Virus record (IMG/VR): IMGVR_UViG_3300035180_001778
Coordinates: 186,001 to 250,000 of that record
Direction: 5' to 3' (one strand)
Length of the DNA stretch: 64,000 nt
Below are positions 1 to 64,000 of the stretch, in pieces (position 1 is the first letter of the stretch; the number at the start of each line of letters is the position of its first letter). The translations under genes were made by a program, and so were the position numbers. A model generated the notes under the pieces. The model saw nothing but the letters and a program-made list of their open reading frames with translations. It did not search any database and had not been told where the DNA came from.

Positions 1-109
1 CTCTGCCCCGGGATGTCCTTGTCAAGAGACAAACCGCGAGGCGAAGGACCCCCACCAGGGAGCTTGGACTCTCCAGTGGGACCCACCCAAGAGGACACAG
101 AGTATCGAC

Positions 110-430
110 TCACCATGCCGGCGGAGGCTTGAACTTCCGTAGCTTGTCCGCCAGAACTTCAGCGGAGCGAAATGCTTGACCGATTTGATGGTCAAGCTCG
201 TAGAGAACATCGCGGGTATCCTGAACCTGACGGTCGCCCGGACCAGGGTATCCGCTGACACCCTGAAAGTCCTCCTTCAGAGCTTGAACGTGATCGTTCA
301 CATCACGAAGAGGGCGACGCAATTCGATGCGTTTCTTCACGAGAGCTTCAAGCTCTCCGGCAAGCTTGTCCGGAGACACAGCATCGGATGCTTGAAGAAA
401 TCGCGCACTGACACGATCTTCAATAGACAT
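110..430 (-). CDS. Small putative virion (internal head) protein with N-terminal RVSARF motif
   Basis: ATG at 430 directly follows the upstream stop. Starts MSIEDRVSARFLQAS, a motif shared with other head-module proteins. Confidence 0.55.
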   Translation of the reverse strand: MSIEDRVSARFLQASDAVSPDKLAGELEALVKKRIELRRPLRDVNDHVQALKEDFQGVSGYPGPGDRQVQDTRDVLYELDHQIGQAFRSAEVLADKLRKFKPPPAW

Positions 431-431
431 C

Positions 432-1862
432 TCAGTGCTTGTCCTTGACGACGTTCTTGTTCTTCTCCCACTGGTCGGCGGCCTTCTCGGCATCCTCATC
501 CGACATGCTGGGGTTGGCCTTCTGGAAGCCCTTCATGACGTCCTCGCGGGAGTTGGCCTGCTGAAAGATGGCGGACTGCATGGTCGCCGCATCCATCTGC
601 ATCGAGTCGGCGAGCACCTTCCGAAGGACGGACGCGAGCTGCGTCCGGCTCGGGTTCTTCTGCGTCGACAGGGTCGTTGCCGCCTGTTGGAAGAAGCGTG
701 AAGCCTTCTTCGAGATGTCCCCAGCCTGACGCTGGTTCCCCTCCAGGTGGGCGATGAGAGAGACGAGACGAGCCATCGGGACCTTGCCCGTGGCATCGGC
801 AATCTCTGCCATCTTGAGGAGTTCCGCAGCCGCTTCTTTCGTGTTCTTCATGATCGTGTGCCTTTCTTGGGGGTGGTAACTTGCTTGTCTCGGTCCTGCA
901 CAGGCCTCACCAACAGCCCGTGCGAGATCCACCACCTGATCTCCCACGTAACTCAAGATGTTTTCGACAACCGCCTGTTTACCCAGATTGCCTTCAATCT
1001 GGTCAAGCGCGTTCTCAATGTCGCGGATGGCTTTGGGGAGCTTATCTCGACGAGGATTGGGGCTTTCAAGTCCCTGGTTGAAAGCGTTACCCATCTCCCG
1101 GAATGTTGCCGAGCCTGCCTGTTTTGTAGCCATTGTCGTGCTCTCATCTCTTGCGAAAAGCCCCAAAAACTTCGGGGGATTGATAGGCTTCAAGGGTTCA
1201 GGCCCATTGAACGGAGGCGGATCCTTGTTCAAGGCAGCCGTCATGCCCATCATCGACGCCAGGTTGTAACAGGCGTTGGCGAGCTTGTTGAGAAGAGGCT
1301 TGGGCTCTGCCTTCGGAGCGTTCTTCTTGGCGAATGCTTCGACTTCATTCAACACCGAGGTGCCTTCAGAGATCACCCCTCGGATGTCGACGTTGTCGGA
1401 GCCAAACCGACCCCCCGAATGGACCCCGCCCTCGTAAGAGGCGATCAGCTCCCGGAGAATCTTCTCCCCAACTTGAGCTTCCTTGTCTGTGGACCGGCGC
1501 TTCAAATAGGGCAGACGGATGTCCTGAAGAACACCTTCAAGTTCCTCCGCCTTTTCAGGCTTGAGATTCTGCTTGATTTCTTCGTAGTCGAGGCGAGCGG
1601 CAGCCATGGCCGATGCGTCCAAAGCCTTGTCGAGCTTGAACAGCATGTCGGGAATCCCGTGGATCAAATGCCCCGCCACCTCGAAGAGCTGATCCCGATT
1701 TTCGGCCTTGTCGATGAGGTCGACGGCTTCTTGAACGTACTTCTTGAGTTGTGCTGTACGGAGACGGGCGTCTCCCAGCTCTTCAATGAGGTACACGACG
1801 ACGCCGGAAGCGTTCTTTTCGTGTCCTGATCGACTCAGACAACCGCCGCTAGATTCTGTCAT
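432..1862 (-). CDS. Hypothetical virion/head-associated protein
   Basis: 476-aa ORF with GGAG upstream, several (K/R)xA motifs, located in the head module. Confidence 0.6.
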   Translation of the reverse strand: MTESSGGCLSRSGHEKNASGVVVYLIEELGDARLRTAQLKKYVQEAVDLIDKAENRDQLFEVAGHLIHGIPDMLFKLDKALDASAMAAARLDYEEIKQNLKPEKAEELEGVLQDIRLPYLKRRSTDKEAQVGEKILRELIASYEGGVHSGGRFGSDNVDIRGVISEGTSVLNEVEAFAKKNAPKAEPKPLLNKLANACYNLASMMGMTAALNKDPPPFNGPEPLKPINPPKFLGLFARDESTTMATKQAGSATFREMGNAFNQGLESPNPRRDKLPKAIRDIENALDQIEGNLGKQAVVENILSYVGDQVVDLARAVGEACAGPRQASYHPQERHTIMKNTKEAAAELLKMAEIADATGKVPMARLVSLIAHLEGNQRQAGDISKKASRFFQQAATTLSTQKNPSRTQLASVLRKVLADSMQMDAATMQSAIFQQANSREDVMKGFQKANPSMSDEDAEKAADQWEKNKNVVKDKH

Positions 1863-1908
1863 GAGCCATCTCCATCACCGGGAGACGGCTCACAAGAGAA
1901 CTATGGTT

Positions 1909-3138
1909 TCAGCCCTCGAAAGCCTGGGGGAACTCCGAGAGAAGCATCTGCTTCATGTCGTCGCCCTCGGCTGCGAAGACGGCCTTGAGGACATCGTGAC
2001 GATCCTCGTAGTCGGCCTGGAGGCGAGCGAGCTTCTTCCGGGGGGACACCGTGAAGTCGTAGTTGTCGGGGAAGTCCGCGCAGAACTGCTTGGCAACCAT
2101 CCGACGAACAGCCGCGGGGGCTTCCTTGACCGACACAGCCGGCGAAGGGTTGAGCGAAGCGACCACCCGAGTGGGGGCTCCCGAAGCTTCGGCCGAGAAA
2201 TGGACATCCTTCCGGGGACCGTTGGTGGTCCTGAAAGTCATCCCATCCTGGGTGAGAACCGAGGAGCGAGCCGGGGCCTGATCATATCCCGACATGTCAG
2301 CCGTCTCGGTCCCGCCGCCCGTGAAGAGGCTGGCGGTGATCCCCTCACGAGTCTCCGACCCACGGTTCTGAACGCGGCCCACGACACGCGAACCGCCGTT
2401 GTCCAGCATCGTCGGCTGGGAAGGACGGGGTTCCGAGACGTACTGCGAACGACGCATCTCGATCTGCGCGAGATACTCATCCCTCTGTCGAGGACTCATG
2501 CGAGCCAAGTACTCCTCTTCGGAGATACCCTCTCCCGGAGCGATCTGTCCCACGTTGTTCGCGTGATGCAGAAGACCACCGATGTTGTTGCCCGTGAGGT
2601 GAGCCCTGTTGAGGGCGTGCCGGTTTGCTTCATCTCCAGAGGGAGTCTGGAAACCAGAGCGAACCTCGACGCCGTCTTGCGGCTCGATGATGACCTGCCC
2701 CGTCACCCGCTGGCCGGGGACATACCCATTGTTGCGATCCCGAATCGAGTTCGCGTGGGCCGTGACGTTCCCCACCTCACGCTCATCGACATCTTCGCTC
2801 GTGGCCCGTGCGAAGTTCGACTGGTTCGGCCGTAGGGGGTTGCCACCATCCGCCGCGTGCTTGACCTGTATGTTCGCCGAACGAGGACGCTCCGACGTCG
2901 TGTCGAACTCGTCGTAGCTCGCCGCACGGATGAGCCAGCCCGCCTTGAATGCCCCTCGGAGCTGCGGCATCGGGTAGCGGCCCCCATTCACTTCCGCCGT
3001 GGTCCCATCGAACAGGACGTCCGTTCCCTTCGAGAGGGTCAAGGGCTGCCCGTTGCCGATGTTGCCGAGCGTGAAGCCCCGGGTCGTGATGAAGTGCTGG
3101 AGTTCGCCGTGCCGAAATGCAATCTGTTCCGATGCCAT
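1909..3138 (-). CDS. Hypothetical protein (head module)
   Basis: 409-aa ORF with an AGGAGA Shine-Dalgarno before the ATG. Confidence 0.65.
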   Translation of the reverse strand: MASEQIAFRHGELQHFITTRGFTLGNIGNGQPLTLSKGTDVLFDGTTAEVNGGRYPMPQLRGAFKAGWLIRAASYDEFDTTSERPRSANIQVKHAADGGNPLRPNQSNFARATSEDVDEREVGNVTAHANSIRDRNNGYVPGQRVTGQVIIEPQDGVEVRSGFQTPSGDEANRHALNRAHLTGNNIGGLLHHANNVGQIAPGEGISEEEYLARMSPRQRDEYLAQIEMRRSQYVSEPRPSQPTMLDNGGSRVVGRVQNRGSETREGITASLFTGGGTETADMSGYDQAPARSSVLTQDGMTFRTTNGPRKDVHFSAEASGAPTRVVASLNPSPAVSVKEAPAAVRRMVAKQFCADFPDNYDFTVSPRKKLARLQADYEDRHDVLKAVFAAEGDDMKQMLLSEFPQAFEG

Positions 3139-3212
3139 GTGTCCGCTCTCCTGAAGAAGATGTAGGTCCCCATCAAGAGCAAACGGATAAGTGTACTACC
3201 GCGTCCGAGAGG

Positions 3213-3240
3213 TTGATCTTGGAGCTGGTCGAGGTGTAGG
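3213..3240 (+). promoter_or_regulatory. Phage promoter TTGATC-N16-TGTAGG
   Basis: Exact match to a motif seen 9 times in the window. Precedes the GTG at 3248. Confidence 0.7.
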
Positions 3241-3247
3241 TAGAGGC

Positions 3248-3547
3248 GTGACTACCCCCAAAAAGTTCGTTGGCTATTGCGACCCCACCTCCTTCCAGGT
3301 GTGCAAAGGGCAATGGGTGACCATCCCCAAGGGCACCCTGCTGGGCTCTACTGGTCCAGGGAAACACGGACCAGCCGGTCGGACCTACAAGGTCCGGATC
3401 CACTCCATTACCAACGGCTGGAGCCGAGAGCAAAGGCACCCCGGGGATCCCGAGGCTATGGTGGTGAACCCCACCGTGCAGTGGGCCGGCGCTGGGGGCT
3501 ACTGGACGTGGGCCGACATGAACGACATCCCGGAAGCGGTCGGTTGA
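3248..3547 (+). CDS. Hypothetical protein
   Basis: In-frame GTG just after the promoter motif; Trp-rich C-terminus. Confidence 0.55.
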   Translation: MTTPKKFVGYCDPTSFQVCKGQWVTIPKGTLLGSTGPGKHGPAGRTYKVRIHSITNGWSREQRHPGDPEAMVVNPTVQWAGAGGYWTWADMNDIPEAVG

Positions 3548-3571
3548 TCCTCAACCCCTTCGCTCTGTAGA
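3544..3571 (+). promoter_or_regulatory. Phage promoter TTGATC-N16-TGTAGA
   Basis: Motif match, just upstream of the ATG at 3578. Confidence 0.7.
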
Positions 3572-3577
3572 GGTGAG

Positions 3578-3778
3578 ATGGACGCTCTCGATACAGTTCA
3601 AGAAGTTGCTCAAGCTCAGCTCGATTGCCTTGGTCAAGGAGATCAAGCCCCTGCGATCGACGGCGTGGCCACCACCCTCGAACTCTTGCTCATCTGTCTG
3701 AAGTACATCAAGACCTCGACGGGACCGATCGACACCATCAGTCTGGAGAAAGACTTCCAGGCAGTGCTTCAAGCGTAG
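3578..3778 (+). CDS. Hypothetical protein
   Basis: ORF downstream of the promoter motif, with GAGG upstream. Confidence 0.5.
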   Translation: MDALDTVQEVAQAQLDCLGQGDQAPAIDGVATTLELLLICLKYIKTSTGPIDTISLEKDFQAVLQA

Positions 3779-3785
3779 GAAGACC

Positions 3786-4064
3786 ATGGACAGCCTCCTC
3801 ACCATCATGCAGAAGAAGCGAGCCGAGGGGATCGAGGATCTGCGCGAGCTGGGACGAGCAGTTGCCAAGGTGGTCCCAGGCAACTGGAAGATCACGCTCT
3901 ACGCGTGCATGCGATCTGGGATTGCGAAGGAAGACTGCATCACGGTGATCCGCTCCTTCATCGAAGAGCAGCGTCAGAAACCCGTGAAGTTCAAGAAGGG
4001 CAAGGGCTCGAAGAAGGACGCCGTCATCGACGACGGACCGGAGCAGCTCGAACTCTTGGAGTAG
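3786..4064 (+). CDS. Hypothetical protein
   Basis: AGGA upstream; continues the small plus-strand operon. Confidence 0.55.
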   Translation: MDSLLTIMQKKRAEGIEDLRELGRAVAKVVPGNWKITLYACMRSGIAKEDCITVIRSFIEEQRQKPVKFKKGKGSKKDAVIDDGPEQLELLE

Positions 4065-4065
4065 C

Positions 4066-4380
4066 TCAGGCCAAGGTCTGCAAGTGTGCCTTCAGCCGGC
4101 GAAGCTCATCAAGAAGCGACTGGAGCTTGGAGAAGACTTCGTCGGCTGACCGTTCCTCTTCGGGGACGGTCGCTAGAATCCTCTCCCCAAGAGCGATGTC
4201 CATGTCCGTCCCTTCGAGGGACATGCTGAGATCCAGCATCCTGGTATTCATCTCTCGGAACTCCAACCTCTGTCGAGTGGGGTAGAGGAAGGCGTTGCTG
4301 AGCTTGCTCCTTCCTTCCGGAGTGCGGGTGTACACCTGGAAGATTTGCTCTTTGAGAGCTGAGAGGTCTTGTTCGGGCAT
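4066..4380 (-). CDS. Hypothetical protein
   Basis: ATG at 4380 lies 10 nt after a GGTGTA motif. Its TPEGRSKLS segment resembles the capsid N-terminal TAAGRAKLA. Confidence 0.55.
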   Translation of the reverse strand: MPEQDLSALKEQIFQVYTRTPEGRSKLSNAFLYPTRQRLEFREMNTRMLDLSMSLEGTDMDIALGERILATVPEEERSADEVFSKLQSLLDELRRLKAHLQTLA

Positions 4381-4399
4381 GGCCCGAATATACACCAAA

Positions 4400-4443
4400 G
4401 AAAAAGGCTCCACCCGGTTTCCCGAGCAGGGCCTTTTCTTTTC
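4400..4443 (-). terminator. Likely intrinsic terminator after the major capsid gene
   Basis: Imperfect hairpin flanked by A- and T-rich tracts on both sides. Confidence 0.5.
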
Positions 4444-4468
4444 AGGCCCTTTCAGGCCAGCTCAGCGA

Positions 4469-5350
4469 CTAGAAGCGCTGAACCACGACGCGGGTGAGAG
4501 CCTTCGGGTTGAAGGCGCCGATGCCCACGTTCTCGAAGCACGAGAAGCCGATCGTGCGTGCCTTGGGATCGTCGGCCGAGAGGACCGTCAGCTCCGTGCG
4601 GACCGGGAAGCGACCGAAGTTCTCGGGTTCCGCGCAGATGTAGACGAACCCGACGGGGACGAGCCTCGACGTGATGATCTGCGCGCCCCAGAGGACGGCC
4701 TGGAGGCCGGTCTTGAGGAGGGTGGCCTGGCTCTCGATGTCCAGGATGTCACGGCCGAACTTGCGGATGTCCGCGTAGTCGACCGCGTTCATGTAGATCC
4801 GGGCAACCCGGAGGTCGTGACGCTCGATCTCGGCGAACGCGTCCGCGAGGACGGCCGGAGAGATGGGAGCCACCACCGCGACGTCAGGGTTCGACTGCCC
4901 GGGGAGGGTGTCGAAGCCGGAGACGGCGATCGAGTCGAGAACCGTGAAGACGCGCTCGTCTTCCGCGGCCTGGATCTGGGCCTTCGCGAGGTCCTGCGAA
5001 CGCTCGATGAGGTCGAAGCGACGCTCCTTGATCTGCGTGAGCGGGATCTCGGGGTTCGAGGCGATCTCGAACAGCGGGAAGATGACCCGACGCGGCTTCT
5101 GGATCGCGAGGATGTTCTGACCCTCTTCGCCGACCACGAAGGCCGTGACGTCGGGATCCTTGTCGTAGATGGGCAGCGCTCCATCCGGTAGCTGCTCGAC
5201 GAGGAAGGTCTTGCGACCGACCGCGGTGTAGTCACGACGCAGCCGAAGGGGCTGGATCATCGATGCAGCGAGCTTTGCACGGCCGGCGGCCGTCTTGATG
5301 TACTCGCTGATGATTTGCTGCTTCAGCTCGTTGGAAACCTGGTTGTTCAT
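4469..5350 (-). CDS. Major capsid protein (HK97-fold, jumbo-phage type)
   Basis: GRAKLAASMIQPLRLRRDY...GRKTFLVEQLPDGALPIYDKD pattern; follows protease, scaffold and decoration genes; strong codon bias; GAGGA Shine-Dalgarno. Confidence 0.85.
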   Translation of the reverse strand: MNNQVSNELKQQIISEYIKTAAGRAKLAASMIQPLRLRRDYTAVGRKTFLVEQLPDGALPIYDKDPDVTAFVVGEEGQNILAIQKPRRVIFPLFEIASNPEIPLTQIKERRFDLIERSQDLAKAQIQAAEDERVFTVLDSIAVSGFDTLPGQSNPDVAVVAPISPAVLADAFAEIERHDLRVARIYMNAVDYADIRKFGRDILDIESQATLLKTGLQAVLWGAQIITSRLVPVGFVYICAEPENFGRFPVRTELTVLSADDPKARTIGFSCFENVGIGAFNPKALTRVVVQRF

Positions 5351-5387
5351 GTCGTCCTCTTTTGCTCCTCAGAAGTCCGGTGTTTGA

Positions 5388-6017
5388 TCAGACCCGCAGG
5401 TCGATCACGAGGAGCGACGAGTTGGCGTCCGGAGCCACCTTCACGATGCCGATCAGGGTCACGAAAGGCAGGCTGTTCTGCCCCGAGACGTTGTACTCGT
5501 AGGCGTCCGCGAGGACGTTGGTGACGAGTCCGTTGACCGAAGCGTAGACCGCATCCCCAGCCGCGTAGACGACCGCGGTCCCGGGAGAGCTGATCTGGGT
5601 CTTCGTCTCGTAGATCGAGAGACCCGCCGTGGTGCCCGAGCCACAGGCGTAGGGCCCACGGTTCGAGGCGACACCAGGGGTGTTCTCGAAGGCGTTCCCG
5701 AGGCTGTCGTTCAGGTAGATGCCCAGCGGCTTGATCTTGGCGTCGTAGGCAGCCGAGACCTTGACAGGCCCACCGTGGAACCCATTGCCGTAGTCGTAGC
5801 GAGTGAAGGCGATGGATCCGCCAAGCACTCCGAGCTTGCTGATGTTCGAGAGGGTGGCGGACTTCTGCGTGGTGACGACGGGGGGATTGGCCTGTGTGAA
5901 CGAATCCGGCGTCAGAACACCCACGGCATTGCGCGTGACGATGTTGAGAAGCTGGACCCGTGACGCGGTCTCCTTGAAGTCACCCGAAGACTGTCCGCCG
6001 ATGGCGAAGGAACTCAT
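5388..6017 (-). CDS. Head decoration/cement-like protein
   Basis: Beta-rich 209 aa directly upstream of the capsid gene; AAGGAG Shine-Dalgarno. Confidence 0.6.
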   Translation of the reverse strand: MSSFAIGGQSSGDFKETASRVQLLNIVTRNAVGVLTPDSFTQANPPVVTTQKSATLSNISKLGVLGGSIAFTRYDYGNGFHGGPVKVSAAYDAKIKPLGIYLNDSLGNAFENTPGVASNRGPYACGSGTTAGLSIYETKTQISSPGTAVVYAAGDAVYASVNGLVTNVLADAYEYNVSGQNSLPFVTLIGIVKVAPDANSSLLVIDLRV

Positions 6018-6113
6018 TTTGTATCTACTCCCTTAGCGTGGCGTGATTTCGGGTGTTAATTCGATTCGATCCCGCCCGTGAGGGCGTACCAGAGGTCCTT
6101 TCGGACGGCTGGT

Positions 6114-7370
6114 TCACTTCATGTTGAAGGCGTCGCGAACATCGGGAGCCGAGGGCCAGAGGGCCGAGAGCTTGTCGATGTCGTTGCCAGAGCGATTGCC
6201 CGAGCCAGCCACCCCGCCGCCGACCCGCGAGACACCGCCCGTGGGACGAGTCCCGACCGTGCGAGTCGAAGCCGTGCGGCCCATGCCAGCCTGCTTCTGC
6301 TGTTGCGCGCCCTGCTGAGCCTGCTGAGCCTGCTCCGCGTCCTGCGACTCCTGAGTTGCGAAGAGGGTCTTGAGGACGTCGTCCTCCGGACCGAGCTGCA
6401 TCTCCCCGCCATCGCCGAGGTCCATCGGAGGAGCGTCCAGCTCAATGTCCGATTCAGACATGTCGCCGCCGCCCATCCCGCCGCCCATGAGGTCGTCGAG
6501 GAGAGCGTCATCCGACTGCTGTTGCATCGGCATCTGCTGTTGCGAGACCTGCTGCTGTTGCGGCATCTGCTGCGACTGCTGCATCTGGGGCATCTGCTGC
6601 TGAGCCTGTTGCTGCTGCGGCATCTGCTGATCGTTCGCGCGAAGGACACCCGCCTGCTTGAGAGCAGCGGTGACAGCCGCCTGGACAACCTGCATGATGT
6701 CCGGAGACATCGCGGGAGCCTGGGTGGTCTGCGTGGCCGCGGGCGCAGCGACACTGGTCGATGAGGCCCTCGCCATGTCGACAGGAGCCGGCATGGCGAG
6801 GGCCTCATCGAGAGCCAGCTTGGCTCCAGCGAGGTCGCCAGCCTGGAAGGCCTTCTGAGCGCGGAGCTGAAGGGCAGCCTGCTTCTGCTGAGCCTTCTCC
6901 TTGTCCTGATCGTCCTGCGACTGACCCTGCTGAGCGAGACGCTCAGAGAGGCTGGCGTAGGTCGCGATGAGGGCCGCGTCCGGCACATGCATCAGATTGA
7001 CCGCCTGATCCTCGATGGCCAACTCGGGAGCCGTGTTGCCGAGCATCATTCGAGCGAGCTTGACGGTGAAATCTGCCTTCTTCATGTAGAACTTTTCAGA
7101 CGCAGCCGTCTTCTCAGGGTGGTTGTAGGTTTCGGGGCGCTTCTCCGGCATGCCGATCTCGTCACGCTTGGTCTGCCCACCCGAGTACTCCTTCTCCCAC
7201 TCATTGGGGGAGTGAATGTCCTCCGCCCACGAAGACGGATCTCCGTTGGTGTACTTGTCCGCCGAAGGCTGTTGGCTGAGGTGGTCCTGATTCATGGACC
7301 GGGGGTCCTCTGCCGTCCGCGACGACCCCTGCTTGATCTGATCTCGGTTCCAGGTGGTGCGTGTACGCAT
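6114..7370 (-). CDS. Putative scaffolding protein (Gln-rich)
   Basis: Lies between the protease and capsid genes; low-complexity Q/M/P tracts; many KQA/RTA motifs. Confidence 0.6.
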   Translation of the reverse strand: MRTRTTWNRDQIKQGSSRTAEDPRSMNQDHLSQQPSADKYTNGDPSSWAEDIHSPNEWEKEYSGGQTKRDEIGMPEKRPETYNHPEKTAASEKFYMKKADFTVKLARMMLGNTAPELAIEDQAVNLMHVPDAALIATYASLSERLAQQGQSQDDQDKEKAQQKQAALQLRAQKAFQAGDLAGAKLALDEALAMPAPVDMARASSTSVAAPAATQTTQAPAMSPDIMQVVQAAVTAALKQAGVLRANDQQMPQQQQAQQQMPQMQQSQQMPQQQQVSQQQMPMQQQSDDALLDDLMGGGMGGGDMSESDIELDAPPMDLGDGGEMQLGPEDDVLKTLFATQESQDAEQAQQAQQGAQQQKQAGMGRTASTRTVGTRPTGGVSRVGGGVAGSGNRSGNDIDKLSALWPSAPDVRDAFNMK

Positions 7371-7459
7371 GTCTTGACTCCCTATCGGGACAGCCTCCGA
7401 AGACGATGAGAAGAAGTTCTCGACCGTGTTTTACGTAGGCTGACGAAATATAAACAGAA

Positions 7460-8947
7460 TCACGCACCCAACGAGAAGAGTTGACCCTTGACCAAGAGTG
7501 CCTTCTTCTCGTCCTCGGAGGGCTCACGTCCGAGGGCATGACAGCAAGCCGTCATGTATTGCGTGACATCACGGTAGCGGGACGTCCCCCCAACCGCGAC
7601 CACGGCCCGATAGATCCGGCCTTCCCCTGCCATCATGGTTCGCTTGCTTGCGAGGTCCACAATGCGGGAAACAGCCAGGATTTCACGTCCGCTGAGCCTT
7701 TTTGAAGCTTGCACAGCACCCCAACCACCCGTCTTGAGGAGGATGAGACCCAAAAGGGTTTGCCGTGCAGACCTACCACCCCCAACAGTCGCCACCAAGG
7801 AACGAGCCACCTCTTTCCAGACGGGATTCCGGAGAGCGGACTTGATGAGGGTATCGTTGTCGTTCGCGTCCCCAATCGGGGAATCGCTCTTGGCCATATC
7901 CCCACGCACCTTCTCCAGAGCCTTCTCCTGGAGAGTTGCGGCAAGGTCATCGACGGCCTTGTCGAAGGGAGCCTTCTCCGGGGCCTTGGGGGCGGGAGTG
8001 GGAGGCTTGGTGACATCCTCCTTTTCCTGAGAATCGTCACCCCCAAATTGAGCTTTCCGAATGAGGCTGTAGGCAGCCTTCTGGAAGAGATCCGGATTTG
8101 CCACCCGAGTACCCCCAGCGAATGCCGCCTGAATCTGACCCCCATAAGTGGCAATCTCTTCGGGGGATAGGATGCTGCGAAGGACGGCGCCCGTGAAAGC
8201 TGGGTTTGCAACCCAGCTCGCCTCGATGAATTTGACACTCCCGGGCTCGTCTGCGATGTGCCCGCACAGCTCTGCGATCCGACGTTTGTTGCCGAAGTCG
8301 TCAACCCACTCGTTGCCCTTGGCGTAGCGAATGTCGGGACAGAGCTGCGTCTCGTCGTAGGCGACGTTGCCGCACTTCGTGCAGACGGTGAACTCGACCT
8401 GGCACCCCATCGAGAGGGTCTGAAGCTGGCCGCTCGTGATGGCCGAGATGAGGGGGCGGTGCTTCCGATCCGTGGCCACGAGGATGTCCACATAGATGGA
8501 GTCCCCGATATCCCGAGCCGCAGCGTCGATGATCTTCCCGCGAGACATCTCTGGGATCTGAATGTGCTCGACGTAGTTCTCCCCGCCAATGAACGTACGG
8601 AAGCACGACAGAAGGAGCTTCCGCTCCCAGGCATCGTGGTTGTTGTTGATGTACTTCGACGTCTTGGGGGCGATCAGCCAGTCCTTGTACTTGCGGGTGA
8701 TCGGGAAGCCCGCGACAACCTGTTCCCCAAGCTCTGCCGGGCTCTCTTCCGTGTCGACCGAGGCGATGATCGTACAGTGGGAGAGCATGAAGCTCGAAGG
8801 GTCATACTTCTGGAAGACGACCTTGGCAGCGGCACGATCAGCGAAGGGGTTCCCCTTCATCTGACTCTTGCTCTTGACTTCATCCCAGCCCGCGAACTTG
8901 ATGTCCGGCTTGACGATGGCTGCGTTTGCGTAGCGTAGGAAGGCCAT
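7460..8947 (-). CDS. Prohead maturation protease
   Basis: NNNHDAW, YVEH, TLSMGC, CTKCGN and FIEASWVANPAF motifs typical of large-phage head proteases. Confidence 0.75.
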   Translation of the reverse strand: MAFLRYANAAIVKPDIKFAGWDEVKSKSQMKGNPFADRAAAKVVFQKYDPSSFMLSHCTIIASVDTEESPAELGEQVVAGFPITRKYKDWLIAPKTSKYINNNHDAWERKLLLSCFRTFIGGENYVEHIQIPEMSRGKIIDAAARDIGDSIYVDILVATDRKHRPLISAITSGQLQTLSMGCQVEFTVCTKCGNVAYDETQLCPDIRYAKGNEWVDDFGNKRRIAELCGHIADEPGSVKFIEASWVANPAFTGAVLRSILSPEEIATYGGQIQAAFAGGTRVANPDLFQKAAYSLIRKAQFGGDDSQEKEDVTKPPTPAPKAPEKAPFDKAVDDLAATLQEKALEKVRGDMAKSDSPIGDANDNDTLIKSALRNPVWKEVARSLVATVGGGRSARQTLLGLILLKTGGWGAVQASKRLSGREILAVSRIVDLASKRTMMAGEGRIYRAVVAVGGTSRYRDVTQYMTACCHALGREPSEDEKKALLVKGQLFSLGA

Positions 8948-9493
8948 TCAGGGGCTCTTTTCTGAGTAGGAGCTGTGTAGCTTGGTCAACTCCCTTGACA
9001 GAGTTGAGACGACATTCGTGTCTCCACCAAGAGACACGAATGTCGAACCCAGAGGCAAGAGAATCCGATTTAGCTCTTGGAAGACGTTGTCGATATCCCC
9101 ATGGTGAGCTGCTTTTGCAGCATGCTCAAAACAAGAGGCAACTGCCTCCAGGCTATCCTTCAGGTCCCGCTCAAGGTGCTTGCCATCCTTCGATTCGGCT
9201 TGGAAACGAGCAAAGACCCGAGTCGCCATGACCCCCGTCATATACTCGTACTTCATGAAGTCGGCCTTGGAGAGAGCCAGTTTCTTGGCTTCCAAGAGGG
9301 TGGGCTCTACCCCCAGCTTGTCTCCAGCCTGTTGGACATGGAACAGACCGTCCTTCGCGTAGAAGTCGATCACGATCCCATGGTCAAACGGGTAGCGGAT
9401 ACCATTACGACCGGCGAGGTTGTAAGAGTTCCCCTCTCCATCCCCCAAGTCCTTCAGGTCCTTGTGGAACCACCCTGCATCGACAGCACTCAC
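8948..9493 (-). CDS. Hypothetical virion protein (internal RVFARF motif)
   Basis: Coupled ORF in the head operon. Confidence 0.55.
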   Translation of the reverse strand: MSAVDAGWFHKDLKDLGDGEGNSYNLAGRNGIRYPFDHGIVIDFYAKDGLFHVQQAGDKLGVEPTLLEAKKLALSKADFMKYEYMTGVMATRVFARFQAESKDGKHLERDLKDSLEAVASCFEHAAKAAHHGDIDNVFQELNRILLPLGSTFVSLGGDTNVVSTLSRELTKLHSSYSEKSP

Positions 9494-9756
9494 TTGGAGC
9501 CCTCCCCCTCAAAGGGAGCCTCACGGTCCAAGGCCATGACATGCTCAGCACGTTCGAGCTTCTGACGGTAGTCTCGGATCTTGGATCGAAGGCCATCGGC
9601 CCTACCGAGTTGTCCCGAGGCCTCAGCTTTTGAAGCCTGTCTTTGGGCCTTCTCAATAGCGCTCAACAGATCCTTGATCTGTTGAGCGAGGTCAGCAGAT
9701 TCGGAGGCTGCCTTCTCTTGGTAGAAGCGCTGGAGAACACGAGCACCTGTCACCAT
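9490..9756 (-). CDS. Small coiled-coil virion protein (RVLQRF motif)
   Basis: Overlaps neighbouring starts and stops; N-terminal motif. Confidence 0.55.
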   Translation of the reverse strand: MVTGARVLQRFYQEKAASESADLAQQIKDLLSAIEKAQRQASKAEASGQLGRADGLRSKIRDYRQKLERAEHVMALDREAPFEGEGSK

Positions 9757-10481
9757 TCGATGGGTTCTCCCCCAGGTCCGAGAAGGTCTGTCTGCTTGAC
9801 GAGGAAGAGATCCTTGGGACAGGCGAAGAGACGCATCCGTGCGCCCTTGTCCATCTTGTAGGTGGTCTTCCTCATCAAGCTACCGCACCGAGGGCAGAGA
9901 GGCTTCTGGCTGTTGTGCTCCTCGCTCGTCACCCGATACTGCCGGTTCTGCGAGACCCAGTACGCCGCGGTTTTGGTGGCGTGTTGCTGAATCCGAAGCT
10001 CCACAAGAGTTGAGGCGACGGTGTAGAACTTCTGCACCTCACTCTGTAGAACGGCGTCCGAGACCGAGGAGCCGTACTTCTTCCACAGCTCGTCGTAAGC
10101 CAAAACGTCGCTCGCCTTGCGAGCCCAGAGCTGCGCGAGGTTCCGATGGAAATCGGGAGGGACCTCCAGCGTGCGCCAGGTCCCAGCGGAGGCTTGCTTT
10201 TGGGTGTCGTACGAGGAGTACGACTGGTCGAGCGTCGGAGGAAGATACACGGACAGACGAGGGTCGACCCGAACGATGTCGTCTGGAAACATCCTGTCCA
10301 CACCATACGGCCACTGGACATCAAGCACCCCAAGACCAGGATGAACATGCGTCACTCGTCCCATAAACGGAGACAAGGAGAGCCCACCTAGCCCAGGAAC
10401 AAATCGTTGTACCGTGTCGCCGACACGGTAGTCTTTTGTGAGACTCCAATAGTCGATGCTCACGTCAACATCCCCCGCCAC
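9750..10481 (-). CDS. Hypothetical virion protein with C-terminal zinc ribbon
   Basis: CPRC...CPKD motif; KQAS and KTAA motifs. Confidence 0.6.
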   Translation of the reverse strand: MAGDVDVSIDYWSLTKDYRVGDTVQRFVPGLGGLSLSPFMGRVTHVHPGLGVLDVQWPYGVDRMFPDDIVRVDPRLSVYLPPTLDQSYSSYDTQKQASAGTWRTLEVPPDFHRNLAQLWARKASDVLAYDELWKKYGSSVSDAVLQSEVQKFYTVASTLVELRIQQHATKTAAYWVSQNRQYRVTSEEHNSQKPLCPRCGSLMRKTTYKMDKGARMRLFACPKDLFLVKQTDLLGPGGEPIEW

Positions 10482-10900
10482 TTCATCAGATAAGCGGCTG
10501 CTTGTTCCAACAGATGAGGGTCGTCCGAGCTGGCCCCCAAAACCCTATTGCACTTGCTGTGTATCAACCCTCGAACACAAGTGCCGCACGACTTAGGGCC
10601 GGCACAACAATTGTGGTCATGGTCGACGGCCACTGACATGGGGTGCTTCCCATTTGGAAGCATTGGGGTACTGCAAACAGCACAGAGACCACGTTGCTGA
10701 GCCCACATGGAGTTGAAGTCAATGGCGTACCTACCACGGTTCAGTAGAGATTGTGTGCTCTTGTGTGTCTTGACACATAGTTTGCACCAACTGTACCGGC
10801 CGTTTTGGTTGCGCGGCTCTTTGTAGAAATCGGACAGATCCTTGGGGTCTCCGCACTTCGTGCAGATTTTATCTTGCCCAATCTTCTGTCCGGTTTCCAC
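10460..10900 (-). CDS. HNH/endonuclease VII-like free-standing endonuclease
   Basis: CAVC, VDHDH and VRGLIHSKCNRVLG motifs; N-terminal CTKC/CKLC; visibly AT-richer than its neighbours. Confidence 0.8.
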   Translation of the reverse strand: METGQKIGQDKICTKCGDPKDLSDFYKEPRNQNGRYSWCKLCVKTHKSTQSLLNRGRYAIDFNSMWAQQRGLCAVCSTPMLPNGKHPMSVAVDHDHNCCAGPKSCGTCVRGLIHSKCNRVLGASSDDPHLLEQAAAYLMKWRGMLT

Positions 10901-10905
10901 GAGGA

Positions 10906-11283
10906 TCAGTGACCCTGTGCGAGAGGCCGACCGTTCTCCGCCTTGCCGTGGATCACAGCCGACGACTGGTCATCCCCGTAGGCCTTCATGTACGGCTCGT
11001 CGGACTCCGTCTGAATGGGGTACATGGGGTTCTTGAACGTCCCCATGTACCCCTCATCGGGCTCCTTCTGGATCACCTCCGCCTGGCGGGCGGTGAACGA
11101 CTCCTTGCCGAAGGAGTCGATCTCGACACGATCGGCCACCGTGTCGAGATCGTTGACCATCCCCTTGGCATCCTCGAAGGAGAACCCGAAGTCGGCGTAC
11201 TTCTCCTGTATGGTCTTGGCGAGGACGTCGAGACGCCCGAGGATACGGCTGGCGTCCTTGGACGCGAACTTCATGTTGCTCAT
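10906..11283 (-). CDS. Hypothetical virion protein
   Basis: GGAGA Shine-Dalgarno; KFAS and RQAE motifs. Confidence 0.6.
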   Translation of the reverse strand: MSNMKFASKDASRILGRLDVLAKTIQEKYADFGFSFEDAKGMVNDLDTVADRVEIDSFGKESFTARQAEVIQKEPDEGYMGTFKNPMYPIQTESDEPYMKAYGDDQSSAVIHGKAENGRPLAQGH

Positions 11284-11340
11284 TGAGAATTCTCCGGGGG
11301 TGGAAGGGGGTCGCTCAGAGGATCTGAGCGACTCAGGCCC

Positions 11341-14310
11341 TCAGCCGAGGTTCTTGATGGTCTGGAGAATCGGCCGGATGTGGGGACGCATCGCCGGGTT
11401 CTTCGTGGCGAAGTCGATGATCGACGCCTTCAGAGCACGGTAGGAGGCAGCCTGCTTCTGCTGTTCCTGACCCTGGTCCTTGTCGTCCTTCTTCTCGTCC
11501 TTCTTGTCGTCCCCCTTGCCCTTCATGTGCTCAAGGAACTGGGGAGGCACCTGTCCACCCTGCTTCTGCTGTTCCTGGGACTGCTGAGCCTTCTCCTGTT
11601 GCTCTTCCTGAGCAACCTTGTCCGCGAGGACGATGAAGTCGTACGCGGCGGAGGGGTTGGTGTATGCCATTTCGGCGGCCTGCTTGCGGATTACGGCGGA
11701 TGCGCTCATGGGTTCTTCTCCTGTAGCAACATAAACGGATCCGTGAGCAGCGGCTTCATGGACCGTCAACAGCGTTTCGTCTTCGGACTTCCCAGCCAAC
11801 CGAGCGAGAAGGGAATTGTACGTCTTGTGGTCGAAACCCGCAGAGTACCTCCCGTCTTCGAGCGTTTGAATGGCGAGGTCAAGAGCGGCCCGTAGCTGGG
11901 TGTCCCGCTCAATTCCCTCCACAGACTTCGACAACACAGGGGCCTTGAGCCACTCCCTTGCCGATTTGAGGACCTTCGTGTAGTCCTTCTCCCCAAGGTC
12001 ACGATCGTGGACTTGATTCCACTTCGTATAGGGGGCGAAGCCCTCATGCCCCTTCGGGTAGGGGGCAACCCCCCAATAGACAGCCTGGCGGTTCTGAGGA
12101 CCCATCGACTTGCACCCTGAATAAGAAGAAAACGAGGCTGTCACCTGGCGATTTTGCTCGTCCCAGAGCCGTTCCCGCTCCTCTTCCTGGTCCTCACCCC
12201 CCAAACCATACCGGACCGGCTTCGCCGGGGGCTCAGGGAGTTCAGGTTCCGGAGGCAGCTCAGGAGCTTCAGGCAAGTCCAGATCCGGCGGAGGCTTCGG
12301 AGCCACGGGGGGCTTCGGCGGTTCCATGCCCTCTGTGGGGGACTCGCGATAGTCCCCCACAGAGGGCATGGCTTCTTGCACGAGCTTCTGGTACTTGACC
12401 TTCTCCTTGACGTACTTTCGGTACTCCTTGTCGAACGCCTTTGCCTGCTCCTTGTACTCGTCGATGGTCCCCTCATGCTTCGAGCGGAGCTTCTCGATGA
12501 TCTTGTCGTGCTTGTCGATGACCTTCTGAACAACCTTCTCGTACCGATCCATGGTCCGCGTCACGAGCTTCTCATGACGGGCAGTCTCAGAATCGAAGAG
12601 CTGGCGCTCGTACTTGTCGACATGGTTCCGAACGAAGGGGTACTTCTCCGGGTTGAGAGTCTGAACATGCTTCAGAATTCGGGTCCGAAATGCCCCCGCC
12701 GGATCCTGAGTAATAGCCGTTGGCGGGTATAGCCGAGAGCGATCCATGAGGAACCGGCTGCCGTCGACCACCCCACGAGCAATGTCCGTAGGCCCCTGAT
12801 GCTCCGAGATGTGCTCAGGAGAGGAGGGGTCTAGAAAACGAGCACGAGCCGTCTGGTAGTCGCGAGCCTGGAAGTAGGAGACCGCAAGACGCTCGGCTGC
12901 CGGGTTGCTCTTCGTGAACTCCAGGACGTTCTTGATCGTCCCGGGGGCGATCTTCTCATCCTTGCCTTCCGTCAGAACCTTCTGGAATACCTTCGCGGCC
13001 AGCTCCTTCGACTGGGCGTTGTCCTTCTCAGGGTCGACCTGCTCGCCTTCCTTCGGCGGCTTCTGCTGTAGAAGGAAGGCAGAGAGGAAGTCGGCCAACG
13101 CCGGGGGAGCCCCCAACGTGCGGGTGAGCGACCGGGTCACCTGGTCATGCGCAGCAAGGCTCAAAGCCACCGTTCGATTTCGGTGTTGAGCCCCAGCTTC
13201 AGCCTGCTCTTCAGGTGAAAGCTCGGTGAACGGGATCTCATTTCCAGCCTGGTCCTTCCCTGTCTTCGGAAGAGGGACCTTCGTGGGATCCGGCTGAAAC
13301 CAATGTTGGGCCTTCCCAACCAGCTTCTCCGCCGCCTTTGCCCCCATGTCACCCGAGCGGGCAGCGTGGTAGGTCGCAAGGATATCCGCCACATCATCCG
13401 GATGGAGGTTCGCATCGAGCAAGCCCTCCCGCATGGCACCGCGGGGAAGGTTTTCGAGAATGGCTGACTTCGCAGCCATTTGCTCCCACTCTTCCGCTTG
13501 ACGCCTCTTCGGCTCAGGGGTCTTGCCCTTTTCCTTCGGAGCCTCTTCAGGGGCCTTCTCAGGCTCTTTCTCGTCTTCCTTGGGCTCCTCGTTGCCCTCA
13601 TCAGGTTCCGGAGGCGTACCAGGGTCTTCCCCCTTCGGAGCCTCGTCAGGGACCTTCTCAGCTTCCGGGGCCTTGGGACTCTCGGGGTCTTTGGGCGCTT
13701 CTTGAGTCTTGGGGGGGTTCTTCTTCCCCTGGTTCAGGACCTTGACGAGCTGCCCAAGCGTCTTGACGCCTTCAGGAAGAGGGCGCCCCCGCATCATGAT
13801 CTCGGCGGGCAGATTGGGAGTGCTCTTCGCCACGTACCCGCCACCTTGCGAGGTCGGGTTGAGCAGGTCCTTGAAGACAGACGCCAGCTCGGGATCCGCC
13901 TTCGAGGCGTCCCATAGCTTCTTGCCCTGTGCGTAGGATTCGTGATCCTCGGGCGCCCATGCCGGTCCCGAGTCCCCCTCTTCGGGCAAGGAGTACTCGT
14001 CGGAGCGTTGCTTCAACGTCTCCGGCTTGATGTAGGTGGTCTCCCCTGTCTCCTTGCGGACAACCTTGACTTTCCCGTTGTCCTTCGCGGCTTCGAGGAA
14101 GCGATCGAGGATACGGCCCCCCAAAGAACCCTTGTAGTTGAGTGACAAGTCCTTGTCGGACTCCTTCAAGTCAGGGTCGGCTTCAGGACGCATGTCTTCC
14201 CGACGACGATCCCGCCGAGGAGGCTTGATCTTCGGGGCGGGACGGACAAGGCGCTCAGCCTCTTCCTCTTCCCGCTCATGCGTATCCTTCGTCGCCCAAT
14301 GCAACATCAC
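11341..14310 (-). CDS. Large multi-segment virion protein with Pro/Glu-rich linkers; possible internal starts
   Basis: 989-aa ORF; the internal ATG at 11709 has an AGGAGA Shine-Dalgarno. Confidence 0.65.
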   Translation of the reverse strand: MMLHWATKDTHEREEEEAERLVRPAPKIKPPRRDRRREDMRPEADPDLKESDKDLSLNYKGSLGGRILDRFLEAAKDNGKVKVVRKETGETTYIKPETLKQRSDEYSLPEEGDSGPAWAPEDHESYAQGKKLWDASKADPELASVFKDLLNPTSQGGGYVAKSTPNLPAEIMMRGRPLPEGVKTLGQLVKVLNQGKKNPPKTQEAPKDPESPKAPEAEKVPDEAPKGEDPGTPPEPDEGNEEPKEDEKEPEKAPEEAPKEKGKTPEPKRRQAEEWEQMAAKSAILENLPRGAMREGLLDANLHPDDVADILATYHAARSGDMGAKAAEKLVGKAQHWFQPDPTKVPLPKTGKDQAGNEIPFTELSPEEQAEAGAQHRNRTVALSLAAHDQVTRSLTRTLGAPPALADFLSAFLLQQKPPKEGEQVDPEKDNAQSKELAAKVFQKVLTEGKDEKIAPGTIKNVLEFTKSNPAAERLAVSYFQARDYQTARARFLDPSSPEHISEHQGPTDIARGVVDGSRFLMDRSRLYPPTAITQDPAGAFRTRILKHVQTLNPEKYPFVRNHVDKYERQLFDSETARHEKLVTRTMDRYEKVVQKVIDKHDKIIEKLRSKHEGTIDEYKEQAKAFDKEYRKYVKEKVKYQKLVQEAMPSVGDYRESPTEGMEPPKPPVAPKPPPDLDLPEAPELPPEPELPEPPAKPVRYGLGGEDQEEERERLWDEQNRQVTASFSSYSGCKSMGPQNRQAVYWGVAPYPKGHEGFAPYTKWNQVHDRDLGEKDYTKVLKSAREWLKAPVLSKSVEGIERDTQLRAALDLAIQTLEDGRYSAGFDHKTYNSLLARLAGKSEDETLLTVHEAAAHGSVYVATGEEPMSASAVIRKQAAEMAYTNPSAAYDFIVLADKVAQEEQQEKAQQSQEQQKQGGQVPPQFLEHMKGKGDDKKDEKKDDKDQGQEQQKQAASYRALKASIIDFATKNPAMRPHIRPILQTIKNLG

Positions 14311-14337
14311 CAGACATGCCTGATAGAAGGATACACG

Positions 14338-16176
14338 TCAACCAAATCGATCCTCACCCTCAGCTTCAGGCGCAGCCGTCATCTTGAGCTTGAGGTAGGT
14401 GGCGATCTTCTCCGCGACGTCCGTCGAGTCCGCCAGCTTTTGACCCACCGCACCGTAGATGCCGCGCATGACCTCGTTGAAGGTCGCGTCGTTGGTGGTG
14501 AACATGTCCTTCTCGATCTTGAGCTTGGTGTCGTTCGGGTCGATGTTGAACATTTCCAGGATGACGTCGATCGAAATCGAGCCCTTTTGATAGAGGTTGA
14601 AGAGTGCGTCGTACGTGTCTTGGCTGTCCCGAAGCGGAAGGCGGGTGAACGACAGACGAGGGTAGAGCACGACCTCTTCGCCCCATTCGTCCTTCTCGAC
14701 GAAGCCCATGCGACGGGCAACAGGCTTGAATAGGTACTCCTCGACGTACTCCTGAAGGATCTCCCGAAGGAACAAGTAGCGGGTGTTGATGACCTCCAGC
14801 TTGAGGCGGTCCCCCGAGTAGAGAGACTCCCCCGAGAGGAGCGATTCCGTGACGCCAAGCCCCGCATGGAGCTGGCGATCCGTGATCTCGTACTCTCCCG
14901 AGAGGTCCAAGAGACGGTCCTTCGACCCCATCTCTTCCCAGTGGATCTCGTAGTTGGCCACGATCGAGTAGTCGGGGTCGACCAACGAAAGGTCGACCTG
15001 CTCGCGGAGCTGCTCGCAATCGTCATCCGAGATGTCTTCGGCCCACACGATACGCTTCGGGGTCATCGCCCGGCTGGCGATCTGCGTCTGAGCCTGGCGG
15101 AGCTTCTCTCGGTAGTAGAGGGTCCGGAGGCAGCGATCCAGGATGCTCGCCCCCAGCTCTTCCCCTGCTTGTTTGCGCCCCGTCAGGATGAACGCAAAGC
15201 TCCCCTCATCAGGGTCCGTTCCAAGAGGGATGAGGCGCCCATCCTCGATGTGCTCCCGAACCTCATCCGGAATGTCCGACGCCATTTCCTCAGCGTCAGG
15301 GTCACCCATGCGAGCTTGCTCGACGATGGCCCGATCACGATCCGACGGGATCAGCTCCACACGAAAGCGATCAGAGAACGACCACGCCGTGACTCGGATC
15401 TGATCGACGGGGACGACGATCAGCCGGTCCCACCCCTTGTAGTTCTTCTGGTAGTGCGCGAGTTCCTGCTCTTCACGATCAGGCCGCTCGACCCAGATGT
15501 CTTCCTTCGTTTCGATCGGGTTGCCTTCGTCATCAATCGAGCTTCGAAGCTCGACTTGACGGTCATACCCAATTTCAGACGGCACCTGGACATCGGAGTC
15601 CTCAGCGAAGATGCAGCATGTCCCGTCGAGCCAGTAGTGGTGGACAGCCGTGATGAGCCGCTGGAAGAGCTTCACCTTCTTGCACATCTTCTCGAAGCGC
15701 GAGAGGATGTACTTGCCGTAGTCCTCGGGGCTCTTGAAACCCTTCGGGGTCGTGGTGGGCTTCGGAGTCGCCAGACGAACCTTCGAGAGGGGAAGCTCCG
15801 TGTGCAGGTCGATTGCCTGCCCCACGATCGGATCCGAGTTGTAGAAGTGCTTGTATATCTCCCGCTTCTCTTGGATCGACTGAGGAAGCTCCAGGAAGTC
15901 CGTGGACATCTGGACGGAGAAAGTCTGCTGTGCCCCAGCTTGGACCGTGTTGGAGCCCCCGATGTTGTCCACCGAGAACGCGCCATTCATCGCCGCGGTG
16001 CGGTTGTTTTGACGAAGGGCACGTTGCTGCCGCCGGGCTTCACGCTCGTTGGGGGTGAGGGGGGTTCGACCCCCACCTTCACCCTGCGCAATATGCGGAG
16101 TCGTATGCCGTCGATTTTGCGACGGCATCGAAGTGAAGCGAGTGGTGGCGTTGGAAATTCTACCGCGGGCGGGCAT
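14338..16176 (-). CDS. Portal protein
   Basis: FYNSDPIVGQAIDLHTELPLS and GASILDRC motifs; about 610 aa; located between terminase and protease. Confidence 0.8.
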   Translation of the reverse strand: MPARGRISNATTRFTSMPSQNRRHTTPHIAQGEGGGRTPLTPNEREARRQQRALRQNNRTAAMNGAFSVDNIGGSNTVQAGAQQTFSVQMSTDFLELPQSIQEKREIYKHFYNSDPIVGQAIDLHTELPLSKVRLATPKPTTTPKGFKSPEDYGKYILSRFEKMCKKVKLFQRLITAVHHYWLDGTCCIFAEDSDVQVPSEIGYDRQVELRSSIDDEGNPIETKEDIWVERPDREEQELAHYQKNYKGWDRLIVVPVDQIRVTAWSFSDRFRVELIPSDRDRAIVEQARMGDPDAEEMASDIPDEVREHIEDGRLIPLGTDPDEGSFAFILTGRKQAGEELGASILDRCLRTLYYREKLRQAQTQIASRAMTPKRIVWAEDISDDDCEQLREQVDLSLVDPDYSIVANYEIHWEEMGSKDRLLDLSGEYEITDRQLHAGLGVTESLLSGESLYSGDRLKLEVINTRYLFLREILQEYVEEYLFKPVARRMGFVEKDEWGEEVVLYPRLSFTRLPLRDSQDTYDALFNLYQKGSISIDVILEMFNIDPNDTKLKIEKDMFTTNDATFNEVMRGIYGAVGQKLADSTDVAEKIATYLKLKMTAAPEAEGEDRFG

Positions 16177-16585
16177 CGTTCACGACCTCCCCACCATAGA
16201 GGGACACAAGGTCTTCCATCGGATCATCGTCCTCGAACTCCGGGGCCAAGACTGGAAGAACAGCGGGTCGTTCCCTCTTGGGGGTCTCTTCGAGGTCGGG
16301 GGTGGTGTGCCGAGTGAAGACCCGATCGGTGCGTGCCATTCGCTGCACGCCATTCCGAAGAGAGCTGGACATCCTCGCCCACGAGTTCGCGAACACGATG
16401 TAGGGAACCGTATCCTTCGGCTCCTCTTGCCCGGGTAGGGCAAGCTTCCGACGGCGAGCCCTGCTGTAGAGGGACAGGGACAACTCCGAGATCCGCATGG
16501 TGTGCTGCTCGATTCCACTCTGAAGGGTTCGGATCTCGCGAACAATCTCCTCGGGAGCCATACGAGCGGGATTTTGGTGCGGCAT
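16160..16585 (-). CDS. Hypothetical protein
   Basis: Fills the gap between the paralog cluster and the portal gene. Confidence 0.5.
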   Translation of the reverse strand: MPHQNPARMAPEEIVREIRTLQSGIEQHTMRISELSLSLYSRARRRKLALPGQEEPKDTVPYIVFANSWARMSSSLRNGVQRMARTDRVFTRHTTPDLEETPKRERPAVLPVLAPEFEDDDPMEDLVSLYGGEVVNDARPR

Positions 16586-16591
16586 CGAAAC

Positions 16592-17125
16592 TCACATGCT
16601 CGTCTGAATGCCGAGCTGGAATTGGTTGTTGACCTTCGGAACTTGAACCACGAATCCCGTGAAGAAGCAGGGGGCCAGAGGGTCGGAAGACAGCGTCAGC
16701 TCATCCTCGTTCGTCCAGTACCCTCGAAGGGACAAGTACAAGATGTCGTGCGGCATGTAGACGATGGGAACGAGTGGGCCCATCAATCGACTTGCATACG
16801 TGTACTTTTCATAAGCAAGAGTCGAGATGAGCCCACGGCCCACCATCATCACAGCCGTCGAGTAGACGAGCTGTTGCTGGGTCATGGCTGTGTAGCGATC
16901 CGCCTGCTCATCGGACCCCCAAATGAGAATCCCTCCGTACAGACCCTTGGAATACGTGACGACGCGCTCATCCGTATCCGAGTCCACCCACTGTACACCT
17001 TGACCCCCAACCCACCCGTTCGCGAGCATGGCAGGGTCCACGGTCACAGCGTAGGTATCCCCCTTGATGAAGATCGTGCAGTCACGACCCCGGATGATAT
17101 TGATCCCTCGGAAGTTGATGTCCAT
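16592..17125 (-). CDS. Virion protein, tandem paralog 3 (decoration-like)
   Basis: Start MDINFRG at 17125; shares GWxGGQ, WGSxE, EKYTYASR and SLRGYxT motifs with the next two genes. Confidence 0.7.
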   Translation of the reverse strand: MDINFRGINIIRGRDCTIFIKGDTYAVTVDPAMLANGWVGGQGVQWVDSDTDERVVTYSKGLYGGILIWGSDEQADRYTAMTQQQLVYSTAVMMVGRGLISTLAYEKYTYASRLMGPLVPIVYMPHDILYLSLRGYWTNEDELTLSSDPLAPCFFTGFVVQVPKVNNQFQLGIQTSM

Positions 17126-17127
17126 GG

Positions 17128-17643
17128 TCAGATCGAGGTTTGAACCGTCAAGTAGTTCTTGGTGATGAGGCTCGGAGCTTGAGCAACATACCCGATGAAG
17201 TAGTCGTTGGGAGCACGAGGGTCCCCAGAGAGCGTCCACTCGTCCTCGGGTGTGAAGTACCCTCGAAGCGAGAAGGTCAACCGCCCCCCTTCAACGTACA
17301 GGTTCTCGACAAGAGGGCCAGCCATTCGACTCGCGTATGTATACTTCTCGAAGGTGGAAGTCGAGATGATCCAGGTCCCCGAGCACAGGGTCGCGTATCT
17401 GTAGATCGACTGTTGACCCGTCATCGCCGTGAGCTGGTCGGCCGCCTCGTTCGACCCCCACAGCAAGAAGCCTCCGTAGGTCCCGTCCGAAAACGTGACC
17501 ATGAAGGTGTCGTCAGGGCTGTCTTTCCACGTTACGGCTTGTCCCCCAGGCCAGCCTTGAGAGGCCATCTGGGCGTCAACGACCACGGGATTGGCTGTGC
17601 CTGAAACGAGAACGATGACGTCACGAGTTCGTTCGATTTCCAT
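17128..17643 (-). CDS. Virion protein, tandem paralog 2
   Basis: Same shared motifs. Confidence 0.7.
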   Translation of the reverse strand: MEIERTRDVIVLVSGTANPVVVDAQMASQGWPGGQAVTWKDSPDDTFMVTFSDGTYGGFLLWGSNEAADQLTAMTGQQSIYRYATLCSGTWIISTSTFEKYTYASRMAGPLVENLYVEGGRLTFSLRGYFTPEDEWTLSGDPRAPNDYFIGYVAQAPSLITKNYLTVQTSI

Positions 17644-17649
17644 AGCCCC

Positions 17650-18171
17650 TCAGACGGACACCTGGAGTGTCATGTACTCGTTTCGAGCCGGAGTAGGGCG
17701 TTGGATCAGGAAGCCGATGTAGTAGTTGTTGGCTCCCCGCGGGTCCCCTGAGAGAGTCCACTCATCCTCGTTCGTCCAGTACCCCCGAAGCGAGAACACC
17801 ATCCGGTCGCTGGCGTGGTAATCAATGGGCACGTAAGGAGGGCCTGCCATGCGAGAGGCATAGGTGTACTTCTCGTAGGTTGTCGTCATGATGACCCAAC
17901 CCCCAGCTCCAACGACCACGAACTTGTACGCCGGCTGGTTCTGCGTCATGGCCGTGAACTTGTCCGAAGACTCGTCCGACCCCCAAAGCATGAACCCTGC
18001 GTAGAGCCCGTCCGAGTAGTCGACCGTCACCTCATCCTTGGCAGAGGAGATGTACTGAACCCCCTGTCCGCCCTTCCAGCCACCCACAGCCATACGGTCC
18101 GTGATCGTGACGGTGAATGTATCCCCCTTCGAGAGGATGTAGGAGTCTCGGGTACGAGGTAGCTCAGGCAT
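17650..18171 (-). CDS. Virion protein, tandem paralog 1
   Basis: Same shared motifs. Confidence 0.7.
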   Translation of the reverse strand: MPELPRTRDSYILSKGDTFTVTITDRMAVGGWKGGQGVQYISSAKDEVTVDYSDGLYAGFMLWGSDESSDKFTAMTQNQPAYKFVVVGAGGWVIMTTTYEKYTYASRMAGPPYVPIDYHASDRMVFSLRGYWTNEDEWTLSGDPRGANNYYIGFLIQRPTPARNEYMTLQVSV

Positions 18172-18425
18172 CAGATTTCCCTGTCCGATTCCTTCTCACG
18201 GTCGGGCATCTGCCCCCATTCGACGACAATGTCCTTGAGGATCCCCAGGTCCTTCGTCGACCCTTCCCCAATCTCACTCCACGACCCCCCTTTGGCTCGG
18301 AAGGCCGTCCGCATGGTGAGGTAGTCCTCGGGCTCTGCGATCATGTCCTCCGCCAGCATGTGATCAATCATCTGCCGGATGACACGATTCGCAAAGACAC
18401 GAGGGGGATCGGGGCGGTCGTTCAC
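18171..18425 (-). CDS. Hypothetical protein
   Basis: Coupled ORF between the terminase and the paralog cluster. Confidence 0.5.
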   Translation of the reverse strand: MNDRPDPPRVFANRVIRQMIDHMLAEDMIAEPEDYLTMRTAFRAKGGSWSEIGEGSTKDLGILKDIVVEWGQMPDREKESDREI

Positions 18426-20462
18426 CTACCGGCCTCCTCGCGACCGAGTCCCCATGCCGCTGCCCCTCGGCACGACCCTCTGAGAGAACCCTCCATGGTT
18501 GCGGGCTCGGGCCATCTGGTAGCGAGCGAGAGACATCCCCATCCCCGTCTGACCTCGGCTGTCCGAAGGCCCAAGAGCAAGCCGGGTATTCGTCATGCGC
18601 TGAGCAGACAGCCACACAGCTCGAACGAAGGCGTCCGCCATGTCGTCGTGCTGGCCAACCGTCTCGGAAGCCGAGACGATGACCAGGTTCCGAGAGACCT
18701 GTTCAGCCTGGAGGCCCAGCAACTCTTGAATGAAAGGAGAGTGCCGGTTCCCGACCTTCGCCTTGGGCCAGTCATAGAGACGGAGCTTCCGATCGAACAT
18801 CATGAGCTTCGTGTTCTGGTAAATCTGGCTCGACAAGTCGCGCTTGAAGTGCTCCGACTTGAACTGCTTGAGGCCCTTCTTGTTGAGGGCTTGCTCCAGC
18901 GGGATACCGTTCCAACGGTCGAAGATACCAGCGGTGATGAAGAACCTCTTGGTCAGGTTCTCGATCCAGTTCCCGATCTCCTCGAAGTCCAGACGCTCGA
19001 CGTCCTTCAGGCCGCGGGCATAGGCCATCGAAGGGGACCCCCCAAGATGGTCATTCGTCTCACGCCAGTCCACGCCAGCATACCACGACTCGTGATAGTC
19101 CAGAACGATCTCGTTGTTCTCGACGTGAGTGATGAAAATCGACGTCCCGTCCCCCATGAGCCCGATGTCGATCCCCATCTGGTGAGGTTCGCGAGGACGG
19201 CCCGACTCCTTGGGCCGTAGGTTGGCGTCGATGCAGTCCAGGAGATCCACCTCCCGCTCGATCCAACCACGGACGCGGTCAGAGAACTGCGCCCCGTGCT
19301 CGGTCATGAAGACCAGAGGATCGGCGTGGTACTTCTGCCGGTAGTAGTCGGCGGGGATCGTGGGATTGATCTCCCAGGTGGGAGCCTGAATCGCCAAGAT
19401 GTTCTCGGAGCTGGGACCCCCGCTCATTGCTTGGTGGTACAGCTCGTAGAACTTCCCCTGCTTGTTGAGGGGCGACGAAATGGCGATGATCCGAGACTCG
19501 ACGGGGCCAATCGGCTTCGTCGTATCGTTGGGGTCCTTTGGAGAGAAGGCGGCGGTCGAGGGAGTGACGGCGTCGTAGATGTCCTTCGCGCTCGACTGCC
19601 CCGTGTCCTTGAAGTGGGCCATCTCGTCCATGATGACGACGGCGTTACCCGCTCCACGAAGACCCTTCGCGATACAGGACTTGAAGGTGACCCTCATGGT
19701 CGCCTTGCCGTTGAACGAGGTGAACTTGCCGTTCTCGTGCCGGCTCGTCTGCCCGTACTTCTCGATGTCGTGTGGGGTCCTGAACTGAATGTGGCTCAGG
19801 GTGTTGTTGGCGATGTAGGGCTTGAAGTACTCGCAACGGCTCAAGTGGGAGGTCACCTCGTTGAAGAGGAGACCTGCCTGGTCCTTGTCCGTCGCGATGC
19901 TGACGATCTGAATCCGGTTACCGCCGGGGAGCCCGTAGTATCCCTGGGGGTGATGAAGGTTCAGAAGCCGGTAGACTTCGTAGCTCGCGAAGATGCCCGA
20001 CAGCGTCGTCTTGCCCCCACGACGGCCGATGGCCAGAAGCAGCTCGCGACGCATGTGATCCTGAACGCCGATGTTACAGCGGCCGTCTTCGTACAGGAAC
20101 TTGAGGTACTCCACTTCCGTGAGAAAGTGCGTTTGCACCGTGTTGAACATGTCCGTGACCTTGATGGTCTTGACCTTGCTCTCCAACGGAAGATGGTAGT
20201 AGAGCTTGACGATGAACTTCTGGACGGGATAGAGAGTGATCCCCAACCCCCAGGGCTGTTCGATGTAGTCGAGGATGCTGAAGATACGAGCCAGGGCGGG
20301 CCGTACTTGAGCCGGGGGCTCTCCCTCGACGACCTCGATTTGGGAGAGGGCCTCCTTTTCGAGGTTCTCGACAACCGTTGTCTTTGCGTGCTGTCCGGCT
20401 GTCCGGACGAGCGCTGCAAGGCTCGTCCCGGCGTTCTCAGCTTTGGTTTTGGGGGAGGCCAT
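18426..20462 (-). CDS. terL: Terminase large subunit
   Basis: Walker A GRRGGKT, Walker B VIMDE, motif III ISSP, nuclease motifs GIDIG and HDDMADA. Confidence 0.92.
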   Translation of the reverse strand: MASPKTKAENAGTSLAALVRTAGQHAKTTVVENLEKEALSQIEVVEGEPPAQVRPALARIFSILDYIEQPWGLGITLYPVQKFIVKLYYHLPLESKVKTIKVTDMFNTVQTHFLTEVEYLKFLYEDGRCNIGVQDHMRRELLLAIGRRGGKTTLSGIFASYEVYRLLNLHHPQGYYGLPGGNRIQIVSIATDKDQAGLLFNEVTSHLSRCEYFKPYIANNTLSHIQFRTPHDIEKYGQTSRHENGKFTSFNGKATMRVTFKSCIAKGLRGAGNAVVIMDEMAHFKDTGQSSAKDIYDAVTPSTAAFSPKDPNDTTKPIGPVESRIIAISSPLNKQGKFYELYHQAMSGGPSSENILAIQAPTWEINPTIPADYYRQKYHADPLVFMTEHGAQFSDRVRGWIEREVDLLDCIDANLRPKESGRPREPHQMGIDIGLMGDGTSIFITHVENNEIVLDYHESWYAGVDWRETNDHLGGSPSMAYARGLKDVERLDFEEIGNWIENLTKRFFITAGIFDRWNGIPLEQALNKKGLKQFKSEHFKRDLSSQIYQNTKLMMFDRKLRLYDWPKAKVGNRHSPFIQELLGLQAEQVSRNLVIVSASETVGQHDDMADAFVRAVWLSAQRMTNTRLALGPSDSRGQTGMGMSLARYQMARARNHGGFSQRVVPRGSGMGTRSRGGR

Positions 20463-20465
20463 GGG

Positions 20466-21155
20466 TCACCGTGCCACGCTTGAAGCGCGGTCCTCCCAAC
20501 CATCCATCTTCGTTGCGAAGCGGTTGAAGAAGAGATCGATCTGCTCCGGCGAGAGGATCTCCTCAGCGATCTCCTGTAGAGTCGAAACCCACAGTTGGAA
20601 GACCTTCTGGAACCGCTCCCCGCGGAAGTCGACGACGTCCCCGCCGAGCTTCTTCATCTCCAGCTCGATGTTGGCGATCTTCGTGAGAGCTTCGATCCGG
20701 CGGCTGGAGACTTGTGCCGTGTCCTTGCCGTACTTCTCGGTCTCACTCCGCTGGAAGGCCAGTGCAGCCTGCTCCTTCGCGATCTCGGAGCGAATGACAC
20801 GGAGCATGACCATCGCCTCGCCATGCCCACTGGCGGCAATGACGACGGGGTCCGTGGCGATGTACTTCCGCTTCTCCTCGCTCATCTCGGCGTGGTATTC
20901 GAGGTCCGAGATGTCCGGCTTCCGATTAACGGTGCGCGGACGACCTCGGCTCCTCTTGACCTTGATGATGCCGTCCTTGTCGGCGAGCGAGTGCAGAGGG
21001 AGCTTCCGCACGTTGTCCGGTAGGACCTCGGCTTCTTCTTCCTCCGCATCATCCGGCTCGACCGGATCCGCCCCCGGATCCGTCTCGTCATAGGCCTCAT
21101 CAACGGCGTCTTCGAGCGTCGCGTCCTTGATGGTTTCGTCGGTTGCAGTTGCCAT
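20466..21155 (-). CDS. Probable terminase small subunit
   Basis: Directly upstream of terL; AT-hook-like RGRPR; helical. Confidence 0.5.
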   Translation of the reverse strand: MATATDETIKDATLEDAVDEAYDETDPGADPVEPDDAEEEEAEVLPDNVRKLPLHSLADKDGIIKVKRSRGRPRTVNRKPDISDLEYHAEMSEEKRKYIATDPVVIAASGHGEAMVMLRVIRSEIAKEQAALAFQRSETEKYGKDTAQVSSRRIEALTKIANIELEMKKLGGDVVDFRGERFQKVFQLWVSTLQEIAEEILSPEQIDLFFNRFATKMDGWEDRASSVAR

Positions 21156-21156
21156 T

Positions 21157-21558
21157 TTACTTCAGGTTCTTCCCGGCTGGAGGGGTGTCCCCGCCGCCTT
21201 CGGTCCGAATGAGGTACTGAGAGAGGTTCTTGACGGTGTCCCAACCCTTGTCCTTGTGGACCTGAGTACGAAGCACCTTGTCCTGGTCTTCGCCGGTCTC
21301 AGCGAAGTTGAGGACGCTCATGCTGCGAGGCGAAGGAGAAAAGACATCCGAAGGCCGGATGTCCCGTCGATCCGGCTCCACAGCATCATCGTGGCTGTCA
21401 TCCGTCCTCGCGTTGTCCTTTTGAATCTTCTCGTCAATCCCCCGTGTACGGTTGATGGGGGTCGCAAGCTCGCGATCCCGCTTCCGTTGCCCGGCGGGTT
21501 GATCCGCCTGAGCAAGGAAGCGAGCCACGACCCGCCTGACAAGAGCAGGGCCAATCAC
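21157..21558 (-). CDS. Small virion protein (RVVARF motif)
   Basis: Starts MIGPALVRRVVARFLAQA. Confidence 0.6.
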   Translation of the reverse strand: MIGPALVRRVVARFLAQADQPAGQRKRDRELATPINRTRGIDEKIQKDNARTDDSHDDAVEPDRRDIRPSDVFSPSPRSMSVLNFAETGEDQDKVLRTQVHKDKGWDTVKNLSQYLIRTEGGGDTPPAGKNLK

Positions 21559-23810
21559 AACCTGAACCCCTGGTTGGCCGTCCCCAGCTCGACATCGACG
21601 TCAGCCGCCGTCGTGACAGGGTTGAGGTCGATGTCCATCGCGCTGTGCTGCATCTCGTACTCGACCATCATCGACTGACCGTTGTTCATGATCTGGCTGA
21701 ACGGGATCTCGGTCGCCGCTCCCGAAGCCATAATCTCCCGCTGTTGAGCGAGCTTGTCGTAGTAGGGCGGCTCCTCAACCAGAGGCTTGTTGAGCTTCGA
21801 GCAGAAGCCCGAACGAGTCTGAAGAACACACGACCCACAGCGTGAGCCGGTCTTCACATACTCGACCAGGCGAGCCCGATGCAGCCGGGAGGCCTCATCG
21901 CACCCCTTGCCGTAATCGTCGTAGATGCTCGGGTCGACGAAGTAGATCCCCTGGAGACCCTGCTCCGCAATGACCGGCCTCAAGTCCTCCGCTGATGCCG
22001 CCAAGTCCCGCGAATCGAACCGCCCCTTGAGGGCCATGAGAAGGTCCTTCCCGTAGAGGCCCTCATTCATGAAGCGGGAGGCCACCTTCACGATGTCGCG
22101 ACGGACCAGCGCGCTGGTCCGTACCGCCTGAGACCGGCTGTGGAAGGCCTTGACAATCTCCATTCGAGTAGGTGTCGAGGTGGCCCCGCTCTTCAGAGAA
22201 GCCGACCGATGCATCTTCTGGAGAGCCTCCCGAGGAGAAGCACCCCATTCCGAAGCCGGGGGCCCCCACGGCTGAATACGCCCCGATGCCTTGTGCTCCT
22301 GGAGCTGGCGCTCTGCCGTATCCCAGGTGAGGACCGCTTCCGCGGACGCCACCAAGGGCTTCCCGTACAGGAGGCACCGACCGATCTTGTTGTAGATACA
22401 GCCACCACACTTGGAGCCGGCGACCATCACCTTGATGCCAGGGTTGTGCTTCGCGAGGAAGTCATGCCCAGTTCGGCAATCGTCGAAGCTCTCCTGTGTG
22501 GCGTAGAGCACCCCAAAGACACCCGCCTCACGGAAGATGGGACCCCAGTGGTCCTTGGTTGCCTGGAGGTCCGTCGATTGGAAGGACTGCTTCAAGATGC
22601 TCGCCACATCTTCCGCAGTTCGACCCTTGAGCATCTCCCTCCGAAGCAGCTCCACAACCGGCCGGGCTCGATCCGTGGACAGCATCATCTTGGTGGCCGC
22701 CTCCCTCTTCTTCGTGAGGTTGGCGACGGAGATGAGCTGTGCTTCCGCTTCGGTCCTGTCGATGAGCTGAGGTTTCGCCTGCTCTCCCATCCCCTGGTAG
22801 ACACGAGGAGCCAGCTCGACATCTGCGAGATCGGCCATGCGCTCCGCCATCTTGAGGAGGAAGCTCTCATCTTGAGAGTGAGCGATTGCGAAGAAGGTGT
22901 CTTGGGCTTGCGCGACCGTGAGCCCGCCCTTGGTAAAGGCCTTTGCCGCCGTCTCCCGAGCCGTTGCCCGGATGTAGGTGAGGTCCACCGGAAGCTGGAG
23001 CTGAGGCGTCTCTTCGATCGGACGAAGAAGACGGCCCGTTGCCTCTACAGGCTTCTGCTGAGGAGCCGGGCCTTCGAGACGGACGTTCGGAGCCAGCATG
23101 GCAAGACGCACACGTTCACGAGGAACGGAAGCCAAGTGCTGAATATCCTTCCCCTTTGCTCGCTGCATCTGCTCGACTTCCGCCGCGAGAGCATCCGAGT
23201 ACGGGACCTCGATCTGGATCTCCTTGTGGAAGACAGAGCAGGTCTGCGAAGCTCCCACAGGGCTCTTCTGGGAATGAATGCAGCCCGAGCACGCAGGCTT
23301 CGCAAGGACGAACTGAGCATCCCCTGCGAATTTGCGGACGAACTCGATGGGCTTCTTGGAGCCGCGATGGCAACCAGGGAAGTCCTCGGCAGAGATGTAG
23401 AGCTTGCCCAGAAGACCCCGCTCGGCGAGGACTCCAGCAATGACCGCACGATTCGCTCGAAGCGTGTTCTGGTCAAAGCGTCCCACAAGGGCCGCACGGA
23501 ACTTCTGGGTGTCGCTCGACTGCATCAGCGCGAGCCGAGCAACCTTCACGACATCCTCCGGCCCCGCCCGCAAGTTCCCTTGCGCGCTGAGATCGCCAAC
23601 CGTTCGAGGAGCATCCCCACGATTGGGGACGAAGCTCGTCGGATTCGACCCGTCATGCCCCCAGAGAGCCTCCAGGTCAGGAGACACGTCGAGGTTCTGC
23701 TTGGGGAGGTTGTCGAGATCCCGGTAGTCCGACTCATTGACGTTGAGCCAGTCGAGATTTGCGAGAGAACCATCCTTCAGAAATGAACCGAGATCGCCAA
23801 GATCACCCAC
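21555..23810 (-). CDS. Virion-module protein with three Cys-rich repeats
   Basis: Three GxxGxxY/F...C...CxxC...CxxxxKx(I/L) units. Confidence 0.7.
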   Translation of the reverse strand: MGDLGDLGSFLKDGSLANLDWLNVNESDYRDLDNLPKQNLDVSPDLEALWGHDGSNPTSFVPNRGDAPRTVGDLSAQGNLRAGPEDVVKVARLALMQSSDTQKFRAALVGRFDQNTLRANRAVIAGVLAERGLLGKLYISAEDFPGCHRGSKKPIEFVRKFAGDAQFVLAKPACSGCIHSQKSPVGASQTCSVFHKEIQIEVPYSDALAAEVEQMQRAKGKDIQHLASVPRERVRLAMLAPNVRLEGPAPQQKPVEATGRLLRPIEETPQLQLPVDLTYIRATARETAAKAFTKGGLTVAQAQDTFFAIAHSQDESFLLKMAERMADLADVELAPRVYQGMGEQAKPQLIDRTEAEAQLISVANLTKKREAATKMMLSTDRARPVVELLRREMLKGRTAEDVASILKQSFQSTDLQATKDHWGPIFREAGVFGVLYATQESFDDCRTGHDFLAKHNPGIKVMVAGSKCGGCIYNKIGRCLLYGKPLVASAEAVLTWDTAERQLQEHKASGRIQPWGPPASEWGASPREALQKMHRSASLKSGATSTPTRMEIVKAFHSRSQAVRTSALVRRDIVKVASRFMNEGLYGKDLLMALKGRFDSRDLAASAEDLRPVIAEQGLQGIYFVDPSIYDDYGKGCDEASRLHRARLVEYVKTGSRCGSCVLQTRSGFCSKLNKPLVEEPPYYDKLAQQREIMASGAATEIPFSQIMNNGQSMMVEYEMQHSAMDIDLNPVTTAADVDVELGTANQGFRL

Positions 23811-25002
23811 GGGGAACCCTCCTCATCATCGAATCGTCGAGCCTCTGATAAGGGTCGCGAATGTACGTTTCGTGTACCGGAGAATCCCAGTTGGGATGGG
23901 GGTTGCTGGGGTCTTGCCCACGAAGACTGGTGTTGGGGAGGTCGATGTCCTCCGTCGGAGGACCGCCATCCGCAGACGGAAGCTCGGACTCCGACACGGG
24001 CCCTGTAGCAACCCCATTGCCCTTCGGTCCCCGGTAGTAATCGGACCGATCGACTGCATCCTCCCCATCATTCGGGAGTTCCGAACCCCCTGACAGGTGC
24101 GGCAAAGTCGAAGCCGACCCGCCGGGTTGCCCCCTTTGGGCAATACCGTCACCGTGTGCTCCGAACCCCAAACCGTAGTCATTCGCATCGGTCGGAGTGA
24201 GGTCCATACCCGAGTCAGGCATCCCCGATTCGGCCACAGGGCCGCCCGTGTAGTCGTAGGAGTAGCGTGAAGACGCCTGCTTTTTGCTCGGAGGCTTGGG
24301 GCCTCCTCTATGCAAAGTCTCCTGGTCACCGCCGGCAGGAACCGCAGAGGCAGGTTCCTGCTTGTCGAAACGATCATCCCCTCCGGGCTTCCAGGAGACA
24401 TCCTTGCCTTCTCCGGGAGGCTTGCCCCCACCTTCCCCGTGCTCGACAGCCGCCATGTCCTCTTCAGCTTCCTCTTCGGGATTCTGGAGATTGTCTTCGG
24501 CGTCGGTGAGCAGGCGCTTCAGGTCGTCCGCCTCATCCTTCTCCAGCTCGGCAAGCCGGGGCTTCCAGTGGGGAGCGTTGATCTCGTCGTGAATCGTGTC
24601 GCAGATGGCCGACAGAGCTTCGGACGCCTCGTAGAGACGCTGCCGAATGTCCTTGACCCCCATGACATAGCCTCGGCCCCCCAACATCCCATCCGGGGAC
24701 ACCGTTGCAGACTTCACCCGGGCGAACTGACGGTGTGCCGTCAAGGTGTGGCCAAGGGAGATCGACAAGGCCCAGAGGGTCTGCGCAAGAGGCTTGAGCG
24801 AATGGGGGTCGAACTTGAAGTTCGCCGGGATGGTCCGCTTCGCATTGTCCGCGAAAGGAGAGGGCGCCATCCCGCCAGGCGGGGCTCCCGGAGGGGCCCC
24901 GGATGTGTCAGGAGGCAATACAGGACCCGCCGCGAGCCTCATACGCTCGGTCTTTGCGAGAGCCGCCAACGTCTTCTTGTACGCCACCATGGATCCTCTC
25001 AC
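23803..25002 (-). CDS. Hypothetical virion protein with disordered C-terminal half
   Basis: 399-aa coupled ORF; RLAA and KQAS motifs. Confidence 0.6.
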   Translation of the reverse strand: MRGSMVAYKKTLAALAKTERMRLAAGPVLPPDTSGAPPGAPPGGMAPSPFADNAKRTIPANFKFDPHSLKPLAQTLWALSISLGHTLTAHRQFARVKSATVSPDGMLGGRGYVMGVKDIRQRLYEASEALSAICDTIHDEINAPHWKPRLAELEKDEADDLKRLLTDAEDNLQNPEEEAEEDMAAVEHGEGGGKPPGEGKDVSWKPGGDDRFDKQEPASAVPAGGDQETLHRGGPKPPSKKQASSRYSYDYTGGPVAESGMPDSGMDLTPTDANDYGLGFGAHGDGIAQRGQPGGSASTLPHLSGGSELPNDGEDAVDRSDYYRGPKGNGVATGPVSESELPSADGGPPTEDIDLPNTSLRGQDPSNPHPNWDSPVHETYIRDPYQRLDDSMMRRVPRG

Positions 25003-25265
25003 CCCTTCACAGGCTCGACATCATCGAACAAGCGCTCGATGTAGAAAGAACCGTTCGATTCCTTGCGGATCGCCCAGAGGTCGTTGTCGCTCTTTCGGAC
25101 CAGAGTGTCCTCCGAAACCCTTTGAAACCCCTTGAGGTCCTGAAGGGAAGCCACCCGGCGCCGGGTGGTCTTGAGGGGCTTCACGATCTGCGGTTCTCGA
25201 TCGAACAGAGAGTCGAAGCCAGATGCCCCGGAGATCTGAATTTGGCTGAGATCAAAATTGGCCAT
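24999..25265 (-). CDS. Hypothetical protein
   Basis: GAGGA Shine-Dalgarno; RVAS motif. Confidence 0.6.
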   Translation of the reverse strand: MANFDLSQIQISGASGFDSLFDREPQIVKPLKTTRRRVASLQDLKGFQRVSEDTLVRKSDNDLWAIRKESNGSFYIERLFDDVEPVKG

Positions 25266-25271
25266 AGATCC

Positions 25272-26174
25272 TCACGAAATGACAAGAGTCACAACGACGT
25301 CTTGAGTGTAGTTCTGGCTGTACCCACTCACACGTAGGGTCTCTGTATAGGTCCCCGAACACAAGGTATCCGGAGGCTGAACCATGACCGTTGTTGTTTG
25401 AGAGGCCCCAGCGGCAAGAGTGTTGTAAGGAGGGTTGAAGGATACCAACCAATCGGTACAACCACAGAGCTTCTGGATCTGGTAATCGAGAAGAGACCCC
25501 GTAGGACCTGTGTTGGTGATCTGGAAGGTTTGGGTAGGAACCCCAGGGAACGGTCCGCTGATCGGCTTCGTCACAGCGAAGTTGAGAACAGTGGGGTTGA
25601 GGCTGATGATGGCCAACGGTCGAACCACAATCGCGATCGAGACTGTCTGCGGATTGTTCACCGCCGAGGGGTCTTGAATCAGGATCGTGGCTGCATACGG
25701 GCTGTTCGCAGACACGAGGGTCGTCGAGTCCACCGCAACACTCGACACGCCGGCAGAACCCGAGGCCAAACCCCCCACTCGTTGAGGGTCCATTGTGACC
25801 CAAGGAGCGGAGGTTGTGAGCACCGTGCCGAGGAGGGACCCGAAGACCCCGTTGTTGGTGATCTGAAGGTCTTGGGGGAGACTGAAGCCTCGACCCTCAT
25901 CAACCACAAAAGTCAGACTCGACAACCCCAACAGAATCGACGGAGCGAACTGTTGCTGGAGCAGCGTAATCGAGTTGCCCATCTCCTGAACGACAGCGCC
26001 AGGAAGCGGGATGGAGTCTCGAAGCAGCCCATAGGGGGTGGTGATGTCACGGATCTGGTAGGCAGGGGTTGCCTGCGAAAGATCGACGCGAGTTGTCCAC
26101 CGCCACAGACCGGAGGGGGTCTGGACTTTGAACTGGTATTCTTGGGTCTGAAGATTGGACGCAGAGATAGGCAA
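25272..26174 (-). CDS. Ig-like/BACON-type domain protein (two repeats)
   Basis: Two beta-sandwich-like repeats (LTF...QITN...WV and LNF...QITN...WL...GTYT). Confidence 0.6.
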   Translation of the reverse strand: MPISASNLQTQEYQFKVQTPSGLWRWTTRVDLSQATPAYQIRDITTPYGLLRDSIPLPGAVVQEMGNSITLLQQQFAPSILLGLSSLTFVVDEGRGFSLPQDLQITNNGVFGSLLGTVLTTSAPWVTMDPQRVGGLASGSAGVSSVAVDSTTLVSANSPYAATILIQDPSAVNNPQTVSIAIVVRPLAIISLNPTVLNFAVTKPISGPFPGVPTQTFQITNTGPTGSLLDYQIQKLCGCTDWLVSFNPPYNTLAAGASQTTTVMVQPPDTLCSGTYTETLRVSGYSQNYTQDVVVTLVIS

Positions 26175-26423
26175 GGCTCGGCCTCATCTCTGCGTAAACG
26201 ATAAAAGAAAACACTGATGTTTGCTGGAAAACAGCCGTGTTTCGAGATTTGCTGCCTCAGTGAGGCAAGGTGCCGCGACAAGAGCACCCTTCAGACGAAG
26301 CGAAATACGAAAATGCCAGGCTACCCCGAGACCTCGGGACCTGGCATAGGGTCTGCTTTGAGAAGGGCATGGATCGTGGAGGCGATGTTCCGATGCGTAC
26401 CTTCCGCCCTCTCGGGGGGCTAC

Positions 26424-27134
26424 CTACCCGTCGAGAGCATCGCCTCCACGATCCGCCCACTGAGGGAGCTTCACTTCACGGAGGATGTTGAACTTCTTGT
26501 TCGAGATGGCAGCGAAGACCTTGTGGTAGCGAAGGAAGCGACCATCCTTCCCCGAAGCCTCTCCAAGAAGCTTCACCGCCTTGAAGAACCGATGCCGGAC
26601 TCGACCTTGGGTCAAGCCAAGTCGCATCGCCACTTCGCTCTGACAGGTCGTCGACCACATCCCCACCAGAATGTCCACATCGATAGCCTTGAACGCAGGC
26701 TTGAGATGGCCATCTTGAATGAGGGGAAGGTCCCGCCGAAGCTCGGTCTCAGTGACTTGGGGGATTGACAGGAGGAACTTGATCCTCTGAAGACCTCGAT
26801 CAAGACGATAGGAGATGGCAGCTTGGGTGACGTCGAAGATCTCGGCGATATCCGCCTGACGCTTCTTTTGAATGTAGTAGAGGTAGATGAGATCGGCTTC
26901 CCTTTTGGGGATGCGATCTAGGAGCGGAGCCAGACGATCTTCGTAGTCCCCCGAGTAGAGGAACTCTGCGATGGGGTCGTCATCGTCCTCTTCTTGAATG
27001 AGGCCCGCGGCCGTATCCTCAAGAACCTGGAGACGATCGAGAAGGAGATCCTCCTCCTCGTTCCCTCGACCAGAAGGAAAGCGGTTGGCCAAAGTAGCCG
27101 GGTCTACCGAAATCACGTATCCAGTCGACATCAT
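26424..27134 (-). CDS. Sigma70 region-4-like transcription factor with two tandem HTH domains
   Basis: LDRIPKREADLIYLYY...QADIAEIFDVTQAAISYRLDRG plus a second QSEVAMRLGLTQGRVRHRF. Confidence 0.75.
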   Translation of the reverse strand: MMSTGYVISVDPATLANRFPSGRGNEEEDLLLDRLQVLEDTAAGLIQEEDDDDPIAEFLYSGDYEDRLAPLLDRIPKREADLIYLYYIQKKRQADIAEIFDVTQAAISYRLDRGLQRIKFLLSIPQVTETELRRDLPLIQDGHLKPAFKAIDVDILVGMWSTTCQSEVAMRLGLTQGRVRHRFFKAVKLLGEASGKDGRFLRYHKVFAAISNKKFNILREVKLPQWADRGGDALDG

Positions 27135-27145
27135 TTTCCTTCCGC

Positions 27146-29122
27146 CTACGTTGTATTCGTAGAGGACTCCGCCAGACGGAAGAACGCCGTCAGCATCGGC
27201 TCGACCTTCACATCAACATCTTGGAGGTGCTTCGAGGCTGCCTCCGGGTTCGTCATCGGGTGGACGAAAGTGAGATCCAGGTTCGAGACGAGGGCCATGA
27301 GTCCCACGTTCTTCCTGACCTGTGCCTCCGAGGCACGAATCTTCTCCTGCTGAGATTTTGTCAACTCTGGCAGAGAAGATGAAAAAACGCCATCAATGGA
27401 TCCGTATGTACGAATCAAATGCACGATGGTCTTCTCCTGGAGCCTGAAAACACCAGGAATCTTGTCCGAGCTGTCTCCCGACATGGCCCGGAAGTAGACC
27501 ATCTTGCCCGGAGGAACCCCGTATTCCTCCTTCACGGCATCGACATCGAAGAGCTTCTCGGGGCGAAGACCACTCGAAGGAGCGAGGACAGTCGTCGTTG
27601 CGGTCACGAGCTGGAGAAGATCCCGGTCGTTCGAGAGGATGACGTTCACATCCTCCTTGAGGCGCCCCGTGACGAGAGTCGCGATGGCATCGTCGGCCTC
27701 TTCCACCTCGTTGTAGGCCTGGACGACCCCAAAAGACGGTAGGGCCGCCTTCAGCCATTCGATCTGATCGCGACCCTCGAAGGGGATCCTCCCTGCCTTG
27801 TACCCGGGGAAGACGCTCATCCGACGCTGCGAGGAGTAGTCCCAGCACACGTAGATGGTGGCCTTGGGGAACCTCTTGCGAAGAGATATCAGGCTCCGAA
27901 GGAACCCCGTCACCACCCCAGAAGGACGCCCCTGCTTGTCCTTGAGCTGGTCGAGTCCCGGTGCCCGGCCACAGCGGACCGCGAGGTTGTTGCCGTCGAT
28001 GATGAGATTTTGGGTCATTGCAGGGTCTTCCACATCGTCTTCGATGTCCGTCAACTTGTCGCTCAAGGCCTTCAACCGGAGCTGAATGTCTTGGAGCCAC
28101 TCCAATTCGAGATACCGAGATTCGATGGGGGTGAGAGAGGGGGTGGTGTTGAAGGCTCGGACGACCGTCACCAACTGGTTGACGTCCGCAGTCCACCGAG
28201 AGAGACGTTGGACCTCCTCACCAAGCTGGAGCAGATGCTCCGTGGAAGAAGTCGAGGACATCGCCCGAAGGAAGTTCACCTGCTTCTGCCCCACCGAGAT
28301 CCACGTTGAAAGCTTGGCGTGCTCCCCCCACAACAGCTCCAACCGGATGGGTTCGAGGTCGAGCGCGTAACCAGCAACCAGGTCTTGATCGAGAAGGGCT
28401 CGCTCCTTGGTGGTCCACACATCAAGCATTGTGTAGGACGCCAATACATCAAGGAGCCCGTCAAAACCCTCCGAAGACCACTGCATGACAGGGAAAGCCG
28501 CCTCTCCCCATTGCTGAAGGGTCATCCATCGGGTCTGGTAGGTCAGAGAACTCTTCTCCCCCTTCGCAACAAGCCGGAGTCCAGCTCGGGGGAAGGTGAT
28601 GAGAGACTCCTTTGAGCGGAGCTGAATGTAGACCTGGACTTCATCCTTCTCCGGGATGTCCTCGATGACCTTCGCCTTGACCAGCCGGTAGGGCCCCGAG
28701 AGAATGAGCACGAGGTCCCCCACCTCGATCCCCTGGTTCTCTTCTGCTTCAATCTGACGACGAAGCTTGAGCACATCCCGATCTGGAACGTAGGCGATTC
28801 TGCGTGTCGACCGAAAACGACTCCGGTCGACGTGGCTGATGACCCCCTGTACGTATTTGCTTCCTTCGAGCCGGTAGTACTTCTCTTCGGCATGAGCCCG
28901 CCGAATGAAGGCGTACCCTTCGAGGAGGTACTTGATGACCCTGTCCCCACCCACCTGAGTGACGGACGCGGGGATGAACACGTCCGCATCTCGAAGATGG
29001 TGCCGGATGGACTGCTTGATGAGATCCGGATCTTCCCCATCCGCCTTGGGCCCAAGCTCAAGAGCAACCCACTCCGACGGCTTTGCGGGGTCAATGACAG
29101 GTTTGATTTGGCGTGATGCCAT
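27146..29122 (-). CDS. NusG (NGN+KOW) fused to a Pol I-type 5'-3' exonuclease/flap nuclease
   Basis: N-terminal VFIP...LLEGYAFI...GDLVLILSGPY; C-terminal LIIDGNN, EADDAIATL, SNDRDLLQL and GDSSDKIPGV. Confidence 0.8.
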   Translation of the reverse strand: MASRQIKPVIDPAKPSEWVALELGPKADGEDPDLIKQSIRHHLRDADVFIPASVTQVGGDRVIKYLLEGYAFIRRAHAEEKYYRLEGSKYVQGVISHVDRSRFRSTRRIAYVPDRDVLKLRRQIEAEENQGIEVGDLVLILSGPYRLVKAKVIEDIPEKDEVQVYIQLRSKESLITFPRAGLRLVAKGEKSSLTYQTRWMTLQQWGEAAFPVMQWSSEGFDGLLDVLASYTMLDVWTTKERALLDQDLVAGYALDLEPIRLELLWGEHAKLSTWISVGQKQVNFLRAMSSTSSTEHLLQLGEEVQRLSRWTADVNQLVTVVRAFNTTPSLTPIESRYLELEWLQDIQLRLKALSDKLTDIEDDVEDPAMTQNLIIDGNNLAVRCGRAPGLDQLKDKQGRPSGVVTGFLRSLISLRKRFPKATIYVCWDYSSQRRMSVFPGYKAGRIPFEGRDQIEWLKAALPSFGVVQAYNEVEEADDAIATLVTGRLKEDVNVILSNDRDLLQLVTATTTVLAPSSGLRPEKLFDVDAVKEEYGVPPGKMVYFRAMSGDSSDKIPGVFRLQEKTIVHLIRTYGSIDGVFSSSLPELTKSQQEKIRASEAQVRKNVGLMALVSNLDLTFVHPMTNPEAASKHLQDVDVKVEPMLTAFFRLAESSTNTT

Positions 29123-29125
29123 GGA

Positions 29126-30586
29126 CTATCCTCGGCTGGGCCAAGTTCGCTCGAACTCTCGCCGCCATTCATCCGGAGTCAACATACGAAGGTCGTCTGC
29201 CGGATCCCCACGTCGGGGAAAAGAAACCGGGACATGGACGTGATCGCGACCCCGAGCTTTGTTCACAGGGACGCCCTTGTGATCCAGCTCAGTCAGGGCA
29301 CAGACATCGCCAGAACCAATGGGACCCACCCCATCGAATCGAGTACCGTCGGGCTTCTTCTCCGGCTTCTTCACTTCCGGCAAGACCTGGACTGCCGGCG
29401 GAATATACCCAGCCGGGGCCACCACACTGGGAGTGATCGAAGGGTCAACCGTCAAGCTGATCACAGGAGCTTGAACAGGAGCCGGAGCCTGAACGGGAGC
29501 TGCCGTGACCACCTGAATGGGAGCCGCCATGGGGACCCCCGCGACCGACGGAGCAGGAATGCCCCCTGCCAGATTGAGGATGTCGCAGAAGAGATTCACC
29601 CTTGTGGTGTTCCTCCGCTGAAGGAAGTACTCCGAGAGCTTGAGGGTGTTCACGCCGAACGCTTCGTAGACCTTCTGACCGAGTGCGCGGTCGACGTAGA
29701 CGAAGTCAGCGAACATGTTGTTCGCCATTCGGTATGAATTCATGGCCGCTTCGGCGAGGCCATCAGCCACATCTTGAGGAGAGACCTGCTCACAAGCCTG
29801 TCCTACCAACTCGATCGCACGCTGAGGAGTCCCGAGTGAGAGCATGATCTCGTAGTACGTCGAGACGAGCGGGAGGCGGAGGTACTCCCGCACATTGGCG
29901 AGATTGACATCCCCCATTTGCCCGATCATCTCCAGCCGGTTGAGGACATCCCGAACGTGCCCCCCGGAGTAGTCGATGACAGTGAGCACAGCGTCATCCT
30001 CGAAGGAGACCCCTTCCGCCGTGAGGATGGACTTCATCCTTCCGAGGATGTCCTCTCGGGTCACCTTTCGAATGGCGTAGTCTTCGCACCGGGACCGAAT
30101 CGTCGCCCGGATCTTCTCCACTTCCGTCGTGCAGAAGATCCCGACGAGCTTGTTCTCCTCCAAAGGCTTGAGGAGAACATCCTGTGCATCCCGGGTCATG
30201 CGATGCGCCTCATCGAAGAGGTGGATCCGCTTCGAGGCCCCATAGACCGCGAAGGGCAGCTCCTCGACGAGGGCTCGCATGTGGTCGACAGTCCCGCAGC
30301 TCGCCGCATCTCGCTCGACGAATGCGAGCGAGGTTTCGGAGAGAATATACAGGCAGTTGTCGCACTCGTTACAAGGCTCAGGGTTGGCCAAGTCGATCGC
30401 CTGGCAGAGCATGGCCCTTGCCATGATCCGAGCAAGCGTCGTCTTCCCCTGACCGTGACCCCCAGCGAAGATGTAGTTCTTGCTGAGGGCCGTTCCGTCA
30501 CGAAGGCGTGTCTGGAGGATCTGGACAGTGCCTCGCTGGCCGAGGACGTCCGAGAACTTACGGGGCCTGTACTTGGTGTCCCACAC
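29126..30586 (-). CDS. dnaX: DNA polymerase III gamma/tau (clamp loader)
   Basis: KYRP, GGHGQGKTT, PCNECDNC, DEAH and TIRSRC motifs. Confidence 0.9.
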   Translation of the reverse strand: MWDTKYRPRKFSDVLGQRGTVQILQTRLRDGTALSKNYIFAGGHGQGKTTLARIMARAMLCQAIDLANPEPCNECDNCLYILSETSLAFVERDAASCGTVDHMRALVEELPFAVYGASKRIHLFDEAHRMTRDAQDVLLKPLEENKLVGIFCTTEVEKIRATIRSRCEDYAIRKVTREDILGRMKSILTAEGVSFEDDAVLTVIDYSGGHVRDVLNRLEMIGQMGDVNLANVREYLRLPLVSTYYEIMLSLGTPQRAIELVGQACEQVSPQDVADGLAEAAMNSYRMANNMFADFVYVDRALGQKVYEAFGVNTLKLSEYFLQRRNTTRVNLFCDILNLAGGIPAPSVAGVPMAAPIQVVTAAPVQAPAPVQAPVISLTVDPSITPSVVAPAGYIPPAVQVLPEVKKPEKKPDGTRFDGVGPIGSGDVCALTELDHKGVPVNKARGRDHVHVPVSFPRRGDPADDLRMLTPDEWRREFERTWPSRG

Positions 30587-30592
30587 AGGTTT

Positions 30593-31084
30593 TCAGTGCG
30601 CCGTAGCGGACTCCCCCTCAGAGGACGACATCACGATATCGTCCACCATGTCTTCGATCTCGATGGCCTTGGCGACGCTCGCGAACGCAGATAGGGTCTC
30701 GTTCCAGGCACCGTGCCGACGGAGAATCGAGGTGAACTCCTCGACATCCGGCGTACGGAGAACCCAGACCATGTCCCCGGTCTTGTCGTCTTCCTCTCCC
30801 GTGCAGTGCTCCAGGAGGTGATCGACGAGCGCCGTTCGCTTGTTCTCCGTCAGCTCATTCCAGGTGTCCTCGGCGACCTCGATGATGAAGTCGCAGTCGA
30901 TGAAGAACTGCGAGATGCCCGATAGCTTTCGGGCCTTGCCGAGGACGGGACGGCCAGACTTCGTCGAGCCCTTGTCCACGAAGGCGTACTTCAACCGTGC
31001 GGTGGCCAGCTCCGGGTGATACCCGGGGATCAGGTTCTTCGCAATGGTTGCGATCGTCTCACTCTCACTGTAAATCTTACCCAT
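30593..31084 (-). CDS. Phage putative metallopeptidase-family protein with degenerate active site
   Basis: ALVDHLLEHC...PDVEEF...RRHG pattern. Confidence 0.6.
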   Translation of the reverse strand: MGKIYSESETIATIAKNLIPGYHPELATARLKYAFVDKGSTKSGRPVLGKARKLSGISQFFIDCDFIIEVAEDTWNELTENKRTALVDHLLEHCTGEEDDKTGDMVWVLRTPDVEEFTSILRRHGAWNETLSAFASVAKAIEIEDMVDDIVMSSSEGESATAH

Positions 31085-31808
31085 AGGGAAACTCCATCAG
31101 GCTACCCGACCTCACATGAGATCGGAGGTACTCTCCAAGTCGGGCATCTCCCCAGGCCTCCCAGAGGTCTCCAGGATCCTTGACCAGCTTGCCGCCAACC
31201 AAAGTGACCCGGGGGTAAACTACCCGACGAACATCGAATTCCCGGCCGTACTGTTGGCGAAACCTATCGTACGCCCTATTTCCGGCGGAATCCATATCAT
31301 ATCCGATCCACACGCGACGTACAAGACGTCGTAGGATCCGAACAAATCCCTCCGTGACCCGAGCAGTCAGCGTCGAAGCAATACCAGGAAGGAACCTCTG
31401 GAGGGGTAGAAGATCGAAGCCACCCTCGACCAGAAGGATCTCCCCCGTCTCCCACACTGTGGGCATTGCCTGAGCGAGCCCGAACCCCACAGCCTCATCC
31501 TGCGCGAGGATGAAGTCCATGTAGCCCCCACGCTCCCTATCGACGTGCCGAAACTGGAGGCCTCGAATCTCGCCGATGGTGTTCGTAATCGGAAGGACGT
31601 AGCAATCGTCGAGCTTCCCCCCATCCCCCGACCAAGACACGAAGTCTTGGGGGTAGTTGATTGCCGGTAGAACCCGGTCAACGTACCCAATTTGAAATTG
31701 ACTGATCTGTTCGTCAGTGACCCCGCGTCCCCACAAGGACTCACGAACACGCTCGGGTAGCTCAGCTCCAGATTCAGATTCAGCGACGAACTCGTCAAGC
31801 CAGGTCAC
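31077..31808 (-). CDS. DnaG-like primase catalytic core (TOPRIM) without zinc-binding domain
   Basis: RGVT...FQIGY, LVEGGFD, YDMDSAG and KDP motifs. Confidence 0.8.
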   Translation of the reverse strand: MTWLDEFVAESESGAELPERVRESLWGRGVTDEQISQFQIGYVDRVLPAINYPQDFVSWSGDGGKLDDCYVLPITNTIGEIRGLQFRHVDRERGGYMDFILAQDEAVGFGLAQAMPTVWETGEILLVEGGFDLLPLQRFLPGIASTLTARVTEGFVRILRRLVRRVWIGYDMDSAGNRAYDRFRQQYGREFDVRRVVYPRVTLVGGKLVKDPGDLWEAWGDARLGEYLRSHVRSGSLMEFPYG

Positions 31809-32394
31809 GGCCGACCACCATGATCGTCTGGTTGGCTCGCTGGATCATGACCCCCACGTAATCGCGGACTCGCGTGTAGAACCCCAACTTCTCCGGTGAA
31901 GGAAGCACGAGAGCTGCCCCATCAGGAAGAGCAGCCACGAAGACACGGAGGTCGCCCTCCAAGGTCGTCACGAACCCCCCCTTCACAGATGCCGCCTTCT
32001 CCCCGCAGACTTCCTTGAGGGTGGACGACGAGAGGATGAGGGACTTCGGTTCGAGTCCTGATCTTCGGAGACGCTCAACTGCCACGGGGACCGAGCTACA
32101 CCGATTTCCCCACTGGCTTCGAGTCGAAAGATCCAGAACATCCCGGTAGAGAGCAAGGACGAGCACATCCGGGTCCCCTTCCTCGGAGAGAGGGGAGAAG
32201 CCGTACCTGGCGTCCCCCTCCTTGGAAGGCCGTGTGCCGACGAAGCCACCCCGGGCATTGGTGACCACCAAGGGAACCGAGCTGGGGTTCACCTTCGCAG
32301 CACACAGGTAGGGGGTAGAGAACCCCTGCTTACCCGAAGCCCTCTGCCGATGCCGGTCGACAACCAGCACTTGCTCCAGGATTGAGAAGCTCAT
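31795..32394 (-). CDS. Hypothetical protein, possible degenerate capsid-protein paralog
   Basis: ATGA-coupled start at 32394. The C-terminal half aligns by eye with the capsid C-terminal half. Confidence 0.5.
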   Translation of the reverse strand: MSFSILEQVLVVDRHRQRASGKQGFSTPYLCAAKVNPSSVPLVVTNARGGFVGTRPSKEGDARYGFSPLSEEGDPDVLVLALYRDVLDLSTRSQWGNRCSSVPVAVERLRRSGLEPKSLILSSSTLKEVCGEKAASVKGGFVTTLEGDLRVFVAALPDGAALVLPSPEKLGFYTRVRDYVGVMIQRANQTIMVVGRDLA

Positions 32395-32948
32395 TGCAGG
32401 GAGTTGGGGTCCGGGAGGTACTTCACGAGGTCCGTGGGGATTCGGATGGGCTCGGGTCGAATCTGAGTCAGGCGAAACCACAGACGGGCCCACCAAGGAA
32501 TCCGAGGCATTCCTTCTCCCAGGGCCCACGCGAGGCCATGAACCTCGGGCATGTTCTCTCGAAGCCAATCGGGGCTATCGATCTGCTCCGCGTACTCCGT
32601 CCACAACTGGTGCTTGTTGAGGGTGGGCTCGAACAAGGGACACTGCTGTGCATCGGAGGGATCTTCACAGATCCGGATCGCGGCTGAGGTGATGTCCTCG
32701 ACCCCATACATGCAGAGACCGATCGTCTGAAGGACAGGAAGGTGGCGACCCCCAGGACCCGAGCCCATCGTGATTCGGTTGTAGTTCGGGTTGGGCTCGT
32801 CATCGATGGTCCGACGAACATCGAGGGGCTGCCTGTAGTTGTACGTGCAGCGGTGAGGCAACCTCTCCCTGGCAGCCTTCACGCGATCCTCCAGCTCCTT
32901 CACGAGCAGAAAACGAATGCGGCCCATGATTTCAGATTGCGTTCTCAC
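32391..32948 (-). CDS. Hypothetical Cys-containing protein
   Basis: GTGA-coupled start; four spaced Cys residues. Confidence 0.5.
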   Translation of the reverse strand: MRTQSEIMGRIRFLLVKELEDRVKAARERLPHRCTYNYRQPLDVRRTIDDEPNPNYNRITMGSGPGGRHLPVLQTIGLCMYGVEDITSAAIRICEDPSDAQQCPLFEPTLNKHQLWTEYAEQIDSPDWLRENMPEVHGLAWALGEGMPRIPWWARLWFRLTQIRPEPIRIPTDLVKYLPDPNSLQ

Positions 32949-33604
32949 CGATGACTCCGAAGGCGGCGAATGTCTAGCCACGTCGTCTCATCCGCACCCA
33001 GCTCTTCAGACCCTTGGTACGCGATGTCCGCGTGTTCGAGGAAGGCTTGCTTGTGGGTGACAAACAAAATGTCGATGTTGGTCGATTCCGCGAGACGCTG
33101 AAGGAAACGTCCGGCTGCATCCACGTACTCATCCGAGACTGCCGCAAGCGTCTCGTCGAGTAGGAGCACAGGGAACCGCTTCAAGCGGAGAAGAAGAAGG
33201 AGACGGAGGATCAGGGAGACGATGCTCGCGGGTCCACCCCCAAAAGAATCAAGGGGGTGTCCTCGAACGCCCGTCTCCTCGTCTCCCTGTCGAATGAAGA
33301 AGTCGATGGAGACCCTGTTCCGCGCCTGTCCGATCGCTGCCTCGAAAGATAGCTTCTGATCGAAGAAGATGGTCTTCAACCCCTCGGAGACAAGAGCCTC
33401 CAAAGTTTTGACGCGATCCGTGACGAGCTTGTCCAGAAGAACGCGAAGAAGCTCCCCAACCTTGAAGAGCTTCTCGATCTGGGCCGAGAGGGTCAACACT
33501 TCCGCGCTTTTCGACTCCAAGTCCGCCCGCTTTTGATCGCGGAGGGCCTGGAGTCGAGCTGCTTTCAACGCGAGAGCTTCGGTCCTCGCAACCCAGTCCT
33601 TCAT
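32945..33604 (-). CDS. SbcC/Rad50-like ATPase, C-terminal half
   Basis: Coiled coil, signature-like SFGGG, Walker B LLLDE, H-loop FVTH. Confidence 0.8.
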   Translation of the reverse strand: MKDWVARTEALALKAARLQALRDQKRADLESKSAEVLTLSAQIEKLFKVGELLRVLLDKLVTDRVKTLEALVSEGLKTIFFDQKLSFEAAIGQARNRVSIDFFIRQGDEETGVRGHPLDSFGGGPASIVSLILRLLLLLRLKRFPVLLLDETLAAVSDEYVDAAGRFLQRLAESTNIDILFVTHKQAFLEHADIAYQGSEELGADETTWLDIRRLRSHR

Positions 33605-33633
33605 GCTTCTGTCCTACACCCGTCCGCCCCGAA

Positions 33634-34914
33634 TCAGTCCTTCGAGGGCATGTACCGGGTCACGCGGCACTCGTGCGACCCTTCCGGCCGGTTCTCCGCC
33701 GTGATGTCCCCGACCACCTTGCCGTTGTCGTCCATGAGGAACTCGTCGATGGTGCGGAACATGGCCCGTTCCTTGGGGGACTTGTCGTCGGCCTTGATGA
33801 CCGCGATCCGAAGCTGGACGTCCATGCCCTTCACGCCGTCGATGAGGTCGATGAGCCGATCGATGTTGACGTTGAAGGTGATCTCTTGCTCCTCGGAGCC
33901 GTCGATGACGACAGCCGGGAGCGGGAAGCTCCGAGCCTTGCCCTTCGTCTCCGCGACCCGGAAGAGCATCGTGGCCTGGCGTTGCACCTTCTCGCCCACC
34001 TCGACGTCACGGAACTCGTTGACGACCAGAGTGATCTTGTCTTCCTTGGAATCCAGCTCCGAGCGCATGAAGCGGAGGGCGTCCACCGTCAGCGACTTGG
34101 GGAGCCCAAGGATGAGCTTGTCCATCGTCTTCGAGTAGTACGAGAACTTCCCGTGAACGGCCTCGTGCTTCGCCCACCCAAGGGCGTTCCCCTTGGAGTC
34201 GACGGCGAAGATCATGTTGTCGCCCGTCACGAGCTTCACTTCCCCGTCCGACTTCGCGAGGAAGCTCGTGAAGAAAGACATGTGCTGGACGTGGATCGAG
34301 AAACCCTTGTCCACGAAGGCAGCGCTGTAGAACCAGAACGCCTGGAAGGTGTTCGCAGCGAAGAGGTGCCCTGAGCCCTTCTCCCACTCGTGCTTGGACT
34401 TGTCGAAGAGCTGGAGCGTCTTGAAGTGCTCCGGGATCCGCGTGTCGTCGGCCTTCCCGAGGAAGGGCTTGGCCAGCGTCATCGCCTCCTTGAATAGGCC
34501 CACGGGGAAGGACCGCTCATCCTTGGCTCCGGCGAGATCCCGATCACACGAGGCCATGAGCTTCGGGTCGAAGCTCGCGCGATCGGCCCCAGCTCCCGAG
34601 TTCGTGCTCCAGGAGACCGTGAAGTTGTCCGCTTCCACCTTGGACTCGATCGTGATCTCGTCATCCCGAAGGAAGCGAAAGCCGCTCGTGAACTCCGAGG
34701 GGAAGATGAAGGATCCCTCGGTGTCCGTCTCGTCACAGGAGATCGTGGCGCGAGCGACGTGGAGAGCATCGCGGGAGTAGATCGAGCAGAGGCCTCCCGT
34801 TCGGATGACGAAGAGGTAGCCGGCCCCGCCCGCGGGGGTCAGGGGACGCGGAGGGACGATCGAAACGATTGCGAGGGCCTTGATCAGGTCGGCGAGCTTG
34901 AGCGTGATTTTCAT
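33634..34914 (-). CDS. Divergent DNA polymerase III beta sliding clamp-like protein
   Basis: Start MKITLKLADLIKAL resembles the DnaN N-terminus; clamp-like size; complete clamp-loader set nearby. Confidence 0.6.
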   Translation of the reverse strand: MKITLKLADLIKALAIVSIVPPRPLTPAGGAGYLFVIRTGGLCSIYSRDALHVARATISCDETDTEGSFIFPSEFTSGFRFLRDDEITIESKVEADNFTVSWSTNSGAGADRASFDPKLMASCDRDLAGAKDERSFPVGLFKEAMTLAKPFLGKADDTRIPEHFKTLQLFDKSKHEWEKGSGHLFAANTFQAFWFYSAAFVDKGFSIHVQHMSFFTSFLAKSDGEVKLVTGDNMIFAVDSKGNALGWAKHEAVHGKFSYYSKTMDKLILGLPKSLTVDALRFMRSELDSKEDKITLVVNEFRDVEVGEKVQRQATMLFRVAETKGKARSFPLPAVVIDGSEEQEITFNVNIDRLIDLIDGVKGMDVQLRIAVIKADDKSPKERAMFRTIDEFLMDDNGKVVGDITAENRPEGSHECRVTRYMPSKD

Positions 34915-34936
34915 TCCATCCTCATTTGGAGAGTCG

Positions 34937-35209
34937 TTACTTCTTGTCGTAGCCGGCCAAGGAAGTCTCCACGGCCAGCAACTTGGTCTCGTACTCGGCA
35001 ATCTCCTGAAGGAGACTTGCCTCCGCCTTGTCCCTCTCCGCCGAGAGGTTCTTGGGGTCGTAGCCCGCAGCCTTCACTTCGGTGACCAGATCCGCGAGGT
35101 CTTCCTTGACCTTCTGGAGCTGCCCCTCGTACTGCGACTTCTTCTTCTGGGCGACTTCGGTTCGCCTCGATAGGTCGTCGATCTTCTTCTTGATCTCGTC
35201 CGGAGTCAT
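34937..35209 (-). CDS. Small coiled-coil protein (possible SbcC arm segment)
   Basis: Heptad-rich 90 aa; AAGGA Shine-Dalgarno. Confidence 0.6.
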   Translation of the reverse strand: MTPDEIKKKIDDLSRRTEVAQKKKSQYEGQLQKVKEDLADLVTEVKAAGYDPKNLSAERDKAEASLLQEIAEYETKLLAVETSLAGYDKK

Positions 35210-35219
35210 ACGTGTCCTT

Positions 35220-36125
35220 TCAATCCCCGATGCCCACGTCTTCTACACCCTCTCCAGCGTAGACGGGGATCTGATGTTTCGCTGTGAAGCTCTGACCTTC
35301 AGGGCAAAGCGCGAGGTAGGAGCAGAGCTTGCACTTGCCCTGTCCAGGTTGAGCCTGGAACACATCCTCCATCACCTTTTTCTGAACTTCCCTGCTCCCC
35401 GAGATGAAGGTGTTGATACCCTCATCAATCTTCCGCACCGTGTTGAGGACATGGGCTAGGAGCCCATCGAGGTCCGCCGCGGTGAAGTTGATCCAGTCCA
35501 GGCTCTCCTCCGGCTCATACCGCCAGAAGACGAACCCCAAACGATCGGGGGGATATCCATGACGAATTCGATGAAGCATCGCGTACCACACGAGCTGGCG
35601 ATCATCGACGTATTTCTCTCGATGACGGGACCCCTTCCCATCGAGTAGAACGAGGTCTCGATGAGGGGCGACTCGACGTAGAACGAAGTCAGCACGACCC
35701 CCAATCGTGTGCCCCTCGATCATTGTGTCGTACTTGACCTCTGCCGCTGCATCAGCACCGATCAGCCGGTGGTGCCTGATGATGGCAATTCCTCGGGGAA
35801 TCGCCGCTCGGATGTCCGCAACAAGGAGGTCACGGGATGCGTAGTTCGACCTCTTGTCCGTGTAGTCGATGACCCCATTCCGCCGCTCTTTTTGAATGGT
35901 GTCGTCCAGCTCGGGCTCGACCATCCCCAAAAGAGTCTCGATGGTGTTCGACTGTTTCCAAATCTGGTTGACGTAGAACAGCTCGAACAGACGGCCCACT
36001 GTGCTGCCGTAGAGGGAGTTGACCTTGTTCTCCGGCTCGGAGAGAGGGGTCTTGCCCACGTAGCGATACCAGTACGACTTGGGACAGGAATCGTACGACT
36101 TGAACCCAGAATACGACAGATACAT
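35220..36125 (-). CDS. PD-(D/E)XK RecB/Cas4-like nuclease with Fe-S staple
   Basis: N-terminal CP, GRAD, LLDGK, QLVWYA and C-terminal CKLCSYLALC. Confidence 0.8.
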   Translation of the reverse strand: MYLSYSGFKSYDSCPKSYWYRYVGKTPLSEPENKVNSLYGSTVGRLFELFYVNQIWKQSNTIETLLGMVEPELDDTIQKERRNGVIDYTDKRSNYASRDLLVADIRAAIPRGIAIIRHHRLIGADAAAEVKYDTMIEGHTIGGRADFVLRRVAPHRDLVLLDGKGSRHREKYVDDRQLVWYAMLHRIRHGYPPDRLGFVFWRYEPEESLDWINFTAADLDGLLAHVLNTVRKIDEGINTFISGSREVQKKVMEDVFQAQPGQGKCKLCSYLALCPEGQSFTAKHQIPVYAGEGVEDVGIGD

Positions 36126-37111
36126 CAGCCCACCTCCGCCCGCGCTCGCTCCAAATACCCTTGTGCGAGATCACGCACATCACGGGCATAGTCAAGACTA
36201 TTCAGCGATTCCTCAATCCCCAAAGAGGGGTCGAACATCGCGTCGGCCTTGATACGAGCTGCAAAGGCATCGATTGCCGTATCCTCGGCTTCTTCTCGTT
36301 CCTTGCGTTCGATGTCGAAGACATCCTCCGCCGGGGCAACGATCAGGGGGACAGGCCAGACCCGAAGCACACCGTTTTCAATCACGATGTGGGACACCTG
36401 GGGGGTCCTCAAGGTGTTCTCTCGAACGAGAGCACCTCGGCTCACAGCCCCTTGGTTGACGAACTGCTTGCCCCCCACGGTCACGATGCCCTGGTCCTTG
36501 TGCCAGTGCCCGAAGCACCAAGCATCCGGACCATTCTCAGTCACGAGGTCGCCGTACCGGAAGACTGGCTCCCCGAAGAAACCCTCGACATTGGGAGGGG
36601 GCTCTTGAGCTGCGAGGGCGTGGACAACCGCTATGATGAAGTCGTCCCCCGGCTTCTTCTGGATCCTCTTCAGCTCCGCCACGGTTCGATGCGGGCTGTA
36701 GGGAACCCCCACCACCCGAACTCGAACCCCACCATCTTCGAAGACCTGCTCTCGAAGATGGTGGAAGACCCCCGTTGCGAGGAGCACGCCGAGAGGCTGC
36801 TTCGCCAGGGTGTCCAGGTTGTTGTAGGCGATGTCGTGGTTGCCTTCGACAGACCACACAGGACAGGGGTAGGCCTGATGGATCCGAGCGGCCCTCTCAA
36901 CGAGAGCGTGAGGATTCCGGCTTGCTGCCTTGACGTGGAAGAAGTCTCCCCCGTCAAGAACAGCCGTCACCTCGAACTGCTTCGCGAACTGCCCGATCTG
37001 TTCGAGATTCGACCAAATCTCCGACGGGTAGTCCGCTTTCCACGACGCCGGGCTCCGATCCGCTACGTGGGTGTCGGTCCTAAAAAGGAAAGATAGTCGA
37101 GACATCCACAC
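36125..37111 (-). CDS. SbcD/Mre11-like metallophosphoesterase nuclease
   Basis: DTH, GGDFFH, GNHD and FGHWH motifs. Confidence 0.85.
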   Translation of the reverse strand: MWMSRLSFLFRTDTHVADRSPASWKADYPSEIWSNLEQIGQFAKQFEVTAVLDGGDFFHVKAASRNPHALVERAARIHQAYPCPVWSVEGNHDIAYNNLDTLAKQPLGVLLATGVFHHLREQVFEDGGVRVRVVGVPYSPHRTVAELKRIQKKPGDDFIIAVVHALAAQEPPPNVEGFFGEPVFRYGDLVTENGPDAWCFGHWHKDQGIVTVGGKQFVNQGAVSRGALVRENTLRTPQVSHIVIENGVLRVWPVPLIVAPAEDVFDIERKEREEAEDTAIDAFAARIKADAMFDPSLGIEESLNSLDYARDVRDLAQGYLERARAEVG

Positions 37112-37116
37112 TCACT

Positions 37117-38340
37117 CTACACCTGTTCGGGGTGAGAATCGGAATGAAAAGGACGAGAACATGTCGAACAGACCCCCAGCTCAGCCCACTCCCGATTGAG
37201 GGCCTCTTCCTCCAGATAGATGAGGCTGCATCCTCGTTCAAAGGTGGCGAGATTACGAAGAGTCACCTCGTAATCTCGCGCGAACTCGACCAGGTCTTCG
37301 TGTTTCTCGTAGGCCGCACGGACTGAGGCAAGGGCTGGCACCTCAAGGGTCCTCACATCCTTGAGACGGCCCATGCTCTCCTTGAACCCCCGAAGGCGAG
37401 CGATCCACCCTTCGAGGAGCTGGAAGGTCACCTCCGCGAAGGTCCGAAGATCCGTCACACTCGGGATCTCGATCTTGTCCACCCCGTCGAGAGAAGCCAG
37501 GGCCGCCCTCCGGGTGTTGTTCTGAAGACAGAGCCTCTGGAGAAGAGCGAAGGTCTTCTGGCCTTCCTGTAGGTCAGAAGGATTTGGGGGTGTTTGAGCA
37601 ACGACACCCTCAAGACCCATGACCCGAGCTTCGAGAGCAGCTCGACCGTCGATGAAGTAGTCGAGCTGTGTGACCTTGGCTTGAGTCGCCTGGACAACCC
37701 CCAACTTCGTCTTGACGGTCTTGACGTCGCGAAGGGCTGTGTCGAGCCCTTCGTACGCAGCGAGCTGTGTCGTTGCCTCAATGACGTCCTTCTCCCGAAC
37801 CTTCCGTGTAGCTGTTGCCTCCCTCCGGTCCTTCTCGACCATCCTCATGGCGAGATTGACCTGATCGAGCTTGGCCATGTCCGAGAGGACATCCGCGACA
37901 ACCCCAGGGGATTGGTCGAGCAGGAAGATGGGGTTGAATTGATCGGAGACTTGTAGGAGGACGTTCCTATCCCCCACCTTGACCTCGTTGAAAGCCGCGG
38001 TCAGAAAGTCCGGCATCCCACGCTCGGCAGCGGGGTACTCCGCTCCATTGAAGACGTAGCGATTGATCGAATCGCCCTTCTCCCAAAGGAGATCGAAGTC
38101 CGCAGACTGGAGATGCACGGAGACGTGGCACTTGCACGTCTTCTGCTTCTTCAGCTTGCGGGCACAAGAAGGCCCGTGACGTACGAATGACGCCACGGGC
38201 GCTCCAGTGAGAGCACAACGAATCGCCCGAATGAGCGCGCTCTTTCCGATGTTCGACCGGCCCACAAGAGCCGTGAAGCCGTCAATCTGGAAAGAAACCC
38301 GCTCGATCGATTGAAAGTTGCAGACCTCGACCGAGATCAT
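37117..38340 (-). CDS. SbcC/Rad50-like ATPase, N-terminal half
   Basis: NFQS, Walker A GRSNIGKS, coiled coil, terminal CSTC (zinc hook). Confidence 0.8.
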   Translation of the reverse strand: MISVEVCNFQSIERVSFQIDGFTALVGRSNIGKSALIRAIRCALTGAPVASFVRHGPSCARKLKKQKTCKCHVSVHLQSADFDLLWEKGDSINRYVFNGAEYPAAERGMPDFLTAAFNEVKVGDRNVLLQVSDQFNPIFLLDQSPGVVADVLSDMAKLDQVNLAMRMVEKDRREATATRKVREKDVIEATTQLAAYEGLDTALRDVKTVKTKLGVVQATQAKVTQLDYFIDGRAALEARVMGLEGVVAQTPPNPSDLQEGQKTFALLQRLCLQNNTRRAALASLDGVDKIEIPSVTDLRTFAEVTFQLLEGWIARLRGFKESMGRLKDVRTLEVPALASVRAAYEKHEDLVEFARDYEVTLRNLATFERGCSLIYLEEEALNREWAELGVCSTCSRPFHSDSHPEQV

Positions 38341-39650
38341 TCGCCGTCGGACTCGTCCTCAGCCGAATCTTCCACGATCGGATCGTCAGTGTCGATCGTG
38401 ATTTCCTGCGTCCCCCCAGACGCATCGTCATCATCGTCCCCCAGCTCGCCACTGAGGTCCGCCTGCATCGCGTCCTCATCCGAGATCTCCTCGTCAGGGA
38501 TCGCCGTCGGGATGGCCGAAGAGATGGCCTCGACAACCTTCCCCTTGATCTCCGCTGCCAGCTTGGGGTTGGCGATCAAGTGCGCGCGCAGCTTGTCCTT
38601 CCCCATGAAGGCCTCGCCTGCACAGGTGTACTTCGAGCCCTCGCGCTTGATGATCCCGTTGGCCTCGGCTGCCATGATGATGCTGTAGAGGTCGTCGATT
38701 CCAAAGCCGTACCGAATGAAGATCGTCGCTTCGTGTCCCTGCTTGGCGTCGGCCTTTGCCTTGATGACCTTCACGGAGGTGAGGTTGCCGAAGGGGTACT
38801 TCTTGATCTTCCCCGTGGCGGGGTCCTTCCGCTCGACACGCTCCGAGAGAATCCGAGCGAGTCGCAGCCGAACGTAGGCGAAGTACTTGAGAGCCTTTCC
38901 ACCGGCCGTGTTGGCTTCCGGAGCACCGTGACCCCCACCCGTGCTGATGGTGGCTCGCTCCTGGTTGAGCAGGATGAGTGCCGTCCCGAGACGCTCGGGG
39001 TCGGAAATCTTGCTCTCCCCTGCTCCCTTCGTCGGGTACTTGGCGAGCCACAAGACGAGCTTGGGTAGGGTCTCGCTCATCTTCTTCGCCACAGCACCGA
39101 TCTTGGCGGTGTCCTCGATCTTCTTCTCCAGCTCCAGAGCAGGAACCATCGAGGCGACCGAGTCGACGACGATGATATCCACGCCGGCCATGATGCCGAC
39201 GAGAATCATCTTGAAACCATCTTCCATCGTGTCGGGAGCGTAGAGAAGGAGGTCTTCGAACTGAACCCCAATCTGCTTCGCGTAGCCGTGGTGAAGAGCG
39301 TGCTCGAAGTCGAGGAACATCGCCGTCCCCCCGTTCTTCTGGACGTTCGCGATGGCCGTGAGAGCCACCGTCGTCTTGCCACTCGACTCAGGACCGTAGA
39401 TTTCCGTGATGCGACGCCGGGGGTAGCCAGGGCAAACGAAGCCCTTCCCATCTGCCGTTCGCGAACCACCGATGCTCGTGTCGAGAATGACCGAGCCCGA
39501 AGGAACGTGAGGTAGGGTCGTTTGCTGGGCCGTCATCGGCCGCTGCTTGGTGGTCTTGAGGATCATGGCCCTGGCAAGGGTCGCCACTGCCGATGCATTG
39601 GTGACATGTGCCTTGGCCTTCTTGTCTTTCGTGGTCGTCGCAGTCGTCAT
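38337..39650 (-). CDS. recA: RecA recombinase
   Basis: EIYGPESSGKTT, VVDSVA and GGKALKY motifs; acidic tail. Confidence 0.93.
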   Translation of the reverse strand: MTTATTTKDKKAKAHVTNASAVATLARAMILKTTKQRPMTAQQTTLPHVPSGSVILDTSIGGSRTADGKGFVCPGYPRRRITEIYGPESSGKTTVALTAIANVQKNGGTAMFLDFEHALHHGYAKQIGVQFEDLLLYAPDTMEDGFKMILVGIMAGVDIIVVDSVASMVPALELEKKIEDTAKIGAVAKKMSETLPKLVLWLAKYPTKGAGESKISDPERLGTALILLNQERATISTGGGHGAPEANTAGGKALKYFAYVRLRLARILSERVERKDPATGKIKKYPFGNLTSVKVIKAKADAKQGHEATIFIRYGFGIDDLYSIIMAAEANGIIKREGSKYTCAGEAFMGKDKLRAHLIANPKLAAEIKGKVVEAISSAIPTAIPDEEISDEDAMQADLSGELGDDDDDASGGTQEITIDTDDPIVEDSAEDESDGE

Positions 39651-40108
39651 TTAGACTCCAGTTGGGAGAAGCTTGGCCATGCGTGTCTGCGTCGATGACA
39701 GGTTGCGCACAGCAAAACACATTTCAGAACCTCAGCTCGAACTTGCTCTTGGTTCTTTTTCAGAAGCATGGGACCTATCTCCATATCCTTGGCTTCTACC
39801 CCAAGATGATGGAAATCGAACACGTCAATAGGCCACTCACTACCAGGGGCAATCCCACAGTCTCTACACCGCCCTCCGAGGAGAGTTATGTATTCGTGTT
39901 TCCGTGCATCCCGAGTGTTTTTCATCCGAACTAGAATATTTGTTCGGCGCCTCTGGTAACTATCGCGTCCTTTTTGAGGGTCGTATGTTCCACGGCCTTT
40001 ATCACTGATGCACTGCTTACAGGTGACGCCAACCCCCAATTTCGTACGAGGGTGAGCGTAGAAAGCCTCCAGAGGCTTCCCCTCTCCACAAGACTTGCAA
40101 GTCTTCAC
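39647..40108 (-). CDS. HNH endonuclease (free-standing)
   Basis: CKSC/CKQC, LGGRCRDC, FDFHH and CVLLCATCHRRRH motifs; AT-richer. Confidence 0.8.
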   Translation of the reverse strand: MKTCKSCGEGKPLEAFYAHPRTKLGVGVTCKQCISDKGRGTYDPQKGRDSYQRRRTNILVRMKNTRDARKHEYITLLGGRCRDCGIAPGSEWPIDVFDFHHLGVEAKDMEIGPMLLKKNQEQVRAEVLKCVLLCATCHRRRHAWPSFSQLESK

Positions 40109-40758
40109 TTGGGGGTGTCAAGTTGAGAGAATCGGAAGAAACGACGATTCTCTTTGAAAGCCGCCCCCTGCATCACCGTTTGACCCGCCCGATCCCCTTT
40201 TGTGAAGGTGTGTATCTTGGCGAATGCTTGGTATTCTGCTGGAGATAGGCTGTCTTCGAGGATGGCCCCTTTGAGAAAGAGCCAGAAACGAGCGGCAAAC
40301 CGAGCCACATGATAGGCATCTGCTTCATCATGTGTGATACGCCCTTTGAGACCAGTGTCCGCTTTGGCAGCGTCCACCATATCTGCTTTGAACATCTTCC
40401 CCAATCTGATCTTGGGGTCGACCTTCGTGAGCATTTTCAAAGTGCCGGGATCGAAGTACACCACATCCTTGCGTCGAGTGTAGATCGCCTCGTTCACCAT
40501 GATGAAAAGGGCATAAGCCCCTGGAGACCACTGCTCTCCGAATGCAGGGGATTCCACGCCCACGGCTTCAATAGCGGAGTATCTGTCGAGCAGATCACCC
40601 ACGCCCTCACGAAGCGTCATGTAGCGTTGAACGAAGATGTCCTTCGCGACGGTCGAGATCAAACCTCGACCGACAATGCGTGCGGGACCTTCAGCCTCGG
40701 AGTCGTGGACACACCACCCGAGATTCGTCAGGGATGGGTCGAGCCCGAGGGTAATCAT
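40105..40758 (-). CDS. ruvC: RuvC-like Holliday junction resolvase
   Basis: LGLDPS, VGVE and HDEADA motifs. Confidence 0.8.
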   Translation of the reverse strand: MITLGLDPSLTNLGWCVHDSEAEGPARIVGRGLISTVAKDIFVQRYMTLREGVGDLLDRYSAIEAVGVESPAFGEQWSPGAYALFIMVNEAIYTRRKDVVYFDPGTLKMLTKVDPKIRLGKMFKADMVDAAKADTGLKGRITHDEADAYHVARFAARFWLFLKGAILEDSLSPAEYQAFAKIHTFTKGDRAGQTVMQGAAFKENRRFFRFSQLDTPK

Positions 40759-40763
40759 AAAGA

Positions 40764-40797
40764 GGACGGGGGAGGAACCGAAGCCCCTCCCCGTCTC
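40764..40797 (-). terminator. Hairpin, probable terminator after the SSB gene
   Basis: GAGACGGGGAGG-(ggc ttcg gtt)-CCTCCCCCGTCCTC followed by TTT. Confidence 0.5.
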
Positions 40798-40808
40798 CTA
40801 CCAGGGTA

Positions 40809-41699
40809 TCAGACCTGATCCAGAAGGTCGGTGAAGTCCCCGCCGCTGGCGTTGGCCGCACCGAGAGCCCCTGCCCCGATGTCCGACACCGACGACCCGC
40901 CCATCCCGAGCTTCGCACGGACCGCGTCCGTGGTCATGTCCCGGAACGGCATCAGCTTGTCGTACATGCTGACAGCCTTGTCCAGGACCGCAGCCTGGAA
41001 CTTGGGAACCTTCCGCCAGATGGCCTGACCGACGAACGAGACGTCGATGTTCTGGTACTGCGCGTCCTTGCACTCCAGCTTGAGATCCTGGGTGTGAAGG
41101 CCCATGCCGTTCTCGCGCAGACCCGCGTTCAGCTTCCAGATCATCTCGTAGGTCTTCTGGCCGAAGCGCCAGGGGATGATCTGCCAGTCGGTCGCGAGTG
41201 CGGGCTTGTTGATCTCACCCTTCCGATCGGTCGGGTAGAGAATCAGGAGGGTGGTGTACGCCGTCTTCGGCGCCTCCAGCCGCTTCCACACCGTATCCGC
41301 CTCCGACCCATCGAGGCCGAGACGGCTCAGCACGTAGCCCATGCCCTGCTGATAGTGGAACGACATGCGCTTGAACTTGCACTCGTCGAGGAAGAGCTTG
41401 TCGACCTGCGTGAGCTGATCGACGCTCTTGCCCAGACTCTCGGCACGCTCCGCCAGGATCTTCTGGCCGATCGCCCGCATCTGGTCGGGGGTGTTCTTCT
41501 CCCCCTTGTCCTTGGCGGCCTTGTTGGCCCGCTGGACCCCGACGATGTCGGCAGCGTGGAAGTACACGAAGGAGCCCCGTAGGACCTGACCCTTCGTCAT
41601 CTTCAGCCACTCTTCGCGCTGCTTGAAGTTGTTCTTGTCCTCCTCGCCCAGACCCACGTCATCGTCGAAGGACTCGTAAGAAACCGGATCGTTGCTCAT
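40809..41699 (-). CDS. Probable single-stranded DNA-binding protein
   Basis: Located in the recombination cluster; about 300 aa; flexible Gly-rich tail ending DFTDLLDQV; strong codon bias. Confidence 0.55.
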   Translation of the reverse strand: MSNDPVSYESFDDDVGLGEEDKNNFKQREEWLKMTKGQVLRGSFVYFHAADIVGVQRANKAAKDKGEKNTPDQMRAIGQKILAERAESLGKSVDQLTQVDKLFLDECKFKRMSFHYQQGMGYVLSRLGLDGSEADTVWKRLEAPKTAYTTLLILYPTDRKGEINKPALATDWQIIPWRFGQKTYEMIWKLNAGLRENGMGLHTQDLKLECKDAQYQNIDVSFVGQAIWRKVPKFQAAVLDKAVSMYDKLMPFRDMTTDAVRAKLGMGGSSVSDIGAGALGAANASGGDFTDLLDQV

Positions 41700-41851
41700 C
41701 GCTCTGCACTCTTTCGGTGTGAAATCGCCTTCACTGCTACATGTGTCGGTTACGACGGGTAGCGAAGGACGACGTTGGAACCCTTGATGTCGCCGACTCC
41801 GACTGAGAAGACTCAGTTTTTGCCGGTCGCCGATTGTACGCTACTGACGTA

Positions 41852-42625
41852 TCAAAGTCCTGAAAATACGTCCTCGTAATCGTCTTCAGTGACGATTGCC
41901 GGGGAGGCTCCGAGGAAGTTCTGAATGGCTTGCTCGTCGGAGGTCTCTGTGGCCGTGACCGAGGGGAGAACAGGAGACCGATTCGTCGTAGGAACCACGA
42001 CCACGGGCTCGGGCTCATCTGCTTCGGGCTCCACAGCCTTTGCAGTATCCCCCTCCAAGAGAAGAAGCAGCTCCTCTTCGTTGACGTCATCTCCCCCGAG
42101 AGGGGATGACGATCCACCACCGCTCCCAGGCAGCTTGTTGATCCGCTCGTCCCCGTAGAAGGACTTCGTATCAAGCTCATCCCTGATAAGCGATCGTTGC
42201 ACTTTGACGGCAGCCATGGTGTCCGACAGCTCCTTGTGGCGATGTCGGACGACCTTCTCCATCGACTCCAGGTCCTTCTGCTCAGCTTCGAGCCGAGCGA
42301 TGGCCTGGCGATCTTCACGAAGCATCACGTTGGCCGTCGCCTTGCGATCCTCGATGTTCGGGAGCCGGCTGACATGCTGGTTGTTTGCCAGAAGATCATC
42401 GAAGGAGACCTGGTAGGCAGACAGCCGTGTCTGAAGCTCTCGGGTGACGAGATGCTTCTGTTGCAGCAACTGAATGAGGATCCCCGAGACCTCATTCTTG
42501 TAGTTGTTGCAGGTAGCCGTGACGTCCTGTAGGTACTTCGGCCCCAGCGACGAAGGGTCCGAGTGGAGATCGATCGTCAACCTGGAGACGGTGCTGTAGA
42601 TGACCTTGATTTGCTCGGGTGTCAT
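41852..42625 (-). CDS. Coiled-coil protein (possible recombination mediator)
   Basis: Helical N-terminus, acidic tail, adjacent to the SSB candidate. Confidence 0.5.
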   Translation of the reverse strand: MTPEQIKVIYSTVSRLTIDLHSDPSSLGPKYLQDVTATCNNYKNEVSGILIQLLQQKHLVTRELQTRLSAYQVSFDDLLANNQHVSRLPNIEDRKATANVMLREDRQAIARLEAEQKDLESMEKVVRHRHKELSDTMAAVKVQRSLIRDELDTKSFYGDERINKLPGSGGGSSSPLGGDDVNEEELLLLLEGDTAKAVEPEADEPEPVVVVPTTNRSPVLPSVTATETSDEQAIQNFLGASPAIVTEDDYEDVFSGL

Positions 42626-43047
42626 GCCTTGGGCTCGTTGGGGGTGAGGATCTTGACGAGGGCCTCATCGTAGGAGTTGAGGATGGCCTCCGCTGCCTGC
42701 TTGCGACCAAGGATCCCTCGCTTGATCGCGTCGTCGTAGGTGACCGCCACGACGTGCTTGGCGAGAATGCACCGGACCACCCGAACCTCTTCGAGGTTGA
42801 AGCCCACCGAAGGGGAGTCGTCATGGAGCTGGGTCAACTCAGCTCCGTGTCCCCAGCTGGCCGTCGCGGAGTAGAAGGTGCTCTTCTTCCCGTTTTGAGT
42901 GCGTTCCTCGATCGAGAAGGAAGTCGTGAGCTTGTTGAGAGAGACTTCGGACTGAAGCTTCGTCAGTTTTGCCCTCAGCTCAGGAGTGAGGCTGTCCAGG
43001 GGGCTTCTCTGCTTCTGCGAGTCCGGTTCCGTCTTCGTTTCGTTCAT
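42622..43047 (-). CDS. Hypothetical protein
   Basis: GGTGTA-N10-ATG upstream. Confidence 0.55.
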   Translation of the reverse strand: MNETKTEPDSQKQRSPLDSLTPELRAKLTKLQSEVSLNKLTTSFSIEERTQNGKKSTFYSATASWGHGAELTQLHDDSPSVGFNLEEVRVVRCILAKHVVAVTYDDAIKRGILGRKQAAEAILNSYDEALVKILTPNEPKA

Positions 43048-43072
43048 GGCCCACAGCTACACCAACGAAAGC

Positions 43073-45262
43073 TCAAACAGCTTCAGCCACGGCGTTGCCG
43101 AAAACCGTGTTGCGGAAGACCACGCGATCGTTCGCCACAGCCCGCTCAACGGCATTGGCTTCCCCGATGAGCCACACCTTCCGCTTCGCTCGCGTGATGG
43201 CCGTGTAGAACAGCTCGCGTTGCAGCATCCTCCCCTGGCTCTTCACCACAGGAAGAATCACCGTGTCGTACTCCGAGCCCTGGCTCTTGTGGACCGTGGT
43301 CGCGTAGGCAAGCCGGAGCATCTCAGGAGCCTTCTCCTTCGGGATGTCGACGTACATATACACGCTGCCAGCTCCCACCCCATGGATCCGAACAACCAGC
43401 TCGTCTTTACGGACGTCATGGAGCTTGCCCATGTCGCCGTTGTAGACACTCAAGTCGTAGTTGTTCCGAATGACCATGAGACGATCCCCAACACGAAAAT
43501 GGGTATCGAAGAGCTTGTACTCCTTCTTGTTGTCATCCGCCGGGTTGAGGGCTTCCCTCAAGCAAGAGTTCAAGTTGTCGACTCCCACAGGGCCGGCATA
43601 CTTGGGGGACAACACCTGGAAATTGGCGTCTCGTTCCTTGAGCTTGACTGCCATCCTCACGATGAGGTCCGCGATCGTGCTCTCATCGGAGCAGTTCACG
43701 AACTGAAACTCAGACGGCGTGCTGTTGAGGGTCGGGGTCTCTCCCCGGTTGACCTTGTGGGCCGCCTGCACAATCTCACTCGTCAAAGCCTGACGATGGA
43801 TCTGCGTGAGCCGCACATGAGGGATCGCCGGACACGAGAGAAGCTCTCGTAGAACGTTGCCCGCCCCCACCGAAGGAAGCTGTGCGTCGTCACCCACAAG
43901 AACGAGCATGGCACTCGGGTCAAGGGCATCCAGGAGCCGATAGAACAGCTCTTGATCCACCATGCTCATCTCGTCGACAACCACGGCTCCGACGAGGAGC
44001 TTGTTGTAGCTGTTGTACCCCCAGCCCTCCCCATCGTACCGGAGCGATCGATGAATGGTCATTGCATCGGTCCCCGTGACGGCTGCCAGACGCTTCGCAG
44101 CAATCCCCGTGGGGGCCATGAGCATGTGGGAAAGCCCGGCCGCCTTGAAGAGGTGGACGAACGAGCGGACCAGCGTCGTCTTGCCCGTACCAGGGAGTCC
44201 CGTGAGAACCAGGACACGATTCTGAATGAGCTGGAAAACGCCCGCCTTTTGCGCCTCCGACAACCCAATCCGCTGATTCTTCTCGTACGTTTCGAGGAAT
44301 CCCCCAAGATCAATCTGGAGGTCGACGGGCGTCTTGAATCGAGCGAGCTTGTTCGCCGCCTCCCGTTCGTAGAGGAACGACTGAGGAAGGTAGACCCCAA
44401 CGCCCGGGTCAACGCGAACCGTCTTGCGGGCCTCCAGGCGAAGGAGACCCTCTGCCACGGTCGTGGGTAGGTCCTGCCCCTCAAAAGGCTCAGCATGCTC
44501 TTCCTGGAGCATCTCGTGAATGCTCTGGGGGATGTCTCCCCGGCGAAGAAAGAGGTGCCCCTGGTTCAGGGCCTTGCGAAGAACCCACAGGATGGCCCCC
44601 TCAACCCGGCGAGGATCCCCCATCGAGATCCCCAACCGAAGAGCGAAACGATCCGCTTTTGCGAAGTCGAAGCCCGCGATTTCGAGGAGGCGGTAGGGAT
44701 CCTGTAGAATCGTCTCCAGCGCCCCAACCCCAAAGGCTCGCGAAATCTGCTCCACGAGCTGGGAAGGGAGGTCGTAGTCCTTGAGGAAGGCCGCGAGCCC
44801 GCTCAACGAGCGGGACTGTGCCCACAAGAGTAGGGCGCGATCGAGCTTCTCTCGTAGGGGGTCGTCTTCCCCCGCGAGTAGGCGAACCCTGTCCGGTTCG
44901 TTCGAGAGGACCTGGTAGGTATCCATCCCGAAGCGATCCGAGACGAGCTTCGCAAGGCCCGGCTCAGCAAAGCCCTCGATGCAATCGGAGAGAAACCTCT
45001 CCACATCTTGGACTTGCCTCGTGTAGGGGAGCCACCCCGAAGGGACGAACTGACGGCCGTGCTTTTGATGAGACTTCCACTCACCTTGAAACCCGACCGT
45101 CGTTCCCGGACGCACCTGGACAAGACCGAACAGACGACCAGCAACCGTTGCCGTGGTCTCGGGGATACTGGGCTCCGCGTCGTTCACCACCATCTTGAAG
45201 ACCCAGAACCCGTTCTCTCCCCTGCATCGCATGGAGAGAACCACGCCACTGATCGTTGCCAT
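43073..45262 (-). CDS. recD2: RecD2-like SF1B helicase
   Basis: GLPGTGKTT, VVDEMSM, GDDAQLPSV, LAYATTVHKSQGSE and YTAITRA motifs. Confidence 0.92.
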   Translation of the reverse strand: MATISGVVLSMRCRGENGFWVFKMVVNDAEPSIPETTATVAGRLFGLVQVRPGTTVGFQGEWKSHQKHGRQFVPSGWLPYTRQVQDVERFLSDCIEGFAEPGLAKLVSDRFGMDTYQVLSNEPDRVRLLAGEDDPLREKLDRALLLWAQSRSLSGLAAFLKDYDLPSQLVEQISRAFGVGALETILQDPYRLLEIAGFDFAKADRFALRLGISMGDPRRVEGAILWVLRKALNQGHLFLRRGDIPQSIHEMLQEEHAEPFEGQDLPTTVAEGLLRLEARKTVRVDPGVGVYLPQSFLYEREAANKLARFKTPVDLQIDLGGFLETYEKNQRIGLSEAQKAGVFQLIQNRVLVLTGLPGTGKTTLVRSFVHLFKAAGLSHMLMAPTGIAAKRLAAVTGTDAMTIHRSLRYDGEGWGYNSYNKLLVGAVVVDEMSMVDQELFYRLLDALDPSAMLVLVGDDAQLPSVGAGNVLRELLSCPAIPHVRLTQIHRQALTSEIVQAAHKVNRGETPTLNSTPSEFQFVNCSDESTIADLIVRMAVKLKERDANFQVLSPKYAGPVGVDNLNSCLREALNPADDNKKEYKLFDTHFRVGDRLMVIRNNYDLSVYNGDMGKLHDVRKDELVVRIHGVGAGSVYMYVDIPKEKAPEMLRLAYATTVHKSQGSEYDTVILPVVKSQGRMLQRELFYTAITRAKRKVWLIGEANAVERAVANDRVVFRNTVFGNAVAEAV

Positions 45263-45267
45263 TCAGC

Positions 45268-45447
45268 TCATCCTTGTCGGTAACTGCCCTCGGGTTTATC
45301 GAAGGCTTTCTTCTCGTCCCTTGCCTTCAATTCAGCAAGAGCTTCATCCGCTTTCTCAGCGGCATCTTTGAGGGAGTGGGAATGCCTTGCGTAATACCCC
45401 GAAATGATAGCGGCGTAAAACTGGCACCAGAGATCGCGGTCGCTCAT
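45268..45447 (-). CDS. Small hypothetical protein
   Basis: ATGA-coupled to the ligase stop (MSDRDLWCQFY...). Confidence 0.5.
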   Translation of the reverse strand: MSDRDLWCQFYAAIISGYYARHSHSLKDAAEKADEALAELKARDEKKAFDKPEGSYRQG

Positions 45448-47432
45448 CGGCCAGCCATCTTGAGGAAGGCCTCTTCCGAGATGCACGAGACCCCCGCCTT
45501 CCGAGCTGCAACGGCCTTGGTGCTCGTCGAGTCCGGGTCGGCGATGACGAGGTAAGTGACCCCCTTGCCAGCCGAAGACTTTACCACACCGCCGTTGTCG
45601 GTGACGAGGGTTTCCAGCTCTTTTCGAGGAAGAGTGCTCTTGCCCGTGAAGCAGAAAGACTGCCCCGTGAGAGTCCCCTTGACCCGACCCCGAATCTCGA
45701 TTCCGAGGGTCAGAATCTCCTGGAGCATTGCTTCGTTCGTGGGGTTGGTGAACCACTTGGCGAGGTCGCCTGCCTTCACCGGACCGATGCCCGCGATGGA
45801 GTGGAAGGGGCCCGTACGGTTCCCCGCGATGGCCTTCGACGTCTCCAAGCTCCCCGCCTGAATCGCAGCCATCGTGTCGTAGCCCGCGTCCATCAACAGG
45901 AGGAAGGTCGAAGACCCGCAGCCCGAGATCGACATGGCCCCCAAGAACTCCTCCAGGGGGATCGGGTTCTTGGCCCAGAGGAGCTTGTGGACCTTGGCCG
46001 CGCTCTTGTCCCCCATGCGATCGATGCTGGAGAGCTGCTCGACCGTGAGCTTGTAGAGGTCCATGACCGTCTTGACGTGACCCCCATCCACGAGCTTCTC
46101 GATGAGGCCGTCACCCCATTCCTTGATGTCGAGGACCTGGACGTAGCGCTTGATCCGGCCCGCCGACTGAGCGGAGCATTCGAGGGTGTTCGGACAGATG
46201 AGGTACTCCCCCTCCATCTCCGTGCTCGTCCCGCACACAGGACACTTGAGCGGACCCTCCTCGACCTTCTCGGGCTTCTGGTGAACCGCAGCGACCCGCG
46301 GGATGACGTCGTTGGCCCTGACGATCATGACCTCGGCCCCGACGCCGATCCCCAGGTCTCGGATGTACTTGAGGTTGTAGACGCTCGCGTTGGTGATCGT
46401 CGCGCCCATGACGTGGACGGGAAGGAAGATGGCCACGGGCGTCACTCGACCCGTCCCCCCAACCTGCCACTCGATCTTGGTGATCGTCGTGAGCTTCCCC
46501 TCCGCCTCGAACTTGAAGGCGACAGCACCCTTGGGACGGCCGTCCTTCTCCCCCAGCTCGTGTTGCTTGGCGAGGTTGTTGATGCGGATCACGAGCCCGT
46601 CGATCTCGTAATCGAGACGAGCCCGCTCCGTCTCCTGGTAGACCTTCCAGTACTCGACCGGGCCCCGCGCGTCAGACCCGGGGGCGTAGGTGTTGTAGGG
46701 AGGCGTCACGAACCCCATCATCCGGAGCATCTTGAACTGCTCGTCTTCGGTCACGGGCTGGACGTTGCCTTCGACGATCTCGTAGGCCATGACCGAGAGG
46801 TGCTCGGAGCCGGTCCCATCGAACCGTTTCGAGATCCCCGAGGCTGCGTTCCTGGGGTTGGCGTAGGAGGGGAAGTGCTTCTTGAGGTCGCTCTTCAGGA
46901 GGACGATCTCCGCCCGAATCGCTCCCGTGAAGGGATGCTCGCTCCCCAGGGTGATGGAGCGATACACGGCCGACTTCGAGACGCCCTTCATACGCTGGAC
47001 GTTGGATGTAATGTCCTCGCCCTCGATTCCATCCCCACGGGTGATCGCCTGGATCAGCTTCCCGTCCTCGTACTTGAGGTCGATGCTGATCCCGTCCAGC
47101 TTCTCCGTGATGAACAGGACCTCGCTCTTGCCCGCCGTGGTGGCTGCCCAGAGCCTCATCTCGACCGGCGTGTTCACCTTGTCGAGGCTGCCCATCACGT
47201 ACCCGTGGGAAGCCTTCTTCCACTCCGAGACGACCGGCACGGGGGCTCCGATGGCCGTGATCGCTGTGCTATCGGGCTTGATCTCCCGAAGCTCGGCGAT
47301 CCAGCCATCGAAGACGGCGTCGAGGACCGTGGGGGTTCCGTTGAAGTAGTCGAGCCGGGCCTGGTTGATCTTCTTCTCCAGAGCGCCGGCCGCGAGGTCC
47401 TTCGCCTGGTCCATCATCTCGTCGAAATCCAT
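45444..47432 (-). CDS. ligA: NAD-dependent DNA ligase
   Basis: EKLDG, TRGDG, NPRN, DGLV, zinc finger, HhH and C-terminal BRCT (FCFTG). Confidence 0.93.
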   Translation of the reverse strand: MDFDEMMDQAKDLAAGALEKKINQARLDYFNGTPTVLDAVFDGWIAELREIKPDSTAITAIGAPVPVVSEWKKASHGYVMGSLDKVNTPVEMRLWAATTAGKSEVLFITEKLDGISIDLKYEDGKLIQAITRGDGIEGEDITSNVQRMKGVSKSAVYRSITLGSEHPFTGAIRAEIVLLKSDLKKHFPSYANPRNAASGISKRFDGTGSEHLSVMAYEIVEGNVQPVTEDEQFKMLRMMGFVTPPYNTYAPGSDARGPVEYWKVYQETERARLDYEIDGLVIRINNLAKQHELGEKDGRPKGAVAFKFEAEGKLTTITKIEWQVGGTGRVTPVAIFLPVHVMGATITNASVYNLKYIRDLGIGVGAEVMIVRANDVIPRVAAVHQKPEKVEEGPLKCPVCGTSTEMEGEYLICPNTLECSAQSAGRIKRYVQVLDIKEWGDGLIEKLVDGGHVKTVMDLYKLTVEQLSSIDRMGDKSAAKVHKLLWAKNPIPLEEFLGAMSISGCGSSTFLLLMDAGYDTMAAIQAGSLETSKAIAGNRTGPFHSIAGIGPVKAGDLAKWFTNPTNEAMLQEILTLGIEIRGRVKGTLTGQSFCFTGKSTLPRKELETLVTDNGGVVKSSAGKGVTYLVIADPDSTSTKAVAARKAGVSCISEEAFLKMAGR

Positions 47433-47846
47433 CCTCGACGAGTACACCAAGGACGCCTAATCCTCGAAGGAATCGTCGAGGTGTTCCCATGCAACTCTGT
47501 ACGAAACCTGTACTTGAGGGTCATGTTTTGGGGCCTCGATAGGAGGCGAAACCATGGGTGCCATCAACTGCTCTGCAAGCCGTGTTCTCCCTTCTACTGT
47601 ACGAAGAAAGTCGTGCAGTAGATCCCCTGCTGTCAGGGATATATTAGGGATGGATATGGTGGCCTGATAGGTTATTTCCCCAGGCTCCCCATTCACAGCA
47701 AGGGGCCCACGCCGCGTACCCCAAAAGGGGCGGGTCATCAGCGGGGATGACCTGCGCTCCAGGGTGAAGGACGACAAATGCTCGAACATCTACGAGCATT
47801 TGTCTGACGTCCGTATGTGTTGCAGGCATACGGACGTCTACACCAC

Positions 47847-50102
47847 CTAGATCAGGCAGGCACCGCCAGCACAGGCGAGTTCACTGCTGAGGGTGGTGTC
47901 GTCCGTGTTCTCGACGATCATCGTGTAGTCGACGGGCTTGTAGCCAGCCAAGATGGCATTCCACCTCGCCTCATCAACAGGCGTCGTGACAGCCTCGTTG
48001 GGGGCAAACGCGTAGTCCTTGTCTCCCGTGGCCGCGAGCATCGAGACCCCAGTGAAGTACTCCCGGTGCTCCCACACGTACTCCGCGACCTTGTCCCACT
48101 CCTCGGGGAGGACCGTCACCGTGTTGGAGACGTTGTGGGTCAGACCAGGTGAAGACTCGGGACGCGCCGTTCCAGGGATGACCCAGTTCTGTTGCGTCGA
48201 CCGGATCATGTCGAGGAAGGGTAGGGCCGTGATGTCGTCCTTCACCGTTGCCAGAGCAGGCGCCTCGACAGGGAACTCGATCACCCACTTCCCATCGGGC
48301 TTCCTCACACACATGTGGGGATTGATCGCCCGGAAGGCCTGGAAGACGTACTCCATCTCGTCCGCAGTCACCCGGCGGATGTAGCGGCGGGCGTGATGAG
48401 CGTGATGCCCAGAGGCAACGCAACCCAGCTCCAGGGAGGTCGTGCCCGAAGGCTTGACACACGTCGTTCGGGCCGCGGGCTCGATCCCCAGACGAGCCGC
48501 ATACTCGGCGTTCCACTGGACGACCTTCAGCGCCACTTCCCGCTGGTATTCCGGGTTGCAGGCGATGTGGGGAGCATCGAGCATCCCCGTCATCCCAATG
48601 CCAAGAAGAGCATCCCTCTTGGCAATCAGCTCGGAAATGGGCCCAAGGTAGGGCATGTTCGTGTAGGTGGCCTGAAGCGTCCCGATGAGGGTTGCTGCCT
48701 TTGCCGCTGCCAGGAAGTCTTCGAGACTCGTGAACTTGGCGGCATTGAGTTCACAGAGGTTGCAGAAGGCCCACCCCGTGACGGTGTCCCCCACTTCCTT
48801 GAAGGTGAACACACGGGCAAGGAGTTCTTGGATCGCGGGCGTGATCACGAGAAGGGGGTTGAGGCCGATCTCACAGCAGGGATTGGTCCCGTAGTCGTAG
48901 TCGCTCGTGAAGTAGAAGCCGGGCTCGCCCCATTGCTTCGTCATTTGGAAGATGCGCTTGAAGCTCTTCTTCCGGACATCATCCCTCTTGAGGACGACCG
49001 AGTTGTTGGAGTTCGCGAGCCAGGGCTCACGGACATACCAGTCACCCGTCTTGACGTTGATCATCTCCGAGTCGTCCAGGGAGAAGAGACAGATCATCGC
49101 CGATCGACGGATGCCCCCCGAGAGGACAGCATCCGCGGCGTGACACATGATCATGTGACACTCGACAGGACGCAGCTTCCGCCCCTGCACGGAGTTCAGA
49201 ACCCCACGGATGTACTCCAGGGAGGCCTTGAGCTTCACATGGCCGGGAGCACGTCCCCCAGAGGTCCGGAGAGGCGTCCCCGCCGGCCGGATCTTGTAGT
49301 AGCTGAGTTCGAGGTAGACCCCATCGATGTAGCTCCGAAGCAGAGCCTTGAGAGCGTCGGCCCAGCCCTCGATGGTATCCTCGACGACGTGATGCCGGAT
49401 CTTGGTGGGATCGATGTACGGGATCGTCGGGAGCTTCTCGACGTGATCGAACTGAACCGAGTAGCCCACACCACACCCCGAAAGGAGTAGGAAGAGAGCT
49501 TCGGAGAAGACGTCGAGCCGATCCACGAGGGAGAAGCTGCAATTGTAGATGCGGTTGTGGTTGGCCAGAATGGCGTCACCCCCAAACTGCATCGAGCGCA
49601 TCGACGGGAGCACACGCTTCTCCCGAACGAGGTCGAAGGCCTCCTTGATCTCCTCGGCGAAAGCAGGGTGCTGTTGGCTGTGCATGCCTTCCACCCGGGC
49701 CACCGTCTCAGCGTAGACTTCTCGCCGCCGTTGCTCCGGGAGATACCGAGCGTACTTGCTGGCGTGAATGTACCCTGAGATGGCCAGAGGATCCGGGCCC
49801 GTATGCTGGCGAGCCAGACGAGCCTCTGCCCGCTGATGCCGGTAGAGAATGAACGACTTTGCCACGGCGAACTGACTGTGGCGCATGAGGGCGGTCTCCA
49901 CAGCATCCTGAACCGTTTCGACGTCGACCGTCTCCTCGGTCAGAGCATCGGTCACGGTGTTCAAGACCTTGTTGAGGGCCTTCTCGTCCGTGGAGCCCGT
50001 GCTCTCTTTCCATGCTCGGCTGATGGCATTTTTCAGCTTCGAGACATCGAAGGGCTGAAGGGTCTTGCCATCCCGCTTCCGAGTTGTCTGCGTACGAATC
50101 AT
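47847..50102 (-). CDS. nrdJ: Class II (B12-dependent) ribonucleotide reductase with ATP cone
   Basis: N-terminal ATP cone KRDG, NPCCEI, CNLCE, KPSGT and C-terminal ACAGGAC; no small subunit in the window. Confidence 0.85.
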   Translation of the reverse strand: MIRTQTTRKRDGKTLQPFDVSKLKNAISRAWKESTGSTDEKALNKVLNTVTDALTEETVDVETVQDAVETALMRHSQFAVAKSFILYRHQRAEARLARQHTGPDPLAISGYIHASKYARYLPEQRRREVYAETVARVEGMHSQQHPAFAEEIKEAFDLVREKRVLPSMRSMQFGGDAILANHNRIYNCSFSLVDRLDVFSEALFLLLSGCGVGYSVQFDHVEKLPTIPYIDPTKIRHHVVEDTIEGWADALKALLRSYIDGVYLELSYYKIRPAGTPLRTSGGRAPGHVKLKASLEYIRGVLNSVQGRKLRPVECHMIMCHAADAVLSGGIRRSAMICLFSLDDSEMINVKTGDWYVREPWLANSNNSVVLKRDDVRKKSFKRIFQMTKQWGEPGFYFTSDYDYGTNPCCEIGLNPLLVITPAIQELLARVFTFKEVGDTVTGWAFCNLCELNAAKFTSLEDFLAAAKAATLIGTLQATYTNMPYLGPISELIAKRDALLGIGMTGMLDAPHIACNPEYQREVALKVVQWNAEYAARLGIEPAARTTCVKPSGTTSLELGCVASGHHAHHARRYIRRVTADEMEYVFQAFRAINPHMCVRKPDGKWVIEFPVEAPALATVKDDITALPFLDMIRSTQQNWVIPGTARPESSPGLTHNVSNTVTVLPEEWDKVAEYVWEHREYFTGVSMLAATGDKDYAFAPNEAVTTPVDEARWNAILAGYKPVDYTMIVENTDDTTLSSELACAGGACLI

Positions 50103-50115
50103 CTAGGGGAACTCC

Positions 50116-51084
50116 TCAAGCAGAAATCGACAGGACCGCGAGTTCGACATGTGTACGTTTGGAGCGCGCCGAACTCTTGACGTCAGCGTCCAATTTGCAG
50201 AGACGGCTCATGTGCCCGATGAGCTTCACCATCTCGTGCCGTCGCACGAGGGGGAGAAAGTGATTCTTGAATCGCCAGGGGTGCATCCCAAGAGCACCCG
50301 CGATGTCTTCTTCAGAAGCTCGTTGATCCAGCATCCGGCGAGCAACAACGAGCTTCTCGACCTGCTTCATGAGGGCATAGGTCAAGGGCACGTTGACCTC
50401 CTCACCCTGGTTCCGGTACAGAACCGAGAGGAGGTTCATCGCCTTCTTGGTGTTCTTCTCGATCGCAGCTTCAGCCACTTGCCAGGGCTCCGCAGCCGGC
50501 GAAGGAGAGACCACGATGTTGAGGTGTGCCCCTGTGACGGTCTCCCCTTTTTTGGTGATGACCCGGAGCTTCTCCAGCTCATTCGCCAAGCGGTGAAGGT
50601 CAGGCCCCACAAGCTGGAAGAGACCCGGAGCGATCCCCTTATCCAGGGTCAACCCCAACCTCTTCGCTTCACCCTCGACCCACTTGACGACCTCGTTGTT
50701 GGTGTCGAAGGTCTTGAGCTTCTTGTGCTCGATGAGGCGACCCTTCTTTGCCGCTGTGGCCCACAGCTCAGGAAGCTTTTCCCCTCGAATGATCGCCACA
50801 AGGACCACAGAGGTGTCCCCCGGGACCTTGTCCGCGATGTACCTCTTGAGGTACTTGTCCCCCTTGATCTTCCCTGCATCGTCAACGACGACAACTCGAT
50901 CTAGACCGTCGAAGGATCGTGACTCACAAAAAGACACGAGGTCATGATCAAGAAGGCCATCTCCGTCAAGAAGAGCAACGGACTTCCCTTCCCAATGCCG
51001 TGCTCGTTCGAGGTCCTTGTCCAGGAAGTAGGGCTCTCCCCCATAGGAGACAATGAATGACGCGACGTTCTTTGCGGCGGCCAT
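50116..51084 (-). CDS. holA: DNA polymerase III delta subunit
   Basis: YGGEPYFLD, LVGPDLHRLANELEKL and GMHPWR motifs. Confidence 0.8.
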   Translation of the reverse strand: MAAAKNVASFIVSYGGEPYFLDKDLERARHWEGKSVALLDGDGLLDHDLVSFCESRSFDGLDRVVVVDDAGKIKGDKYLKRYIADKVPGDTSVVLVAIIRGEKLPELWATAAKKGRLIEHKKLKTFDTNNEVVKWVEGEAKRLGLTLDKGIAPGLFQLVGPDLHRLANELEKLRVITKKGETVTGAHLNIVVSPSPAAEPWQVAEAAIEKNTKKAMNLLSVLYRNQGEEVNVPLTYALMKQVEKLVVARRMLDQRASEEDIAGALGMHPWRFKNHFLPLVRRHEMVKLIGHMSRLCKLDADVKSSARSKRTHVELAVLSISA

Positions 51085-51085
51085 G

Positions 51086-52048
51086 TCAGACTCCGAAGAC
51101 GTCGAGGAACAGAGACTTGACGTGAAAAGAGAGGTTGATAGACGTCGTCCAATGAAGAGTCTGAATCTCCCTCAACCCTTGCCGGAGCTTCTGCCAGACA
51201 GCATCACTCGACGCAGCGCGGATCTTCCCCAAGGTCTCCAGGATATCGGAGTTGATAGTGCTTTGGGGGTCCAAACGAAGCATGAGGATATCGTGCAGCA
51301 ATTGCCCTAGAAAACGGAGCGCCAAAACGAAGTCTTTGTCAATGGCGTCCACCATCGAGAACAAGCGAGGGTAGTCTTTTTCAAGACCCGTTTGAAGGAG
51401 CACAACGACTTTGTCGCGAAGCGCAAGTCGGCCAGCCCCGCAGAAGCGGACCGAACGACCCAACGATCCTTCACCCATCCGGGCATATACAAGAGCTTTA
51501 GTGGGGTCCTCCTCGAACTTCTGAACCACAGACAGCACGTAGGCCTCGGACAATCGCTTGTAGCGGATAAGGCCGCAGCGCGAACGGATCGTGGGGATGA
51601 CGTGATGAGCCTCTTCCGCGAGGAGAAAGAAACGCGCTCGACTCGGGGGCTCCTCCAGAGTCTTGAGGAGCGCGTTCGCGGCAGCATCCGTCAGACGGTC
51701 GGCCCCATCGATCATGAATACCCGATAGGGTGCCATGGTCGGGTAGGAGCCGGCGTTCACGATCATCTCCCGAATGGCGTCGATCCCGATGTCTCGATCA
51801 TCAATGGGAGCGAGAACCATGAAATCAGGGTGATTGCCCTGATCGATCTGCGTGCAGTCGAGACAGGTACAACCCGTGCGTTGGGTCCCCGTACAAAATA
51901 TCTCCTTGACTGCCTGGAGGACAGAGAAGCGACGTCCCACCCCTTCTTCCCCCACAAGAAGGAGCGGGGACGTCAACTTCCTTTCAACTGAGCGCCGGAG
52001 GTATAGAACCCCCTCGGTCTGCTCCCGTACCTCCTCCAACATCCTCAT
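51086..52048 (-). CDS. holB: DNA polymerase III delta' subunit
   Basis: Degenerate Walker A GEEGVGR, CTCLDC, NHPD, ANALLKTLEEP and TIRSRC. Confidence 0.88.
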   Translation of the reverse strand: MRMLEEVREQTEGVLYLRRSVERKLTSPLLLVGEEGVGRRFSVLQAVKEIFCTGTQRTGCTCLDCTQIDQGNHPDFMVLAPIDDRDIGIDAIREMIVNAGSYPTMAPYRVFMIDGADRLTDAAANALLKTLEEPPSRARFFLLAEEAHHVIPTIRSRCGLIRYKRLSEAYVLSVVQKFEEDPTKALVYARMGEGSLGRSVRFCGAGRLALRDKVVVLLQTGLEKDYPRLFSMVDAIDKDFVLALRFLGQLLHDILMLRLDPQSTINSDILETLGKIRAASSDAVWQKLRQGLREIQTLHWTTSINLSFHVKSLFLDVFGV

Positions 52049-52223
52049 GCTCCATCAGGGCAGCTCGCCGTAGAGGCTCGACAGGTTCGAGCCTCATGGC
52101 AGCGAGGAAGTTCTGCCCGCAGTCCTCGCAGATGAATCGATAGGGTTCTTGGCCACTCGGGCTCAACGTCCCACGGCATCGACTACACCGCATAAAACCG
52201 ACGGGCACTGAATCTTCAGGCAT
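51984..52223 (-). CDS. Small zinc-ribbon protein
   Basis: CSRC...CEDC motif. Confidence 0.45.
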   Translation of the reverse strand: MPEDSVPVGFMRCSRCRGTLSPSGQEPYRFICEDCGQNFLAAMRLEPVEPLRRAALMEHEDVGGGTGADRGGSIPPALS

Positions 52224-52227
52224 GGGC

Positions 52228-52446
52228 TCAGCCGAGGTTGAAGTTGCCACCCGTGGCAATACCCCACGTCGTCTTGCAAGCGACGCAGGCATACATGTGA
52301 GCCCCGACAGGATACCCAGGCGGAGTCACCTCCGTCACCTGGATCGAAGGGCAGTTCGGGGCCTTGCACTTCATGTGGACGACCTTCGGCTTCTCGTGCT
52401 CGACGGGGGGAAGTCCAGGAGTCGTTCCAGTGTAATCGATGGGCAT
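52228..52446 (-). CDS. Small zinc-ribbon protein
   Basis: CKAPNC...CVAC motif; TGTAGGAC upstream. Confidence 0.55.
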   Translation of the reverse strand: MPIDYTGTTPGLPPVEHEKPKVVHMKCKAPNCPSIQVTEVTPPGYPVGAHMYACVACKTTWGIATGGNFNLG

Positions 52447-52842
52447 GCTCGTCCTACAAATTTGAGAGAGGGAAAGCCGTGGTGAAGATCCCCTGAAGCG
52501 TCCTCAAGACCAGAGCGTAGAAAACGGGATCTTGAAAGTCCGCCACCGAAGCGTCTGAAACCATGGCCGAAGAAACAGCCGTGGGTTTGAACGTACCGTC
52601 TTGAAGGAAGGGGACGATGAGCTTCCAGTCCTCATTCAAAACGGTAACATCCACACCCAAGCCGACCAGGCGCACAAATCCTACACCATGGCGAAAGTAT
52701 TGTGCCGCTTTCGCTTTGCCCCGGACCTGAGCCACGATGGCCAAAGCCACCCCAGGCAGATCCGATGTTCGAAGCCTTGCCGGCAGTCGCCCATGTACGA
52801 AGAAGAGCCGCTCGTCCACGCCTGAGCTGGAGCACAAATGAA

Positions 52843-52876
52843 AAAGGCCGGACCCCCTTTCGGGAGCCCGGCCTTT
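52843..52876. terminator. Intrinsic terminator-like hairpin
   Basis: AAAGGCCGG...CCGGCCTTT with flanking A/T tracts. Confidence 0.6.
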
Positions 52877-52904
52877 GCTGGGGTCGATCAAAGAAACGAA
52901 AGGT

Positions 52905-53099
52905 CTACGGGAAGACCTGCGTCAGCGACGTCATCGAGAAGATGGCGTAGTAGTTCCCGTCCAGCTCGCTGGACTCGTGGGTGCCGCCGCCGGTATACGT
53001 GCTCCATTGAGCGTCCGCTTCCGGGCGGGTGAGAGGGTCAGTGGAAAGGACAGTCCACCCGTCGTAGATGTCCCAGTAGTAGATGGCAAAGGTTTCCAT
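52905..53099 (-). CDS. Small hypothetical protein
   Basis: ORF ends just before the terminator hairpin. Confidence 0.45.
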   Translation of the reverse strand: METFAIYYWDIYDGWTVLSTDPLTRPEADAQWSTYTGGGTHESSELDGNYYAIFSMTSLTQVFP

Positions 53100-53165
53100 G
53101 CTCTACGTGAGCTATAAAACCTTCCGTGATCTCGACTGAGAAATCAAGAATTTGCCACCCAGCAC

Positions 53166-53492
53166 TTAGGTCCATCGAGGGTCGTTCAGCTCAACCTTGT
53201 CTTCCGGCTCATGTTGGCAAGTCGAGAGCCCCGTGAACGTGGTCAGGCTCTCCTGTTGCGCATTCATGTGCGCTCCGAACTGCACTTGAATTTTGCGAAG
53301 AGCACCACCCTTGTAGATGGCCGCCAGCTTGTTCACATACGCGCCGTACTCACGAAGAAAAGCCTCGTCGTGGTAGAAATCGTCATGGTCCACAACATTA
53401 CGGACCACGATGTGTTGCACAGCGGTTTCGCTGTGCTTGCCCTTCTTGCCGTAGGTAGGGACGCGAAAACTGAATCGTAGGGAGATGTTCAT
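53166..53492 (-). CDS. Hypothetical protein
   Basis: Promoter motif and AGGAG directly upstream. Confidence 0.6.
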   Translation of the reverse strand: MNISLRFSFRVPTYGKKGKHSETAVQHIVVRNVVDHDDFYHDEAFLREYGAYVNKLAAIYKGGALRKIQVQFGAHMNAQQESLTTFTGLSTCQHEPEDKVELNDPRWT

Positions 53493-53498
53493 GTCTCT

Positions 53499-53526
53499 CC
53501 TACAAAGCGAAGAAGTCCCTGATCAA
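53499..53526 (-). promoter_or_regulatory. Phage promoter TTGATC-N16-TGTAGG
   Basis: Exact motif and spacing. Confidence 0.7.
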
Positions 53527-53753
53527 CCCCTTCTTTTCGTCCCTCTCCGCTTCATCCGGGCGGCAGCCGAAACAGCATCGGCCGCTGCGTACAGCTCGTG
53601 AAGGTCCTCAAACGCCAAGTATGTATCGGCAGCCCGCTCGGCACTCTCGGCGAACGCGTCCAGGTCCTCTTGCTCGAAAGAGGCGGCGAGATCAGGGGTT
53701 CTATGCCGGTAGGATGAGCGTGCTTCGCCCACCTCCGGCTGGAGATGGTTCAT
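53523..53753 (-). CDS. Hypothetical protein
   Basis: Promoter motif and AGGAG upstream. Confidence 0.55.
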   Translation of the reverse strand: MNHLQPEVGEARSSYRHRTPDLAASFEQEDLDAFAESAERAADTYLAFEDLHELYAAADAVSAAARMKRRGTKRRG

Positions 53754-53759
53754 GCCTCT

Positions 53760-53787
53760 CCTACATGAGCACCATGAACGGGATCAA
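53760..53787 (-). promoter_or_regulatory. Phage promoter TTGATC-N16-TGTAGG
   Basis: Exact motif and spacing. Confidence 0.7.
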
Positions 53788-54254
53788 CCGAGGGGAAGCG
53801 AGGCCACCCGAAGACAGGCCGTCGTGAGCTTCCGCACCCCTTCGAGAAGAGTCTCGGGGGTGAACGGCATGGGTCCGAGGTGAAGGAGCCCCAAGGGGTC
53901 GATCTCAACCCCAAATTCTCGAAGGACCACCATGGTGCCGGAAGGAAATGCCCAGGTCAAGCCATTGATGTTCCGGCGGTTGACCGCTGCTTGATTCGTC
54001 TCGGGCTCGACGAGGTGCAACAGGCCGTCCTCAACCCTTGCTTCGAGGTCGAGCCAGGCGCCTTGGGGGTACTTGCTGTGGGTGCGGATCGTCACCGGCC
54101 CGCCAGGTACGGCAGCCTCAAGCAGGCGGATTTGGGGGTGTTGGCAGATGACTGCTCTCTCTTTGCTGGAGAGAAAGCCTACCGGACCGACGCGAAGATC
54201 GTTGGTCCGGTGCGTGGGGAGGAAGAAGGAACGGAGAGCGTGTCCAAATCCCAT
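53784..54254 (-). CDS. Hypothetical protein
   Basis: GGTGTA-N9-ATG upstream. Confidence 0.55.
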   Translation of the reverse strand: MGFGHALRSFFLPTHRTNDLRVGPVGFLSSKERAVICQHPQIRLLEAAVPGGPVTIRTHSKYPQGAWLDLEARVEDGLLHLVEPETNQAAVNRRNINGLTWAFPSGTMVVLREFGVEIDPLGLLHLGPMPFTPETLLEGVRKLTTACLRVASLPLG

Positions 54255-54296
54255 ACCCCCAAATACACCGATTTGGAGATATGGGACGGAAGACGG

Positions 54297-56015
<1,719 letters not shown>

Positions 56016-56399
56016 TCAATTTCTCCGGTTGGTCTGCCCCGACCTATACACCACGGCGATCTCATCAGGGTCAAGATCCGCCGGGTCAGGCACAGGGATA
56101 CCAGGATGAGACATCGGACCGGGTTTCGGAGGGGGCGTCTCGAAGTGTCGAGGCCTCCAGAAGGGACGCGAGGCCTCATTCTTCCGCGCCCAGAGCCACC
56201 CATACGCATCGAGCAACACGATACGAAGGTCGGGGTTCTCGCGAGCCCAGACAACCTTCTCATCCGCGTCCGTGTAGGAGGCCCAGTAGAAGCTCTCAAC
56301 CAGCTCGAAGCTGAACCGCCAACCAGGAGGGAGGGCGGTATGTACCGCAGCCTCGATCTCCCCCGGAGTCCAGGCGGTCATCTCCTGGAGTGAGAACAT
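56016..56399 (-). CDS. Hypothetical protein
   Basis: ORF abuts the groEL start. Confidence 0.5.
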
Positions 56400-56623
56400 C
56401 TACTTCCAACGTCCGCGTTTTTCGCGAGGCACAGGCCAGAGTCCTTGTGCCTCCAAAACAGAACGAAGCTCCAAGATCCGGATCTTGGAGCTTCGTCTCC
56501 AACGTCGAAGTGACCAGCGTAGCTTCAGAGCTAGACGATGCGCTCGTGACTTCCCAATCGACAGAGCCCACTCGGCTTCGTGCTCTTTTGAGACTGCCCG
56601 AGATTTACGACTGGGGGTCATTT

Positions 56624-56698
56624 TGGAGCTGACGAGGGGAGTCGAACCCCTAACCAACAGTTTACAAAACTGCTGCACTTCCATTGTGCTACGCCAGC
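56624..56698 (-). tRNA. tRNA-Thr(UGU)
   Basis: Canonical cloverleaf, anticodon loop UUUGUAA, CCA encoded. Confidence 0.9.
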
Positions 56699-56775
56699 AT
56701 AGACCTCGCCCCACCTCGACCTAACATCTCTTTGATATGGTTTGTCGCCCCTTTGGGGAATGTGTGAAGAAAGGT

Positions 56776-56860
56776 TGGCGGAAGAAGGAGGATTCGAACC
56801 CCGAGGTTTTTAGGCCCCAACTGTTTAGCAAACAGCCCCCAGCCCTGCTGGTCATCTTCC
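56776..56860 (-). tRNA. tRNA-Ser(GCU), 8/4 fold
   Basis: Acceptor GGAAGAUG/CUUCUUCC, 4-bp T-stem, long variable region, G73, CCA encoded. Confidence 0.85.
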
Positions 56861-56934
56861 AAGTCCCATCCCGCAGACCGTACCAAGGGCCCGCTTGCTT
56901 TTTGGTGGAAAGCCAGGCCGATGGGGAGCCTGAG

Positions 56935-57021
56935 CGGAAGAAGGAGGTCTTGATCCCCACCCCCATTTCTGGGAGCACACTGTTTTCGAGGCAGGTCCGA
57001 CCCCCGGTCGGTTCTTCTTCC
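56935..57021 (-). tRNA. tRNA-Ser(CGA), 8/4 fold, atypical T-loop
   Basis: Perfect 8-bp acceptor, T-loop AUCAAGA, CCA not encoded. Confidence 0.7.
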
Positions 57022-57037
57022 AAAGTGACCTCCCTCT

Positions 57038-57065
57038 GTTACACCGAAGTGTGAGGGACGGTCAA
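57038..57065 (-). promoter_or_regulatory. Phage promoter TTGACC-N16-TGTAAC upstream of the tRNA cluster
   Basis: Motif variant with identical spacing. Confidence 0.65.
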
Positions 57066-57072
57066 GGGTTTT

Positions 57073-57300
57073 CTACTTCCCGGCGTCGAGAAGCATCTTG
57101 CCCGTGGAGCTGGACGAAGACGAGCTGGAGGCCGTCGAGCTACCCGAGCTGGACGAGACCGAGCTGGAAGCCGAGCCGCCCGTTCCCGTGCTGGTCGTCG
57201 CGGTCGGTTGAACCGACGAGCAGGCGGACAGGATGATGGCACAAGCCAGAAGAGCGAGGGACTGCGTGAAACCCTTGAAAAGCATCGGGAAAGTCTCCAA
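57073..57300 (-). CDS. Small Ser/Thr-rich lipoprotein
   Basis: Signal peptide with lipobox LSAC; poly-Ser body. Confidence 0.55.
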   Translation of the reverse strand: METFPMLFKGFTQSLALLACAIILSACSSVQPTATTSTGTGGSASSSVSSSSGSSTASSSSSSSSTGKMLLDAGK

Positions 57301-57321
57301 TTCCGTTCCAATAGAAGCGAA

Positions 57322-57407
57322 TGGCGGAAGGCGGAGGAGTCGAACCCCAACGTGTCTAGCGCTCCCTGGCGTTCAAAACCAGTTTGCCTCCAATGGCGGC
57401 GCCTTCC
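57322..57407 (-). tRNA. tRNA-Ser(UGA), 8/4 fold
   Basis: Acceptor GGAAGGCG/CGCCUUCC, T-stem GGGG/CCUC, G73, CCA encoded. Confidence 0.85.
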
Positions 57408-57444
57408 AAGCGGACGTACTACCTACGTCCTTTCTACAAATCGA

Positions 57445-58026
57445 TCAAGGGTTTGTAGACGGAATCTCGATGTAGCCCCGGAAGGTAAGAGAGATCCTCT
57501 CACCACACTGCACGGGGCTCTTGGGGATCCTGTGCATGTGCGTGTTCTGCATCCCGGGGGCCATGAGGGCGAGGGACCCGTGCTGGAGCTTCAGCCGCTC
57601 GGGATCGAGCTGAACCGGAAGCTCAGGGCGAGCTTCCATGATCTGCTTGAACCAAATCTCGCGCTCGAATACAAGCGACACGATCCCGATGGGACGGGCG
57701 TCGTCCATCTCGGGCGAGTCATCGGCGTGCCACCCAAGCTGGTCCTTCTGATCCAGGTAGCGGTTGAGGAAGCAGACCTCGAAGGTCGCCCCCGTGAGCG
57801 CTTCGAGGTCCTTCCTGATCTCCCGGATGACGGGATGGTACGGACGAGGCTCGTACAGCCGGCGTCCCTTGCCCCGTCCGTAGACGTAGGGGGTCGGGGT
57901 GTCGTTGCAGTAGTACTCGCACCTGGGAGCGTCACCACGGCGCTCCCAGTCCAGATCATTCCGAAGAGCCGCGAACGCCTTGTCAGGGTCCGAGACGAAC
58001 TTGTAGGTGACGGGGGCCTTTTCCAT
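57445..58026 (-). CDS. AlkB-family 2OG-Fe(II) dioxygenase
   Basis: LNRY, GWHAD, H and RISLTFR motifs. Confidence 0.88.
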   Translation of the reverse strand: MEKAPVTYKFVSDPDKAFAALRNDLDWERRGDAPRCEYYCNDTPTPYVYGRGKGRRLYEPRPYHPVIREIRKDLEALTGATFEVCFLNRYLDQKDQLGWHADDSPEMDDARPIGIVSLVFEREIWFKQIMEARPELPVQLDPERLKLQHGSLALMAPGMQNTHMHRIPKSPVQCGERISLTFRGYIEIPSTNP

Positions 58027-58044
58027 GGGGTCTAGATACACCGA

Positions 58045-58224
58045 AGCGCTCCCCTTTGGGAGGGAGCTTGGACTCGGCGTTTGGGGGTCGTGGCGAGGTG
58101 AAGCGCGAGATCCCCATCCTATGGTCGGGCGGAGAATCCTGTTCGAGGCCTTCCGCGCGACACCGACCGGGGTTCCTGGTTGAGGACTCCCGGCTGTCCA
58201 AGCTCCCTTCCAGAAGGGAGCGCT
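58045..58224 (-). ncRNA. Structured ncRNA A: 180-nt rod with 29-nt closing stem (6S-like shape)
   Basis: 58045-58073 pairs with 58196-58224 (26/29 Watson-Crick); nested inner helices; own promoter. Confidence 0.6.
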
Positions 58225-58232
58225 GTGATCAT

Positions 58233-58260
58233 CCTACAGGTTGATGCCGCTGGGGATCAA
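58233..58260 (-). promoter_or_regulatory. Phage promoter TTGATC-N16-TGTAGG (ncRNA A)
   Basis: Exact motif, ending a few nt before the 5' end of the closing stem. Confidence 0.7.
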
Positions 58261-58264
58261 CCCG

Positions 58265-58545
58265 TTCGTTCGTATTCTGAGAAGAGTCCCCGAACAACCC
58301 CTTGGGACCAGCCTCAAGGCTGTTCGGGACACCGGGATCTCACCCCCAATGCTCTCTTGCCACGTTTTTCCGTCAGAACACCTGGTCGCGTCCTTGCGGC
58401 ACTCTTCGGAAGTCAGCTCGGTTTACGCCGAGCTGCTCCTCTCCGTGGGGACTGCCTTGTATGGCTCCCATCCCCATTCGAGAGCATTTCATGCTGACCG
58501 TGGGGTTTCCACAGTCGAGAGGACTCTTCTCAGAATACGAACGAA
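58265..58545 (-). ncRNA. Structured ncRNA B: multi-hairpin domain closed by a perfect 25-bp stem
   Basis: 58265-58289 is the exact reverse complement of 58521-58545; several hairpins with GNRA-like loops inside. Confidence 0.6.
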
Positions 58546-58547
58546 AC

Positions 58548-58626
58548 AACCAAGGGCGGATTCGAACCGCCTACCAATGGCGACCCTTTTGGAGAGTGCC
58601 CACCGCACCATGCGATGTCCTTGGTT
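58548..58626 (-). ncRNA. Atypical tRNA-like RNA, identity unclear
   Basis: Acceptor AACCAAG/CUUGGUU, perfect T-arm GGCGG-UUCGAAU-CCGCC, long D-stem, irregular anticodon arm. Confidence 0.55.
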
Positions 58627-58632
58627 AAAAAA

Positions 58633-58695
58633 CTGGGCGTCCTATCACTTAGACGACTCTCGTGAGAGAGGAAGGTGTCGAACCTTCATACCCAA
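58633..58695 (-). ncRNA. Circularly permuted tRNA-like module (T-arm, capped acceptor, D-arm)
   Basis: UUGGG-UAU-GAAGG UUCGACA CCUUC-CUCUC UCAC GAGAG-UC-GUCU AAGUGAUA GGAC-G-CCCAG. Confidence 0.6.
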
Positions 58696-58829
58696 CGGGG
58701 TGCCCGATACCAACGGACAGATGGGACTCGAACCCACCTCGACCCCTACTCTAAGAAGTCCGAACACGTTGGAAATTCACAGGTCTGCTTTCCACCGCAG
58801 AGCAAGCTTTAATCGTGTTCAGTCTTCGG

Positions 58830-58914
58830 TCGCAAGCCAGGGAGTCGAACCCCGCTTCACATCGATCACCTTGGAAGGCTGGCCGCCCGGCCACTTTTCG
58901 TCGATGCCCTGCGA
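58830..58914 (-). ncRNA. tRNA-like RNA with acceptor-like stem, T-arm and branched arm, lacking a D-arm
   Basis: UCGCAGG/CUUGCGA closing stem and CGGGG-UUCGACU-CCCUG arm; begins right after a promoter motif. Confidence 0.5.
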
Positions 58915-58921
58915 TGAGGGT

Positions 58922-58949
58922 CCTACAACGGGAGGACCTGCCCGATCAA
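58922..58949 (-). promoter_or_regulatory. Phage promoter TTGATC-N16-TGTAGG
   Basis: Exact motif and spacing. Confidence 0.7.
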
Positions 58950-58961
58950 CCTCAAAGACTT

Positions 58962-59348
58962 CTGAATAGTCGATCTGTGTGGCCGCTCAGGTGCAATCAC
59001 GGTAGTCATGTACCGGAGGATTGCCGATCCCGCCGCCTGGGTCTTCGGTCCGGGGGTGCCAGTTCGCCCTCTACGCTGGCACCCTTGTCCTTCCACACAG
59101 AATCAGAAACCTCAAGTCAGACCTACGTGGTCTTGACGTTGGCCGTTCCGGTGAGTCATGTCACCGAGGCTGCTCCCGCGTTGGCGTTGGGGTCTTGGGT
59201 CAGTGTTGGCGTCGAGTATCTTACCCACCTTGGAGGCATGGGTACCTTCTGAGCGCGCTTCTGACTTGTCCCTGCCACGCAGGCCTGACTTGAGGCGTCG
59301 TACTATTCAGTTGTCAATGACCGAGTCGGCTTTCGTTCTCCGTCTCGT
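58962..59348 (-). ncRNA. Structured ncRNA C (about 390 nt)
   Basis: 21-bp helix 59110-59130/59275-59295 with two G-U pairs on the minus strand; closing helix 58962-58970/59302-59310; twin CAUGAC-loop hairpins. Confidence 0.6.
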
Positions 59349-59354
59349 AGTAGT

Positions 59355-59382
59355 TCTACAGTCTGAGTCGTTCCCTGATCAA
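59355..59382 (-). promoter_or_regulatory. Phage promoter TTGATC-N16-TGTAGA (ncRNA C)
   Basis: Exact motif and spacing. Confidence 0.7.
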
Positions 59383-59402
59383 CCTCGGGGTGTTTTTTCT
59401 TG

Positions 59403-59551
59403 AGGTTCGGGTTGAGCAGAGCACAACCTTCGTGCTGACTCGAACAGCCACACCCAACCTTGGGATACCGGACTCGAACCGGAATACAGAGGCTTATGCT
59501 GCCCCTGTGAGATACCCTTCTCTCCAGTTGTGCTCTGCTCAACCCGAACCT
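59403..59551 (-). ncRNA. Structured ncRNA D: perfect 25-bp stem enclosing tRNA-like arms
   Basis: 59403-59427 is the exact reverse complement of 59527-59551; two UUCGAGU T-loops inside. Confidence 0.6.
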
Positions 59552-59553
59552 AG

Positions 59554-59638
59554 CGGAAGATAGAGGCGTCGAACCCCGGCAGATAAATCCGCCACACCGT
59601 TTTCCAAACGGGCCTCGCTCCGAGCGAGAATATCTTCC
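59554..59638 (-). tRNA. tRNA-Ser(GGA), 8/4 fold
   Basis: Acceptor GGAAGAUA/UAUCUUCC, 6-bp D-stem, long variable arm. Confidence 0.8.
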
Positions 59639-59644
59639 AAAACG

Positions 59645-59762
59645 TGGGGGAGTGTCCAGGAATCGAACCTGGCTAGCTTTTCAGCAGGTCATTGAGAGAA
59701 GGAGCATGTGGCCACATGCTCAAACCTCATAAAAACCCTCGTCTTCCAAGACGAACACTCCC
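59645..59762 (-). ncRNA. tRNA-His-like RNA with greatly extended anticodon arm
   Basis: G-1:C73-type acceptor with CCA, perfect T-arm, 118 nt long. Confidence 0.55.
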
Positions 59763-59764
59763 TT

Positions 59765-59834
59765 TTTGCCGAGGGGAGTTGAACCCCCAACCTTCCCCTT
59801 GTGGGGGATGTTCTACCATTGGAACTACGGCTAC
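59765..59834 (-). pseudogene. Degenerate tRNA
   Basis: Intact D- and T-arms, only a 4-bp acceptor, 5-nt anticodon loop CACAA. Confidence 0.55.
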
Positions 59835-60186
59835 ATCTTGAGGGGGAAGCGACTCTGGCCTTACCCGCGGCCCCCAAGGGGGCGGGCCAGAGTCTTTTCA
59901 CCAAGGCCGGCGACCCTGGACTTCACGGCCCCGCTGCCTTTGGCAGATTCGGGGTAGTCTTACTCGCCTTCATCAGGGGAGCCCGTTTGAGTTTTCCTGT
60001 GGAGGGGTAACTCAGAAACCCAGGGATGTTTTGGACGGCCTTATCCCACCGAGCCGCCAAGCCTCGCATTGTAGCCCGGTATCACCCGGGGGCTTGGTCT
60101 ACGCGGTCTTTGTCCCGCATGGTCATCTGCATGTTTTCACTGTATCTCCTTCCGTCTCCTTTTCGTTTCAGCGTCTCGATGTAACC

Positions 60187-60214
60187 TCTACAGGCCGACC
60201 CCCAAGACGATCAA
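60187..60214 (-). promoter_or_regulatory. Phage promoter TTGATC-N16-TGTAGA at the head of the RNA island
   Basis: Exact motif and spacing. Confidence 0.7.
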
Positions 60215-60230
60215 CCGAATCGGATCTTTT

Positions 60231-61156
60231 CTACTGCGTCTCGGAAATGACGCGGAGCGTATGGTAGAACTGCGGTGCGTCATTCTCGTTCGGGATCCCG
60301 GCGGAGTTGCCGTCGTTGACCTCGATCACCCACCACTTCCCCTCGACATCCTGTGCAATGTCCAGGGCAGCGAAGGGGGTGCCCAGACGAGCCCCCACAG
60401 CTTGGAGCCAGGAAGCCGGGGATGCGCGTCGATGCTCTCGATGTAGGTAGCCCCCTCCGTCCAGTACCGATAGGTCGCGAAGGGCTGCCCCCTCAAGAAG
60501 AAGGTGCGGAACTCCTGAACCAGGGGCATCCGGCTCTTCGTGTGAATGCCCACTTGCTTGAGGTTCAAGAACTCGCGGAAGACCAAGCCTCCGTAGAAGT
60601 CGTCACCCTGCAACCGGATGAAGTTCGAAGCGACTCGGGTCACCTCCGTGGCGTCGCTCGCATCACGGATGAAGCAGGCGTCGAACCACTCGTGCTTCCG
60701 GCTCTTGAGGAAGTCCTTCACCATCACCGGCTTCGGGCCGAAGTTCATCTCCACAAGTGCGGCGACCTGCTCCATGGTCGGAGGCTTCTTCCACGAGATG
60801 ATCGAAGACCTCGGCGTCAGCTCCTTCAGATCGGCGTACCACCGAGGGAGGTCGTGCGACCACATGTAGTTCTCGGGGGTCGTGAGAAGACCCGGGACCA
60901 GCTCGACGAGCTGCTCGAACTCTTGGGGCTTGAGAATACACCCCCGGTAGAGAGCCGGACCCTTGATGCCGCTCCAGTGCTGTCGGTTGAGTGCCTCGTT
61001 TTCGGGAGTCACTCGGAAGGGCTCCCCGAAGACCCCGCCGCTCAAGAACGCGATCTGAAATCCAACCGAACGCGCAACTTCGATCTCGCCCACCCAGGAC
61101 GGGTCAGGAGTTCGGATCGTTCCGGGTTGTGCGGGGAATACCAGAGTGCAGTCCAT
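60231..61156 (-). pseudogene. ATP-grasp (R2K-like) protein, frameshifted near 60420
   Basis: VKDFLKSRKHEW and EFRTFF are in frame; the conserved tail LDIAQ...WWVIEVNDG is in the -1 frame and ends at TAG 60231-60233. Confidence 0.75.
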
Positions 61157-61163
61157 GGGAGCC

Positions 61164-61778
61164 TCAGCGGGGGTTCAGATTCTCGCAGAGCATGTTCATG
61201 AACATCTCGCCCTGCTCGATCGCATCGTCAATAGCGACGTGCGTGTGCCTCTTCTTCGAGAACCAGCGCTTCGGCATGGTCCTCTTGGTCGTCCCGCGGT
61301 AGGGCAGGCGTAGGACAGCGCTCGCGTAGGACTTCACGTCCATGGCCGAGAAGCTGAACGGGCTCATCCCACCGAAGTACATGAGGTACCAGTACACGAA
61401 CAGGAAGTCGAAGCCCGCCGGATACCCAACGAACACGAGGTTCGTCGAGGTCCCAGACGGAACCAAGAGGTTGACTCCCGGTAGCTTCTGGAGCCAGGTG
61501 CAATACCTGCCCATGGCCTCAAGAGGTTCCTCCTGATCCTTCTGGCAGGCATCCCACGCCGCGGGTTGCGTCTTCCACCAGGCCATCGTATCAGGATGGC
61601 CCGCAGCACCCAGTAGGGGTTTCAGGTTCGCGGAGAAGCCTCCGAGGAAAACCTTCTCGTAACGTCCGTTGGTCTCTCGAAGCACAAAGGCAGCGGAGCC
61701 GATGCTCAGCATCGAGTGAGGCCCGGGAATGGGGCCATCGGCCTCGATGTCGGTGCTGACGTAAATCTCAGTAGTCAT
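61164..61778 (-). CDS. DEDDh 3'-5' exoribonuclease (RNase AS/Rv2179c-like)
   Basis: STDIEADGP, GFDF and HVAIDDA motifs. Confidence 0.8.
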   Translation of the reverse strand: MTTEIYVSTDIEADGPIPGPHSMLSIGSAAFVLRETNGRYEKVFLGGFSANLKPLLGAAGHPDTMAWWKTQPAAWDACQKDQEEPLEAMGRYCTWLQKLPGVNLLVPSGTSTNLVFVGYPAGFDFLFVYWYLMYFGGMSPFSFSAMDVKSYASAVLRLPYRGTTKRTMPKRWFSKKRHTHVAIDDAIEQGEMFMNMLCENLNPR

Positions 61779-61785
61779 TGACCTG

Positions 61786-62064
61786 TCAGTACACCAAAAC
61801 ACCCGCCGCCTGAGCAAGCGCGATCAGAGCTTCATCGACCGTCCCAGCATGCTCGTGCGTCAGAACGATGGTCTCCGACTTGGGGGTGTTGAAGTCAGAG
61901 CCGTAGAGCCGCTCCTTCCGGACCACGGACGCGGACACAGTGTCACAGCCGTCGAAGTTCAGGGGGTGGGGTTCGCACTCAACACGAACGACATAATCTT
62001 CCGACCGCTCGCGCTTCAGGTAGAATGCGTTGACGATCTTTCGGCACAAAGCCATGTATTCCAT
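61786..62064 (-). CDS. Hypothetical protein
   Basis: GGTGTA-N9-ATG; the longer ORF would overlap a tRNA. Confidence 0.5.
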   Translation of the reverse strand: MEYMALCRKIVNAFYLKRERSEDYVVRVECEPHPLNFDGCDTVSASVVRKERLYGSDFNTPKSETIVLTHEHAGTVDEALIALAQAAGVLVY

Positions 62065-62081
62065 GGCTAGCCATACACCAG

Positions 62082-62168
62082 CGGAAGAAGGAGGAGTCGA
62101 ACCCCGGGCAGGTTTCCCCACCCACTTCGCTTTCCAAGCGAGCCCCGCTCCGAGCAGGAACATCTTCC
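62082..62168 (-). tRNA. tRNA-Ser(GGA), 8/4 fold (second copy)
   Basis: Acceptor GGAAGAUG/CUUCUUCC, T-stem GGGG/CCUC, long variable arm. Confidence 0.8.
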
Positions 62169-62243
62169 AAGTCTGCAACTACTGAATCCGTAACTGAAAT
62201 TCCCTACTGAGGCTCTTTCTATCCCCACTTTCAAGTGGGGGGT

Positions 62244-62504
62244 ATGACCATGAAACGCAGCAAGTCTCAAGACCGTCTACGCCTTCGAGCGACTCTCCCC
62301 CGAGAGCGCCAGGAGACCCTTCTTCCTTGCCCCGCGTGCGCTGGCAACAAGCTCCTCTTGAAAGAGACTCCCGACGGTCTCTACAAGATGAAGCCGTGCC
62401 GTTGGTGCGACGGTACAGGAGCGGTTGATCGCATCATTCAGCGCATGTGGGCCCGCTGGACCAAGATGCTCGCGTACAACCGCAACAAGGGTCACTGCGG
62501 CTAG
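62244..62504 (+). CDS. Small DnaJ-type zinc-finger protein
   Basis: CPACAG and CRWCDGTG motifs. Confidence 0.55.
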   Translation: MTMKRSKSQDRLRLRATLPRERQETLLPCPACAGNKLLLKETPDGLYKMKPCRWCDGTGAVDRIIQRMWARWTKMLAYNRNKGHCG

Positions 62505-62920
62505 TCGTCGTCAGCCAGGAGGTGCTCTTGCCAGGGACGACCCTCTACACGAGGAACATGCGGCCAGAGAAGAGCGAAGACACTCGGGCTGCACGTTGCC
62601 TTGCCGATGTCCCCGGTTGTGGCTGCCAACAAGTTCTTCTTCACCACGGCATCCCCATCCGAGTACACCTCTTCGATGTAGTACGCATGGTACAGCATGA
62701 CCTTGGGCAAGTTGACTCCAGGTCGCCTCCAGATTTGAAGACGACACAGATCGGGGTGTACACCCCAGTACACCCCCGAAAACATCTTGTTGAGCTTCTC
62801 GACTGCCTCAACTCGAAGGGGGGAGTCATAGGGAGTCTGCTCTTCTGGTCTTGAAAGAATGCTCAGAAGCACCCCCGCGCGCTTCGCTTTCTCTGCGTAC
62901 TGGACAGGATCTTCGGACAT
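62501..62920 (-). CDS. Hypothetical protein
   Basis: GGTGTA-N10-ATG upstream. Confidence 0.55.
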   Translation of the reverse strand: MSEDPVQYAEKAKRAGVLLSILSRPEEQTPYDSPLRVEAVEKLNKMFSGVYWGVHPDLCRLQIWRRPGVNLPKVMLYHAYYIEEVYSDGDAVVKKNLLAATTGDIGKATCSPSVFALLWPHVPRVEGRPWQEHLLADDD

Positions 62921-62964
62921 GAAAAAGGGGTACACCGACCCGAGAGTCAGCGTACCCCTTTCAG

Positions 62965-63525
62965 TCAGCCCGAGGCCTGGTTCTGCTGGAACCCCACGAG
63001 GAAGGGTTCCCAGAGGTCCGACTTGACGTCATGCCGGATCTGGGGAGCCCCCAACGGCAGAGTCTTCGGAGCGTGCGGATGCGCGATGCCCTTCCACGTT
63101 GCCGGGGGCTTGAGCCTCATGCCCGCTTCTGCCGGCGTGCGACCAGCCTTGCGGCCGTTGCACGGGTAGCAGCTCGTCACGATGTTCTCCCACACCGTCT
63201 TCCCACCCTGGCGCCTCGGAACCACATGGTCGTAGTTCAGGTCCTTCCGCGACTTGGTGGTGCCGCAGTAGCAGCACATGAAGTTGTCGCGAGCGAAGAC
63301 GTTCTCCCGTGAGAACTTGACGCCCCGCTTGCGATACGGGACGACCTTCTTGAGCATGGCGACCGCGGGCATCTTGACGACCTGCCCATCACGCTCGCAG
63401 AGGACCTCGTCGTACTCTTCCAGGATTTGGATTTTGCCGTTGCAGAAGTCGACCATTGCGACCTGCCACGGCACGACTCTGTGTGGGGCCATCCACGAGT
63501 TCAAGATCAGCGTATGCGAGTTCAT
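62965..63525 (-). CDS. HNH endonuclease (McrA-like)
   Basis: Start MNSH at 63525; FSRENVFARDNFMCCYCG, DHVVP and WENIVTSCYPCN motifs. Confidence 0.88.
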   Translation of the reverse strand: MNSHTLILNSWMAPHRVVPWQVAMVDFCNGKIQILEEYDEVLCERDGQVVKMPAVAMLKKVVPYRKRGVKFSRENVFARDNFMCCYCGTTKSRKDLNYDHVVPRRQGGKTVWENIVTSCYPCNGRKAGRTPAEAGMRLKPPATWKGIAHPHAPKTLPLGAPQIRHDVKSDLWEPFLVGFQQNQASG

Positions 63526-63577
63526 GGGACACCTTCGTGATGCGCCCCAACTTGGAGCGGCTACCGTTTCAATTGCA

Positions 63578-63654
63578 TGGTGCCCGCCGGGGGATTCGAA
63601 CCCCCAACCTTCCGTTTTTGAGGCGGACGCCGCTGCCAGTTGGGCTAGACGGGC
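63578..63654 (-). tRNA. tRNA-Leu(CAA) with short variable loop
   Basis: Acceptor GCCCGUC/GGCGGGC, A73, CCA, loop CUCAAAA, 5-nt variable region. Confidence 0.75.
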
Positions 63655-63708
63655 ATAATACAGGAAGGCCCTGGTTGCGATCAACCAAGGCCTTCCAATT
63701 CGAGAATT

Positions 63709-64000
63709 TGGAGCTGCCGGGAATCGAACCCGGGTCCGCAAAGCTTCCGTTCCGCTTTCGTTTACGTGCGTAGCCGCCATATCCCTGGCGGCTGGGTTCG
63801 CGGATTTGGCCGCGAACTATCTCGTCTGCTTGTCTCGAAGGGGTAGCCGCCGAGCACGCTTCCCCTTCCAGCCCTGTGGGTTGACACCGGAAATCCAGCT
63901 ACTAGGACGATCTTGCTGGCCGATGGTCACTACGCAGCCATCTGCATGGGGACGAGAGCGTTGTCGTTCGCAGGTATACGTCTCGATTGATTACGGCGGG
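63709..64000 (-). ncRNA. ssrA: tmRNA (5' end outside the window); tag ANDNALVPMQMAA
   Basis: 3' end GCGGACCCGGGUUCGAUUCCCGGCAGCUCCA; tag ORF 63971-63930 ends in AA followed by stop. Confidence 0.9.

Follow-up and report, generated by a model that had tools for sequence, protein, structure and literature searches.

A gene-free island of ~2.2 kb at the far end of a jumbo-phage tRNA/tmRNA array carries its own promoters and conserved base pairing, contains RNAs of tRNA ancestry, and differs between close relatives by the gain and loss of whole cassettes. Compared across related phages, the island appears to be a mosaic of promoter-bounded cassettes, and its elements are very probably real RNA genes. 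We propose that this promoter-dense end of the array is a string of tRNA-derived small-RNA cassettes, some acting as mimics, an account that as a whole seems to us plausible, though a little short of probable.

The stretch of DNA analysed (the window) is 64,000 nucleotides long, and the phage genome is 350 kb. At least 25 phage tRNAs and a tmRNA lie directly upstream of the island. The preliminary description, made from the sequence alone, had named an AlkB, an ATP-grasp gene and a 3'-5' exoribonuclease as its neighbours, and these were recovered as an AlkB-like 2OG oxygenase, an R2K ATP-grasp protein and an Rv2179c-like exonuclease. A frameshift is present in the ATP-grasp gene beside the island. 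The earlier view that the island holds no credible ORF was also upheld: the spread of GC content by codon position was 0.04-0.21 in the island versus 0.34-0.57 in neighbouring genes, none of the nine island ORFs tested reached significance against Pfam, and the island ORFs are interrupted by indels relative to the related phage L006. With neither codon-position GC periodicity nor conserved ORFs, the island is a non-coding region. It contains no strong terminator, and neither an RNA-repair or Ro gene nor a partner protein was found among the ~40 larger ORFs scanned in the window.

The four minus-strand copies of TTGATC-N16-TGTAG reported earlier were found to be exact, at 60214, 59382, 58949 and 58260. 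The motif occurs 8 times in the window versus 0.05 expected (8 or more in none of 100 shuffles), and half of these sites fall in the island, which makes up 3.4% of the window. Five related phage genomes (the window, L006, L007, L012 and L014) together contain 22 exact copies, each on the gene strand, and 10 of these have an ATG exactly 8 nt past TGTAG; ~30 more distant jumbo phages yielded one exact site in total, on the opposite strand of L034. Both hexamers are conserved while the spacer varies freely, as seen for P3 in L006, L007 and L012. In these comparisons TTGATC-N16-TGTAG behaves as a genuine phage promoter that is specific to, and conserved in, this clade. Since the ATG of the clade's leaderless genes lies 8 nt downstream, RNA starts could be predicted for the island copies:

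60188..60214, minus strand: promoter P1 (GGTTGATC-N16-TGTAG), exact motif, same place in L006; predicted start 60180
59356..59382, minus strand: promoter P2, exact motif; predicted start 59348
58923..58949, minus strand: promoter P3, exact motif; predicted start A58915
58234..58260, minus strand: promoter P4, exact motif, conserved in L006; predicted start 58226

The first 25 nt transcribed after P2 are a paralogue of those after P1, and the initial transcribed bases common to P1, P2 and P3 are CAUCG followed, after 10 nt, by ACGAAAAG. Compared with sigma-70 promoters (consensus TTGACA/TATAAT-like, 16-18 nt apart, A at -11), the -35 element (TTGATC) and the spacing fit, and the -10 element, read as TGTAGN with G at -11 when the start is set by the leaderless genes, is off consensus; a generic promoter scan did not pick up the TTGATC-N16-TGTAG sites. 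The rule (GGTTGATC-N16-TGTAG, with the start 8 nt downstream and genes that are often leaderless) can be applied directly when phages of this clade are annotated.

Cassette turnover was observed in L006, which is ~87% identical to the window and in which unit B, the 8/4 tRNA-Ser and helix C (all listed below) are missing or replaced. The entire unit B cassette, from one GAGGTTGATC (59386) to the next (58953), is missing there, and the helix-C slot is occupied by a 71-aa ORF with a ribosome-binding site. The corresponding variable region of L014 contains a TnpB/IS605 gene. In four DNA metagenomes the island was unchanged except for one SNP (T>C at 58418, in helix C, in one of the four), and no population covariation was seen. 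Near and distant DNA searches of GenBank phages gave no match to the island, and IMG/VR scans with AlkB and ATP-grasp returned only the same phage, twice.

The nine T-loop motifs counted earlier are present, as seven island sites of GTTCRANYC and two further copies in variant form that were noted on reading the sequence (GGTTCGACG at 59573 and GGTTCGACA at 58685); GTTCRANYC occurs 28 times in the window versus 13 expected. Only one of the nine had been placed in a normal tRNA. This has to be revised, as three of the nine lie in tRNA-class genes (59834-59764, 59638-59554 and 58627-58546) and none of the three is normal. Searching 4227 Rfam families with cmscan, both at the gathering score and with E values up to 10, and also on the island alone, gave only tRNA-class matches, and none to GOLLD, ROOL, 6S, Y-RNA, RNase P or SRP, in keeping with the earlier statement that the island could be assigned to no named family. 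Two of the tRNA-class genes are irregular tRNAs:

59554..59638, minus strand: irregular tRNA-Ser(GGA) with 8-bp acceptor, 4-bp T stem, 6-bp variable arm and G discriminator
58546..58627, minus strand: irregular tRNA of tRNA-Sec-like shape, anticodon CCA, with 8-9-bp acceptor and 4-5-bp T stem

An (8/4) tRNA-Ser is defined by a 12-bp acceptor branch split 8/4, a long variable arm, a long D stem, G73/U73 and a serine anticodon (PMC5389517). The predicted fold of 59638-59554 agrees with this definition (8/4 split, 7-nt T loop, 6-bp D stem, 6-bp V arm, anticodon GGA). It scored 35.6 bits against the Rfam tRNA-Sec model, is a paralogue of the tRNA-Ser(GGA) at 62081-62168, and is missing at the same place in L006. 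The second gene, 58627-58546, has a 6-7-bp D stem and a 6-bp anticodon stem; ARAGORN called it tRNA-Trp(CCA), and its score of 40.6 bits against the tRNA-Sec model is under the gathering score of 47. It was compared with allo-tRNA and tRNA-Sec-like shapes, whose marks are an acceptor extended to 8-9 bp, a short T stem, a D stem of 6 bp with a small loop, an anticodon stem of 6 bp and a long V arm. Its fold gives a 9/4 split and a D stem of 7 bp, can also be read as 7/5, and has a V region of only ~11 nt and the anticodon CCA, not UCA. This gene is 97% identical in L006, and its L012/L018 orthologue has an 8-nt anticodon loop (UCCA).

The transcript predicted from P3 begins with the most conserved element, which is followed by smaller hairpins:

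58828..58915, minus strand: TLE-1, an 88-nt anticodon-less tRNA-like RNA beginning at the P3 predicted start
58755..58827, minus strand: S2, a 14-bp closed hairpin domain after TLE-1, with a folding z of -3.1 (window) and -4.0 (L006)
58670..58745, minus strand: two T-arm hairpins that stand alone, GGUGGGUUCGAGUCCCAUC and GAAGGUUCGACACCUUC, neither having an acceptor stem

TLE-1 is made up of a 7-bp acceptor, a branched two-hairpin arm in which the first hairpin loop always starts GGG, a 5-nt linker, a T arm and a 3' ACC(R). In an alignment of six sequences (window, L006, L007, L012, L019 and L017), 91.7% of cells were paired versus 30-45% in slid controls, five pairs showed double changes, and the covariation score was reached by none of 500 shuffles. 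By itself TLE-1 has a folding z of about 0, and is no stabler than shuffled sequence. A model of TLE-1 (R1) scored its members at 54-110 bits, and the best non-members, at 30-36 bits, were phage tRNA-Met(CAU) genes, which identifies TLE-1 as tRNA-derived; the 5' AUCGC, the T arm and the 3' GCGACC are common to TLE-1 and the tRNA-Met(CAU) genes of the clade. Comparison with a canonical tRNA found, in both TLE-1 and TLE-2 (below), the acceptor stem and a T arm with the UUCRANY loop, but neither the 7-nt anticodon loop (U33 plus anticodon) nor a standard D arm, and the two elements received no ARAGORN call. With E values up to 10 allowed, the Rfam tRNA model matched neither of them.

Three further phage lineages also carry TLE-1, as does a Polyangiaceae genome bin. 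Its identity is 81-85% in L007 and L012, as against 72-75% for the flanking protein genes in the L007 comparison. The homologue in the Polyangiaceae bin stands alone between ordinary bacterial genes, which argues for an independent function of the TLE-1 RNA. On the bacterial side there is also a metagenome contig, unassigned and high in GC (65% GC). A search of viral, metagenome and genome collections with a conserved 22-mer of TLE-1 gave three new places only. The protein neighbouring the L019 copy had two relatives, and an integrase-like C-terminal remnant beside the L017 copy had no Pfam match. On ~40 loci of more distant jumbo phages, R1 and the TLE-2 model, R2, picked up ordinary tRNAs only. 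S2 shows a compensated pair, A-U to G-C, when compared with its L006 counterpart. No acceptor partner was found for the solitary T-arm hairpins, and the stretch that holds them differs in L006.

Three further elements follow P1:

59835..60180, minus strand: leader RNA-A, ~345 nt, the 3' half of which (59986-59843) is conserved and structured
59764..59834, minus strand: TLE-0, a tRNA-like gene of 71 nt whose acceptor top is weak and whose anticodon loop is replaced by a loop of 5 nt
59645..59762, minus strand: TLE-2, a 118-nt cloverleaf-like RNA with an 8-bp acceptor and an encoded CCA tail (59647-59645)

Nine of the 70 predicted pairs of leader RNA-A have changed on both sides in L006, and 3 of the 42 pairs of its 3' half are compensated; folding z for the whole unit is only -1.6. 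A short ORF within the leader is not conserved in L006, and BLAST with the leader found nothing outside L006. A likeness of its 3' half to RNase P (AAGUCC, GGUGAAA, GGUAAG) was rejected, as no RNase P model matched even at E = 10. TLE-0 scored 37.3 bits against the Rfam tRNA model and received no ARAGORN call; its fold has a 4-bp acceptor, and the sequence of its 5-nt loop differs in the L006 orthologue. TLE-2 has a D-like hairpin (loop GGAA), a long arm, a small V hairpin and a T arm, and the long arm ends in a palindromic hairpin cap (GGCC tetraloop) where the anticodon loop would be expected. Its folding z is -4.5 in the window and -4.3 in L006, with 6 of its 39 pairs compensated and none broken between the two, and R2 has matches in the window and L006 only.

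The long helices reported in the preliminary description are present: two 25-bp perfect pairs (59527-59551/59403-59427 and 58521-58545/58265-58289), one helix of roughly 22 bp and one 29-nt imperfect pair (58196-58224/58045-58073). They belong to the following units, listed together with the alkB ORF:

59403..59551, minus strand: helix-A domain, a 26-bp closing helix round a degenerate tRNA-like core with two T arms
58960..59348, minus strand: unit B, an RNA of ~390 nt with an outer stem and two sub-domains; z = -6.0
58265..58545, minus strand: helix-C domain, a 281-nt multi-branched RNA with a 25-bp perfect closing helix; z about -10
58042..58226, minus strand: unit D, a structured leader of ~185 nt, ~88% identical in L006; z = -5.3
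58041-57445: alkB ORF

Folding z was -5 to -8 in four of five units, the exception being the first leader; the helix-A domain gave z = -9. Folding energy did not prefer the minus strand for several units, and G-U pairs in helix A, TLE-2, leader RNA-A and TLE-1 are possible on the minus strand only. Covariation among homologues had been put forward as a test of the earlier reading, and compensatory changes relative to relatives do support the helices of these same four elements, most of the covariation being between two sequences (the window and L006). In helix A, 7 of 26 pairs are compensated and none is broken relative to L006, and the interior of the domain is only about 70% identical. One sub-domain of unit B is closed by the roughly 22-bp helix (59297/59110), and the unit also has an identical 8-nt loop, ACAUGACU, on two hairpins and a CA-rich single-stranded stretch; no homologue of it was found in ~40 loci or GenBank phages. 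Unit B and helix C are without relatives, so that their structures are predictions from folding energy alone. Unit D, in which two similar hairpins could also pair together over long range, is most simply the 5' leader of alkB.

In the account that we propose, each cassette would start with the clade's own promoter, and cassettes appear to have been duplicated, lost and swapped via recombination between promoter copies. The transcripts would be polycistronic precursors of three kinds of product: two or three irregular, probably decodable tRNAs (the 8/4 tRNA-Ser(GGA) and the Sec-like tRNA(CCA)); TLE-0, TLE-1, TLE-2 and the helix-A core, with acceptor stem, T arm and elbow GG loop and without anticodon loop; and folded domains clamped by 22-26-bp helices. 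The tRNA-processing enzymes may trim the tRNA-like ends, and the long helices may be cut or protected as RNase III-type double-stranded stems, parting each unit from the next promoter. As RNAs without an anticodon would be unable to decode, we take them as mimics of the upper half of a tRNA, which would occupy or recruit binders of the acceptor end and elbow, such as tRNA 3'-end defence toxins, the CCA-adding enzyme, RNase P, synthetases and EF-Tu. The decoy arsenal against tRNA-targeting defence that was suggested earlier is thus a reasonable proposal, but such a mimic or decoy function is possible rather than probable. Of the tRNA mimics suggested earlier, several do lack an anticodon arm, but three of the T-loops lie in irregular tRNA genes of the kind already described (PMC5389517). 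A more specific and rather unlikely version is that TLE-1 represents an undescribed family of anticodon-less, tRNA-Met-derived RNAs, common to bacteria and the jumbo-phage clade, with its own promoter and a mature 5' end that is the transcription start. The phage copy would seize or block the protein partner of the host RNA (e.g. an enzyme that works on the 3' ends of tRNAs, or a protein that uses charged tRNA outside the ribosome), with unit B, helix C and TLE-2 as diversifying arms-race mimics.

The elements could instead serve processing and stability without any function in trans. The tRNA-like elements would then be RNase P/RNase Z cutting marks and the long helices RNase III sites or 3'/5' clamps, all of them for the maturation and stability of the true tRNAs and of the alkB message. 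The elements do adjoin real tRNA genes and a protein gene in head-to-tail order, every long helix ends 5-21 nt ahead of the next promoter, and strong terminators are lacking. We nevertheless consider this unlikely, since TLE-1, the most conserved piece, is at the extreme 5' end of its predicted transcript and has a homologue that stands by itself between bacterial genes, and since the 280-390 nt of interior structure in unit B and helix C are far above what a cutting mark needs. That the island merely consists of decay products (degenerating duplicated tRNA genes, recombination scars and a long 5' leader, with structure inherited and not selected) is less likely still. The strongly differing content of 87% identical phages, the solitary T arms without acceptors, the defective acceptor stem of TLE-0 and the frameshifted ATP-grasp gene would all suit decay, whereas the multiple compensated and unbroken pairs of helix A and TLE-2, the better conservation of TLE-1 than of the flanking proteins and the intact promoters would not.

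Selection at the level of DNA, with the inverted repeats as ends of miniature mobile elements, recombination sites or an origin-like region, would equally fit the perfect Watson-Crick pairing of the two 25-bp helices, and is favoured by the TLE-2 arm, a perfect DNA palindrome in both the window phage and L006, by cassette gain and loss, and by the TnpB/IS605 gene of L014. This is very unlikely, as the repeat pairs all differ in sequence and have no copies elsewhere in the window, G-U pairs in Helix B1 and the tRNA-like folds function on one strand only, and promoter repeats, not inverted repeats, form the cassette borders. Scaffolds like Y RNAs, in which helix A and TLE-1 would associate with a Ro60/Rsr-type protein and tether an exonuclease in the manner of YrlA, are scarcely to be expected either. 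The long stem of helix A closes a tRNA-like module as in YrlA, an exonuclease gene lies 1 kb off, some jumbo phages encode TROVE proteins (PMC7824862), and the G[AC]CGA[AG]AAG of TLE-1 is near the GNCGAAN0-1G motif (PMC4201824); but its spacing is a misfit, with two bases and not 0-1 before the final G, helix A has the end-formed stem without the motif, and Rfam gave no match. Y RNAs are encoded within ~4 kb of a Ro60/TROVE gene on the same strand, but no such gene was found among the window's larger ORFs, in the island's flanking genes, in the relatives' flanks or beside the bacterial TLE-1 homologue (L019), and the VWA protein of L007/L015 has an N-terminal VWA domain, unlike Ro. Finally, the preliminary description had pointed to the large 'ornate RNAs' of phages, such as GOLLD and ROOL. 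Size, many helices and location by tRNAs are those of one such RNA transcribed as a unit, but four internal promoters, modules gained and lost as separate cassettes between ~87% identical phages, and the lack of a match to GOLLD, ROOL or any large-RNA family at E up to 10 make it extremely improbable.

Phage tRNA clusters are usually read as spare parts for codon usage or anti-defence. On the account of tRNA-derived cassettes, an uncultivated jumbo-phage clade would devote four dedicated promoters to non-decoding tRNA-shaped RNAs and large helix-clamped RNAs that are exchanged as cassettes. If the RNAs are stable, they would offer a tractable case of RNA-level mimicry of the tRNA acceptor and elbow in phage-host conflict, and TLE-1 would tie a phage RNA to a hitherto unknown small-RNA gene of bacteria.

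Stable non-tRNA RNAs of unknown function, RNAs C and D ('species 1 and 2'), occur among the tRNA genes of T4, where they use the tRNA operon promoter and are co-matured; compared by description, the island differs in its four dedicated promoters and far larger domains. In the promoter-early stem-loop (PeSL) cassettes of T4-type phages, Arbiol and colleagues reportedly described in 2010 small units, framed by a recurring promoter motif and a stem-loop, that are shuffled between related phages in hyper-variable regions. PeSL cassettes carry small protein genes, whereas the island payloads are mostly RNAs, though one L006 slot is the 71-aa ORF. GOLLD and ROOL are likewise large structured phage RNAs near tRNA genes, but the island is modular, not one conserved RNA, and matches neither model. 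The tRNA-miRNA-encoded RNAs (TMERs) of murine gammaherpesvirus 68 (PMC4337559) are also clustered, individually promoted viral tRNA-like RNAs that are non-decoding, joined to stem-loops and matured by tRNA-processing enzymes; they differ in belonging to a eukaryotic Pol III system, in stem-loops that yield microRNAs, and in having no homology to the island. Bacterial Y RNAs such as YrlA, which are found in mycobacteriophages too and some of which are cut by RNase P and given CCA (PMC4201824), have in common with the island tRNA mimicry by T arm and GG loop and a long closing stem, but TLE-1 and TLE-2 are open at the acceptor end, as a tRNA is, and YrlA at the anticodon-stem end. Phage tRNA clusters with irregular-tRNA polycistrons, allo-tRNAs and (8/4) tRNA-Ser are on record, with suspected non-decoding or regulatory roles for the irregular tRNAs (Mukai et al. 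2017, PMC5389517). These resemble the island in being strung together and in their tRNA-Sec-like shapes, which combine a long acceptor with a short T stem and have long D stems, long anticodon stems and variable arms; 59638-59554 fits the 8/4 tRNA-Ser among them, and 58627-58546 may resemble an allo-tRNA or tRNA-Sec. The island departs from them in that TLE-0, TLE-1, TLE-2 and the helix-A core are without any anticodon loop, and in that its blocks each have their own promoter and are interleaved with large non-tRNA domains closed by 22-26-bp helices.

Two IMG/VR contigs (350 and 235 kb) were identical to the window, and the sequence read comprised the 64-kb window and, beyond it, about 24 kb of the 350-kb genome around the gene-free island (58045-60214, minus strand). 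The genes of the window include those for capsid, terminase, replication, recombination and GroEL proteins, and at least 25 tRNA genes and a tmRNA form an array just past the window end, indicating that the source is an uncultivated jumbo phage. The tmRNA lies about 3 kb upstream of the island. The last tRNA genes of the array are intermixed with genes for an HNH nuclease, an Rv2179c-like exonuclease, an R2K ATP-grasp protein, AlkB and GroEL; the exonuclease, ATP-grasp protein and AlkB are indeed the island neighbours named in the preliminary description. No DNA-level resemblance to the island was found among cultivated phages. Relatives were obtained via the AlkB and exonuclease proteins: L006, with DNA about 87% identical to the window; L007 and L012/L018, with AlkB proteins 71-73% identical; and L014/L015.

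The R2K ATP-grasp gene (window 60231-61156, minus strand) was split into two frames by a break near 60421, where a run of C is one base shorter than in L006, whose gene is intact (297 aa). The run is the same in all four metagenome assemblies and the frameshift is therefore real, pointing to a pseudogene or to a slippery site. A single strong terminator-like site was seen in the vicinity: a 16-bp perfect hairpin with a U-rich tail (window 56462-56497, minus strand), which lies just 3' of tRNA-Thr and is kept in L006.

Four copies of the motif TTGATC-N16-TGTAG had been described in the island, and these (P1 to P4, minus strand) were recovered among eight sites in the window, against 0.05 expected. 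All 22 exact sites in the window and the relative genomes lie on the gene strand, with the consensus GGTTGATC-N16-TGTAG-N6-CA. At 10 of them the A of an ATG is found 8 nt past TGTAG, as in leaderless messages, which fixes the transcription start. At the orthologous P3 site both motif blocks are invariant across four phages while the spacer is free to vary, and about 30 more distant jumbo phages yielded one exact site in total (L034, opposite strand). Comparative evidence thus argues strongly for TTGATC-N16-TGTAG as a promoter specific to the clade. Within the island, transcription is predicted to start at 60180, 59348, 58915 and 58226, all of which lack an ATG; given this start position, the -10 element is TGTAGN, with G at -11. 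Leaderless genes, with ATG exactly 8 nt past TGTAG and no ribosome-binding site, appear to be numerous in the clade (window 53787 and 53526, minus strand; L006 14327; L012 16948; L014 11315; L007 8618, 15729, 15994 and 16369). A one-mismatch copy, TTGATC-N16-TGTAT, was also seen between the tmRNA gene and tRNA-Leu(CAA) (window 63658-63684, minus strand).

The stretches from P1 to P4 (units A to D) contain the following features, including tRNA-like elements without an anticodon loop (TLE), all on the minus strand and listed 5' to 3'.

Features of the island
345 nt from P1, minus: leader of unit A, 3' half conserved with L006, with compensated pairs
59834-59764, minus: TLE-0, 37 bits with the Rfam tRNA model; acceptor top defective, 5-nt loop at the anticodon-loop position
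59762-59645, minus: TLE-2, clean 118-nt cloverleaf with 8-bp acceptor, T arm and encoded CCA; 'anticodon' arm a long helix ending in a tetraloop
59638-59554, minus: 8/4-type tRNA-Ser(GGA), unit A
59551-59403, minus: helix-A domain, a 26-bp helix around a tRNA-like core that is degenerate and has two T arms
About 390 nt from P2, minus: unit B, an outer stem and two sub-domains; the same loop ACAUGACU on two hairpins, and a CA-rich single strand
58915-58828, minus: TLE-1, exact start of unit C (from P3)
Unit C after TLE-1, minus: hairpin S2, two solitary T arms, tRNA(CCA) and helix-C domain, in that order
58627-58546, minus: tRNA-Sec-shaped tRNA with anticodon CCA, unit C
281 nt, minus: helix-C domain, end of unit C
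185 nt from P4, minus: unit D, a structured leader running into alkB

The long helices reported earlier were all present (two 25-bp perfect pairs, a helix of about 22 bp and a 29-nt imperfect pair), and four of five units folded far better than shuffled sequence (z -5 to -8), the first leader reaching only -1.6. The count of nine T-loops also held, but the statement that only one falls in a normal tRNA did not: three are in tRNA-class genes, and none of these is normal. A further T-loop element at window 57326-57407 (minus strand) had only a weak tRNA-Sec score (25 bits) and overlaps an ORF (57039-57350); ARAGORN did not call it in the window and called its L006 orthologue tRNA-Ser(UGA). In agreement with the proposed absence of a credible ORF, the spread of codon-position GC was 0.04-0.21 in the island compared to 0.34-0.57 in the phage's genes, and none of nine island ORFs tested was significant against Pfam. 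Only tRNA-class Rfam models matched the island, whether at gathering score or at E up to 10 and also when the island was run alone, which excludes recognisable GOLLD, ROOL, 6S, RNase P, SRP and riboswitch families. A Y-RNA identity failed on motif (PMC4201824), on model match and on the TROVE neighbour, none being found in the flanks of the island and its relatives.

Covariation among homologues, proposed as a check in the preliminary description, was found in helix A, TLE-2, the leader and TLE-1, the evidence coming mostly from two or three lineages. In helix A, all 26 pairs are kept in L006 and seven are changed on both sides, while the interior is only about 70% identical; TLE-2 keeps 39 pairs, six of them compensated, and the leader has nine compensated pairs. 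No relatives of unit B or helix C were found. TLE-1 occurs in the phages of the window, L006, L007 and L012/L018, and in two non-phage sequences: between ordinary bacterial genes of a Polyangiaceae genome bin (L019 1776-1869, JAPYTK010000009.1) and on a short high-GC contig (L017 767-849). Both match the phage copies exactly over the 3' 28 nt and have diverged elsewhere with compensatory changes; these non-phage copies hint weakly at the host group. Adjoining the L017 copy is a short stretch similar to the C-terminus of a tyrosine integrase, with no Pfam hits.

In the alignment of six TLE-1 sequences, 91.7% of cells were paired, compared to 30-45% with slid partners; double changes occurred at five pairs, and no shuffle reached the covariation score. 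The loop of the first inner hairpin starts with GGG in all six, and may correspond to the D-loop GG that forms the elbow of tRNA. The top non-members retrieved by the TLE-1 covariance model (R1) were the clade's own tRNA-Met(CAU) genes, which share with TLE-1 the 5' AUCGC, the T arm and the 3' GCGACC. TLE-1 thus probably derives from tRNA-Met by loss of the D and anticodon arms.

Comparison with L006 revealed turnover of whole blocks. The whole of unit B is lacking, a block that in the window reaches from one GAGGTTGATC copy to the following one. There is also no 8/4 tRNA-Ser, other sequence stands in place of the two solitary T arms, and the position of helix C is taken by a 71-aa ORF that has a ribosome-binding site. 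The predicted P1 to P3 transcripts also begin alike (CAUCG, 10 nt, ACGAAAAG): P1 and P3 have these bases at identical positions, and the P2 start region is a paralogue of P1 shifted by one base. The distance from the end of each long helix to the promoter that follows is 5-21 nt. The island was thus assembled from modules bounded by promoters, and the simplest route would be recombination between copies of the promoter. The exonuclease-GroEL variable region of L014 (5340-7231) carries genes for an N6/N4 methyltransferase and TnpB (IS605 OrfB) where the window has the RNA island and alkB. The island was also considered as a single RNA, a reading rejected given its internal promoters and the separate presence or absence of each module.

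With four copies of the clade promoter, no coding signal, conserved base pairing, tRNA descent and modular gain and loss, the elements of the island are very probably real RNA genes. Their transcripts would be processed by tRNA-maturation enzymes at the tRNA-like ends and by an RNase III-type activity at the 22-26-bp helices. Anticodon-less RNAs that retain acceptor stem, T arm and elbow would be incapable of decoding, and could occupy or recruit proteins that recognise the acceptor/elbow half of tRNA. Candidate partners, chosen on established knowledge of these protein families, may include defence toxins acting on tRNA 3' ends, by modification or cleavage, as well as the CCA-adding enzyme, RNase P, synthetases and EF-Tu. 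We propose such a mimic or decoy function tentatively.

The same elements could serve purely in processing or stability, which we consider unlikely, or be tRNA copies in decay, which is less likely still. Elements acting at the level of DNA would be a very improbable explanation, and Ro-type scaffolds slightly more improbable again.

Irregular tRNAs seem common throughout the clade's array. ARAGORN detected tRNAs with 8-nt anticodon loops and four-base anticodons, UCCA and UUUG, in L012/L018 (L012 8610-8691 and 1390-1469, equal to L018 970-1051 and 8192-8271); that at L012 8610-8691 (UCCA) is the orthologue of the window tRNA(CCA), and such tRNAs could be frameshift-suppressor-like or non-decoding. 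Genes of 84-88 nt for tRNA-Ile(GAU) have an extra arm, unusual for isoleucine tRNAs (L004 6834-6917; L006 4351-4434; L012 4238-4325; L014 1786-1869). A tRNA-like element at L012 9250-9332 has a T arm and an encoded ACCA end, and where an anticodon loop would be it has a palindromic hairpin (GCUUCCGGAAGC); it is like TLE-2 in design but unrelated in sequence.

Non-decoding tRNA-like RNAs have precedents in viral tRNA clusters, namely T4 RNAs C and D, YrlA in mycobacteriophages and the herpesvirus TMERs. Phage 8/4 tRNA-Ser, allo-tRNAs and polycistrons of irregular tRNAs have been described (PMC5389517), and the two irregular tRNAs of the island belong within these kinds. What is new are the dedicated promoters, the anticodon-less designs of TLE-1 and TLE-2, the large helix-clamped domains, their behaviour as cassettes, and a bacterial homologue of TLE-1.

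Follow-up and report, generated by a model that had tools for sequence, protein, structure and literature searches.

A probable ~281-nt structured RNA with a long terminal helix at the tail of a jumbo-phage tRNA array

The clamped element at positions 58265-58545 of the window (the whole 64,000-nt stretch of DNA that was analysed, bases 186,001-250,000 of the 350,469-bp IMG/VR virus record IMGVR_UViG_3300035180_001778) is interpreted, with a probability of roughly 0.6, as the gene for a structured non-coding RNA of ~281 nt that sits at the tail of a jumbo-phage tRNA array, is released through tRNA punctuation, and has its two ends sealed by a long helix. Comparison of aligned sequences indicates that the element is a member of a real RNA family that is absent from Rfam and for which three members have been found so far. 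The conserved core is made up of a 24-26-bp terminal helix, a multi-way junction, and five or six hairpins whose loops are conserved; two of these loops probably contact each other. The RNA belongs to a known kind, the ornate phage RNAs encoded near tRNAs, and within it represents a new and narrowly distributed family with an architecture of its own. The idea at the core of the sequence-only reading, an ornate RNA domain closed by a long helix, now has comparative support from homologs, compensatory changes, and RNAalifold.

The source of the record is an uncultured jumbo (giant) phage with ~59% G+C, and the record is 73% complete (CheckV). An identical phage (100% over 7.5 kb) occurs in a second IMG/VR record and in four DNA runs from sediment/microbial-mat samples; the four runs that hold the element sequence are all DNA metagenomes and were kept as contigs. 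The majority of the genes of the record lie on the minus strand, as does one array (242.6-265.7 kb of the record) that contains 40 tRNA genes and a tmRNA (ARAGORN), and the clamped element is located at the downstream end of this array. Genes near the element encode an HNH endonuclease, a DEDDh-type (Rv2179c-like) 3'-5' exoribonuclease, an R2K ATP-grasp protein, a GroEL-type chaperonin, and an AlkB-like 2OG-Fe(II) dioxygenase (58026 to 57445 on the minus strand, with the ATG at 58026). An ORF with an HNH domain (62965-63780, minus strand) lies within the tRNA array beside tRNA-Leu and the tmRNA, where the relatives have one or two HNH genes. Genes for AlkB-like dioxygenases are recurrent in or beside the tRNA arrays of phages (loci L040, L044, L045, L048, L086, and L054). 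In the more distant phage L054, the AlkB gene is found near genes for a Ro60-like/vWA protein, an RNA ligase, and a NUDIX protein, a set that suggests an RNA repair module.

The exact inverted repeat described in the sequence-only reading was recovered: its arms, 58265-58289 and 58521-58545, are 25 nt long, 100% complementary, and separated by an interior of 231 nt. On the minus strand, the 5' arm of this clamp (P1; UUCGUUCGUAUUCUGAGAAGAGUCC, 58521..58545) and the 3' arm (58265..58289) have a pair probability of about 1.0 and covary among relatives, and the 3' arm ends 2 nt before a GGTTGATC box at 58262. A scan of the whole record returned only two perfect repeats of 25 bp, this pair and 59403-59427/59527-59551 (99-nt spacer), which are tied as the longest perfect inverted repeats of the record and lie ~860 nt apart; the other perfect repeats of at least 15 bp are plain hairpins with spacers of at most 14 nt, save two with spacers of ~50 nt. 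By our own estimate, about 2e-7 perfect 25-bp repeats within 700 nt would be expected by chance in 350 kb. The repeat and the element it encloses are single-copy in the 350,469-bp record, the ORFs that overlap the element have neither Pfam nor PHROG support, and no sigma-70-like promoter was found inside it. Across the record there are also ~20 long perfect hairpins with stems of 17-24 bp and loops of 0-14 nt, mostly without a U tract; examples in the window are 6758-6811, 12324-12371, 26371-26454, and 56463-56496, and some seemingly fall inside long ORFs. These hairpins may be a processing or termination signal of the phage.

Folding of the whole unit yielded -150.8 kcal/mol (z -9.0) for the minus strand and -137.6 for the plus strand, and the 231-nt interior without the clamp still had a z of -4.9 (minus strand) and -3.5 (plus strand). 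The genome background, derived from 70 random segments of 231 nt, has a mean z of -0.89 (sd 1.26) and a minimum of -3.5. The sole polymorphism in 2.6 kb over the four runs, 58418 T>C in plus-strand letters (run X3), converts a U-A pair to U-G in the minus-strand RNA and would create an A-C mismatch on the plus strand. Based on the better fold, the presence of G-U among 12 of the 75 interior pairs, and a SNP that pairs on the minus strand alone, the element is modelled as a minus-strand RNA of about 281 nt that runs from 58545 to 58265.

The predicted components of the RNA are given here in 5' to 3' order on the minus strand. Behind the 5' arm of the clamp, the minimum free energy structure contains a hairpin, GACUGUGG-AAACC-CCACGGUC (58496..58516), with compensatory changes in four of eight pairs and a loop that is nearly conserved, reading AAACC in the window and L048 but AACCU in L086, and then the small hairpin GCAU-GAA-AUGC (58484..58494), the weakest conserved helix, with 80% of its cells paired. 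The variable hairpin of 44 nt that follows (58440..58483) has no counterpart in L048 and almost none in L086 on the model alignment, and is an insertion (58483 to 58440) peculiar to the copy in the window. The next hairpin, GGAG-CAGCUCGG-CGUAAA-CCGAGCUG-A-CUUC (58409..58439), holds the SNP at 58418 and has compensatory changes in 8 of 12 pairs, while those in the hairpin AGGACGC-GACCAG-GUGUUCU (58375..58394) affect three of seven; the loop of the latter presents ACCAG (58386 to 58382), of which CCAG is invariant. A hairpin with a GUGAGA loop, CAUUGGGG-GUGAGA-UCCCGGUG (58330..58351), leads to the conserved junction GUGUCC and to the long hairpin CCCGAACAGCCUU...GGGGUUGUUCGGG (58289..58328), which carries CUGGU at 58311 to 58307 in its invariant GCUGG loop. 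The sequence-only reading had placed a long hairpin, CCCGAACAGCC...GGGGUUGUUCGGG, next to the 3' arm, and this hairpin is real, though only in the minus-strand reading (58328 to 58289). Its description of interior loops of GAAA/GUAA/GCAA/GAGA type was only partly right: the predicted loops (AAACC, GAA, AUACAA, CGUAAA, GACCAG, GUGAGA, and CUGGUC) are mostly hexaloops and not GNRA tetraloops.

Homologs were sought with a covariance model built from the element alone and then with a two-sequence model (R2; window and L048), and the closer relatives were obtained through an AlkB protein search of a large protein collection, after which their contigs were examined. The single-sequence model matched L048:4883-5115, on a 228-kb contig of an NCBI metagenome assembly (46 bits, E 8e-13), and R2 matched L086:6519-6759 on a JGI contig (119 bits, E 3e-35). 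Both loci are syntenic with the window, with the tmRNA, tRNA-Leu, and HNH genes followed by the RNA, AlkB, and the chaperonin. The RNA of the window and that of L048 are 51% identical over 226 aligned columns, and L048 alone folds into the same architecture of a 26-bp clamp and a multi-hairpin junction (z -6.9). In the three-sequence alignment, both sides have changed in 39 of 111 pairs and standard pairs occupy 96.3% of the cells, counts that should be read with the caveat that only three sequences are compared, two of them close to each other, and that the alignment was fitted to the model structure, which favours that structure. None of 500 shuffles attained these values, and sliding the partners by 1-3 columns left 1-6 such pairs and 35-50% pairing. 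RNAalifold, which derives its own structure from the same alignment, kept the clamp and five hairpins with 35 compensatory pairs. Thus, homologs exist and their helices are maintained by compensatory substitutions, as is expected of a conserved structured RNA.

The clamp is part of this pattern. Both sides have changed in 13 of its 27 aligned pairs, the relatives have one or two G-U pairs within it, and its length varies between 24 and 26 bp. Because the clamp covaries and contains G-U pairs in the relatives, it is best viewed as a helix at the level of RNA and not as a palindrome at the level of DNA. In the copy of the window, none of the 25 clamp pairs is G-U, compared to 12 of 75 (16%) in the interior (P about 0.013 for 25 pairs), and the all-Watson-Crick clamp is a trait of this copy and not of the family. 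It nonetheless counts against a model at the RNA level only, which does not require such a clamp.

Two hairpin-loop motifs, G(A/U)CCAG and GCUGG(U/A), are invariant in the three homologs and mutually complementary, with ACCAG facing CUGGU in the window and UCCAG facing CUGGA in L048 and L086. Five pairs are possible in all three sequences, with the outer pair swapped from A-U to U-A. This complementarity suggests a kissing-loop contact between the ACCAG and CUGGU loops, which could form within one molecule or between molecules.

The placement of the RNA in a transcription unit is predicted from a recurrent motif. A shared-word search of the non-coding island found GGTTGATC just after three clamped domains, and the pattern GTTGATC-N14-18-TGTA occurs in 89 copies in the genome (56 minus-strand and 33 plus-strand), where about 0.2 would be expected by chance (our own estimate). 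Of the minus-strand copies, 54 of 56 have a 16-nt spacer, as do all the plus-strand copies listed, and in most copies an ATG follows 8 nt after TGTA, giving the form GGTTGATC-N16-TGTA(GGA). Minus-strand examples in the window are found at 63686, 60216, 59384, 58951, 58262, 53789, and 53528; the motif is also present in the relatives L044, L045, L048, and L086, and it heads tRNA and non-coding RNA units as well. Judged by this arrangement, GGTTGATC-N16-TGTA looks like the phage's own promoter for leaderless or near-leaderless genes. The GGTTGATC box may be read by the product of the gene at 26424-27134 (minus strand), which has a sigma-70 region 4 domain. A search of the literature returned nothing specific on comparable phage RNAs or on the promoter motif.

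All predicted starts assume initiation where the A of the ATG usually lies. On this basis, the unit that contains the element is headed by the promoter-like motif at 58924..58951 (minus strand), with a predicted start at A58915, and comprises, in order, a tRNA-like element, a hairpin domain, a weak tRNA-Thr-like sequence (58744 to 58662), tRNA-Trp, and the clamp. The tRNA-like element (86 nt, 58829..58914, minus strand) starts 1 nt past A58915 and has a 7-bp acceptor stem (UCGCAGG/CUUGCGA), a T arm, and a C as discriminator, with the D and anticodon arms replaced by one long composite arm; elements of 86-88 nt of this kind occur in all five loci (window, L044, L045, L048, and L086) and received no ARAGORN call. 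The tRNA-Trp (CCA) at 58546..58627 (minus strand; ARAGORN, with 40.6 bits to the Rfam tRNA clan) has a long variable region and lacks an encoded CCA end; its discriminator lies at 58547, and the clamp starts after 1 nt. In L086, nothing separates the clamp from the discriminator of the tRNA-like element before it, so that the clamp follows a discriminator by 0-1 nt in two of the three members. In L048, ~190 nt lie between the RNA and the preceding tRNA, and the abutment is not universal. The tRNA-Trp(CCA), the sole one of the phage, is atypical in its 12-nt variable region and mismatched anticodon stem, and ARAGORN reads its counterpart at L048:4610-4691 with a four-base anticodon (tcca).

Combined, these features are consistent with a model in which the GGTTGATC-N16-TGTA promoter at 58951, the phage's own, would drive a co-transcript that has the RNA as its final module, behind the tRNA-like element, the hairpin domain, the tRNA-Thr-like sequence, and tRNA-Trp. 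The 5' end would be generated by an RNase Z-type cut after the discriminator of the CCA-less tRNA-Trp, and the 3' end may be trimmed back to the helix, perhaps with the help of the DEDDh exoribonuclease of the phage. By pairing both ends, the helix of 24-26 bp would shield the released RNA from exonucleases, and it may additionally be a site for RNase III. The involvement of tRNA-processing nucleases, for at least the 5' cut, is suggested because the helix abuts tRNA or tRNA-like 3' ends in the window and L086, where the same juxtaposition is reached in two different arrangements; the distance of ~190 nt in L048 weakens the argument for tRNA punctuation. In MALAT1/mascRNA and in bacterial RNAs from 3' external transcribed spacers, such as 3'ETS-leuZ, the end of an RNA is set by the processing of an adjoining tRNA or tRNA-like structure. 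The likeness lies in the position of the clamp directly behind a discriminator in two members, and it ends there: MALAT1/mascRNA and 3'ETS-leuZ belong to another domain and organism and have no sequence relation to the element, and the RNA of L048 does not abut a tRNA.

Several other structured domains occur in the same island. The promoter-like motif behind the element (58235..58262, minus strand) has a predicted start at A58226 and precedes the region 58224 to 58045 and the AlkB gene. This region (58045-58224, minus strand) is enclosed by an imperfect clamp of 29 bp (90%) around a 122-nt interior, begins 2 nt past A58226, and ends 19 nt before the AlkB ATG; if transcription starts at A58226, the AlkB mRNA has this region as its structured 5' leader. 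Conservation in L044 extends to both the promoter and the leader, the latter at 5813-6002 (nhmmer E 7e-51). Upstream of the element, the unit at 58952-59348 (minus strand; predicted start A59348 from the motif at 59384) holds only a structured RNA of ~400 nt (59320 to 58952) with nested clamps at 59320/58952 and 59295/59110 (z -5.8), no tRNA or ORF support, and no nhmmer homolog in L044, L045, L048, or L086. The second perfect 25-bp clamp (59403-59551, minus strand) starts 1-3 nt past tRNA-Ser(GGA) and encloses 99 nt of cloverleaf-like hairpins, including a T-arm-like CCGG-UUCGAGU-CCGG. It has no Rfam match, and its homolog at L044:4989-5146 has a perfect 30-bp clamp of altered sequence, which indicates that both arms changed together.

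The distribution of the RNA is narrow. A blastn search of the region against 50,697 phage records gave no match, an nhmmer search with the element and the neighbouring domains found nothing in 29 loci of relatives picked by the exonuclease gene, and 23 related jumbo-phage records yielded no hit to the single-sequence model (R1). The element is absent from the relatives retrieved via AlkB in IMG/VR, and those retrieved in the same way from JGI metagenome contigs are too distant to have it. The R2 model returned nothing from 33 IMG/VR jumbo-phage records (20 of them complete), 46 other loci, and 85 loose-pattern loci, and scans for exact patterns (the 3' end of tRNA-Trp, the terminal 20-mer, and two patterns from the conserved core) produced only the same phage or chance matches. 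A weak R2 match in L151 (Streptomyces, 19.9 bits) was taken as noise, and an analogous long-range repeat in L034 was dismissed, as it lies inside an ORF of 826 codons.

In L044, the closest relative, which shares the gene order and has an 86% identical AlkB, an ORF of 71 codons (5544-5759) with an AAGGAG ribosome-binding site takes the place of the RNA between tRNA-Trp and the AlkB promoter. Remnants of the clamp arms are retained in this slot, with TTTCGTTCGT...AAGGAGTCTCCT on the 5' side and CAGATACAGAACGGGTTGATC on the 3' side. In L045 (73% identical), neither the RNA nor the 71-codon ORF is present. As one relative has the ORF and the other has neither, the slot evidently exchanges its content and the RNA is accessory; by this comparison of genomes, it appears to be dispensable or interchangeable. 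An accessory role is likely given the restriction to three metagenomic phages and the closest relative without the RNA.

Cleavage of the helix by RNase III, an idea raised in tentative form by the sequence-only reading, is a live alternative to the tRNA-punctuated model or a possible extra step. In this case, host RNase III would cut the 25-bp helix and free both the domain and the upstream tRNAs from a read-through transcript, a reading that can be held tentatively. RNase III needs roughly two helical turns of duplex, and rRNA operon stalks and the early region of phage T7 are precedents for such cleavage. As in those systems, a long helix is formed from the flanks of a structured RNA in a polycistronic transcript with tRNAs, and the perfect duplex of 25 bp (24-26 bp in relatives) is long enough for the ~20 bp that the enzyme requires. 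A second perfect 25-bp clamp occurs within the same 1.3 kb, no U tract follows the clamp of the element, and the ~20 long perfect hairpins of the record, mostly free of U tracts, could constitute a general processing signal. Unlike the rRNA stalks, the interior is not rRNA and the helix is the core of the family and not merely a disposable flank, so that a cut inside it would remove half of the longest and most conserved helix of the RNA. Further, the conserved feature on the 5' side is a tRNA-like 3' end, which is recognised by other nucleases, and no RNase III gene was found in the 350-kb record (73% complete), though the host would supply one.

An unlikely alternative is that clamp and interior together act as a boundary, i.e., as a terminator, an insulator, or a 3' stabiliser between closely spaced promoters, with no function in trans. 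The spacing of 2 nt between the 3' arm and the next promoter box fits such a role, as does the fact that promoter motifs (59384 and 58951) lie shortly downstream of the island's other clamped domains. But in L048 and L086 the promoter motif was not found directly behind the RNA, and a simple hairpin would suffice for a boundary, yet the interior of 200 nt covaries and its loops are invariant. The 3' arm is followed by CGGGUUGAUCCCC and not by a U tract, and a scan called no terminator-like site there; an intrinsic terminator was rejected, since a G+C-rich hairpin with a U tract is not what is found at the 3' arm.

It is also rather doubtful, if conceivable, that the RNA is a self-assembling particle in which the invariant loops pair between molecules, head to tail, to form a ring or cage with the clamps pointing outward. 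Such a particle would resemble the assemblies of phi29 pRNA or of GOLLD and ROOL. In phi29 pRNA, a long helix joins the 5' and 3' ends, and the loops are complementary; the present RNA likewise has its ends in a long helix and two complementary loops of 4-5 nt that could pair between molecules, but the Rfam pRNA model does not match it and the phage type, size, and genomic position differ. GOLLD and ROOL, roughly 580 and 800 nt in size, resemble it in being phage-borne, typically next to tRNA genes, and rich in hairpins, whereas the present RNA is far smaller (233-281 nt) and dominated by its long terminal clamp. The Rfam models of GOLLD and ROOL gave no match to the element even at E<=10. A preprint on cryo-EM structures of GOLLD and ROOL describes self-assembly via loop contacts (bioRxiv 10.1101/2024.12.08.627333). 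Should the RNA self-assemble, it would represent a new and much smaller class of oligomeric phage RNA, derived from a tRNA array and used during infection, for example as a scaffold or to soak up a host defence protein that binds RNA.

Readings at the level of DNA, i.e., a MITE-like insertion, an inverton, or a cruciform-forming palindrome, are very improbable. They could draw on the perfection of the arms, with no G-U in 25 pairs against 16% in the interior, on the variable slot among relatives (the ORF in L044), and on the HNH endonuclease genes within the array. Against this, the arms of the relatives have diverged through compensatory changes that include G-U pairs, which points to selection at the RNA level. 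The flanks (...AACCCG and ACAACC...) are without a target-site duplication, the element has a single copy in the genome, and the terminal 20-mer has no other copy in 2.9 million viral contigs or in 185,579 species genomes (one genome per species), so that the possibility of MITE-like termini, which the sequence-only reading had named as a finding that would overturn it, was not borne out. No serine or tyrosine recombinase (Resolvase and Phage_integrase domains) was found in the record (73% complete), and the contigs of the four runs hold the element in a single orientation and without joints, although contigs can hide rare variants.

The resemblance to a retron msr-msd RNA closed by a1/a2 repeats, or to a decoy of one, which the sequence-only reading had put forward, is close to refuted, because an inverted repeat around a structured RNA of ~230 nt fits only in outline and is not retron-specific, the lack of a reverse transcriptase in the window extends to the whole 350-kb record (PF00078, RVT_1, which matches in control genomes; 73% complete), none is present among the genes called around the homologs in L048 and L086, and Rfam gave no match at E<=10.

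A search of Rfam 15 gave no match, either at the gathering score or at E<=10 on 321 nt around the element. As for the role of the RNA, a protein-binding or decoy RNA tied to the neighbouring RNA repair and tRNA genes is a guess, for which the only hint is the neighbourhood of the AlkB-like dioxygenase, the R2K ATP-grasp protein, the DEDDh-type exoribonuclease, and the HNH endonucleases. The YrlA Y RNAs that associate with Ro/Rsr are alike in having their ends in a long stem and tRNA-like surroundings; the element differs in that it contains no tRNA-like module and has no Rfam Y RNA match, and the record has no TROVE/Ro gene. Searches of the record found no Ro/TROVE (PF05731), RtcB, RNase III, or reverse transcriptase, absence from a record that is 73% complete not being proof. 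A Ro60-like gene and an RNA ligase do occur in L054, the more distant phage with a related AlkB.

The large tRNA arrays of jumbo phages are rarely examined for what they contain besides tRNAs. Here, one such array was found to terminate in a group of structured RNAs, clamped by helices and apparently promoter-driven, of which at least one is a conserved family without an Rfam match. If expressed and stable, the RNA, at about 230-280 nt, would be a compact addition to the few ornate phage RNAs on record, its size would suit probing, cryo-EM on scaffolds, and pull-downs, and it would provide a test case for the tRNA-punctuated release of non-coding RNAs in phages.

What the first reader, a model, noticed from the sequence alone, without database searches (positions are those of the whole stretch)
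58633..58695. Circularly permuted, anticodon-less tRNA module (YrlA-like topology)
Seen on the minus strand, in order: 3' strand of the anticodon stem (UUGGG), T-arm (GAAGG-UUCGACA-CCUUC), acceptor closed as a hairpin (CUCUC-UCAC-GAGAG), D-arm (GUCU-AAGUGAUA-GGAC), 5' strand of the anticodon stem (CCCAG), then U6. Known: the T-arm/capped acceptor/D-arm order is the tRNA-mimic domain of bacterial YrlA Y RNAs, and permuted tRNA genes occur in some algae and archaea. No Ro60/Rsr gene is visible in this window. Inference: an unchargeable elbow mimic, or a precursor needing ligation and cleavage.
Basis: partly seen in the sequence, partly recalled or inferred. Interest (0 to 1): 0.8.

Follow-up and report, generated by a model that had tools for sequence, protein, structure and literature searches.

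The report
Permuted tRNA relic in phage array
A 63-base stretch in the tRNA gene cluster of a giant phage really does fold like a tRNA whose two halves are swapped and whose anticodon loop is missing, but it is found in this phage lineage only. It is most likely a leftover of duplicated tRNA genes rather than a working Y-RNA-like molecule.

Summary
On the minus strand, 58695-58633 reads: closing strand, T arm, capped 5-bp acceptor, U8-C9, D arm, G26, closing strand. With canonical tRNA spacing this occurs by chance about 4e-5 times per T arm. Joined in normal order around a placeholder loop, the two halves are called a 72-nt tRNA by ARAGORN at default settings.

The window is part of a roughly 350-kb jumbo phage. 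The element lies in a minus-strand array of 27 or more tRNAs and a tmRNA. It sits 260 nt downstream of a repeated promoter-like motif and 6 nt upstream of tRNA-Trp.

Membership in the YrlA family fails every test I could run:
- The Rfam YrlA model gives no hit, while a Bxz1 control scores 32.5 bits.
- There is no GNCGAAN0-1G motif.
- I found no TROVE/Ro60 gene in the ORFs screened across about 74 kb.
- G19 of the D loop is an A.

The nearest relative keeps both flanks at about 97% identity but has unrelated sequence in place of the 121-nt cassette. No homolog, second copy or parent tRNA turned up.

Other jumbo-phage arrays make the same pattern at tandem tRNA junctions and in decayed tRNA copies.

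Best reading: a permuted pseudo-tRNA, transcribed within the tRNA-Trp leader (0.5). A functional elbow mimic is not excluded (about 0.27).

The parts
58923..58950 (-). Promoter-like motif GTTGATC-N17-TGTAG that heads the transcription unit containing the element.
   Evidence: The motif occurs 9 times in the window against 0.1 expected. Four copies precede RNA units of the array on the minus strand. It is conserved in L005.
58826..58912 (-). Conserved tRNA-like RNA #1. It has acceptor CGCAGG/CUUGCG and T arm CGGGG-UUCGACU-CCCUG, has no D arm, and is not called as a tRNA.
   Evidence: Orphan T arm and fold. About 97% identical in L005.
58631..58751 (-). Variable cassette between conserved flanks. 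It holds an orphan T arm, an anticodon-arm-like hairpin and the permuted module.
   Evidence: In L005 it is replaced by about 85 nt with no significant similarity.
58721..58737 (-). Orphan T arm GUGGG-UUCGAGU-CCCAU, a further tRNA fragment.
   Evidence: It lies in no ARAGORN tRNA at default settings.
58702..58718 (-). Anticodon-arm-like hairpin GUCCG-UUGGUAU-CGGGC.
   Evidence: It overlaps the direct repeat CCGTTGG, whose copies start at 58716 and 58698.
58691..58695 (-). 5' strand of the closing helix (UUGGG), equivalent to tRNA positions 39-43.
   Evidence: An alternative pairing is shown.
58671..58687 (-). T arm GAAGG-UUCGACA-CCUUC.
   Evidence: Pair probability 0.99-1.0.
58657..58670 (-). 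Capped acceptor hairpin CUCUC-UCAC-GAGAG.
   Evidence: Pair probability 0.95-0.97.
58639..58656 (-). U8-C9 joiner and D arm GUCU-AAGUGAUA-GGAC, with A in place of G19.
   Evidence: Pair probability 0.91-0.94.
58633..58638 (-). G26 and the 3' strand of the closing helix (CCCAG), equivalent to tRNA positions 27-31.
58627..58632 (-). U6 tract. Its last four U belong to the conserved leader of tRNA-Trp.
   Evidence: L005 reads CUUUUAACCAAGG at this place.
58546..58627 (-). tRNA-Trp(CCA), 82 nt and atypical, with an 8-bp acceptor and an 11-nt variable region. It follows the element directly.
   Evidence: ARAGORN. Rfam tRNA-Sec model 40.6 bits, below the family threshold. Conserved in L005.

Best explanation
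The element is a circularly permuted pseudo-tRNA. It consists of the 3' half of one copy of a class I tRNA gene followed directly by the 5' half of the next copy, and it survives as a lineage-specific cassette in the 5' leader of tRNA-Trp.

Inferred origin: two abutting tandem copies of one tRNA gene. Their acceptor strands pair with each other across the junction and their anticodon-stem halves pair with each other from the outside. The outer halves were then lost, or the cassette was swapped in by recombination.

Inferred fate: it is transcribed from the promoter-like site at about 58950 as part of the precursor of tRNA-like RNA #1 and tRNA-Trp, and it can fold into a tRNA-like core. RNase P cleavage at the 5' end of tRNA-Trp would leave it at the 3' end of the discarded leader.

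It cannot decode or be charged, because it has no anticodon loop, a capped 5-bp acceptor and no CCA. I judge that it has no dedicated function.

Shown here: the structure, the context, the absence from the nearest relative, and the same pattern arising from tandem or decayed tRNAs elsewhere. Inferred: the duplication history, transcription and processing.
For: 1. It is clearly tRNA-derived. The canonical geometry has a chance rate of about 4e-5. The un-permuted halves are called a tRNA by ARAGORN at default settings. U8, A14, A15:U48, G18, A21, G26, G53:C61 and U54-U55-C56-G57-A58 are all present.

2. There are signs of decay. The D loop AAGUGAUA is the common AAGUGGUA with G19 changed to A. 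Only 5 of 7 acceptor pairs remain. The cassette also holds another orphan T arm and an anticodon-arm-like hairpin that belong to no complete tRNA.

3. It is not conserved. The closest relative, L005 (AlkB 84% amino-acid identity), keeps the flanking RNAs at about 97% identity but carries unrelated sequence in place of the cassette.

4. It is a singleton. Pattern scans of viral, metagenome and genome collections gave only the same phage or chance hits. There is no second copy in the window, the 10 kb beyond it, or the other fetched loci.

5. The route is demonstrated elsewhere. In 682 kb of loci, mostly jumbo-phage tRNA-array regions, carrying 482 tRNAs, the same T-AS-D-plus-closure pattern appears at an abutting Arg-Arg isoacceptor junction (L033 6058-6136). 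It also appears among degenerate tRNA-Ala-like copies (L052 7945-8098). This phage itself has tRNA genes separated by 1 nt.

6. No partner gene was found. There is no TROVE or RtcB domain among the ORFs screened in the window, which were all those of 300 aa or more plus selected shorter ones, or in selected ORFs of the 10 kb beyond it.
Against: - Both truncation points fall exactly at the ends of the anticodon stem. The junction is a neat 5-bp hairpin with a 4-nt loop. This needs several events, or one unusual one, and looks tidier than random decay.
- Nearly all tertiary-contact nucleotides are intact.
- The same array holds several non-canonical tRNA-like RNAs that are conserved with compensatory changes, so this phage lineage does maintain such RNAs under selection.
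- Only one informative relative exists, so absence there could reflect an accessory element rather than junk.
- No parent tRNA was identified.
Confidence: 0.5

Rival explanations
1. It is a functional tRNA-elbow mimic that works like the tRNA-like domain of YrlA. It would be released from the pre-tRNA by RNase P cleavage at tRNA-Trp. It would then serve as a scaffold or decoy for a tRNA-binding protein, for example a Ro60 encoded elsewhere in the 350-kb genome or by the host, a tRNA-modifying enzyme, or a tRNA-targeting defence nuclease.
For: - It has the same arm order and closure as the YrlA consensus (PMC4201824).
- Most tertiary nucleotides are intact, including the A15:U48 Levitt pair that YrlA RNAs also use (PMC4201824).
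- It lies in a transcribed RNA array next to RNA-metabolism genes: AlkB-like, ATP-grasp R2K and an Rv2179c-like exoribonuclease.
- Some jumbo phages carry TROVE proteins with tRNA-like partners (PMC7824862).
- Phage tRNAs are known to counter tRNA-targeting defences (PMC10264068, PMC11464382, PMC11555353).
- Rapid cassette turnover could fit an arms race.
Against: - The Rfam YrlA model gives no hit at E<=10 in a 201-nt search. It scores a Bxz1 control at 32.5 bits and mere tRNA junctions in L052 at 27-29 bits.
- There is no GNCGAAN0-1G motif.
- No extended Ro-binding helix is possible, because the 3' strand runs straight into tRNA-Trp.
- No TROVE gene was found in the ORFs screened across about 74 kb.
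- G19 is lost.
- It is absent from the closest relative, so there is no covariation evidence at all.
Confidence: 0.27
2. It is a structured leader element acting in cis on tRNA-Trp. A tRNA-shaped 5' leader would guide or protect processing of the atypical tRNA-Trp, or act together with the U tract as a weak attenuator.
For: - It lies directly upstream of tRNA-Trp, separated by only 6 nt.
- The consensus scan lists the D-arm hairpin plus U tract as terminator-like.
- L005 also has a structured, though unrelated, cassette at the same place.
Against: - tRNA-Trp and its UUUUA leader are conserved with a completely different cassette in L005, so no specific sequence or shape is needed.
- The terminator-like hairpin is weak (3 G-C pairs, 8-nt loop) and the tail starts 5 nt after the stem.
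- No promoter-like site lies between the element and tRNA-Trp, so termination here would silence tRNA-Trp.
Confidence: 0.1
3. It is a true permuted tRNA gene whose transcript is circularised or ligated and then opened at the acceptor to give a working tRNA, as in Cyanidioschyzon merolae and some archaea.
For: The 3' half precedes the 5' half. The un-permuted sequence passes ARAGORN.
Against: - The acceptor has only 5 pairs closed by 4 nt, with no room for a 7-bp stem, discriminator and CCA.
- The anticodon loop would have to come from flanking sequence (CACCCCG or UUUUUUA), which gives no canonical loop.
- There is no bulge-helix-bulge motif.
- No RtcB or splicing endonuclease was found among the ORFs screened.
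- Such genes are not known in bacteria or phages; a paper search found none.
Confidence: 0.03
4. It is a chance fold, or a by-product of a protein-coding gene on the opposite strand. Gene callers predict a 241-aa ORF at 58241-58969 on the plus strand.
For: - The thermodynamic z-score is only -1.6.
- An ORF is called across the region in L011 and L012.
- A 14-codon ORF, ATG at 58689 to TGA at 58645, also runs through the module on the minus strand.
Against: - The chance rate for the geometry is about 4e-5.
- The plus-strand ORF has no Pfam match and is broken into 78-aa and 61-aa pieces in L005. It also overlaps a conserved tRNA and a promoter-like motif.
- The mini-ORF has no ribosome-binding site at a usable distance.
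Confidence: 0.02

Closest known systems
YrlA Y RNA-like RNAs (Rfam RF02553; Chen et al. 2014, PMC4201824), including those of Ro-encoding mycobacteriophages such as Bxz1
   Same: The order is the same: closing helix, optional V hairpin, T arm, capped acceptor-like stem, 2-nt joiner, D arm, closing helix. Both are unchargeable when the acceptor is short. An A15:U48 Levitt pair is possible in both. Both occur in phages.
   Different: Here there is no Ro60 gene nearby, no GNCGAAN0-1G motif, no Ro-binding helix, no match to the covariance model, and a D loop without GG. The element sits inside a pre-tRNA leader and is not conserved even in the nearest relative.
Junctions of tandem tRNA genes. Chen et al. 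2014 list these as false positives of YrlA searches, and L033 6058-6136 is an example found here.
   Same: The T arm of an upstream unit, the acceptor 3' and 5' strands pairing across the junction, the D arm of a downstream unit, and the anticodon-stem halves of related copies closing the whole.
   Different: Here neither flanking tRNA is complete. Only the inner halves remain. The junction is shortened to a 5-bp stem with a 4-nt loop (neither arm lies in a called tRNA).
tRNA pseudogenes and fragments in phage tRNA arrays, for example the degenerate tRNA-Ala-like copies at L052 7945-8098
   Same: They are orphan T and D arms between intact tRNA genes, including a 5' tRNA half cut off at the anticodon loop by the next tRNA gene. 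They produce YrlA-like patterns.
   Different: The L052 units keep consensus D and T sequences and resemble their neighbouring tRNA-Ala genes. The element here has no identifiable parent.
Circularly permuted tRNA genes of Cyanidioschyzon merolae and some archaea (reviewed in PMC4090602, PMC3400036)
   Same: The 3' half is encoded upstream of the 5' half.
   Different: Those genes have full acceptor stems with an intervening sequence that is processed, a complete anticodon loop formed after circularisation at a bulge-helix-bulge motif, and dedicated splicing enzymes. None of these is present here.

Membership tests
YrlA (RF02553) | tRNA-like domain with the order T arm, capped acceptor-like stem, D arm, closed by a helix | tested here: met
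.
YrlA (RF02553) | Match to the family covariance model | tested here: not met
   No YrlA match at E<=10 in window 58600-58800, nor in 56000-64000. Controls: Bxz1 32.5 bits and L052 junctions 27-29 bits. All controls are below the gathering score of 69.
YrlA (RF02553) | GNCGAAN0-1G motif near the 5' end (putative Ro60 contact; PMC4201824) | tested here: not met
   None on the minus strand between 58000 and 59600. The nearest near-miss is GUCGAGG at 58743.
YrlA (RF02553) | Encoded within about 4 kb of a Ro60/TROVE gene on the same strand (PMC4201824) | tested here: not met
   Neighbouring genes are AlkB-like, GroEL-like, ATP-grasp, an Rv2179c-like exoribonuclease and HNH. No TROVE domain in any window ORF of 300 aa or more, nor in the shorter ORFs screened in the window and in the 10 kb beyond it. 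The rest of the 350-kb genome was not seen.
YrlA (RF02553) | Conserved D loop with GG and T loop able to form the elbow | tested here: inconclusive
   The T loop UUCGACA is canonical. The D loop AAGUGAUA has G18 but A at position 19. Elbow formation was not modelled.
YrlA (RF02553) | Bound by Ro60/Rsr and modified by TruB or DusA | not testable with these tools
   Needs immunoprecipitation and modification mapping.
Permuted tRNA gene | 3' half upstream of 5' half of one tRNA | tested here: met
   Un-permuted in silico, the halves give an ARAGORN tRNA at the default threshold.
Permuted tRNA gene | Full 7-bp acceptor with processable intervening sequence, and an anticodon loop restored on joining the ends | tested here: not met
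   The stem is 5 bp with a 4-nt loop. A placeholder loop had to be added to obtain a tRNA call.
Permuted tRNA gene | Circular or ligated processing intermediate | not testable with these tools
   No RNA run was listed for this stretch.
Canonical tRNA | Detected by ARAGORN or the Rfam tRNA model in genomic order | tested here: not met
   Only a poor 83-nt model at the 90% threshold, with 2 acceptor mismatches and a T-loop-like D arm.
Tandem tRNA junction | T arm and D arm each belong to a complete adjacent tRNA gene | tested here: not met
   Neither arm lies in an ARAGORN tRNA. The sequence after CCCAG cannot complete an anticodon arm.

The most novel reading that the evidence does not exclude
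It is a phage-encoded tRNA-elbow mimic with YrlA topology, independent of an adjacent Ro60 gene. It would be cut out of a pre-tRNA leader by RNase P and used as a fast-evolving decoy or scaffold for a host or phage tRNA-binding factor. That factor could be a tRNA-targeting defence nuclease that needs the tRNA body but finds no anticodon loop to cut.
Probability: 0.15. Interest if true: 0.75.

Novelty: new variant of a known kind. Interest (0 to 1): 0.3.

Why it matters
If the element is only a relic, it still has two uses. It is a clean natural example of how tandem tRNA duplication plus truncation yields the T-acceptor-D topology that YrlA RNAs use, which is a plausible evolutionary route to Y-RNA-like tRNA mimics. 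It is also a caution for covariance-model screens in phage tRNA arrays.

If it were functional, it would be the first YrlA-type mimic without an adjacent Ro60 gene and embedded in a pre-tRNA. That would bear on how jumbo phages manage or protect their tRNA pools.

The surrounding array holds several conserved tRNA-like RNAs that match no Rfam family, and these look more promising than the finding itself.

Tried and rejected
**Homolog searches**
- GenBank phages, near and distant modes: no match.
- Exact and gapped patterns of the module in viral contigs: the same phage only.
- The same gapped pattern in metagenome contigs: two chance hits inside coding sequence.
- D loop plus T loop in canonical tRNA order in 185,579 genomes and in viral contigs: ten chance hits in the genomes, of which the eight checked with ARAGORN contain no tRNA, and none in viral contigs.
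- Flank patterns (tRNA-Trp, tRNA-like #1): the same phage in viral contigs and nothing in metagenome contigs.

**Relatives found through the neighbouring AlkB-like protein**
- L005 is the only syntenic relative.
- L006-L008 and L014-L016 are not syntenic.

**Sequencing runs**
- Four DNA runs hold the identical sequence.
- Three runs hold relatives only as contigs of 151-196 nt that stop short of the cassette.
- No RNA run was listed.

**Other dead ends**
- Looking up the HNH ORF by exact protein failed.
- Similarity of the cassette to the L005 cassette equals that of shuffles. Similarity to the phage's own 27 tRNAs is limited to generic T-loop matches.
- A split or intron-bearing tandem was rejected because no other half-copies exist.
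- The antisense 241-aa ORF and the 14-codon mini-ORF were rejected.
- An intrinsic terminator was rejected as weak, and it would silence tRNA-Trp.
- I did not screen the remaining roughly 275 kb of the phage genome for TROVE or RtcB, because the tools fetch only 10 kb around a match.

Full report
**What the window is**

The 64-kb window is part of a jumbo phage genome of about 350 kb. The source contig is IMGVR_UViG_3300035180_001778, and near-identical contigs occur in four sediment or microbial-mat metagenomes.

Pfam finds a typical large-phage replication set: ribonucleotide reductase, clamp-loader subunits, RecA, a RecD2-like helicase, an NAD-dependent ligase, a GroEL-like chaperonin and a weak terminase match.

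From about 56.6 kb to the window end, and for 10 kb beyond it, the minus strand carries an RNA gene array. It holds at least 27 tRNAs and a tmRNA. Between them lie small genes for an AlkB-like dioxygenase, an ATP-grasp R2K protein, an Rv2179c-like exoribonuclease and HNH endonucleases.

A motif, GTTGATC-N17-TGTAG, occurs nine times in the window against 0.1 expected. It precedes each RNA unit of the array, so I read it as the phage's promoter.

**The observation**

- UUGGG (58695-91)
- UAU
- T arm GAAGG-UUCGACA-CCUUC (58687-71)
- CUCUC-UCAC-GAGAG (58670-57)
- UC
- D arm GUCU-AAGUGAUA-GGAC (58654-39)
- G
- CCCAG (58637-33)
- U6

RNAfold returns this four-helix junction as the minimum-energy structure of the 74-nt stretch. 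It returns it again inside the 376-nt putative precursor. In the ensemble, the T, acceptor and D hairpins have pair probabilities above 0.9.

I required tRNA-canonical geometry: an acceptor stem abutting the T stem, a 2-nt joiner, a 4-bp D stem, one nucleotide, then a 5-bp closure 3-5 nt before the T stem. Under those rules, shuffled flanks reproduce the arrangement 4e-5 times per T arm.

I then joined the 5' part, a placeholder 7-nt loop and the 3' part in normal order. ARAGORN calls the result a 72-nt tRNA at its default threshold.

U8, A14, A15:U48, G18, A21, G26, G53:C61 and the T loop are all canonical.

Three qualifications apply.
- The closing helix competes with GGGC/GCCC plus a variable-arm hairpin, with probability 0.85 against 0.14 in a 91-nt context. 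That alternative resembles YrlA's optional V stem even more closely.
- The thermodynamic z-score is unremarkable at -1.6.
- Four of the six U belong to the conserved leader of tRNA-Trp.

**Context**

The element lies 260 nt downstream of a promoter-like motif (58950-58923) and 6 nt upstream of tRNA-Trp (58627-58546). A conserved tRNA-like RNA lies upstream at 58912-58826. No promoter-like site or convincing terminator lies in between.

It is therefore very probably transcribed as part of the pre-tRNA-Trp leader. RNase P cleavage at tRNA-Trp would define its 3' end. This step is inferred, because no RNA run was listed.

**Comparative evidence**

Four contigs of the same phage are identical across the element.

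The only diverged syntenic relative is L005, whose AlkB-like protein is 84% identical. It keeps the upstream tRNA-like RNA and tRNA-Trp at about 97% nucleotide identity. Between the conserved flanks (left flank GUGYUCGGAYUUCU, right flank UUUUAACCAAGG) it carries about 85 nt that are no more similar to the window's 121-nt cassette than shuffled sequence is. That L005 cassette has no T loop.

Pattern scans of viral, metagenome and genome collections found no other copy. They also found no canonical tRNA sharing this D loop and T loop.

Neither half recurs in the window, in the next 10 kb or in the other fetched loci. None of the phage's own tRNAs is a recognisable parent.

There is thus no covariation evidence at all.

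**Is it a YrlA?**

Rfam holds a YrlA model, RF02553. As a control, I fetched mycobacteriophage Bxz1, where the model finds a YrlA-like RNA 190 nt upstream of the Ro-like gene gp220 at 32.5 bits.

On the target region the model reports nothing at E<=10, even in a 201-nt search with lax filters.

The GNCGAAN0-1G motif that Chen et al. (PMC4201824) link to Ro60 binding is absent from the minus strand between 58000 and 59600.

The 3' closing strand runs straight into tRNA-Trp, so there is no room for a Ro-binding helix.

No TROVE domain was found in any window ORF of 300 aa or more, in the shorter ORFs I screened near the element, or in the selected ORFs of the 10 kb beyond the window.

The topology is that of YrlA's tRNA-like domain, but the defining family features that I could test are not met.

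**How such a thing arises**

I scanned 682 kb of fetched loci, mostly jumbo-phage tRNA-array regions, carrying 482 ARAGORN tRNAs, with a lenient T-AS-D-closure descriptor. About half of the 32 hits have both arms inside called tRNAs.

The clearest junction is two abutting tRNA-Arg isoacceptors in L033. There the acceptor 3' strand plus CCA plus the next acceptor 5' strand form an 8-bp hairpin, and the shared anticodon stem closes the whole.

Only two well-formed hits have both arms outside called tRNAs. One is the target. The other is L052 8012-8092, which lies in a run of degenerate tRNA-Ala-like copies between two intact tRNA-Ala genes. That run includes a 5' half cut off at its anticodon loop by the next tRNA, exactly as in the window. 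The YrlA model scores two junctions in that run at 29.1 and 27.3 bits, close to the genuine Bxz1 RNA.

The window's phage itself has tRNA genes only 1 nt apart.

Two abutting copies of one class I tRNA that lose their outer halves would give precisely the observed unit. They would also explain why the outer strands are complementary. The expected junction CUCUCUC-A-GAGAGAG differs from the observed CUCUCUC-A-C-GAGAG by one small change.

The cassette shows further marks of rearrangement: another orphan T arm (58737-21), an anticodon-arm-like hairpin (58718-02) and a direct repeat CCGTTGG (copies starting at 58716 and 58698).

**Weighing the readings**

In favour of a relic:
- loss of G19;
- the shortened acceptor;
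- singleton status;
- replacement in the nearest relative;
- no partner gene found;
- a demonstrated mechanism for making such units.

In favour of function:
- the tidy symmetry of the unit;
- the intact tertiary nucleotides;
- the fact that this array maintains other odd tRNA-like RNAs under selection, for example a 26-bp-stem RNA with two T-loop hairpins and seven compensatory changes between the window and L005.

My probabilities are:
- relic: 0.5;
- functional YrlA-like mimic or decoy: 0.27;
- cis-acting leader structure: 0.1;
- true permuted pre-tRNA: 0.03;
- chance or coding artefact: 0.02.

**Verdict**

This is a real and rather elegant permuted tRNA-like unit. It is best explained as a by-product of tRNA gene duplication and truncation in a highly mosaic phage tRNA array.

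It works like nothing in particular, as far as the evidence goes. It looks like YrlA's tRNA domain but is not a member of that family.

Interest is modest, and the conserved unannotated RNAs around it deserve more attention than the element itself.

Noticed in passing
window 59403-59551 (-); L005 2994-3142: A structured RNA of about 150 nt, closed by a 26-bp stem and holding two T-loop-like hairpins (CCGG-UUCGAGU-CCGG and CUG-UUCGAGU-CAG). It is conserved in L005, with 7 double compensatory changes in the long stem. No credible Rfam match: nothing in the window, and only a weak sub-threshold mir-15 hit on the L005 copy.
   Followed up: partly
window 59645-59762 (-); L005 2864-2990: A tRNA-like RNA with a 7-bp acceptor (GGGAGUG/CACUCCC), a T arm and a 3' CCA. 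About 85 nt, including a 13-codon ORF, stand where the D and anticodon arms should be. It is conserved in L005 with a compensatory G>A / C>U change in the acceptor. Neither ARAGORN nor Rfam calls it.
   Followed up: partly
window 58826-58912 (-): A tRNA-like RNA with an acceptor, a long central arm and a T arm but no D arm. It ends ...GCGACCG. It is about 97% identical in L005, far above the divergence of the neighbouring protein gene.
   Followed up: partly
window 58266-58545 (-): An element of about 280 nt closed by a 25-bp inverted repeat (UUCGUUCGUAUUCUGAGAAGAGUCC / GGACUCUUCUCAGAAUACGAACGAA), directly after tRNA-Trp. L005 has a 71-aa ORF at this place instead.
   Followed up: no
window, 9 sites, e.g. 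60215, 59383, 58950, 58261 (-): The motif GTTGATC-N17-TGTAG occurs 9 times against 0.1 expected and precedes RNA units and genes. It is probably the phage's promoter.
   Followed up: partly
window 59764-59834 (-) vs L005 2800-2870: The same tRNA gene carries anticodon ACA in the window and GGA in the close relative, an anticodon switch. Its acceptor stem is also poor (4 good pairs).
   Followed up: no
window 59840-60180 (-); L005 about 2440-2795: A stretch of about 340 nt without a convincing ORF, lying after a promoter-like motif and before a tRNA. It appears to be shared with L005, though I did not align the two, and it has no Rfam match. It may be a further non-coding RNA.
   Followed up: no
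L052 7945-8098: A chain of degenerate tRNA-Ala-like units between two intact tRNA-Ala genes in another jumbo phage. The Rfam YrlA model scores two of their junctions at 29.1 and 27.3 bits, close to the genuine Bxz1 YrlA-like RNA (32.5). This shows how easily tRNA arrays mimic YrlA.
   Followed up: partly
window 58546-58627, 56776-56860, 57323-57408, 59554-59639, 62081-62168 (-): Several array tRNAs are atypical. tRNA-Trp is 82 nt with an 8-bp acceptor and an 11-nt variable region. It and four tRNA-Ser genes match the tRNA-Sec model (25-41 bits, below threshold) better than the general tRNA model.
   Followed up: no
L030 1-10072 (beyond the window end): The array continues with 19 more tRNAs and the complete tmRNA (tag ANDNALVPMQMAA). 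A ThiF-family protein is encoded nearby.
   Followed up: partly
window 57445-58041, 60326-61156, 61164-61817 (-): An AlkB-like dioxygenase, an ATP-grasp R2K protein and an Rv2179c-like 3'-5' exoribonuclease are interleaved with the RNA genes. This suggests an RNA maintenance or repair module.
   Followed up: no
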